From: an uncultured Clostridia bacterium
GTDB taxonomy: Bacteria; Bacillota; Clostridia; Christensenellales; UBA3700
DNA: 30,524 bases
Reading direction: 5' to 3'
NCBI GenBank assembly: GCA_947176975.1
Contig: CAMWSW010000001.1
Coordinates: forward strand, 1 to 30,524
Shown here piece after piece: positions 1 to 30,524 of this stretch. Made by a program: the position numbers and the translations under genes. How positions within the stretch are numbered: position 1 is the first letter of the stretch; every line of letters begins with the position of its first letter. The notes under the pieces were generated by a model. The model ran no database searches and was not told the DNA's origin. It saw only the letters and a program-made list of their open reading frames with translations.

Positions 1-1320
1 AACGCTGGACTTCCGCAAATCGACGAAAAACAAATGCTCACCGAGATGGTAAAGTATATCCAAAGTCTTACCGACGCGCCACTTCAAATCGACTGCGGAA
101 AACCCGAGGCAATAGAAAGCGCATTGAGATATTACAACGGCAAGCCAATCGTCAATTCCGTCAACGCGGAAGAGAAGTCTTTGAACAGCATTTTGCCTAT
201 CGTAGCCAAATACGGCGCAAGCGTGGTAGGCTTGACCATCGACGAGAAGGGCATACCAAAGACGGTGGAAGAGAGAGTGCGTCTTGCCGAAAAGATAATA
301 GAGAGAGCAAAAAGCTACGGCATAAGAGAAGAGGACGTTTATATCGACTGTCTTACGTTGACCGTCAGCGCAGAACCCGACCAAGCTCTTAATACGCTCA
401 AAGCGATAGAGATACTCAAGGGCAAATACAATATCAAGACGGTGCTTGGCGTGTCCAACATATCATTTGGTCTTCCCGCCCGTCAAATCATCAACACTGC
501 CTTCTTGACAATGGCAATGCACGCGGGACTTGATTTGCCGATACTCAATCCCAATATCCCCGAGAATATGCAAGCCGTCGACGCTTTCAACGTGCTCTCT
601 TGCAATGATAAAAATTGCATGGCGTATACAGCCAAATATGCGGACTATGCAGGTACGCAAATTATCAAGAAAGATACCGCAAAGAGCGAAGGCGCAAGCG
701 GGGATAAAGACATATTCTATTGCATAGAAAAGGGACTTGACAGAGCTAGCGCGTTGACGGCAGAATTGCTCAAGACTCACGACGCTTTGAAAGTAATCGA
801 CGATTATCTTATTCCCGCATTAAACAGAGTGGGAGACAATTACGAAAAGGGCAAGATATTCCTTCCTCAACTCATTGCGTCTGCCGATTGCGCAAAAGCT
901 TGTTTTGACGTCGTAAAGAAAAATCTACCCGTCGGTACGAATACCGAGAAAGGCAAAATAGTGCTTGCCACAGTCAAAGGCGACGTGCATGATATAGGCA
1001 AAAATATCGTCAAAACAGTGCTTGAGAATTACGGATATAAAGTCATTGACCTTGGCAAAAACGTACCGCCTATGACGGTAGTCGAAGCAGTAAAAGAGAA
1101 TAATATCAAACTTTGCGGACTGTCTGCGCTTATGACGACGACGGTAGAGAATATGCAAGAGACTGTGAGACTCCTCAAAGAGCATTGTCCCGATTGCAAA
1201 GTAATGGTGGGCGGCGCGGTACTCACGGAAGAATACGCAAAGCAAATAGGCGCGGATAAATATTGCAAGGATGCCAACCAGAGTGCGAAGTATGCAGGTT
1301 TGGTGTTCAAAGAGAATTAA
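1..1320 (+). CDS. metH: Cobalamin-dependent methionine synthase, 5'-truncated by the window edge (pterin-binding, cap and B12-binding domains)
   Basis: Frame is open from base 1 (NAGLPQIDEKQMLTEMV...). Pterin-domain motifs LQID, IVNSVN and LGVSNISFGLP; B12 motif VKGDVHDIGKNIV...LSALMTTT...VMVGGA. Ends after the B12 domain. Confidence 0.9.
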   Translation, partial: NAGLPQIDEKQMLTEMVKYIQSLTDAPLQIDCGKPEAIESALRYYNGKPIVNSVNAEEKSLNSILPIVAKYGASVVGLTIDEKGIPKTVEERVRLAEKIIERAKSYGIREEDVYIDCLTLTVSAEPDQALNTLKAIEILKGKYNIKTVLGVSNISFGLPARQIINTAFLTMAMHAGLDLPILNPNIPENMQAVDAFNVLSCNDKNCMAYTAKYADYAGTQIIKKDTAKSEGASGDKDIFYCIEKGLDRASALTAELLKTHDALKVIDDYLIPALNRVGDNYEKGKIFLPQLIASADCAKACFDVVKKNLPVGTNTEKGKIVLATVKGDVHDIGKNIVKTVLENYGYKVIDLGKNVPPMTVVEAVKENNIKLCGLSALMTTTVENMQETVRLLKEHCPDCKVMVGGAVLTEEYAKQIGADKYCKDANQSAKYAGLVFKEN

Positions 1321-1325
1321 ACTGT

Positions 1326-1362
1326 AGAGATTTCTCCACGCACTGCGTTTGGTCGAAATGAT
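1326..1362. repeat. Single REP/MITE-like palindromic unit GAGATTTCTCCACGCACTGCGTTTGGTCGAAATGAT
   Basis: Nested inverted repeats ATTTC/GAAAT, CC/GG and ACGC/GCGT, directly after the metH stop. Resembles dispersed 'GAGATTTCTC...CGAAATGAC' intergenic repeats by recall only. Confidence 0.4.
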
Positions 1363-1379
1363 AAAAGAGGATTAAATGT

Positions 1380-1781
1380 ATGAAAAAGACGTTGCAAGTA
1401 GTGGGCGCAATAATCGTAAAGGATGGCAGAATTCTAGCCGTCAAGCGCGGAGAAAATAAGAACAAAGCGGTGGCTTTTAAATACGAATTCCCGGGTGGAA
1501 AAATCGAGCAAGGCGAAACCCCACAGCAAGCTCTCAAAAGAGAACTCCTCGAAGAGATGAATTACGATATAGAAGTGGGCGAGGAGTTTATGTCGGTATC
1601 TTACGAATACGACGACGTAATCGTCAATTTGCATACATACCTTTGCAGACCGCTATCCGATTCTTATACGCTCAATGAGCATATCGACGATAAGTGGCTT
1701 TTGCCAAAAGAGCTTATGAGTATTGAGTGGGCTCCGGCGGATTACGATATTATTGCGACATTAGGTGATACGGTTTTCTAA
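1380..1781 (+). CDS. mutT: NUDIX hydrolase, MutT/NudG-type (d)NTP pyrophosphohydrolase
   Basis: Nudix box GGKIEQGETPQQALKRELLEEM, N-terminal VVGAIIVKDGRIL, C-terminal WAPAD. RBS AGAGG upstream. Confidence 0.85.
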   Translation: MKKTLQVVGAIIVKDGRILAVKRGENKNKAVAFKYEFPGGKIEQGETPQQALKRELLEEMNYDIEVGEEFMSVSYEYDDVIVNLHTYLCRPLSDSYTLNEHIDDKWLLPKELMSIEWAPADYDIIATLGDTVF

Positions 1782-1783
1782 TT

Positions 1784-1987
1784 CTATTGATTCATTACTT
1801 TATTAGCATCTAAATCAAGTATTTCACAGATATTTGCAAAGACCACAACAGGTGGTAGTTTTTCTCCTTTGACGTAACTCTCAAGTAGCTTTTGCGATAT
1901 GCCTAATTGCTTTGCAAGAGTAGGCAGGTCAAATTGAATTTTTTGTATTGCATTTGCAAATCTAATTTTAATTGTTTCCTTTTCCAT
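1784..1987 (-). CDS. XRE-family HTH regulator (Cro-like, 67 aa)
   Basis: HTH pattern LPTLAKQLGISQKLLESYVKGEKLP. GGAGG RBS 5 nt before the ATG at 1987, which is preferred over the ORF-track start at 1999. Confidence 0.8.
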   Translation of the reverse strand: MEKETIKIRFANAIQKIQFDLPTLAKQLGISQKLLESYVKGEKLPPVVVFANICEILDLDANKVMNQ

Positions 1988-2005
1988 AGTAACCTCCACA
2001 AATAT

Positions 2006-2034
2006 ATTATATACGACAATCTGTCGTAATGCAA
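2006..2034 (-). promoter_or_regulatory. sigmaA promoter of the leftward XRE gene: TTGCAT-17-TATAAT
   Basis: Plus strand ATGCAA at 2029-2034 and ATTATA at 2006-2011; 17-bp spacer. Confidence 0.8.
2012..2028. promoter_or_regulatory. Palindromic operator TACGACA-ATC-TGTCGTA, with a second half-site TACGACA at 2041-2047
   Basis: Perfect 7-bp inverted repeat with a 3-bp spacer, lying between two divergent XRE genes. Confidence 0.8.
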
Positions 2035-2067
2035 GTATTTTACGACAAATTACAATATAATGGCAAT

Positions 2068-2271
2068 ATGAGCATTGGAAAGAGAATTAAAGATATAAGA
2101 TTAGAACGCAATTTATCCCAAACGGAATTTGCTATAAGAATTGGCACAACACAAGATAGCATATCTCTTTGGGAGAATGATAAGCGATTGCCTGACACAA
2201 TATACATAATCAATATGTGTAAAGAGTTTAACGTATCGGCAGATTATTTATTAGGCATAGAAGAAAATTAA
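2068..2271 (+). CDS. XRE-family HTH regulator (67 aa), probably leaderless
   Basis: MSIGKRIKDIRLERNLSQTEFAIRIGTTQDSISLWENDKRLP...FNVSADYLLG is a canonical XRE. No RBS; TATAAT at 2056-2061 lies 6 nt before the ATG. Confidence 0.85.
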   Translation: MSIGKRIKDIRLERNLSQTEFAIRIGTTQDSISLWENDKRLPDTIYIINMCKEFNVSADYLLGIEEN

Positions 2272-3152
2272 ATTTTCAGTATAATCGTCAACACCTCGTT
2301 TTTATATTCGGCGGAGATATCACCGCCGATTTGTTTTGTAAGCTGTTTGGCGATTGACAATCCCAGTCCCGTGGAGTACTTGCTATTCTCTACGGTGAAG
2401 AATCTGTCGAAAAGTTTACCTACGTCCACGTTGTTAAGGTTGTGGGCGGTATTGGAGAAGCGTATCGCTCCGTCGTCAGTGATATTGATGATGAAGTCGC
2501 CGTCGCTGTATTTGATTGCATTTTCGATTATATTTGAAAAGATTCGCGTCAGTGAGTTTTTGTTTGTTATTCTCACTATTGAGCTTTCGCAAGCCGTGAT
2601 ACGCGGAGTGATTCCTCTTTCGCAAAACTTGGTGTAGAATGAGAAAAGAGTCTCTTGCAGATGCAAATTGACGTCGACTTTTTCCACCTCCTGAAACTTT
2701 TCGGAATTGGTGGAGACGGAGTACTTGAAAAGCTCTTCAGACAATACTTTGAGAGCGTTTGCTCGCTCTGAAATTATAGAGAGGTATTTATCGAATTTGG
2801 CGGGATCGCTTTCTTCTTTCATCATATCGGCGTAACCGCATATCGCGGTAAGGGGAGTGCGTATGTCGTGGGCGACGTTGGTGATCGCCGATTTGAGTTC
2901 TTTATCGCCGTTGGTATATGTCAGTTCTTTTTCTCTCAAATCTTTGAGTTTGGTATTCAATATGGTGGCAAGACTTGCCATATCCTTATCTGCGCTTGAT
3001 ACGTTTATCAAAGCGTTGGTATCGCCCTCAATCAACTTTGAGAATTGTTCGTTTATCTCTCTCGTAGACTTTTTCATGACGAGTACTTTTACTGTCGTTA
3101 TTATAAGCGAGATAGCAAGCGCAGCGCTTAAAATTGTCAAAAAAACTATCAT
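2268..3152 (-). CDS. Sensor histidine kinase with a single N-terminal TM (intramembrane-sensing type)
   Basis: H-box NVAHDIRTPLTAICGY, N-box IFSNIIENAIKYS, LFDRFFTV and G-box STGLGLSIAK. RBS GGAG. Confidence 0.92.
   Translation of the reverse strand: MIVFLTILSAALAISLIITTVKVLVMKKSTREINEQFSKLIEGDTNALINVSSADKDMASLATILNTKLKDLREKELTYTNGDKELKSAITNVAHDIRTPLTAICGYADMMKEESDPAKFDKYLSIISERANALKVLSEELFKYSVSTNSEKFQEVEKVDVNLHLQETLFSFYTKFCERGITPRITACESSIVRITNKNSLTRIFSNIIENAIKYSDGDFIINITDDGAIRFSNTAHNLNNVDVGKLFDRFFTVENSKYSTGLGLSIAKQLTKQIGGDISAEYKNEVLTIILKI
2308..2337 (+). terminator. Putative intrinsic terminator for the rightward XRE gene, embedded in the antisense kinase CDS
   Basis: TCGGCGG-AGATATCA-CCGCCGA followed by TTTGTTTT, 37 nt after the XRE stop. 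Confidence 0.5.
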
Positions 3153-3168
3153 ATGATTCTCCTTTGCG

Positions 3169-3954
3169 TTACTTTATAGCTGATTTTTTGAATACCGTTA
3201 GACCGATTATAGCAGTGAGCAAAATCCAGATTATTGGTATTACAATGTAAACAACGTACGTTGTAGTCATCATACTGTACAGTATCGTACTGCCAAATGC
3301 AATCAAAGTATCGATTCCAGTCGGATAAAAATTAAGTAGGTTTAGCGTCTCGTAAGCATAATTGCTACCTGCCATAACATACCAAGTGACGAACATAGCG
3401 ACAAGATTCAATACGACTCCGGTCACGGTTGAGACCAACGCATTTTTCATATTCATTATTATCGCCGTATAAAGCGATACGTATGCCGCCACCGTCAATA
3501 TGTTGTATAGCGCAATCCATAGCAGCATTTGGCCAATATAGTCGCCAAATAAATTCCACAGCGAAGAATTAAATGTCCAACCAAAGAAAAACGGCAGCGT
3601 GACGCATAGGTATACAAATTGAAGAGCAATAACGCATATGAAGTACGCCAACAAATTAGACGCGTATATTTGTTCTTTTGAGTATCCTATTATGATTTTG
3701 TTGCGTATGGCGTTGTTGGAGAAATCGGCGTTCATGATTATGCACAAAATCAACATTATGATTATGCCGGTGAACGGACTGCCGCTCAATCCGTAATTGG
3801 AGATTGGGTAATCGGCGGATCTGATATCAATCTTGTCGATTTGACATAGCCATATCGAGAGAATCAAGCCGTACAATATATACGTCGCGGAGCATATCCA
3901 AAAGGTCTTGCTTGAAAGTATTCTTTTAAGATTACTGCGTAGTAGTTTAATCAT
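3169..3954 (-). CDS. ABC-2 type permease
   Basis: About six hydrophobic segments; motif DFSNNAIRNKIIIGYSKEQIYASNLL. Confidence 0.85.
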   Translation of the reverse strand: MIKLLRSNLKRILSSKTFWICSATYILYGLILSIWLCQIDKIDIRSADYPISNYGLSGSPFTGIIIMLILCIIMNADFSNNAIRNKIIIGYSKEQIYASNLLAYFICVIALQFVYLCVTLPFFFGWTFNSSLWNLFGDYIGQMLLWIALYNILTVAAYVSLYTAIIMNMKNALVSTVTGVVLNLVAMFVTWYVMAGSNYAYETLNLLNFYPTGIDTLIAFGSTILYSMMTTTYVVYIVIPIIWILLTAIIGLTVFKKSAIK

Positions 3955-4043
3955 GATATTGTTCCTTGTGTTTTAAATTATAGGTTACGCGTTGCGCGAG
4001 TTTTATAGCAAAACCCACGCAACGCAAATTTAGGGGGTGATTG

Positions 4044-4901
4044 TCACTTGATATTTGCCTTTTTGAATATCGCAGTTCCCGCGCTTGTGATTGCAGGTAT
4101 CAGTCCGAGAGAGTATAACATCATTTGCCAGCCGTGGGTATATGCGCCTTCGCGTGAGATTTGCGAACTTTGTCCGCTTGGGAAGAAGTCTATCAAAAAT
4201 TGACAGAAGTCACGTACTGTTTTGCTCGGAAGTTCGGGATTGGGGATTTCAATCCAAATAACTCTTCCATGTTCATCGTATATCGTGTTGCCGAATTCGT
4301 CTTCCATAAAGCTCATTACATAAGGCGGCATAGACGCGTAATGGTAAGCAATATATGCAAGCAATGCGCCTGCAGTCAAAATTAGTGCCGAGATTATTAT
4401 CGAGGCGGTGGAGTTTTTGCTGTTCATGACTATAAAAGTCATTATCGAAGAGTACGTCATCAACATAAGCGCGCCGTTGACTAACATCCAAATTATCGTA
4501 CTTGCGGACGACGTGAACTTGCCTAGTATCGGCATTCCCAAGATAAATACTATAAGTATATATATTACGCTCAATGCAAGAGACATTATCATGGTCGTCA
4601 AAAGATTTGCGAGATAAATATTGCTCCGTGAATGCCCCATAATAATTTTGTTTTTTAAAGTTCCGTTGTGGAAATCGGTACTGAAAATAATAGAGCATAG
4701 GATAGCGATGAATACGCCTTGCATTGGAAACCACTCTACGCCGTAGTTGAGCGCAAGCAATCTGTCGCTTGTAATGGGTTCATAAGTATCTTTCTCAATA
4801 AGCGTCACTATAATGGGATATAAGGCGTACAACGACATACATATCCAAAAGGTTGCGCTTTTGAGCAATCTTGCCATATTGGCGCGAAGTAATTTAATCA
4901 T
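4044..4901 (-). CDS. ABC-2 type permease, paralog of the downstream permease
   Basis: Motif DFHNGTLKNKIIMGHSRSNIYLANLL. GGAGG RBS before the ATG at 4901; start overlaps the ATPase stop. Confidence 0.85.
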   Translation of the reverse strand: MIKLLRANMARLLKSATFWICMSLYALYPIIVTLIEKDTYEPITSDRLLALNYGVEWFPMQGVFIAILCSIIFSTDFHNGTLKNKIIMGHSRSNIYLANLLTTMIMSLALSVIYILIVFILGMPILGKFTSSASTIIWMLVNGALMLMTYSSIMTFIVMNSKNSTASIIISALILTAGALLAYIAYHYASMPPYVMSFMEDEFGNTIYDEHGRVIWIEIPNPELPSKTVRDFCQFLIDFFPSGQSSQISREGAYTHGWQMMLYSLGLIPAITSAGTAIFKKANIK

Positions 4902-5808
4902 TGTTTTCGCCTCCAAGAAGATTGATATAATACGATTCCAAGGTTTCGTCTTTTTCGCTTACTTTGATGAGTGAGATATCATGGCTCTTGAGTATATCGC
5001 TCAAGGCGGATACGCTTATCTCGCCGTAGAGTTCACCTTCGGTGGAAGAAGTGAGCTTGTATTGCAAGCCAGTTTCGTCGAGCGCAGAGCATAGTTCAAC
5101 GCCGGTATCCACAGTGAAGACGATACGCTTTTTGAGGTTACTTTCAAGTTGCTCTTTGGTGATTTCTTTGAGTATCTTGCCTTTGTCGATAAAGCCGTAG
5201 TGCGTGGCAATCTTGGAGAGTTCGTCAAGATAATGGCTTGATATCAAGAAAGTGATATTGCGCTCTTTGTTGAGCTTGAGTATCAGTTCTCTTATCTCCA
5301 CGATACCTTGCGGGTCAAGTCCGTTAATAGGCTCGTCAAGCACGACGAAGTCGGGATCGGACGCCAATGCCAACGCAATGCCAAGTCTTTGGCGCATACC
5401 GAGAGAGAAGTTGCGGACGAGTTTTTTGCCCGTGTCTTTTAGGTCGACAGTTTCGAGAAGTTCATCAATCCCGTCGAAGGACGGCTTGCCGAGTAATAAA
5501 TACTGTTGTTTGAGGTTATCCCTTGCGCTCATGTATCCGTAAAGCGCAGGGGATTCGATAATTCCGCCCATTCGTCTGCGCGACGCATAAATCTCTTTGC
5601 TTGAATAGAGCGCTCCGTAGATTGAGTAAGATCCGCTTGTCGGCGCTTGCAGTCCGCAGATAATACGAATCAAAGTGGTTTTACCTGCGCCGTTCTTGCC
5701 GATAAAACCGTAGATTGCGCCTTTTGGTACGTTCATCGTCAAGCCGTCAAGCGCAATAAATTTGCGATACTTTTTTGATAATCTGTCTACAGTTAAACAA
5801 TATTCCAT
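4894..5808 (-). CDS. ABC transporter ATP-binding protein (BcrA/lantibiotic-immunity-like)
   Basis: Walker A GKNGAGKTT, signature FSLGMRQRL, Walker B VVLDEPINGLD and the SSH switch. Confidence 0.95.
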   Translation of the reverse strand: MEYCLTVDRLSKKYRKFIALDGLTMNVPKGAIYGFIGKNGAGKTTLIRIICGLQAPTSGSYSIYGALYSSKEIYASRRRMGGIIESPALYGYMSARDNLKQQYLLLGKPSFDGIDELLETVDLKDTGKKLVRNFSLGMRQRLGIALALASDPDFVVLDEPINGLDPQGIVEIRELILKLNKERNITFLISSHYLDELSKIATHYGFIDKGKILKEITKEQLESNLKKRIVFTVDTGVELCSALDETGLQYKLTSSTEGELYGEISVSALSDILKSHDISLIKVSEKDETLESYYINLLGGENND

Positions 5809-5854
5809 GATAGAATACTCCTTTATTCTAGTACTCTTATATTATCGTATAAAA

Positions 5855-5894
5855 ATCAAGGAATTTATAAATAAACGTCAAGAAATTGTCAAGA
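5855..5894 (-). promoter_or_regulatory. Putative OmpR-family binding site: direct repeat TCTTGAC-n4-TCTTGAC upstream of the ABC ATPase
   Basis: GTCAAGA at 5877-5883 and 5888-5894 (11-bp period), plus in-phase ATCAAGG at 5855-5861. Confidence 0.55.
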
Positions 5895-6548
5895 TTTCAA
5901 TTTATAGCCGATTCCCCATACCGCTGCAATGTAATCTTTGTCGGTTGCGTTCTTGAGTTTGGTACGCAAGTTGGCGATATGCGTGCGCAGAGAACTCTCT
6001 TCGCAGTCGGGCGTAAGGTCTTCGATTTGCGTCATTATCGCGTCTTTGGAAAATACCTTGTCGGGATTTTGCATAAGAGTGTAGAGTACTGCGAATTCCG
6101 TCTTTGTGAGTTTGATTGGCGTATTGTTTACGCTTGCGCTGTATGTCGACAAATCTACCGTTATGCCGTCAAATTGGAGACAGTCCGAGCGGCGCGCGCT
6201 TTCGCGCAAATGCACTTGTATTCTTGCAAGAAGTTCTTTTATGTCAAAGGGCTTGGTCACGTAATCCACTGCGCCCGAAAGCAACAGATTGACTTTGTTG
6301 TCTATATCCACTTTTGCACTTACTACGATTACGGGTATATTTTGAATTTTGGGCAAAAGCTCCTCGCCCGAAAGCCCGGGGAGCATTAAATCAAGCAATA
6401 TCAAGTCGGGACTATTACTCTGTATTACGTACAAAGCTTCCGTGCCGGAGTAAGCCCGAGCGACAGCGTAGCCGTTCTTTTTGAGCAGCTCTTGCAACAT
6501 ATCTCCAATATATACGTCGTCGTCAATAATGAGTATTGTCTTTTGCAT
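5889..6548 (-). CDS. OmpR/PhoB-family response regulator
   Basis: ILIIDDD, DLILLDLMLP, KPF and C-terminal VWGIGYK. GAGGG RBS before the ATG at 6548. Confidence 0.95.
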   Translation of the reverse strand: MQKTILIIDDDVYIGDMLQELLKKNGYAVARAYSGTEALYVIQSNSPDLILLDLMLPGLSGEELLPKIQNIPVIVVSAKVDIDNKVNLLLSGAVDYVTKPFDIKELLARIQVHLRESARRSDCLQFDGITVDLSTYSASVNNTPIKLTKTEFAVLYTLMQNPDKVFSKDAIMTQIEDLTPDCEESSLRTHIANLRTKLKNATDKDYIAAVWGIGYKLKS

Positions 6549-6579
6549 ACGCCCTCGCTTAAGGTTAATCATTAGTTTT

Positions 6580-6608
6580 AGTATATTGTAATTTTATATA
6601 TTTGTCAA
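6580..6608 (-). promoter_or_regulatory. sigmaA promoter of the response regulator: TTGACA-17-TATACT
   Basis: Plus strand TGTCAA at 6603-6608 and AGTATA at 6580-6585. Confidence 0.8.
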
Positions 6609-6645
6609 TATGGTTTTTTTTCATTTAAATGGGCATAATTGCGAT

Positions 6646-6885
6646 ATGAGAGAAATTATCAGACACATTGATGAAGTAAAAAGAAGAGTTGGGCTTATCG
6701 TAGGTCAGCCCATGACTTTCGAGGTCAACAAAGGTCGCAACAAGTTCGTCAAATTCGACGGCTATATCCAAGACGCTTATCCCGCGATTTTTACCGTGCG
6801 TTGCATGATTGAGGGCGAAGAAGAATTATTGTCATATTCTTATAATGATATATTGACTCGCAACGTACGGATAAATAGAAAATAA
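6646..6885 (+). CDS. veg: Veg family protein
   Basis: VNKGRNK...GYIQDAYPAIFTV...SYSYNDILT. ATG at 6646 preferred; no RBS, CATAAT 6 nt upstream. Confidence 0.85.
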   Translation: MREIIRHIDEVKRRVGLIVGQPMTFEVNKGRNKFVKFDGYIQDAYPAIFTVRCMIEGEEELLSYSYNDILTRNVRINRK

Positions 6886-6899
6886 AATTTGTCATATTG

Positions 6900-6928
6900 T
6901 CATATTGCCGCACTGCTCACAATATACT
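6900..6928 (+). promoter_or_regulatory. Putative sigmaE (mother-cell) promoter
   Basis: TCATA at 6900-6904, 16 nt, then AATATACT at 6921-6928, matching the ATA-n16-18-cATAcanT consensus. Lies before a coat morphogenetic gene. Confidence 0.55.
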
Positions 6929-6958
6929 ATGGTGTAAAAACATATTGGCGGAGGATAT

Positions 6959-8458
6959 ATGGCAATCAATACAATATTTAAGAGCGTAAGCTCGGATTAT
7001 GAAAGAAATCTAGACGGAAAGCAAATCGTAATGCAGTGCAACTTCGACACAACGTCCAAGGGCGGTGTGAGCAAAGTATGCGCTTTGTCGAGCGACGCTC
7101 AAATCACCAAGGTGCAGGCGTTGTCAAAACAAATCAAGATAAGCGGAAGAGTTTCGCTCAAACTCGTATATCTCGACGGAGAGGGAAAGCTCAATAGTTT
7201 TGACTATATCTCCGACTTCTCGGAGGACGTCGCAGACGACGCGGTAATCGCGGATATGCCTTGCTTGGTGAGAGCAAGTATTGTCGACAGCGTGTCAAGT
7301 ATATCGGGCACTGAAATCAAGGTGCAGACAGTGGTTGAGCTTTCGCCTACCGTCGTTGAGATAAGTACCGTCGACCTTCTCGAAGAGGGCGAGGGAGCTT
7401 TGGCGTTGAGGCAGGAGCAGGATTATCAACAATATATAGCTACCGTAAGCGAAGAAGTGGAAGTGAGCGAAGAATACGACTGCGGAGCAAGAGTAGACGA
7501 CGTGCTTTTCTATGACGCAAAGGTCTTGGTCTGCAACGTTGACAACGCCGACGATAAGTTGACCGTCAGCGGTCAATTGGAGATAAGCGTCATCTATTCA
7601 AGCGAAGGCGTTCAAGCCACGAAGAATATCAATTTGCCTTTCGTGCAAGAGCTTGCGACTCGCGGAGAAGATTTGCGCGCTTGCATAGTTGCAAACGTCA
7701 AAGACAGCAGATTGATTATCGAGGGCGATGACAACGACAATACCTTGAAGATGATTATATGCGTATCTTTGCAAGGATTCGTTATGCAAGTGGAGAAGAC
7801 GACTGCAATCGTAGATTTGTATTCGCCTACCAACGCTTTGCAAATCAGCAATGAGACGGTGCGCTTTGACAGACAAAACGGCGTAATGCGTTTTGAAGAG
7901 AGAATCACCGGCAGCGTGGCAGTAGAAAACGAAGACGAGAGTATCAAGAGTATTATCAGCAGCGTCGTTACGCAAAATACTCTTTCAAATATCGTTGCAA
8001 TGCAAGATAGCGTACTTGCCGAAGGCATACTCAATACTTGCGTAATATATATGAGCGAAGGCGGAAGTATCAAGTGTATTCAAGTTGAATTGCCTTATTC
8101 TTTGCAATTTGAAAGAGAGGGAGTAAGACCTGACGATATACTTTGCGGCAACGCTATTGCGACGGATTGCGCTCACAAAGTAAAGCGTGACAGAGAAGTC
8201 GAATTGACGGCTAATATCGTCTTGTCCGTATGCTCCAAGACTCCGATTGAAAACGTCGTAATCAAAGCTGTCGAAGAGGGCGAAGCTTTGCAAGTCAACA
8301 ACAGCGCAATCAGCGTCTATCTCCCAAGCAAGGGCGAAAGCATTTGGCAAGTCGCAAAGACTTTGGGTATGTCAATAGAGAGCATTATGGCGCAAAATCC
8401 CGACTTGCGCGACGTTATGCAAGGCGATGAGAGAATCGTTATATATCGTGAGATATAA
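6959..8458 (+). CDS. SPOCS (DUF3794)-repeat plus C-terminal LysM-like protein, SipL-like spore coat assembly protein
   Basis: Three similar acidic beta-rich modules ending in 'LPF/LPY' or equivalent; C-terminal YLPSKGESIWQVAKTLGMSIESIMAQNP; positioned between veg and ispE. GGAGG RBS. Confidence 0.8.
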   Translation: MAINTIFKSVSSDYERNLDGKQIVMQCNFDTTSKGGVSKVCALSSDAQITKVQALSKQIKISGRVSLKLVYLDGEGKLNSFDYISDFSEDVADDAVIADMPCLVRASIVDSVSSISGTEIKVQTVVELSPTVVEISTVDLLEEGEGALALRQEQDYQQYIATVSEEVEVSEEYDCGARVDDVLFYDAKVLVCNVDNADDKLTVSGQLEISVIYSSEGVQATKNINLPFVQELATRGEDLRACIVANVKDSRLIIEGDDNDNTLKMIICVSLQGFVMQVEKTTAIVDLYSPTNALQISNETVRFDRQNGVMRFEERITGSVAVENEDESIKSIISSVVTQNTLSNIVAMQDSVLAEGILNTCVIYMSEGGSIKCIQVELPYSLQFEREGVRPDDILCGNAIATDCAHKVKRDREVELTANIVLSVCSKTPIENVVIKAVEEGEALQVNNSAISVYLPSKGESIWQVAKTLGMSIESIMAQNPDLRDVMQGDERIVIYREI

Positions 8459-8535
8459 TTGTTGGGCTCGAAGTGAGGCTAGGCAAATCTAAAATGCGCC
8501 TTTGAATTAAGATAATTTACCAGTGATAATTTTAT

Positions 8536-8568
8536 GCCACTCCTTTCTCTTTGAACGGGGTGGCTTTT
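8536..8568 (+). terminator. Intrinsic terminator after the SipL-like gene
   Basis: GCCACTCC...GGGGTGGC stem (one G-U pair) followed by TTTT. Confidence 0.65.
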
Positions 8569-8616
8569 GTTTTACATAAAATTTGCACAATTTAGAATAG
8601 TTTTACAAGACGGGTA

Positions 8617-8645
8617 TTGATAAGAAACGCGCAGTGTGATAAAAT
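8617..8645 (+). promoter_or_regulatory. sigmaA promoter TTGATA-17-TGnTAAAAT for the aldo/keto reductase
   Basis: TTGATA at 8617-8622, TG at 8637-8638, TAAAAT at 8640-8645. Confidence 0.6.
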
Positions 8646-8664
8646 AACAATGAAGGGGTGTTGT

Positions 8665-9552
8665 ATGGATAAGTTTATTCAGGGATGTATGCGTATCAAA
8701 GATATGACGGTATCGCAGGTCAGAGAGTTGATAGACGCCAATTTGGAGATGGGTATCAACGTATTCGATCATGCCGATATCTACGGCGGAGGAGAGTGTG
8801 AGACTCTCTTTGGCAAAGCGCTCAAAGAAGCGCCCGAGCTACGCGACAAAATCGTATTGCAGACCAAGGGCGGTATCGTAAAAGATTTGTCCTGTCACAG
8901 ATATGACAACAGCGCAAATTATCTTATCGATTGCGTTCACAAGAGTATCAAAAGATTGGGTGTGGAAAAGGTCAATAGATTTCTCATACACAGACCAGAC
9001 GCGCTCTTCAATCCCGACGACGTGGCAAAGGCGTTTGACAAACTCTCGTCAGAGGGCACAGTCGACGAATTTGGAGTAAGTAATTTTGCGGGAAGTCAAA
9101 TTGCGCTTTTGCAAAACAGTTGCAAACAAAAATTTCAGTACAACCAAGTGAGAGTAAGTATATTCCACTGTCCTATGATAGAATACGGTATGAATTACAA
9201 TCGCTTTAACGACGCGGGAGTCAACAGGGACGACGGTACGCTCGATTATTGCAGGCTCAACAACGTGCAAATTCAATGCTATTCGCCCAACAAAGGTAAT
9301 AAGAAATCCTTTATCGGAGATTTTAAATATCCCAAACTCAACAAGCTTCTCAAAGAATTGGCGTTTAAGTATGACGTTGCGCCCAACGCTATCGCGGCGG
9401 CTTGGCTTCTCAAGCACCCTGCAGGCTTCGCCGTAATCAACGGCACGACCCAGCCCGAGCGCGTCAAACAAATTGCCAAAGCAAAGGATATATCTTTGAC
9501 CCGAAGCGAGTGGTACGACTTATATCATTCATTGGGAAGAAAGTTGCCGTAA
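8665..9552 (+). CDS. Aldo/keto reductase (YdhF-like)
   Basis: GCMRI, FDHADIYGGG, LQTK and LIHRPD give the catalytic D/Y/K/H; C-terminal GTTQPERV. AAGGGG RBS before the ATG at 8665. Confidence 0.9.
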   Translation: MDKFIQGCMRIKDMTVSQVRELIDANLEMGINVFDHADIYGGGECETLFGKALKEAPELRDKIVLQTKGGIVKDLSCHRYDNSANYLIDCVHKSIKRLGVEKVNRFLIHRPDALFNPDDVAKAFDKLSSEGTVDEFGVSNFAGSQIALLQNSCKQKFQYNQVRVSIFHCPMIEYGMNYNRFNDAGVNRDDGTLDYCRLNNVQIQCYSPNKGNKKSFIGDFKYPKLNKLLKELAFKYDVAPNAIAAAWLLKHPAGFAVINGTTQPERVKQIAKAKDISLTRSEWYDLYHSLGRKLP

Positions 9553-9615
9553 AGGGAACCGCCCAAACCAAATTGATACCACTTTCGATTAAACAGCGGA
9601 TTTTGTTTTATATTA

Positions 9616-9644
9616 TTGAATTATTTTCTTTAACGTGCTAAAAT
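9616..9644 (+). promoter_or_regulatory. sigmaA promoter of ispE: TTGAAT-17-TGnTAAAAT
   Basis: TTGAAT at 9616-9621, TG at 9636-9637, TAAAAT at 9639-9644. Confidence 0.65.
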
Positions 9645-9654
9645 TATTTTGTAT

Positions 9655-10449
9655 ATGGAATCAATTAAAATCAAGGTCTACGCAAAAATCAATTTATATT
9701 TGGATATCACGGGAGTGAGAGCAGACGGCTATCACAACTTGGATATGCTTATGACTTCGGTGGACATATTTGACACTGTTACTGCGAGCAAAAGCGATAT
9801 ATCGCAAGTGACTATGGACGGCAATGCCGTCGAGGATAATAATACCGCTGTCAAGGCGCTTAAACTTTTGCAAGATAAATTTAATATTGCTATGCGTGTG
9901 GATATCGTCAAAGGCATACCTTTCTCGGCGGGCATGGGCGGATCTTCCGCCGACGCAAGCGGAGTATTTTTTTGCGCCAGCAAGCTATATGATTTGCCAA
10001 TTGACGAGCTTATTCCGCTTGCTCTCAAAGTGGGATGCGACGTGCCGTATATGCTTTTTGGCGGCGGCGCAAGAGTGCAAGGCGTGGGGGAGATAATTAT
10101 ACCGGCGGAGATATCGTCTTTGACTTTGGTAATTGCGCAAAAGAGCGTGGGAAGCTCGACTAAAGATATATACGCCAAATACGACGAGGTCGGCGGCGAA
10201 AGTGGAGACGGTAAGTTGCATTTCAATGCGTTGGAGCGCGGCGCGGTCATGCTAAATCCTCAAATTGCCATTGCAAAAGCAGATTTACAAAAGTTTACGG
10301 ACGAAGTCTTTATGACGGGCAGCGGCAGCGCATACGTAGGTATATTCGACGACGAAGAAAAAGCAAAAGAGTGTTTGGCAAGCTTGAAAGGCTACGTATT
10401 TTGCAAATCGGCTCATACAAAGGCGCAAGGTATTGAGCTTATCCGTTAA
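9655..10449 (+). CDS. ispE: 4-diphosphocytidyl-2-C-methyl-D-erythritol kinase
   Basis: AKINLYLDI...DGYHNL, GHMP motif KGIPFSAGMGGSSADA, LKVGCDVP and MTGSGSA. Confidence 0.93.
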   Translation: MESIKIKVYAKINLYLDITGVRADGYHNLDMLMTSVDIFDTVTASKSDISQVTMDGNAVEDNNTAVKALKLLQDKFNIAMRVDIVKGIPFSAGMGGSSADASGVFFCASKLYDLPIDELIPLALKVGCDVPYMLFGGGARVQGVGEIIIPAEISSLTLVIAQKSVGSSTKDIYAKYDEVGGESGDGKLHFNALERGAVMLNPQIAIAKADLQKFTDEVFMTGSGSAYVGIFDDEEKAKECLASLKGYVFCKSAHTKAQGIELIR

Positions 10450-10529
10450 AATTTTAATACAGCTAATAAATTGTCTTAATAATAAAAAAAACTTCGATTT
10501 AACAAACATATTACGCTTTTTAGCGCATA

Positions 10530-10551
10530 TTTTCTATATTCATATAGAAAA
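10530..10551. promoter_or_regulatory. 22-bp palindrome TTTTCTATAT-TC-ATATAGAAAA, operator-like
   Basis: Perfect 10-bp inverted repeat ending 4 bp upstream of the TTGCCA -35. Confidence 0.45.
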
Positions 10552-10555
10552 ATAC

Positions 10556-10584
10556 TTGCCAATTATCTATCGGTATGATATCAT
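10556..10584 (+). promoter_or_regulatory. sigmaA promoter TTGCCA-17-TGnTATCAT for the small ORF
   Basis: TTGCCA at 10556-10561, TG at 10576-10577, TATCAT at 10579-10584. Confidence 0.55.
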
Positions 10585-10603
10585 AATTTTGCAAGGGAAA
10601 GAT

Positions 10604-10753
10604 ATGGCTAAACTAAATATGCACAATTTTATAAACGACTTAAGAGAGCTCTTAATTTCAATGGGTCGCAGTAATATTGAGGATATAGAATGTTACTGTA
10701 TCGCGTACTATTGGTATTTGTTGGAACAACAGCAGAACGGCAACGAAAAATAA
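10604..10753 (+). CDS. Small hypothetical protein (49 aa)
   Basis: MAKLNMHNFINDLRELLISMGRSNIEDIECYCIAYYWYLLEQQQNGNEK, with AAGGGA RBS and its own promoter. No family recognised. Confidence 0.5.
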   Translation: MAKLNMHNFINDLRELLISMGRSNIEDIECYCIAYYWYLLEQQQNGNEK

Positions 10754-10850
10754 TAATTTAATAACGCCATTTACTTTCAAATAAAAAATAGACGAATTTA
10801 CCGCTTAACTCTTTATATAAAATATATATAGATGTACTTGAATAAAGTAC

Positions 10851-10879
10851 TTGATTTTATAACTCCACTATGTTATACT
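10851..10879 (+). promoter_or_regulatory. sigmaA promoter of the polysaccharide operon: TTGATT-17-TGnTATACT
   Basis: TTGATT at 10851-10856 and TATACT at 10874-10879. Direct repeat GTACTTGA at 10834 and 10847 overlaps the -35. Confidence 0.7.
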
Positions 10880-10922
10880 ATACAAATAAAAGATTTAACT
10901 GTTTTTACAGATAAGGACGATC

Positions 10923-10951
10923 GCGTTAGGGCGTTTCGGGGCCCTCAACGC
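10923..10951 (+). other. GC-rich hairpin in the 5' leader of the polysaccharide operon
   Basis: GCGTT-AGGGC-gtttcggg-GCCCT-c-AACGC; no U-tract follows. Confidence 0.55.
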
Positions 10952-10978
10952 AGAGAATTGATAACGAGGAATCAGTAC

Positions 10979-11812
10979 ATGCCTTTGAAATTAATGTATA
11001 TAACCAACAATACAGAAGTGGCTCTGATTGCGGAGAAGTACGGTGTGAACCGTATTTGGGTAGATTTGGAGAAGTTGGGCAAAGAAGAAAGACAACACGG
11101 TCTAAATACTGTAAAATCCAACCATACTATTCAAGACGTAGTGAAAATCAAATCTGTCTTGACCACCTCTGAATTATTGGTGAGAATCAACTGTTGGAAC
11201 AAAAATTCCAAAAATGAAATAGAAAACGTTATTGCAGCAGGCGCAGATGTCATTATGTTGCCAATGTGGAAGAAGCTCGAAGAAGTCCAATCGTTTATTC
11301 ATGCAGTAAATAATAGAGCGAAGACAGTGCTTCTGCTCGAGACGAAAGAGGCAGAGCAATGTCTCGATTTGGTTCTGGAGTGTTGCTGCCCCGATGAGAT
11401 TCATATCGGCTTAAACGATTTGCATTTGAGTTACGGACTAAAATTTATGTTTGAACTTCTTGCAAACGGAACAGTCGAAAGAATATGCGATAAATTGAAG
11501 AAAACAAATATACCTTACGGATTCGGTGGAATTGCCAAAATCGGTCAAGGAATGTTGCCTGCAGAAAAAATTTTGCTCGAGCACTATAGGCTGGGCTCTA
11601 CGCGAGTAATATTATCAAGAAGTTTTTGCGATACGAGCATTATAAAAGATATGTCGGAAATAGAGCAGACTTTTAAAAATAATCTCAAAGAATTGAGAGA
11701 AGCAGAAATATATGCGTGCAATGCGGATAAACAAACGCTTGAAAAAAATACGGAAGATATAAAAATATGTGTTCAAAAGGTGGTTGAGAATGTCACAAGT
11801 CGAAAAAATTAA
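10979..11812 (+). CDS. HpcH/HpaI-family (class II pyruvate) aldolase/citrate lyase-like protein
   Basis: LLVRIN (catalytic Arg), LLLETKEA (metal Glu) and IHIGLNDL (metal Asp). GAGG RBS before the ATG at 10979. Confidence 0.82.
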   Translation: MPLKLMYITNNTEVALIAEKYGVNRIWVDLEKLGKEERQHGLNTVKSNHTIQDVVKIKSVLTTSELLVRINCWNKNSKNEIENVIAAGADVIMLPMWKKLEEVQSFIHAVNNRAKTVLLLETKEAEQCLDLVLECCCPDEIHIGLNDLHLSYGLKFMFELLANGTVERICDKLKKTNIPYGFGGIAKIGQGMLPAEKILLEHYRLGSTRVILSRSFCDTSIIKDMSEIEQTFKNNLKELREAEIYACNADKQTLEKNTEDIKICVQKVVENVTSRKN

Positions 11813-13022
11813 TAGCACAAAAATTGATGAGTTAATGAAGGAATACGGGGACGCGTTTTATATTTTGGATTCAAAACAGTTTAAACAAAACTTTTCCGAA
11901 TTAAAAGAAGCGTTTTCTGCAATTTATCCCAATTTTAATATTGCCTATTCATATAAGACAAATTATACTCCCGAGCTGTGTCGAATTGTAAATGAACTTG
12001 GCGGGTTTGCGGAAGTAGTGTCCGATATGGAGATGGAAATTGCGCTCAGAGTAGGGGTTTCACCATCGAATATAATTTGGAATGGTCCGTATAAAAACAG
12101 TAAAAAAGTCGAAGAACTACTTTTGAGAGGTGGCGTCGTTAATTTGGATAATGCAGTGGATACGGAGTATTTAAAGAAAATATCCGCTAAATATCCAAAT
12201 AACAGATTGAGAGTAGGAATTCGATGCAATTTTGATATTGGAGACGGAGTTATCTCCAGATTCGGCTATGATATAGAGTCGAAAGATTTCGCGGAAGCGC
12301 TTGCATTGGTAAATGAGAAAGATAATGTAGTATTGAATGGGTTGCAATGTCATTTCGCCACCCGTTCGCTTGATACGTGGCGTCCGCGAGCAGAGAAGAT
12401 GATTGCGTTACTAGATAAATACGGTTTGTGTCCCGACTACGTAGACCTAGGCGGAGGACTGTTTGGCAAAATGCACGATTCTCTCAAAGTCCAATTCAAC
12501 ACAAAAATACCGACTTACGAAGAATATGCTACCGAAGTAGCACCTCTGTTTCGAGAGCGTTATGGAAAAGAAAAAAAGCGCCCGACGCTTTTGATAGAGC
12601 CGGGATCTGCTCTTGTCGGGGACTGTATGCGCTTTGCCTCTAGGGTAGAGTGCATAAAGACAGTAAACAAAAAACCTATAGCGACGCTTTTGGGAAGTAT
12701 CTACAATATCAATCCCACTCTTAATAAGAAAAATCCGCCGCTTCAAGTTTTGCCTGTCGGACTAGGTGAGCGTAAAAAATACGAGAACTTGGATTTCGGA
12801 GGATTTACTTGCATAGAATCCGACTATCTGTACCGCGGTTACAGCGGAGAATTGGCAGTTGGGGATATAGTGGTATTTGGAAACGTCGGTTCATACTCAG
12901 TTGTTCTCAAGCCACCGTTTATACTTCCAAATTTTCCGATATTGGAGATTGCCGAAAGGGAATGCAAAGTTGTCAAGCGCGCAGAGAATTTCGATGACTT
13001 ATTCCACACGTTTAGTTTTTAA
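11790..13022 (+). CDS. PLP-dependent decarboxylase of the LysA/ODC (fold III) family with atypical motifs
   Basis: YSYKTN (PLP Lys), EVVSDME, SRFG, DLGGG, EPGS, GFTCIESD and GSYS. Overlaps the aldolase stop. Confidence 0.85.
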   Translation: MSQVEKINSTKIDELMKEYGDAFYILDSKQFKQNFSELKEAFSAIYPNFNIAYSYKTNYTPELCRIVNELGGFAEVVSDMEMEIALRVGVSPSNIIWNGPYKNSKKVEELLLRGGVVNLDNAVDTEYLKKISAKYPNNRLRVGIRCNFDIGDGVISRFGYDIESKDFAEALALVNEKDNVVLNGLQCHFATRSLDTWRPRAEKMIALLDKYGLCPDYVDLGGGLFGKMHDSLKVQFNTKIPTYEEYATEVAPLFRERYGKEKKRPTLLIEPGSALVGDCMRFASRVECIKTVNKKPIATLLGSIYNINPTLNKKNPPLQVLPVGLGERKKYENLDFGGFTCIESDYLYRGYSGELAVGDIVVFGNVGSYSVVLKPPFILPNFPILEIAERECKVVKRAENFDDLFHTFSF

Positions 13023-13033
13023 AGGAGTTGAAA

Positions 13034-13852
13034 ATGGTTGCGATAAACAAGTTTCTCAAAAGATTGTTTGACATAACGGCATCTATGTTGCTTGTAATAC
13101 TGCTGTTGCCTGTTTGGATAATAGTGGCTATAGCAATCAAATGCGATTCCAAAGGTCCCGTGCTTTTTAAGCAGCGTCGCAGGACTAAAAAAGGACGAAT
13201 TTTTACAATGTATAAATTCCGTTCTATGGTGGTGAACGCTGAAAAGCAGGAAGTGGGTATTTTCAATTATGCAGGCGATCCGCGCGTCACGAAGGTGGGG
13301 AAATTTTTGAGAAGTACAAGCTTAGATGAGTTGCCGCAGTTGTTCAACGTAATCCAAGGCGATTTATCAATAGTCGGTCCGCGTCCATGCGTTGAATACG
13401 AACTCGGCGATTTTGATACTTTGAATAAGAAATACAAAAAACGCTTTGAAGTTCGCGCAGGAATTACAGGTTTGGCGCAGATAAAAGGCCGCAACGAAAA
13501 TTCATGGGAAGAAAAGGTCGAGTACGATAACGAATACATTGATTTGTTTAAGAAAAAAGGCGTATGGATTGATTTAAAAATACTTTTTGGGACTATAGGC
13601 AAAGTTTTTGGGAAAAAGAATATATGTGAGGAAAAAGTAGACAGTTCGCTTTCAGATGCAGAATCCGCAAAACTTGCAGAAGAAGAGATAATCAGGCTTG
13701 CGCATCTTCCCGATGAAGAAACAGTTGAAAGCGCCGCGCAGAATTTTGACCACGAACAGCCTATTGAAGAAAATGCGAATTTAATCGATGGAGTCAATGT
13801 CGAAGAAGATAAAAATAATTTGGAAAGTGAGGAAGAAAAAAGTGAAAACTGA
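13034..13852 (+). CDS. Priming phosphoglycosyl transferase (small PglC/WcfS-like bacterial sugar transferase) with an acidic C-terminal tail
   Basis: KRLFDI, SKGPVLFKQ, YKFRSM, DPRVTKVGKFLR, SLDELPQLFNV and SIVGPRP. AAGGAG RBS. Confidence 0.92.
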   Translation: MVAINKFLKRLFDITASMLLVILLLPVWIIVAIAIKCDSKGPVLFKQRRRTKKGRIFTMYKFRSMVVNAEKQEVGIFNYAGDPRVTKVGKFLRSTSLDELPQLFNVIQGDLSIVGPRPCVEYELGDFDTLNKKYKKRFEVRAGITGLAQIKGRNENSWEEKVEYDNEYIDLFKKKGVWIDLKILFGTIGKVFGKKNICEEKVDSSLSDAESAKLAEEEIIRLAHLPDEETVESAAQNFDHEQPIEENANLIDGVNVEEDKNNLESEEEKSEN

Positions 13853-14762
13853 AAATAGATATATTTGGTTTGACGGTAAGATAATGGACGTCAACGACGC
13901 AAAGGTAAACGTGCTTGCTCCTACGTCCCAGTTTGGATTAAACGTTTTTGAGGGTGTGCGTTGCTATTACAACGAAAGCAAAGAGCAGTTATATGCTTTT
14001 CGTTTGGACGATCATATAAGACGGCTAAAGCGTTCGCAGAAACTTATGTGTATTGATGATAAATTTACGTTTGAAGAACTAAAGAAAGCTTTTTTGGATA
14101 CAGTACTTGCTAATAATTATTGCGAAGATATTGCGGTAAGGCAGACTTTATTTATAGACGGATTCGGCTCGTGGAGTTCAACAAGTCCCGTGAATATGTT
14201 TATATCTCCCGTACCTAAAAAGAAAACGAATGCCGAATACAATAAAAAAGGTTTACGTTGCAGTATAAGTTCTTGGCGACGTATATCCGACAACTCACTC
14301 TCTCCGAGAATAAAGTGCGGAGCAAATTATATCAATAGTCGGATGGCGCAACTCGAAGCGTTGAGAAACGGTTATGACACCGCAATATTTATCAACGAAA
14401 ACGGTACTGTGTCGGAAGGTCCCGGTTCATGTTTGTTTATGGTTAGAGACGGCGTATTGTACACGCCGCTTTTGACAGACAGTGTGTTGGAAAGCATAAC
14501 GAGAGATACCGTAATCAAGATTGCGAGAGACGATCTAAAAATCCAAGTTGTGGAAAGAAGTATCGACCGCACGGAATTATATACGTGCGATGAGGCTTTC
14601 CTGTGCGGTTCGGCAATGGAGATAACGCCTATACTGTCAGTGGATAAGTATGAGATTCTTACGAAGGAAAATTCGCTTACGGAAACAATTCATAAGTTGT
14701 ATTTGCAAATTGTCAGAGGGGAATACTCGAAATATAAAGAATGGTTGACGGAGGTATATTAA
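13842..14762 (+). CDS. Class IV (branched-chain-amino-acid-type) PLP aminotransferase
   Basis: FGLNVFEGVR, KCGANY (PLP Lys), SEGPGSCLF, LESITR and EAFLCGSAMEITP. GTG start at 13842 with GAGG RBS. Confidence 0.88.
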   Translation: MKTENRYIWFDGKIMDVNDAKVNVLAPTSQFGLNVFEGVRCYYNESKEQLYAFRLDDHIRRLKRSQKLMCIDDKFTFEELKKAFLDTVLANNYCEDIAVRQTLFIDGFGSWSSTSPVNMFISPVPKKKTNAEYNKKGLRCSISSWRRISDNSLSPRIKCGANYINSRMAQLEALRNGYDTAIFINENGTVSEGPGSCLFMVRDGVLYTPLLTDSVLESITRDTVIKIARDDLKIQVVERSIDRTELYTCDEAFLCGSAMEITPILSVDKYEILTKENSLTETIHKLYLQIVRGEYSKYKEWLTEVY

Positions 14763-14766
14763 GAGC

Positions 14767-15612
14767 GTGACTAAAGAATTTTCTGTATTGATGACGACCT
14801 ATCGCGGAGAAACTCCCGAATTTTTAGAAGCGTCGCTCAACAGTACTTTGATAGATCAGACTGTTACTCCGAGTCAAATGGTGTTGGTAGTCGACGGACC
14901 TATTCCGGACGAATTAAATGAGGTGATACTCAAATATAAAGAGATGTTTCCCGAAATAATGGAAGTGGTATATTCTCCCGAAAATCAGGGGCAGAGTAAA
15001 GCGTCGGCTTTAGGTCTGCAATATATCAAGAACGAGATTCTTGCCCGAATGGATTCGGACGACGTATGCGTAAGAGATAGATTCGAGCGTGAGTATAACG
15101 TTTTGCAAGAACGTGATAATATATCTGTTGTCGGCGGTTGGATAGCGGAATTTGACAACGATCCGGAATCAGTCAGCACAATTCGTGAAGTTCCGGAAAA
15201 TCACGATGATATCGTAAGAATGTTCCGCAAAAGAATGCCCCTTAACAATATGACTGTAATGATGCGCAAGGAGGCTCTTATACAGGCAGGAGGTTATGGC
15301 AGAGATACGGTAAACGAAGATTATTCCGTCTACGCTCATATGTGGGTCAGCGGGGCGCAATTTTATAATATACAAGATGTTCTAGTGAAAGCTCGCGTTG
15401 GCAATGATATGGTCGGCAGGCGTCAAGATATGAGGATATACAGAGATTGGAGAAAGGATCAAAAGTTTCTTCGTCAAAATGGTAAACATTCGCGTCTCAC
15501 CGCAGCGGTGAGCAACTTTAGATGTTTTTGCTTTATTATTACTCCGAAATGGGTAAAGAAGATACTATATAAAACTCTTTTGAGGAAAAAAATAAAATCT
15601 ACGGATAAATAA
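14767..15612 (+). CDS. GT2 glycosyltransferase (AmsE/WbbD-like, possibly beta-1,3-galactosyltransferase)
   Basis: FSVLMTTY...PEFLEASLNS, LVVDGP, ARMDSDD and EDY; GTG start. Confidence 0.85.
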   Translation: MTKEFSVLMTTYRGETPEFLEASLNSTLIDQTVTPSQMVLVVDGPIPDELNEVILKYKEMFPEIMEVVYSPENQGQSKASALGLQYIKNEILARMDSDDVCVRDRFEREYNVLQERDNISVVGGWIAEFDNDPESVSTIREVPENHDDIVRMFRKRMPLNNMTVMMRKEALIQAGGYGRDTVNEDYSVYAHMWVSGAQFYNIQDVLVKARVGNDMVGRRQDMRIYRDWRKDQKFLRQNGKHSRLTAAVSNFRCFCFIITPKWVKKILYKTLLRKKIKSTDK

Positions 15613-15614
15613 AA

Positions 15615-16448
15615 ATGAATGAAGAATTGAGTTTGCAACAACTGAAAGATATCGAAATACAATTGCTGTCGAAGGTCCATAAGATTTGTGAGGAGCAAGG
15701 TTTTATCTATTCGTTAGGCGGCGGTACTTTACTAGGCGCGGTTAGACATGGCGGATTTATTCCGTGGGATGACGATATTGATATTATGATGCCACGCCCC
15801 GATTATGACGCGTTCATAGCCTACTGCTTATCCCATGATGACGTGCCGTTTAAGGTAAAGTCATGGGAGACGGATAAATCTTATGTAGATTTGTCTGCCA
15901 AGATTTACGATACGGAAACTGTGCTTGTCGACGAGAATACTTGTGAGTTTGAAGAAAAGATAGGAGTATTCATTGACATATTTCCTATAGACGGATTGGC
16001 GAATACCTATAAAAAAGCAAAAAAAGTATTTAATTCTACGTCGTTCGATAGGGCTCTACTTGTTGCGGCGCAGTGGAAAAGATATTTTAAATCCAAGACT
16101 CACGCGTGGTATTACGAGCCTTTCAGATTGGGTATGTTTATACTAAGTCGCTTTGTCAATAAACAAAAACTGTTTGATAAAATTCAGAATAAATACAAAA
16201 AGATTGATTTCTGCAATGTGGAATTTGCTGCAGCCGTAGGCGGAGCTTATCGTGAAAAGGAAATACTTGAGAAGAGCGTATTTACGGATTTGACCAAGTT
16301 GCCTTTTGAAAATGAAGAGTTTTGCGCAATCGCTCAGTATGATACGTATTTGTCGAGTATTTACGGAGATTATATGAAATTGCCACCGGAGGAAAAGAGA
16401 ATGTCACACCATTCGTTCAAGGCGTATTACAAGGAGGCTGAAAGATAA
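15615..16448 (+). CDS. licD: LicD-family phosphotransferase (CDP-alcohol/alditol-phosphate transfer)
   Basis: GGTLLGAVRHGGFIPWDDDIDI, FIDIFPIDG and YGDYMKLPP. Confidence 0.92.
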   Translation: MNEELSLQQLKDIEIQLLSKVHKICEEQGFIYSLGGGTLLGAVRHGGFIPWDDDIDIMMPRPDYDAFIAYCLSHDDVPFKVKSWETDKSYVDLSAKIYDTETVLVDENTCEFEEKIGVFIDIFPIDGLANTYKKAKKVFNSTSFDRALLVAAQWKRYFKSKTHAWYYEPFRLGMFILSRFVNKQKLFDKIQNKYKKIDFCNVEFAAAVGGAYREKEILEKSVFTDLTKLPFENEEFCAIAQYDTYLSSIYGDYMKLPPEEKRMSHHSFKAYYKEAER

Positions 16449-17371
16449 TGGATAGTGTCGCGGTGTTGTTGAGTACGTATAACGGTGAAAAATTTCTTAA
16501 TGAGCAACTTGACAGTATCTTAAACCAAAGCGGAGTTGCTGTTGAACTATTTATTCGCGATGACGGCTCAAAAGATTCAACTTTGGGATTGCTTGCGACT
16601 TATGCGGAAAAGTATAAGAACATACACTTATTTTTTGAGCAAAACGTTGGCGTGGGCAACAGTTTTATGAATTTGTTATATTCAGTCGGGGCAGAATACG
16701 ATTACTATTCCTTTGCTGATCAAGACGATATTTGGGAAGAAAGCAAACTGTCGGAAGCTGTTTCAATGCTCGCTCAAAACGCTAAGGTCTTGTATGCGTC
16801 CAATCAAGAGTGTGTGGATAAATATGGTAATTCGCTGGGTTTGAGGTATGGCATCGACAGCGAGATTCATCTTGATCCTATTGCAATTTTGGAGAAGAAT
16901 ACGTTGGCGGGTTGTACTATGGTTTTTAAGCGGGAGTTGTATGATATCATCACGGTCAAAAACAGTCGACCTTCGGAGGAATTGTTGCGCAATAGGATTC
17001 ATGACGTATGGTTGGCTATGACAGCATCTATTAACGGCGGAATAATCTATGACGAGCGCTCGTTCATTAAATATCGTCAGCATGAAAATAACGTCGTTGG
17101 CGCATATGAGGACGGCATTACAAAAAAAATCAAAGAAAAAACAAAAAAAGTTTTTAAAAAAAAGTTTCGCAACGGTAGGAGTTGGTTAGCAAAAGAAATA
17201 CTCGAAAAGTTTCCTGAGCAAGCAAAGAATTTTCCGTTGATAAAAGTATGCGCGGATATAAATACTTTTAGCGGAAAAAGTAGAATAATGAAGAACAACA
17301 AATTGCTTCGTTCGTATACCAAAGAGAGCTATTTCGGTTTTATGATGAAAGTAGCATTGGGATATTTTTAA
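16448..17371 (+). CDS. GT2 glycosyltransferase (RgpB-like putative rhamnosyltransferase)
   Basis: VLLSTYNGEKFL, IRDDGS, FADQDDIW, GCTM, HDVW and YRQHENNVVG. Confidence 0.85.
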   Translation: MDSVAVLLSTYNGEKFLNEQLDSILNQSGVAVELFIRDDGSKDSTLGLLATYAEKYKNIHLFFEQNVGVGNSFMNLLYSVGAEYDYYSFADQDDIWEESKLSEAVSMLAQNAKVLYASNQECVDKYGNSLGLRYGIDSEIHLDPIAILEKNTLAGCTMVFKRELYDIITVKNSRPSEELLRNRIHDVWLAMTASINGGIIYDERSFIKYRQHENNVVGAYEDGITKKIKEKTKKVFKKKFRNGRSWLAKEILEKFPEQAKNFPLIKVCADINTFSGKSRIMKNNKLLRSYTKESYFGFMMKVALGYF

Positions 17372-17398
17372 GATAATAGGAGGAATACTCAAAATCTA

Positions 17399-18754
17399 AT
17401 GGCAGTACTGATGCTGGTAATTTTATTGGCGCTTTTGACGACAGCGTATTTTTGGGGCAAGCGGGATTTACTCTCGCCTTGGTTTTTGCTGTGCTTAGCC
17501 ATACTTGCATCGTATTTGATAGTTTTGCTGAACTATAATAATTGGGATGTTAAGATAAACGGTACTTTCGTACTTTATATCACCACAGCGTTGATTTCTT
17601 TCGGTATCGGGGCTTTTGTTGTTAAGATATTTTCGCCGAGTAAACTCGTCACAGCAACGCACTTGGAAAGAGTATCGTTGAAAAAGGAATTGCCAAGTAA
17701 ACGCTATCCGGAGATATTTTTTATCGTTGTTTCTGTGATTGCCGCAGTATTGTACTGTTGGAAGGTTTTATCCGACGTCGGAGGAAGCGGTTCGATAAGC
17801 GAAAGGATAAGACATATATATGACAGCGTTGTCGGAGGGTATTCTCCCGGCTTTGTTTTTAATCAATGTCTTGAGTTGACTTTTGCAATAGCTTATATCA
17901 ATGTGTACAGGCTTTTTCAAGAAATTTATTCTCGATGTAGAGTAATAAGTATTTTGAATTTATTGATTCCAATATTAGTTTTTATTGTTGTAATTATGGT
18001 CTCATCGGATAGAAATATCTTTTTGAGATTTGCTATTTATTTTATTTGTTTGTTTGTACTTTTCTTTAGAGAGAATTCCAAGAAGAGAAACGTAAACAAA
18101 AGTATTGTCTTTAAAGTATCGATACTTCTCTTGATTCTCGTAATAATATTTTTCCTTTTAGGTAAAAGCAAACAGTACAGTTCGGGAATCTTTAAGTCGG
18201 TAAGCATATATGGCGGATCGGGACTTTATGATTTCAATTTGTGGATAGCGGATTTTGACCAGTCTCTTTTACATGGGCAGTCTACTTTCTCGGTATTTAT
18301 TACTATGTTCAATTCGATATTCGGACGTTTTGGATTTGTTTTGCCGAATGCAAACATTGACAGAATTGATGAGTTTATAGAATTTAGCGCGTCGAACGGA
18401 TACGTATTCAGTTCTAATATCTATACAGCTTTAAGACCTTATGTAGAAGATTTCGGATACTTCGGCGTCATACTGTTTCCATTTATAATAGGTATGTTTT
18501 ATCAGTGGCTTTTTGTTAAAATGAAAAAGAGTAAGTACGGATACAATTGGATTTTGTACTGTATGTTGATATATCCCATAGTATTCTTCCCGATATTGGA
18601 ACAGTTGATAAGAAGATTCCATCTCGGTTTCATTTACGAGATTGCTTGGGTTGCTATAGTTTATCATTTAGTATATGGGAATAAAGTGGTGCGTATTCAA
18701 GAAATGGGTACTGCAAAACAAGTAACTAAAACCGCTCAAAATGGAGGAGTGTAA
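17399..18754 (+). CDS. wzy: Wzy-type repeat-unit polymerase
   Basis: About 11 TM segments; SNIYTALRPYVEDFGYFG loop; sits inside the GT cluster. Confidence 0.75.
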   Translation: MAVLMLVILLALLTTAYFWGKRDLLSPWFLLCLAILASYLIVLLNYNNWDVKINGTFVLYITTALISFGIGAFVVKIFSPSKLVTATHLERVSLKKELPSKRYPEIFFIVVSVIAAVLYCWKVLSDVGGSGSISERIRHIYDSVVGGYSPGFVFNQCLELTFAIAYINVYRLFQEIYSRCRVISILNLLIPILVFIVVIMVSSDRNIFLRFAIYFICLFVLFFRENSKKRNVNKSIVFKVSILLLILVIIFFLLGKSKQYSSGIFKSVSIYGGSGLYDFNLWIADFDQSLLHGQSTFSVFITMFNSIFGRFGFVLPNANIDRIDEFIEFSASNGYVFSSNIYTALRPYVEDFGYFGVILFPFIIGMFYQWLFVKMKKSKYGYNWILYCMLIYPIVFFPILEQLIRRFHLGFIYEIAWVAIVYHLVYGNKVVRIQEMGTAKQVTKTAQNGGV

Positions 18755-18755
18755 A

Positions 18756-19496
18756 ATGAAGAATATAGGCGTCATTTTTGCAGGCGGCGTAGGCAGCCGA
18801 ATGAAAAGCAAAACAAAACCGAAACAGTTTTTGGAAATATACGGCAAACCGATAATGATACACACTTTGGAGCATTTTGAGAACAATGACGAAATAGATG
18901 CCGTAGTGATAGCTTGCGTGAAAGAATGGATACCCTATTTGGAAGAGCTATTATACAAATTTCGAATAGAAAAAGTTAAAAAAATTGTCGGAGGCGGAGA
19001 GACAGGACAGTTATCGATTTACGCGGGACTTAAGGCAGCTAAAGAGGTCGTAGGCAATGAAAATGCGATAGTACTTATACACGACGGAGTTCGACCGTTG
19101 ATAAATGCAAAACTTTTATCTGAAAACATAAGTTGCGTAAAAGAACACGGCTCTGCAATTACTGCCGGTATAGTGAAAGAGACGATCGTCGTGTTGAACG
19201 ACGACGGGGTCATAGAGCAAGTGCCTTCAAGAAAGAATTCCAGAGTGGCAAAGGCTCCGCAGAGTTTCTATTTGGACGATATACTTAACGTTCACGAAAA
19301 AGCCTTGAGCGACGGTTTGCGCGATTCTATTGATTCATGCACGCTCATGAAAATGTATGGATATACGTTGCATATGATAGACGGCCCATACGAAAATATA
19401 AAAATCACTACTCCCGATGATTATTATACTATGCGCGCCATAATGCAAGCAAAGGAAAATGCTCAAATATACGGATATGACGACCAAGAGGATTGA
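18756..19496 (+). CDS. IspD/TarI-family cytidylyltransferase (CDP-alditol synthesis)
   Basis: IFAGGVGSRM...PKQFL, LIHDGVRP and ENIKITTPDD; paired with a reductase next to licD. Confidence 0.88.
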   Translation: MKNIGVIFAGGVGSRMKSKTKPKQFLEIYGKPIMIHTLEHFENNDEIDAVVIACVKEWIPYLEELLYKFRIEKVKKIVGGGETGQLSIYAGLKAAKEVVGNENAIVLIHDGVRPLINAKLLSENISCVKEHGSAITAGIVKETIVVLNDDGVIEQVPSRKNSRVAKAPQSFYLDDILNVHEKALSDGLRDSIDSCTLMKMYGYTLHMIDGPYENIKITTPDDYYTMRAIMQAKENAQIYGYDDQED

Positions 19497-19500
19497 CAGT

Positions 19501-20490
19501 ATGAATGATTTTTCGGGCAAGCGAGTTTTGATAACGGGAGCAAGCGGTTTGATTGGCAAAGCGCTTACGCGTAAACTTTTGCAATACGGAGCAAAAGTAA
19601 TTGCAATGGTAAGAAACGAGCAAAAGGCTCGCGATGCGTTTTCCGATCTTGCCGAGGAGAATATCCAATATTTGGTAGCAGACGTGATGACGGCAGAGAC
19701 TAAAGATGTAGGCGCCGATTATATTATTCACGGAGCGAGTATAACGTCAAGTCGCGCTTTTATTGATGAGCCGGTAAACGTAATTATGGGTGCGGTCGCA
19801 GGGACTAAAAATTTGTTGGAAATAGCTCGCGTCAATAACGTAAAATCGTTTGTTTATCTGTCATCAATGGAGATTTACGGAATGCCGTCGGACGATGCGA
19901 AGATTTTGGAAAACAACGCGTCAAATTTGAACACAATGACACCGAGGTCGGGATATCCCGAAAGCAAGCGTTTGTGCGAGTGTCTATGCGCATCTTATGC
20001 GACGCAATACGGAGTACCGGCAAAAGTAGTTAGGTTGACTCAAACTTTCGGGCCGGGAGTTGCTTATGATGATTCGCGTGTTTTTGCTGAATTTGCCCGT
20101 TGTGCTTTGGAGCAACGGGACATAGTGTTGAAAACCAAAGGGGAGACAAAGAGGAATTATTTGTTTACGGAAGATGCAGCGGAAGCAATATTGACAGTAC
20201 TTTTACGGGGAGTCGTAGGAGAGGCTTATAATGCTGCGAACGAAGATACTTATTGCAGCATATACCAAATGGCTCAACTTGTGGCGAAAAATTTTGGTCA
20301 GGGAAAAGTCAAGGTCAGAATTGAAGAGGAAAAGGATATTTCACGTTTTGGATTTGCGCCTACATTAAAAATGAATCTTGACTGCAGTAAACTTAAGGCA
20401 TTGGGTTGGCAGGCGCAAGTTGGACTTGAAACGGCCTTTGAGCGCATGATAGAATATATGAAAAGTGTCAAATCGGGAAGGAGAGGTTAG
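19501..20490 (+). CDS. NAD-dependent epimerase/dehydratase-family reductase (Abp2-like partner of the cytidylyltransferase)
   Basis: ITGASGLIG, SSMEIYG, YPESKRLCE and RLTQTFGPG. GAGG RBS before the ATG at 19501 (alternative start 19477). Confidence 0.85.
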   Translation: MNDFSGKRVLITGASGLIGKALTRKLLQYGAKVIAMVRNEQKARDAFSDLAEENIQYLVADVMTAETKDVGADYIIHGASITSSRAFIDEPVNVIMGAVAGTKNLLEIARVNNVKSFVYLSSMEIYGMPSDDAKILENNASNLNTMTPRSGYPESKRLCECLCASYATQYGVPAKVVRLTQTFGPGVAYDDSRVFAEFARCALEQRDIVLKTKGETKRNYLFTEDAAEAILTVLLRGVVGEAYNAANEDTYCSIYQMAQLVAKNFGQGKVKVRIEEEKDISRFGFAPTLKMNLDCSKLKALGWQAQVGLETAFERMIEYMKSVKSGRRG

Positions 20491-20499
20491 AGCTATAAT

Positions 20500-21930
20500 A
20501 TGGCGCAACGTATTACTACCAAAAAATTTGCGAAGAACGTTTTAGTTTCCATAGGTACGCAAGTCATATCGATGGCAGTAAGTTTTTTACTGAGCTTAAT
20601 TGTACCTAAATACATAGGCAAGATTTCCTATGCCGATTGGCAAACTTATGTTCTTTATGTCGGTTACGTTGGCGTGTTGCATTTTGGGCTTCTAGACGGT
20701 ATAGTATTACGTTACGCGAAATACGATTATGAAGAATTAGATAAAGCCAGATTGCGTTCGCAGTTTACGATTTTGCTTGTATTTACGTCTATAGTCACGA
20801 TTTCGGTAGCAGCTATTTCGCTTTCGGTTTTGACTGGCTCAAATCGTTTGATTTTCGCGCTTGTAGCAGTAGGTGTAATAACAAAAAATATGGTAACGTA
20901 CGGCCTGTATATGTTGCAGATTACCAATCGTATTGGGAAATACGCAATATCGGTAATCGCGCAAAGATTGACTTACGGTATTGTGGTCGTAATTTTGCTG
21001 GCGCTGAGAGTAGATGATTTTGTTTGGTACTGCGTAGCGGATCTTTGCGGCGATTTTGCGGGAATAGTCGTCGGAATGTTCTTTAATCGCGGTTTGTATT
21101 TGGGACGCACTTTAGCGCCGAAAGAAGCTTTTAAGGAACTTGGGACAAATATAGCTTCGGGAATAGTTTTGATGATGGCCAACTGGTCGGCAATGCTAAT
21201 GGTCGGTAGCGCAAAAATGATAATACAGTGGCATTGGGATAAAATAACATTCGGACAAGTATCTTTTGCTTTTTCGGCGTCAAATGTTTTTTTGACTTTC
21301 ATTACGGCTATAAGCGTGGTACTATTCCCGTCGTTGAAAAGGATTGATCAGGAAAAACTACCTGTGATGTACAAAAAAATAAGAGAAATTCTTTCCCCAT
21401 TATTGTTTTTTGCAATGATATTTTATTTTGTGGGTTGCAAAATCTTAGAGGTATGGTTGCCGCAATATACTGACAGTTTGATTTGGTTGGGCGTATTGTT
21501 GCCACTAATAATCTATACCTCAAAAGTTAGTCTTCTCACAAATAATTATCTCAAAGTTTATCGCAAAGAGAAGACAATGCTGGTGGTCAATTTGATTTCA
21601 ATTGTCGTAGGTATATTGACATTTGTCTTGGGCGCGTACGTGTTTAATAATTTATATGTCGTCTTAGGCGGAGTAGTCTTTGTAATTATGCTTAATTCAA
21701 TATTGTCTGAGATATGCGTGCTGAGAATCATAAAGGTTAAAATAATCGCAGAGTTTATTGTCGAGGCCACGATGACATTGGCGTTTATACTTTGCGCGTG
21801 CCTGTGTAGCCGATTGGTTGGATTTTTGATATATCTCGGAGCGTTCGCTATATACTGTTTGATTAATTATAAGTCTATATTGTCTAATCTAAAAAACATA
21901 TTTAAACGAAAGAGAGGTGAAAATTTATGA
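20500..21930 (+). CDS. wzx: Wzx flippase
   Basis: About 12-14 TM segments; N-terminal [17 protein letters not shown]; [13 protein letters not shown]; VLFPSLKR. Confidence 0.85.
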
Positions 21931-22805
21931 AAGGAATAATTCTTGCAGGCGGAAGCGGAACTAGGCTTTATCCCTTGACGAAAGTCACAAGCAAACAATT
22001 ATTGCCAGTCTATGACAAACCTATGATCTTTTATCCGTTGTCTACGCTTATGCAAGCTAATATAAGAGACATTCTCCTCATCTCGACGCCTACAGATTTA
22101 CCCAATTTTGAAAGACTTTTGGGTGACGGAAGTCAATTTGGAGTTAATCTCAGTTATTGTGTGCAACCTTCGCCTGACGGATTAGCGCAAGCGTTTTTGC
22201 TTGGAGAAGATTTTATAGGCGGAGACTCATGCGCTATGGTGCTTGGCGATAATATCTTCTATGGTAATAATTTTCATGATTACCTTCAACGCGCGTTAAA
22301 AAATGCGGAAAACGGAAAGGCTACGATATTCGGTTATCACGTCAATGACCCACAGCGTTTTGGCATTGTAGAGTTCGATAAAAATCACAAAGTTTTGTCG
22401 GTCGAAGAGAAGCCTAAAAAACCAAAATCGAATTTTTGCATAACAGGGTTGTATTTTTATGATAATCGAGTTGTTGAATATGCAAAAAAAATCAAGCCGT
22501 CTAAACGTGGCGAGTTGGAAATAACCGATTTGAATCAACTGTATCTTGACGCGGATGATTTGAATGTGGAGCTTCTCGGCAGCGGTTTTGCTTGGCTTGA
22601 TACCGGAACAATGGACAGTTTGCTTGAAGCATCTGAGTTTGTACAAATGATGAGTAAGCGTCAGGCAATAACTATATCTGCGCCGGAAGAAATTGCATAC
22701 AACAACGGGTGGATTTCAAAGGAGCAATTACTTGTTTCGGCAGAACAATATGGAAAATCTCCGTATGGAGAGCATTTAAAGAAAGTTGCGGAGGGTAATA
22801 TATAA
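21927..22805 (+). CDS. rfbA: Glucose-1-phosphate thymidylyltransferase
   Basis: [18 protein letters not shown]...[13 protein letters not shown] and WLDTGT. Confidence 0.97.
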
Positions 22806-23833
22806 TGAAAAAAACTATTATAGTCACCGGAGGAGCCGGATTCATAGGTAGTAATTTTATATTCCATATGCTGGGTAAGTATACTGAGTACAGAATCGTG
22901 TGCTTGGATAAACTTACGTATGCGGGAAATTTGTCAACGCTCAAAAGTGCGCTTGATAATCCGAATTTCAGGTTTGTTAAAGCAGATATTTGCGATAGAG
23001 AAGCTGTGGACAAACTTTTTAAAGAGGAAAAACCCGATATTGTTGTCAATTTTGCGGCAGAAAGTCACGTTGACAGAAGCATCGAAGACCCGGGTATATT
23101 CTTGCAGACTAATATAATTGGAACGGCTGTTCTTATGGACGCTTGCAGAAAATACGGTATTGAGAGATACCATCAAGTATCTACCGACGAGGTATACGGC
23201 GATTTGCCGCTTGACCGTCCGGATTTGTTTTTTACCGAGACAACGCCAATACACACAAGCAGTCCTTATTCTTCAAGTAAGGCTTCGGCAGATTTGCTTG
23301 TGCTGGCATATCACAGGACTTATGGCTTGCCTGTGACAATCAGCCGTTGTTCCAATAATTATGGACCATATCATTTTCCTGAAAAACTTATTCCGCTTAT
23401 GATAGCAAATGCGTTAAACGATAAGCCTTTACCCGTATACGGAAAGGGTGAGAACGTACGCGATTGGTTGTACGTAGAGGATCACTGCAAGGCCATAGAT
23501 TTGATTATACACAAAGGAAAAGTCGGAGAGGTATATAACGTGGGCGGACATAACGAAATGAAAAACATCGATATTGTTAAACTCATTTGCAAAGAACTTG
23601 GGAAGCCCGAAAGTCTTATTACTTACGTAACTGATAGAAAAGGTCACGATTTACGCTATGCAATCGATCCTACAAAAATTCATAATGAGCTTGGATGGCT
23701 TCCGGAAACAAAATTTGAAGAAGGAATTAAGAAGACAATCAAGTGGTATCTTGCTAATCGCGAGTGGTGGGAAACGATAATTTCCGGAGAATACCAAGAT
23801 TATTATAAAAAAATGTACGGGGATAAGAAATAA
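22805..23833 (+). CDS. rfbB: dTDP-glucose 4,6-dehydratase
   Basis: VTGGAGFIGSNF, NFAAESHVDRSI, STDEVYG and YSSSKA. Confidence 0.97.
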   Translation: MKKTIIVTGGAGFIGSNFIFHMLGKYTEYRIVCLDKLTYAGNLSTLKSALDNPNFRFVKADICDREAVDKLFKEEKPDIVVNFAAESHVDRSIEDPGIFLQTNIIGTAVLMDACRKYGIERYHQVSTDEVYGDLPLDRPDLFFTETTPIHTSSPYSSSKASADLLVLAYHRTYGLPVTISRCSNNYGPYHFPEKLIPLMIANALNDKPLPVYGKGENVRDWLYVEDHCKAIDLIIHKGKVGEVYNVGGHNEMKNIDIVKLICKELGKPESLITYVTDRKGHDLRYAIDPTKIHNELGWLPETKFEEGIKKTIKWYLANREWWETIISGEYQDYYKKMYGDKK

Positions 23834-24696
23834 TGAAAGTATTAGTCACGGGAGTTAAAGGACAACTCGGATTCGACGTTGTAAAAGAGCTTGAAAAGCG
23901 CGGGCAAGAGGCGATAGGCGTTGATGTTGAAGAAATGGACATAACTGACAAACAGCAAGTAAGCGATGTTTTACAACGCGTTAAACCCGATGCCGTCGTG
24001 CATTGCGCCGCATGGACGGCAGTGGATGCGGCAGAAGATAATGTCGATAAAGTGCGCCTCGTCAATGCTATAGGAACGGAAAATATCGCAAAGGAGTGCA
24101 AGAAACTCGGTTGCAAAATGATGTATATTTCTACAGACTATGTTTTTGACGGAAATGGTACGCAACCATGGAAACCTGATTGCAAAGATTATAAACCTTT
24201 AAACGTCTATGGTATGACCAAACTTGAAGGAGAGCTTGCCGTAGCGGAAAATCTTGAAAAGTTTTTTGTAGTACGAATAGCTTGGGTGTTCGGCAAGAAT
24301 GGCAATAATTTTATAAAGACGATGCTTAAAGTCGGTAAAACTCATGACGTGCTAAGAGTTGTCAATGATCAAATCGGTACGCCTACTTATACGTATGATT
24401 TGGCGCGTTTGCTCGTGGATATGATAGACACTGATAAATACGGTTTTTATCATGCAACAAACGAGGGAGGATATATCAGTTGGTATGATTTTGCTAAAGA
24501 AATATTTAAGCAAGCCGGATATTCTACTCAAGTAATTCCCGTAACTACTGCTGAGTATGGACTTTCTAAGGCGGCAAGACCTTTCAACAGTAGACTGGAT
24601 AAGAGCAAACTAGTAGAAAATGGATTTGAATTATTACCTACATGGCAGGATGCATTAAGCAGATATTTAAAGGAGATCAACAATGGGACAAATTAA
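23833..24696 (+). CDS. rfbD: dTDP-4-dehydrorhamnose reductase
   Basis: VTGVKGQLG, HCAAWTAVD, STDYVFDG, YGMTKLEGE and DQIGTPT. Confidence 0.96.
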   Translation: MKVLVTGVKGQLGFDVVKELEKRGQEAIGVDVEEMDITDKQQVSDVLQRVKPDAVVHCAAWTAVDAAEDNVDKVRLVNAIGTENIAKECKKLGCKMMYISTDYVFDGNGTQPWKPDCKDYKPLNVYGMTKLEGELAVAENLEKFFVVRIAWVFGKNGNNFIKTMLKVGKTHDVLRVVNDQIGTPTYTYDLARLLVDMIDTDKYGFYHATNEGGYISWYDFAKEIFKQAGYSTQVIPVTTAEYGLSKAARPFNSRLDKSKLVENGFELLPTWQDALSRYLKEINNGTN

Positions 24697-25294
24697 AGTT
24701 GAAAAGAACGTTGGCGGTATAGAAGGATTGTATATCATAGAGCCGTCTGTTCACGGCGACAATCGCGGATATTTTATGGAAACTTACAATAAGCGCGATA
24801 TGGAAGAGGCAGGACTTAATATAAATTTCGTGCAGGATAATCAGTCAATGAGCGTTAAAGGCGTTTTGAGGGGATTGCATTTTCAGAAAGAGTATCCGCA
24901 AGGCAAACTTGTCCGCGTTATAAAAGGCAGTGTATTCGACGTAGCTGTTGATATGCGTAAGGGTAGTAAGACGTATGGCAAGTGGTTTGGAGTCGAACTT
25001 ACTGAGGAAAACAAAAAGCAATTTTATATTTCTGAAGGCTTTGCGCATGGTTTTTTGGTACTTTCGGATATTGCTGAATTTTGCTATAAAGTGACTGATT
25101 TTTATCACCCCGGCGACGAAGGCGGTATTGCATGGAATGATCCGAGTATTGGAATCAATTGGGGAGTAGAAGGAGACTACAAAGGCACTGCCGATCCGCA
25201 AGGATATACGCTTAAAGACGGTTCGCCTATTATCATGAGCGATAAGGACAAAAAATGGTCGTCTCTTATTGAAAAGGATAATGTATTACAATGA
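24683..25294 (+). CDS. rfbC: dTDP-4-dehydrorhamnose 3,5-epimerase
   Basis: HGDNRGYFME, VQDNQS, VLRGLHFQ and GFAHGF. Confidence 0.96.
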   Translation: MGQIKVEKNVGGIEGLYIIEPSVHGDNRGYFMETYNKRDMEEAGLNINFVQDNQSMSVKGVLRGLHFQKEYPQGKLVRVIKGSVFDVAVDMRKGSKTYGKWFGVELTEENKKQFYISEGFAHGFLVLSDIAEFCYKVTDFYHPGDEGGIAWNDPSIGINWGVEGDYKGTADPQGYTLKDGSPIIMSDKDKKWSSLIEKDNVLQ

Positions 25295-25350
25295 AATAAT
25301 ACAATTGAATAGATTGCAGGTATTTAATTAAAGAATATTTATAAAATTAT

Positions 25351-25373
25351 GCGCCCTAATAAGGGCGCTTTTT
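25351..25373 (+). terminator. Intrinsic terminator of the polysaccharide operon
   Basis: GCGCCCT-AATA-AGGGCGC followed by TTTTT. Confidence 0.8.
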
Positions 25374-25394
25374 CTATATACTCATAGTACGATA

Positions 25395-25512
25395 TTAATC
25401 CTTCCTTTACAATAACGCTGCCAAATGGACCGCCTTCCTATGCAGCTACTTCCATTTCAGCTTCGCGAATTGCTATTTTCATAAATTCATTCATATGGTC
25501 GGCAATAACCAT
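25395..25512 (-). pseudogene. 5' remnant of a zinc nucleoside/guanine deaminase (GuaD-like) gene
   Basis: Manual translation MVIADH-MNEFMKIAIREAEMEVAA*EGGPFGSVIVKEG matches the family N-terminus (M..Ai.eA...GGPFG.VIVKdG). In-frame TAG at 25438-25440; similarity ends before the HxE/PCxxC motifs. Confidence 0.7.
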
Positions 25513-25547
25513 AGTTTTTAGTTAATTATAGTATTCATGAATAATAC

Positions 25548-25580
25548 AAAATACGAACTCGCTTGCCTGCGGGTTCGTAT
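25548..25580 (-). terminator. Terminator downstream of tRNA-Ser
   Basis: ATACGAACTCGC/GCGGGTTCGTAT stem (one G-U pair) with a T-run on the minus strand. Confidence 0.7.
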
Positions 25581-25586
25581 CTCTTA

Positions 25587-25676
25587 TGGCAGAGAGTGAG
25601 GGATTTGAACCCTCGGAACGGTTTGCCGTTCACACGATTTCCAATCGTGCGCCTTCGACCACTCAGCCAACTCTCT
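25587..25676 (-). tRNA. tRNA-Ser(GGA)
   Basis: Acceptor stem AGAGAGT/ACTCTCT, discriminator G and encoded CCA; anticodon arm CACGA-TTGGAAA-TCGTG; long variable arm GAACGG/CCGTTC; GGTTCAAATCC T-loop. 90 nt. Confidence 0.97.
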
Positions 25677-25700
25677 ATATGAAAATATTAAGGTACTGTG

Positions 25701-25729
25701 ATAATAACACAAAAATTATCTTTTGGCAA
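25701..25729 (-). promoter_or_regulatory. sigmaA promoter of tRNA-Ser: TTGCCA-17-TGnTATTAT
   Basis: Plus strand TGGCAA at 25724-25729 and ATAATA at 25701-25706. Confidence 0.65.
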
Positions 25730-25978
25730 GCAATTTAATTGATTAAAATGGGTAAAATATAATTATACGCAAAGAGATGTTTGGCGAAGAAGAGAGTAAT
25801 TGATAGGGCAAGAGGCGCGCATAAGGAAAATATTTTGTATATTTATTAAGATAAATGTAAAATTTTGCATAAATTTTTACTAAAAACGAAAACATTAAGC
25901 AATTTATGATTGCATATTTGGGATTGGCAGTGTTATACTATTCTTGAATTTTAATGGAATCGTGTCTATGGAGGGATT

Positions 25979-27436
25979 ATGGAAGAAAATACCAACGATG
26001 AGTTGACGTTTAAAAAGATATGGCAACAAATCAAAAAGAGCGGTGTGAGAATGATCGTATACGCTTTTATTGCGCTTGTTGTATGCGGGGGAATATTGGG
26101 TATATGCGATATATTTGTAAGTCAGAGCCAATATGAGACGAGGATTACTTATTACTATTCCGGAGCTGAGCTTGGTCAAGACCCTTGGGGCGGACAAGAG
26201 GACGTCGTATCCGACATTAAGTCGGCAAACAACGTATCGACTGCTTTGGAAAAGTTGCAATACACCGACGAAGAAAAAGACGCGTTGGTAAATTTGATTG
26301 TCAGAAACCTTAACGTAATTTCCACAGTTGACAACGAGACTGTTGACGAAGCGGGAACGGTATTGAGCGCAAATTACAGCTACAGAATAGTTTTGTCGAG
26401 AAATTCAGATATTGACAAACTTCTCAAATCCAGAAATGATTACAATAATATATTGAGCGCAGTGACGACCAATCATATAGAAAACTTCAAGAAAAAGTTC
26501 TCTTTCAGCACGACGCTTGGCAGTTTGACGGTATTGGATAGCTACAACTCTTTCCAAAAGTATGAGACCATACGCGCATATCTCGACGCGTTGTTTGAAG
26601 AAAACAAGACTTGGGCGGAGAAGGCTCCGGATTTTGTATCGACGAGTCAAGATATGTCGTTTAATTCCTTGAATAGCCGTATGCAAATTGCGTCGTTGAA
26701 ATTGGAGAATTATCTCAACTTCGTACTCTTCAACGGTATCAACGCCAAGGGAGAAACGCAATACGTGGAGTTGAAATTGAAAGAGTCTAACGACAATATT
26801 ACAATTTATGACGAGGAAATCAAGTCGCTCAACGAAGTGCTTGCATTGATTATGAAAAACAGTGACGTAAGTTTGCCGAGCACCGGAACGATTATAGTAA
26901 ATCCTCCAGATCCGACGACTGTCACCGATGCCATCAGCCTTGCCGTTGCTAAGAAGACGCTTGCGCAAACTGAGAAGAACGCTTGGGAAACACGTCAAAC
27001 CTACTTCAATACTAAAGACTTTGCAAGTAAGAGCGAAGAAGAAAGGAACGCTCTCATCAATGATGCCAACGCTCTTGAACTTGAGGCGCTCAATGAGTAT
27101 AACTCAATTATCGAAAGCTATAAACTTATGATTGAAGAATATAACAGCGGTTACAACGTAAGCTCTCTCGTCAGAATGACTTCAGTGCCTAAGCAATCGA
27201 CAAACTCTCCGATTACGTTTAAAATCGGAATAATCGTCGAATTGATGGTATTGATAATTGCAGTCATGATAGCAATGCTCGTGACAAGCAAAAAGGGCGC
27301 AATGACGTTCAAGAAGAAAGCTGTAGAAGAGCAAGCGCAAGAGGCAGTCTTGGCAGAAAACAGCGCAGACGTCGTGGAGGAGCAAAACCCCGAGGAGTCT
27401 GAGTCGCAAAACGACAATCCTACAGACGTTGAGTAA
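25979..27436 (+). CDS. Wzz/polysaccharide co-polymerase-like protein
   Basis: MEENTNDELTFKKIWQQIKK plus an N-terminal TM, a long coiled-coil-like extracytoplasmic region, a Pro-containing segment, a second TM and an acidic tail. GGAGG RBS. Confidence 0.6.
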   Translation: MEENTNDELTFKKIWQQIKKSGVRMIVYAFIALVVCGGILGICDIFVSQSQYETRITYYYSGAELGQDPWGGQEDVVSDIKSANNVSTALEKLQYTDEEKDALVNLIVRNLNVISTVDNETVDEAGTVLSANYSYRIVLSRNSDIDKLLKSRNDYNNILSAVTTNHIENFKKKFSFSTTLGSLTVLDSYNSFQKYETIRAYLDALFEENKTWAEKAPDFVSTSQDMSFNSLNSRMQIASLKLENYLNFVLFNGINAKGETQYVELKLKESNDNITIYDEEIKSLNEVLALIMKNSDVSLPSTGTIIVNPPDPTTVTDAISLAVAKKTLAQTEKNAWETRQTYFNTKDFASKSEEERNALINDANALELEALNEYNSIIESYKLMIEEYNSGYNVSSLVRMTSVPKQSTNSPITFKIGIIVELMVLIIAVMIAMLVTSKKGAMTFKKKAVEEQAQEAVLAENSADVVEEQNPEESESQNDNPTDVE

Positions 27437-27471
27437 TAGTCGAATTAAAAGAATAAAAAATACAAATTGTT

Positions 27472-27501
27472 ACAAAACCCGACTTTGAGGTCGGGTTTTG
27501 T
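27472..27501. terminator. Probably bidirectional terminator after the Wzz-like gene
   Basis: Perfect 12-bp stem ACAAAACCCGAC/GTCGGGTTTTGT. Confidence 0.8.
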
Positions 27502-27503
27502 TA

Positions 27504-27533
27504 TTGACAAATCATTGGTTATTAGTTTAGAAT
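27504..27533 (+). promoter_or_regulatory. sigmaA promoter TTGACA-18-TAGAAT; predicted start site coincides with the ATG
   Basis: TTGACA at 27504-27509, TAGAAT at 27528-27533, ATG at 27540 with no RBS. Confidence 0.65.
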
Positions 27534-27539
27534 AAACGT

Positions 27540-28949
27540 ATGGATAAAGTGGCAATAAATGCAATGAACAGAAGAGATTTGAAATTCGGCGTATTGCAAA
27601 AGAGGATAGCGTACGTTTTGTTCGCCGGAGTAATGCTGGTATTATTGCAAGCATTTTTCGGATTGACTTTGGTAGGGACGGTTACCAACACCGTGTCAAA
27701 CGGATCTCACTTTATGCACTATTCTCAAGTATATTTGAAGTTTTGTTGCATGCTTTTGACAGTGTTTTTGCTTGCTTATTACGCTATTAAAATATACGTA
27801 AACGCCGAGCGCAGAAGTATTAAATTTGATAAATTTATTCAAGACAATCTTATATTATTGCCATTTGCTTTTATGCTTATATGGGCGCTTATCTCGACTT
27901 TTCACTCGCCGTATTTTGAAAAATCAATGTATGGCGCGGGATATATCAACGAAGGCTATTTTACAGTCTTGCAATACGCTGTGGTTTTTCTCTCCGCGTA
28001 TGCCATTCGCGACGAAATAAAATGGGCAAAAGAAGCAATGCTTTGGACTTTCATAATTATGGCGGGAATAATCTGCATAGTCTTCGTCGGTATCGAGGTC
28101 ACGAAATACAGTATTCCCACGTCTTTGAAATCCGGCGTATTCAACAACTCTAACCACTACGGTTATTTCTTGGCAATGTCGTCGGCGGTTACCTTTGGGG
28201 CGATAGTGTACGCGAAAAAAAAGTGGCAGATATCCCTGGCTGTAATACTGCTTCCGTTCAACGTATTTCAGCTTTTGGCTTGCAACACGTTGGGCGCGAA
28301 TATTGCATATATAGGCGGAATTATCTTTATAATTTGCAGCGGACTTATTACTAAAAAACTTGATTGGAGAAGGCTTGTGGCGGCGTGCGTTTTATCCGGC
28401 GTCATAAATCTCATAGTAGAAGTATCCGGCAGAACAAATATGTGGGCGTCATACGTAGAACTGTTTAAAGATATTAAGAGAATTATTTCGCCAAGCGAAG
28501 GCGGAGAGGAAGGAAATACAAGTTCGGCGGGTACGGGAAGATTTGGTCTTTGGATACGTACAATTGCCGTAATAAAGCAAGTGCCTTGGTTTGGCAAAGG
28601 TCTTGATTTGTATCACGGCAACAATATCTATGACACGTCGCTCGACGTATCGCACAACGAGTATATCACAATGGCAAGCAATATAGGTATACCGGGAGCG
28701 GTGATGTACCTCGGCACGGTAATTTGGTGGTTTATCAGAGCGGTGAGAGCAAGAAAAACTCTCGGCGCAAACGAACTTACGTTGCTTGCGGTGACGTTTT
28801 CATATTTGATTTCCGCAATATTCGGCAACTCGTTTACTTATACATATCCCTACCTTCTTATCTTTTTGGCGCTGAGTATTCAGAAACCGCAATTTGACGA
28901 ATATAAGTATGCAAAGTTGCAAGAACAAAACGCAAAACTTGAGATTTGA
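27540..28949 (+). CDS. O-antigen ligase (WaaL/Wzy_C)-family membrane protein
   Basis: About 12 TM segments; GVFNNSNHYGYFL; loop GTGRFGLW...PWFGKG...SHNEYITMASNIGIPG with the conserved Arg and His. Confidence 0.85.
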   Translation: MDKVAINAMNRRDLKFGVLQKRIAYVLFAGVMLVLLQAFFGLTLVGTVTNTVSNGSHFMHYSQVYLKFCCMLLTVFLLAYYAIKIYVNAERRSIKFDKFIQDNLILLPFAFMLIWALISTFHSPYFEKSMYGAGYINEGYFTVLQYAVVFLSAYAIRDEIKWAKEAMLWTFIIMAGIICIVFVGIEVTKYSIPTSLKSGVFNNSNHYGYFLAMSSAVTFGAIVYAKKKWQISLAVILLPFNVFQLLACNTLGANIAYIGGIIFIICSGLITKKLDWRRLVAACVLSGVINLIVEVSGRTNMWASYVELFKDIKRIISPSEGGEEGNTSSAGTGRFGLWIRTIAVIKQVPWFGKGLDLYHGNNIYDTSLDVSHNEYITMASNIGIPGAVMYLGTVIWWFIRAVRARKTLGANELTLLAVTFSYLISAIFGNSFTYTYPYLLIFLALSIQKPQFDEYKYAKLQEQNAKLEI

Positions 28950-29033
28950 GATATTTTCTGCAAAAAGCGTATAATTTTCTTTATAAATGTGTATTATTTG
29001 TCCAAACAAAATGAAAAATTGTTTAAAATCTAA

Positions 29034-29062
29034 TTGCAATATAACTAATATTATATTATAAT
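29034..29062 (+). promoter_or_regulatory. sigmaA promoter TTGCAA-17-TATAAT for the lipoprotein gene
   Basis: TTGCAA at 29034-29039 and TATAAT at 29057-29062. Confidence 0.65.
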
Positions 29063-29107
29063 TATACTTGCTATTATATTATTCGTTCGATGAATAGGAG
29101 TTTGAGA

Positions 29108-30524
29108 ATGAAAAAAATATCCGTAATTTTGATACTTTGCCTCGTGGCGTGTATGGGAATTGCAATCTTCACGGGTTGCGACTCTTCTTTCGGTCCCGTA
29201 GGCTCAATGGAATACAAGGACAGTCCCGTCGTCAACAACGGCGGACTAGTCGTACAGCAGGGCGGTTATCTCTACTACGTCAACGGTATGGATGCTACGT
29301 CCAATATTACAAAGCCCGAAGACAACGCTTTTGGCAAGGCTTCCGTAAAGGGAAGTATTATGAAGAGCAAAATCGACGAGAATGGAAATTTGAGCGAGAC
29401 GGCAGTCGTAGTGCCCAAGATGTTCTATACGTCGGCTTCCAACGGCGGATTCTATATCTACGGAGAGTGGATTTACTATCTCTCGCCAAATACCAAGGCT
29501 GACAATAAGTCCAACGTATTGTCGTCGCAAAGCGTAGCGTTCCGCACCAAGATTGACGGAACGAAGACCCAAGAGATTGCTACGCTCACGTCAAATTCCA
29601 CGCAATATATTTTCACAGACAAAGAGTTCGTATATTACGAAGACAACACTTTGAAGAAAGTGTCTTATGACAACGGCAAAGTAAACAAGAAAGCCGAGAA
29701 TATTCAAGAGGACGTGACTTCCGTTTTGTTTACGGCAAAGTCAAACGTAATCTTCTTCTTGAAGGCCACCGATTCAAAAGTACGTCTCAACAACAAGATG
29801 TACGCTTACGTCAACGGTGAGGTAAAGGAAATCGTAAATGATTCGACTTACGACAAAGAAAACGATTTGAGCGCAGACAATTTGAAAAAGCAATATACTT
29901 TTTCGCTACTTGCCTTTGACGCAAAAGAAAATACGCTTTTCTACAGCAAGGTAAGCAATAATGCAGACGCGTCAAAGAAGACCTCGACCTACGCTTATAA
30001 GTTTGACGAGAATTATACTTTCGATACGACGAAGGAAGTAAGATACGCTACTTCGGCCCTCACTGGTTCGTCGATAATCTATCTCGGCGAGGATAAGGGA
30101 ATACTTTATACCGCGGCTGCAGATCTTAAAATATACAAACCTATATCGGAGAGCGCAATCGAAGACAATACCCAAACGGGCAAGACTCTTTCTACGGGCT
30201 TGGATATCGTCAAGATAGACGGCAACGAAATGTACTATATCATGAGCAATACGCTTTATAAAGTCGATTATACTGATAAGAACGCAATTGCTCAAAAATG
30301 GAGCGAGGATGCAATGCACACTTCGTGGCTTACCCGTTCGGTAATTGGCGATTATCTCTATTATATCGACAATACCTACAACTATATGTATAGAGTAAAT
30401 CTTACGGCATTCGTAGGCGAACCTAACAACTATGTATACGCAAAGGGCGCAATCGTCAGCGGTACGCGCAAAGCTACGCTTACCAAAGATGACGAAGGTA
30501 AGATAACGATTAAGTACGTTGAAG
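29108..30524 (+). CDS. Lipoprotein with probable DUF5050-like beta-propeller, 3'-truncated (absent from the ORF track)
   Basis: AGGAG RBS; MKKISVILILCLVACMGIAIFTGC signal with lipobox Cys24; NNGGLVVQQGGYLYYVNG, GEWIYY and GDYLYY blades. Manually translated, open to the window end. Confidence 0.85.
   Translation, partial: MKKISVILILCLVACMGIAIFTGCDSSFGPVGSMEYKDSPVVNNGGLVVQQGGYLYYVNGMDATSNITKPEDNAFGKASVKGSIMKSKIDENGNLSETAVVVPKMFYTSASNGGFYIYGEWIYYLSPNTKADNKSNVLSSQSVAFRTKIDGTKTQEIATLTSNSTQYIFTDKEFVYYEDNTLKKVSYDNGKVNKKAENIQEDVTSVLFTAKSNVIFFLKATDSKVRLNNKMYAYVNGEVKEIVNDSTYDKENDLSADNLKKQYTFSLLAFDAKENTLFYSKVSNNADASKKTSTYAYKFDENYTFDTTKEVRYATSALTGSSIIYLGEDKGILYTAAADLKIYKPISESAIEDNTQTGKTLSTGLDIVKIDGNEMYYIMSNTLYKVDYTDKNAIAQKWSEDAMHTSWLTRSVIGDYLYYIDNTYNYMYRVNLTAFVGEPNNYVYAKGAIVSGTRKATLTKDDEGKITIKYVE

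Follow-up and report, generated by a model that had tools for sequence, protein, structure and literature searches.

A conserved gene cassette around a priming transferase in bacterial glycan loci and a candidate route to a C4-branched sugar

Introduction

What product is to be expected when genes for an aldolase, a decarboxylase and an aminotransferase surround that of a small priming transferase (PGT) in the first positions of a glycan operon? The question is raised by the window analysed here, a stretch of 30,524 nucleotides of contig CAMWSW010000001.1 from an uncultured Clostridia bacterium (assembly GCA_947176975.1). A first-pass annotation had proposed that the three enzymes form one route together with the PGT, which runs through a 2-oxo acid and ends in a primary amine.

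Organization of the gene block

The four genes, which the first-pass annotation had described as one block, are all on the + strand at 10979-14762 and form the head of the glycan operon, with neighbouring genes overlapping or at most 11 nt apart (Table 1). The ATG of the aldolase at 10979 has a ribosome-binding site, GAGGA, 8 nt upstream. The likely start of the decarboxylase is the ATG at 11790, which is preceded by AAGGTGG and gives a 23-nt overlap with the aldolase gene; its stop is followed by the PGT start after a gap of 11 nt. Similarly, the aminotransferase likely starts at GTG 13842, preceded by GAGGAAG, with an 11-nt overlap with the PGT stop and a length of 306 aa, as in its relatives. 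The GT2 glycosyltransferase, which is next after the aminotransferase in most cassette loci, is the probable second step, acting on the lipid-linked priming sugar.

Table 1. Features of the gene block and its surroundings
Feature	Position	Strand	Details
Promoter-like site TTGATT-17-TATACT with TG	10851..10879	+	~100 nt 5' of aldolase start; consensus match only
HpcH/HpaI-like class II (metal-dependent) pyruvate aldolase homologue	10979..11812	+	277 aa; ATG start
Fold-type III PLP decarboxylase (LysA/FslC/BtrK lineage)	11790..13022	+	~410 aa; alternative GTG start 11769
Small monotopic PGT (Bac_transf), primes undecaprenyl phosphate	13034..13852	+	219 bits; alternative TTG start 13028
PGT C-terminal extension	13622..13714	+	Conserved among cassette PGTs; consensus ...AAKxAEEEIIRxAHLPD
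Class IV (BCAT-lineage) aminotransferase	13842..14762	+	~306 aa; alternative ATG start 13788
GT2 glycosyltransferase	14767..15612	+	Begins 4 nt past aminotransferase

A single promoter shared by the four genes, as had been suggested, is plausible, given the promoter-like site and the weakness of the + strand terminator-like matches within the block, whose stems of 5-6 bp do not clearly exceed the shuffle expectation; together these are consistent with it and do not prove it. The leader (10880-10978) matched no Rfam family, and its fold is not unusual (z = -1.55). The operon had also been said to hold no DegT-type aminotransferase, and a tblastn search of the window with E. coli WecE as the query indeed gave no match at E<=1e-3.

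The PGT carries the DE dyad and the PRP motif. Its C-terminal extension, in which R221, A223, H224 and P226 are invariant (27 sequences), possibly serves in substrate binding or partner docking. The acidic tail that follows (13715-13849) occurs only here and in the nearest relatives of this genome.

Conservation of the cassette

The co-occurrence of the four genes, proposed earlier as a check, turns out to be wide. The order aldolase-decarboxylase-PGT-aminotransferase is found in 55 of the 70 related loci with enough flank to score gene order, which places the arrangement far from chance. These 55 loci come from at least five phyla, with aldolase identity of 58-84%; the cassette spans Clostridia, Negativicutes, Bacteroidota, Fibrobacter and Spirochaetes and is present in hundreds of species, among them the cultured carriers Blautia schinkii DSM 10518, Anaerovibrio lipolyticus LB2005 and Selenomonas caprae. 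There are also loci that retain the aldolase and PGT without the decarboxylase and aminotransferase. The former two are the constant core, and the tailoring step is variable.

Properties of the three enzymes

The aldolase scores 20.7 bits against Pfam HpcH_HpaI, below the cut-off of 25, and matches E. coli YfaU with 96.4% probability (hhalign). Its AF2 model (pLDDT 88.5) matches the HpcH, HpaI and YfaU structures. With these class II pyruvate aldolases (PF03328) it has in common the TIM-barrel (TM ~0.6, rmsd ~3 A), both metal-binding acidic residues (E121 and D147, aligned with YfaU E153 and D179) and the catalytic Arg (R69, aligned with YfaU R74), whereas the sequence identity is low, at 15-18%. 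Another difference concerns the active-site His of HpcH/YfaU, which helps proton transfer: YfaU H49 is not conserved, and the cassette aldolase has instead a basic 14-residue insert with the invariant residues K35, E36, R38, Q39, K46, S47 and H49. The cassette aldolases further differ in being located in glycan loci and fused to PGT, GT or sugar dehydratase. The usual acceptors of class II pyruvate aldolases are aldehydes, small ones in the case of HpcH, HpaI and YfaU, while the acceptor proposed for the cassette is a keto-sugar; to our knowledge there is no characterised natural example of such an aldolase acting on a nucleotide-sugar ketone.

The decarboxylase reaches 132 bits against the LysA model (cut-off 298). 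It retains the PLP Lys, His, GGG and Cys motifs, and the LysA positions R271, R307 and Y311, which we take to be the substrate (DAP)-binding residues, are substituted. The aminotransferase is above the IlvE NCBIfam cut-off (299 vs 279), scores as an IlvE equivalog and retains the catalytic residues K159, E193, R59, R97 and Y164. However, the IlvE side-chain pocket, to which W126, Y129 and Y95 presumably belong, is altered in all 53 cassette copies compared: W126 is replaced by K/R, Y129 is deleted, and Y95->S/A, V109->S/A and M107->W are further changes. These substitutions suggest that the pocket became basic and open. The two genes are not the only copies, which the first-pass annotation had named as a point that would tell against its proposal: the genome has its own type II IlvE, at 460 bits (cut-off 307), and a separate LysA-like gene (279 bits vs 132 for the cassette decarboxylase).

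Variant loci and fusions

The variable loci are informative about the product of the aldolase. In some of them the aminotransferase and decarboxylase pair is replaced by an Ldh_2 protein (sulfolactate-dehydrogenase-like), and in others by a D-2-hydroxyacid dehydrogenase. Both are 2-oxo-acid enzymes of unrelated families, and each occurs both adjoining and fused to the aldolase. The swap for two unrelated 2-oxo-acid reductases points to a 2-oxo acid as the most likely product of the aldolase, and these swaps and fusions give backing to the 2-oxo-acid intermediate of the first-pass annotation.

Multiple fusions connect the cassette with sugar assembly. The aldolase is fused to a UDP-GlcNAc 4,6-dehydratase domain in three members on three contigs, and further fusions are PGT::aldolase, PGT::GT4::aldolase, GT4::aldolase and aldolase::decarboxylase. 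The aldolase also occurs behind a TM+CoA_binding_3 module, of the kind that PglF/CapD enzymes and large PGTs typically carry. Likewise, the aminotransferase and GT2 form one protein of ~600 aa in three loci. The fusions to the 4,6-dehydratase, PGT, GT4 and GT2 suggest that the product stays on the sugar. Together with the conserved synteny, the aldolase::decarboxylase fusions favour the proposal of one route shared with the PGT.

The acceptor of the aldolase is supported as UDP-4-keto-6-deoxy-HexNAc, which we infer only from gene neighbourhood and fusions. A PglF/CapD dehydratase is directly upstream (within 3 kb) in 15 of 67 loci, which are capsule loci devoid of DegT aminotransferases, and 78% of loci are without an adjacent dehydratase. 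This genome encodes a 661-aa CapD/PglF on contig C117. The dehydratase co-occurrence that was to be checked extends to genomes whose cassette has no CapD/PglF beside it, 29 of 30 of which have a copy elsewhere, but this genome-wide association is weak evidence, since 115 of 150 sampled Clostridia genomes carry a CapD-type gene in any case. The recurrent dehydratase fusion, the upstream dehydratases, the copy in this genome and the lack in the window of a DegT enzyme that would use the keto-sugar otherwise agree with the acceptor named in the first-pass annotation.

Proposed pathway and alternatives

The reading that we favour, at somewhat better than an even chance, is that pyruvate is added to a 4-keto-6-deoxy-HexNAc, and that the branch is transaminated and decarboxylated to give a C4-aminoethyl priming sugar. 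The four cassette enzymes, with the PglF/CapD-type UDP-GlcNAc 4,6-dehydratase that this genome encodes elsewhere, would build and load this unusual sugar. The dehydratase would supply UDP-2-acetamido-2,6-dideoxy-hex-4-ulose, and the Mg-dependent HpcH-like aldolase would add the pyruvate C3 enolate onto the C4 ketone, giving a tertiary alcohol with a -CH2-CO-COOH branch. The BCAT-like aminotransferase may then convert the 2-oxo acid of the branch into an amino acid. The branch is similar to 4-methyl-2-oxopentanoate, itself a 2-oxo acid with a gamma branch and among the normal substrates of BCAT. Removal of CO2 by the LysA-like decarboxylase would leave a 4-C-(2-aminoethyl) branch, whose primary amine is free. 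The small PGT would transfer the sugar-1-phosphate to undecaprenyl phosphate, and GT2 would add the next sugar; the aldolase, aminotransferase and decarboxylase could act on either the UDP-sugar or the lipid-linked sugar. If true, the cassette leads to a sugar of a new kind, by a route for which the literature search found no published description, and the ribitol phosphate that LicD adds would make the finished polymer zwitterionic.

The same chemistry on a free small aldehyde, with a soluble hydroxy-alkylamine or amino-polyol attached later by LicD or a GT, is unlikely. Free aldehydes are the normal HpcH substrates, the aminotransferase is still IlvE-like, and LicD and CDP-alcohol genes are found in this operon and in 18 of 80 loci. 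But most cassette loci have no LicD (only about one third do), and here it is already explained by the CDP-ribitol genes IspD+SDR, which speaks against the LicD-transferred amino-polyol that had been offered as the second option. Neither an amine kinase nor a nucleotidyltransferase is conserved with the cassette, nor did the locus survey find a conserved ligase able to attach a free amine or acid. A free product also leaves unexplained why the PGT is a constant partner, why the aldolase occurs fused to sugar dehydratase, PGT and GT4, and why the aminotransferase occurs fused to GT2, and it fails for the minimal loci with aldolase and PGT.

It is rather improbable that the 4-keto sugar is itself the substrate of the class IV aminotransferase, as it is for PglE or WcfR, with the aldolase-like protein and decarboxylase being accessory or regulatory partners of the PGT and the reductases of the variant loci reducing the same keto group. 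The cassette does occupy the PglE/PglD-type gene position of other capsule loci, and fold-type IV includes amine transaminases accepting carboxylate-free ketones, which are among the matches. Yet the aminotransferase keeps the alpha-carboxylate-binding R97 with the rest of the BCAT core, and Ldh_2 and D-2-hydroxyacid dehydrogenases act on 2-oxo acids. Direct amination would leave no role for the aldolase, the most conserved member, with its catalytic Arg and metal ligands kept, or for the decarboxylase that is elsewhere fused to it.

The aldolase may instead lengthen the sugar chain, adding pyruvate onto C1 of a released 6-deoxy-hexose or onto a C6 aldehyde to give a 3-deoxy-2-ulosonic acid, on which the aminotransferase and decarboxylase would then act. 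Aldehyde acceptors would suit a class II aldolase, but this is quite improbable: neither a nucleotide-sugar hydrolase nor a CMP-transferase is conserved with the cassette, and the PGT, its tightest partner, requires a UDP-sugar donor.

That the decarboxylase and aminotransferase are ordinary lysA and ilvE in a glycan operon by chance, as their NCBIfam names and the IlvE score would have it, is hardly credible and is contradicted by the separate housekeeping genes (the LysA-like one scoring much better), the altered pockets, the company of aldolase and PGT across phyla, and the fusions in other genomes, of the decarboxylase to the aldolase and of the aminotransferase to GT2.

Comparison with known systems

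The closest parallels in organization are PglF-PglE-PglD-PglC of Campylobacter and EpsC-EpsN-EpsM-EpsL of Bacillus subtilis, which carry out UDP-diNAcBac synthesis and priming. They have in common with the cassette that they begin a glycan locus, a membrane-anchored UDP-GlcNAc 4,6-dehydratase with CoA_binding_3 in the same locus or genome, and the tailoring of a C4 keto group (proposed for the cassette) before loading by a small monotopic PGT. Rather than a DegT aminotransferase and an acetyltransferase, the cassette has the aldolase, the fold-III decarboxylase and the class IV aminotransferase; its PGT has its own C-terminal extension and lacks the GLLLP motif of diNAcBac-specific PGTs; and its proposed product is C-branched, theirs N-substituted.

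WcfR/WcfS, which lead to AATGal in PSA of Bacteroides fragilis, the zwitterionic polysaccharide paradigm, likewise involve a free-amine priming sugar (proposed for the cassette), a small PGT, a gut commensal and the combination with an anionic group. There, however, C4 receives its amine straight from a DegT enzyme, and neither a decarboxylase nor a C-C bond-forming step takes part.

A chemical precedent is found in shewanellose of Shewanella putrefaciens A6, 2-acetamido-2,6-dideoxy-4-C-(3'-carboxamide-2',2'-dihydroxypropyl)-D-galactose, a 6-deoxy-HexNAc whose C4 branch has a hydrated keto group beside a carboxyl derivative and is ambiguous in its exact carbon count in the source (PMC4052302). 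Such a branch is expected when a 2-oxo acid and a 4-keto sugar are joined by aldol addition. It is amidated, whereas amination and decarboxylation would turn the cassette branch into aminoethyl. We know of no biosynthesis genes for shewanellose.

ThDP-dependent acyl-branching, by YerE and in erwiniose/caryophyllose-type clusters (PMC9306805, PMC12247030), is reported to be similar in that a nucleotide-linked keto-sugar gains a new C-C bond and becomes a tertiary alcohol. There the enzyme is a ThDP lyase and the donor an acyl anion from decarboxylated pyruvate, whereas the cassette has a metal-dependent aldolase, whose proposed donor is the pyruvate C3 enolate with the carboxylate kept.

Organization of the cassette

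The source MAG is a Clostridia genome of 1.3 Mb and about 70% completeness, and a long plus-strand operon begins in it at about 10979. This operon opens with the genes of an HpcH-like aldolase, a fold-III PLP decarboxylase, a small phosphoglycosyl transferase (PGT) and a class IV aminotransferase, the starts of which are the likely ones as read from the sequence (see the table). The cassette is followed on its 3' side by GT2, LicD, GT2, Wzy, IspD and SDR of the CDP-ribitol type, Wzx and rmlABCD. Terminator-like matches on the plus strand inside the block are weak only (stems of 5-6 bp), and no regulatory RNA was found in the 100-nt leader. A tblastn search with WecE gave no match to a DegT-type aminotransferase anywhere in the window. 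The first-pass annotation had thus described the four-gene block correctly, in its genes, its overlaps and its want of a DegT enzyme.

A small ORF without a Pfam match sits between a GHMP-kinase gene and the promoter-like site of the cassette, and further on a lone tRNA gene stands between the rml genes and the gene block that follows. The sporulation gene SipL, found upstream, fits a spore-forming Clostridia host.

Coordinates of the cassette and of related features. L-numbers denote loci fetched for comparison, with coordinates local to each locus; a double colon marks a fusion.
Feature	Location	Coordinates	Strand	Remarks
SipL gene	window	6959-8458		SPOCS domain
Small ORF	window	10433-10753		up to 106 aa; 49-aa version from ATG 10604
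Promoter-like site	window	10851-10879
HpcH-like aldolase	window	10979-11812	+	ATG; GAGGA site upstream
Fold-III PLP decarboxylase	window	11790-13022	+	ATG behind AAGGTGG; 23-nt overlap with aldolase gene
Small Bac_transf PGT	window	13034-13852	+	11-nt gap after decarboxylase gene
PGT C-terminal extension	window	13622-13714		residues about 197-227
PGT acidic tail	window	13715-13849
Class IV aminotransferase	window	13842-14762	+	GTG behind GAGGAAG; 11-nt overlap with PGT stop
tRNA gene	window	25590-25676	-	Rfam 56 bits
TM+CoA_binding_3::aldolase	L048	6026-7840
TM+CoA_binding_3::aldolase	L065	6029-7840
TM+CoA_binding_3::aldolase	L067	6014-7837
TM+CoA_binding_3::aldolase	L042	538-2331
TM+CoA_binding_3::aldolase	L085			603-aa ORF directly upstream of decarboxylase gene
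Aminotransferase::GT2	L017	7840-9633
Aminotransferase::GT2	L026	9724-11601
Aminotransferase::GT2	L052	10002-11810
Aldolase::dehydratase	L098	115-2007
Aldolase::dehydratase	L102	198-2048
PGT::aldolase neighbourhood	L100	1199-5099
Fe-S protein (about 400 aa)	L035	7071-8330
Fe-S protein (about 400 aa)	L057	5214-6383
Fe-S protein (about 400 aa)	L060	7863-9038
Fe-S protein (about 400 aa)	L070	8730-9905
Fe-S protein	L074			392-aa ORF between cytidylyltransferase and LicD genes

Distribution and variants

The cassette is widespread and is not a chance arrangement. Searching the protein collection with the aldolase-like protein gave more than 8000 relatives, most of which share 60-69% identity with it; the family comprises 587 clusters (50% identity, E<=1e-30), and relatives occur in at least 564 species genomes. 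The 80 loci fetched for neighbourhood comparison span Clostridia (Christensenellales, Oscillospirales, Lachnospirales), Bacilli, Negativicutes, Bacteroidota, Fibrobacter, Spirochaetia and one Riflebacteria MAG. The exact order aldolase-decarboxylase-PGT-aminotransferase was found in 55 of the 70 loci whose downstream sequence was long enough, which bears out the co-occurrence in other glycan loci implied by the single route that the first-pass annotation had read into these genes. A GT2 gene nearly always comes after the cassette.

The aldolase and PGT remain paired where the other two genes are missing. For example, five loci show the order aldolase-PGT-Ldh_2, in which the Ldh_2 protein has L-sulfolactate dehydrogenase as its best NCBIfam match. 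Other loci have the PGT followed by an aldolase::D-2-hydroxyacid dehydrogenase fusion, or a PGT::aldolase fusion followed by the D-2-hydroxyacid dehydrogenase, and one locus reads aldolase-PGT-GT4s with nothing more of the cassette. The step after the aldolase would be either transamination with decarboxylation or a reduction by one of two unrelated families of 2-oxo-acid reductases. As the tailoring enzymes alternate in this way, the simplest account common to all these loci is an aldolase product that is a 2-oxo acid.

Fusion proteins and the dehydratase link

Aldolase fusions were sought among the cluster representatives. Three members, on three separate contigs, carry a UDP-GlcNAc 4,6-dehydratase domain (PF02719, 355 bits, PseB/FnlA-like), and the further partners are PGT, PGT plus GT4, GT4, decarboxylase, Ldh_2 and D-2-hydroxyacid dehydrogenase. 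In further proteins, the aldolase domain follows a TM+CoA_binding_3 module (about 320 aa) that elsewhere precedes PglF/CapD dehydratases and large PGTs. Likewise, the aminotransferase is fused to GT2 in three loci, giving proteins of about 600 aa. The fusions set these enzymes at the start of glycan assembly, in its membrane-proximal steps, and fit poorly with a pathway of free metabolites. Hence the second option of the first-pass annotation, a free amino-polyol transferred by LicD, is disfavoured. In L048, a VanZ::PGT fusion comes after the TM+CoA_binding_3::aldolase gene. The assemblies of both L098 and L102 break 100-200 nt upstream of the aldolase::dehydratase gene, which may point to a repeated or strain-variable glycan locus just before it.

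In 15 of 67 loci, a PglF/CapD-type dehydratase of about 620 aa is encoded upstream of the aldolase at a distance of 3 kb or less. Their layout is typical of capsule loci, with Wzz/kinase genes, then CapD and then the cassette, and they include a locus of variant B, in which a 2-oxo-acid reductase stands in place of the aminotransferase and decarboxylase. DegT is absent from them except in two, where it belongs to a separate diacetamido-uronic acid set, and DegT/PglE-type aminotransferases occur in only 5 of 86 related loci. Since the dehydratase-adjacent loci, save these two, have no DegT of their own, no consumer of the 4-keto sugar other than the cassette is visible in them. The MAG studied here encodes a CapD/PglF-like protein of 661 aa (PF02719, 408-410 bits) outside the window, on contig C117, adjoining a GalE-like gene. 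Genome-wide, CapD is present in 29 of 30 cassette genomes and in 115 of 150 sampled Clostridia, the latter being too common for the co-occurrence to be decisive; the dehydratase link therefore rests on adjacency and fusions. In L100, a PGT::aldolase gene is immediately preceded by a CapE/FnlA-CapF-CapG-like set (UDP-L-FucNAc route) and another small PGT, a neighbourhood from which 4-keto sugars of inverting-type dehydratases may also feed the aldolase.

Decarboxylase and aminotransferase

The annotations 'LysA' and 'IlvE' are misleading inside glycan loci. The decarboxylase (PF02784, 90.8 bits; PF00278, 26.8 bits) reaches 132 bits against the LysA equivalog TIGR01048, for which the cut-off is 297.9, and keeps the PLP Lys, His, GGG and Cys motifs (YSYKTN, HFA, GGG and TCIESD conserved). 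However, R271, R307 and Y311 of E. coli LysA, presumably the side chains that bind DAP through its distal carboxylate, are replaced: EPGR has become EPG(S/+)A, and no cassette copy retains RPAMY. Among solved structures, LysA, FslC and BtrK come nearest, the latter two acting on amino acids with a bulky distal group.

The aminotransferase passes the IlvE cut-offs (NF005146, 299 vs 279; TIGR01122, 267 vs 246), and its catalytic core (K159, E193, R59, R97, Y164) is kept in 53 of 53 cassette copies. All 53 also carry Y95 to S/A, V109 to S/A and W126 to K/R changes and a deletion of Y129, four positions that we take to form the hydrophobic side-chain pocket of E. coli IlvE, which thus appears to have become open and basic. 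The reading of both genes as housekeeping lysA and ilvE, named in the first-pass annotation as a possible refutation, is disfavoured, because another IlvE, of type II, is encoded on contig C31 (460 bits, cut-off 307) and a better LysA-like gene lies elsewhere in the genome (279 bits).

Aldolase

By its predicted fold, a (beta/alpha)8 barrel, the aldolase belongs to the PEP/pyruvate-binding superfamily and stands nearest to HpcH/HpaI/YfaU. Its AF2 model (pLDDT 88.5) shows a TIM barrel of the PEP/pyruvate type, for which Foldseek returned HpaI, HpcH and YfaU at TM 0.56-0.65 and rmsd of about 3 A, with pyruvate kinase and Enzyme I barrels at similar E-values; hhalign against E. coli YfaU gave 96.4%. 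A PDB sequence search had no match at E<=1, and PF03328 is reached at 20.7 bits (cut-off 25) by the window protein and at 29-67 bits by family members and fusion proteins. R69, E121 and D147, invariant in 27-28 family members, align with YfaU R74, presumably the catalytic Arg, and with E153 and D179, which we take to be acidic metal ligands. The presumed active-site His (HpcH H45, YfaU H49) is not conserved; its aligned position holds K/T and is followed by a 14-residue insert. The invariant basic insert (K35, E36, R38, Q39, K46, S47, H49) is a possible binding site for a phosphate-rich substrate.

Other chemistries were considered for this barrel. A route from sulfopyruvate to cysteate and taurine, or to sulfolactate, does match the alternation between aminotransferase plus decarboxylase and Ldh_2, but the cassette holds nothing to make sulfopyruvate, and the dehydratase, PGT and GT fusions are left unaccounted for. 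A PEP mutase, leading by way of phosphonopyruvate and phosphonoalanine to 2-aminoethylphosphonate, is rejected because the protein aligns motif by motif with HpcH/YfaU instead, and no phosphonate-type cytidylyltransferase is conserved with the cassette. A pyruvate-kinase-like barrel that phosphorylates undecaprenol from PEP would leave no role for the aminotransferase, decarboxylase and reductases.

Phosphoglycosyl transferase

The PGT (PF02397, 219 bits) has invariant DELPQ (Asp-Glu dyad) and GPRP (PRP nucleotide motif) and aligns about equally with PglC and the WbaP catalytic domain. In UDP-diNAcBac-specific PGTs, a GLLLP loop motif is co-conserved with the aromatic box (PMC10186338); the cassette PGT is without it, the loop opposite the PglC G-E-L-L-P segment reading G-I-F-N-Y. 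A C-terminal extension beyond the PglC-type core, with the consensus ...AAKxAEEEIIRxAHLPD, is common to cassette PGTs and is followed in this genome by a long acidic tail. The extension may serve partner enzymes as a docking helix or contribute to the donor-sugar site. A predicted complex of the aldolase and PGT scored 0.00 in a run without controls, which speaks neither for nor against binding.

Proposed pathway

In the proposed pathway, PglF/CapD would turn UDP-GlcNAc into UDP-4-keto-6-deoxy-HexNAc, and the aldolase would add the C3 enolate of pyruvate at C4 to give a 4-C-(2-oxo-2-carboxyethyl) tertiary alcohol. The 2-oxo acid of the branch would then be transaminated; the likeness of this branch to the leucine keto acid would account for the recruitment of a BCAT scaffold. 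Alpha-decarboxylation would yield a 4-C-(2-aminoethyl) sugar, whose 1-phosphate would be moved by the PGT to undecaprenyl phosphate for extension by GT2. The three middle steps could take place on the UDP-sugar or on the lipid-linked sugar, as PGT/GT fusions and membrane anchors are compatible with either.

In general terms, the sequence comparisons make it likely that the priming sugar is given a pyruvate-derived 2-oxo-acid side chain, which then undergoes tailoring. The specific form favoured by the first-pass annotation, a C4 branch on 4-keto-6-deoxy-HexNAc that ends in a primary amine, is the reading best supported by synteny, fusions and, in part of the loci, an adjacent dehydratase, and seems modestly probable.

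Relation to known systems and significance

The cassette mirrors the layout of PglF-E-D-C and EpsC-N-M-L and differs from them in its other tailoring enzymes and a C-C bond-forming step. A PglFEDC-type module has a DegT/PglE-type aminotransferase, whereas the window has none, with a 4,6-dehydratase available in the same MAG. The cassette is classed here as a priming-sugar tailoring module with undescribed chemistry. To our knowledge, the carbon branching of sugars proceeds by ThDP enzymes, SAM methylation or ring contraction; branching by a metal-dependent pyruvate aldolase would, if true, be a new way, and the repeat unit would start with a new amino sugar bearing a free amine. The nearest chemical precedent for the proposed branch is shewanellose, a C4-branched 6-deoxy-HexNAc in which a hydrated keto group adjoins a carboxamide (PMC4052302). 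A search of the available literature on the gene set, on HpcH in capsule clusters and on aldolase-made branched sugars found nothing relevant, and neither an aldolase nor a decarboxylase is mentioned in the PGT superfamily survey of 2024 (PMC11626204).

Capsule-type loci that begin with the cassette occur in hundreds of species from gut and rumen, in several phyla, and the cassette would thus shape a sizeable share of commensal surface chemistry. Cultured carriers exist, among them Blautia schinkii DSM 10518 (L029), Anaerovibrio lipolyticus LB2005 (L063), Selenomonas caprae (L088) and Blautia sp. HCP3S3_G3 (L061), which makes the idea directly testable. Free amines beside phosphate or uronic acid make polysaccharides zwitterionic, a class known for T-cell-dependent immunomodulation, and such polymers are possible from cassette loci. 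The polymer of this operon would be zwitterionic, since the amine would share it with ribitol phosphate (LicD, IspD and SDR), and it would also contain rhamnose. More tentatively, a class II pyruvate aldolase family may form C-C bonds on nucleotide- or lipid-linked 4-keto sugars and so seed C4-branched priming sugars (oxo-acid, hydroxy-acid, amide, aminoethyl) in more than 500 gut and rumen species, the aminoethyl form together with alditol phosphate or uronic acid giving an unrecognised class of zwitterionic polysaccharides that is invisible to WcfR/WcfS-based screens.

Frequent company of the cassette across loci includes LicD (18 loci) and UDP-glucose dehydrogenase (at least 7 loci). In five cassette loci, the genes of a small cytidylyltransferase and of LicD flank one for an Fe-S protein (about 400 aa) that has two 4Fe-4S motifs and an FrhB_FdhB_C domain.
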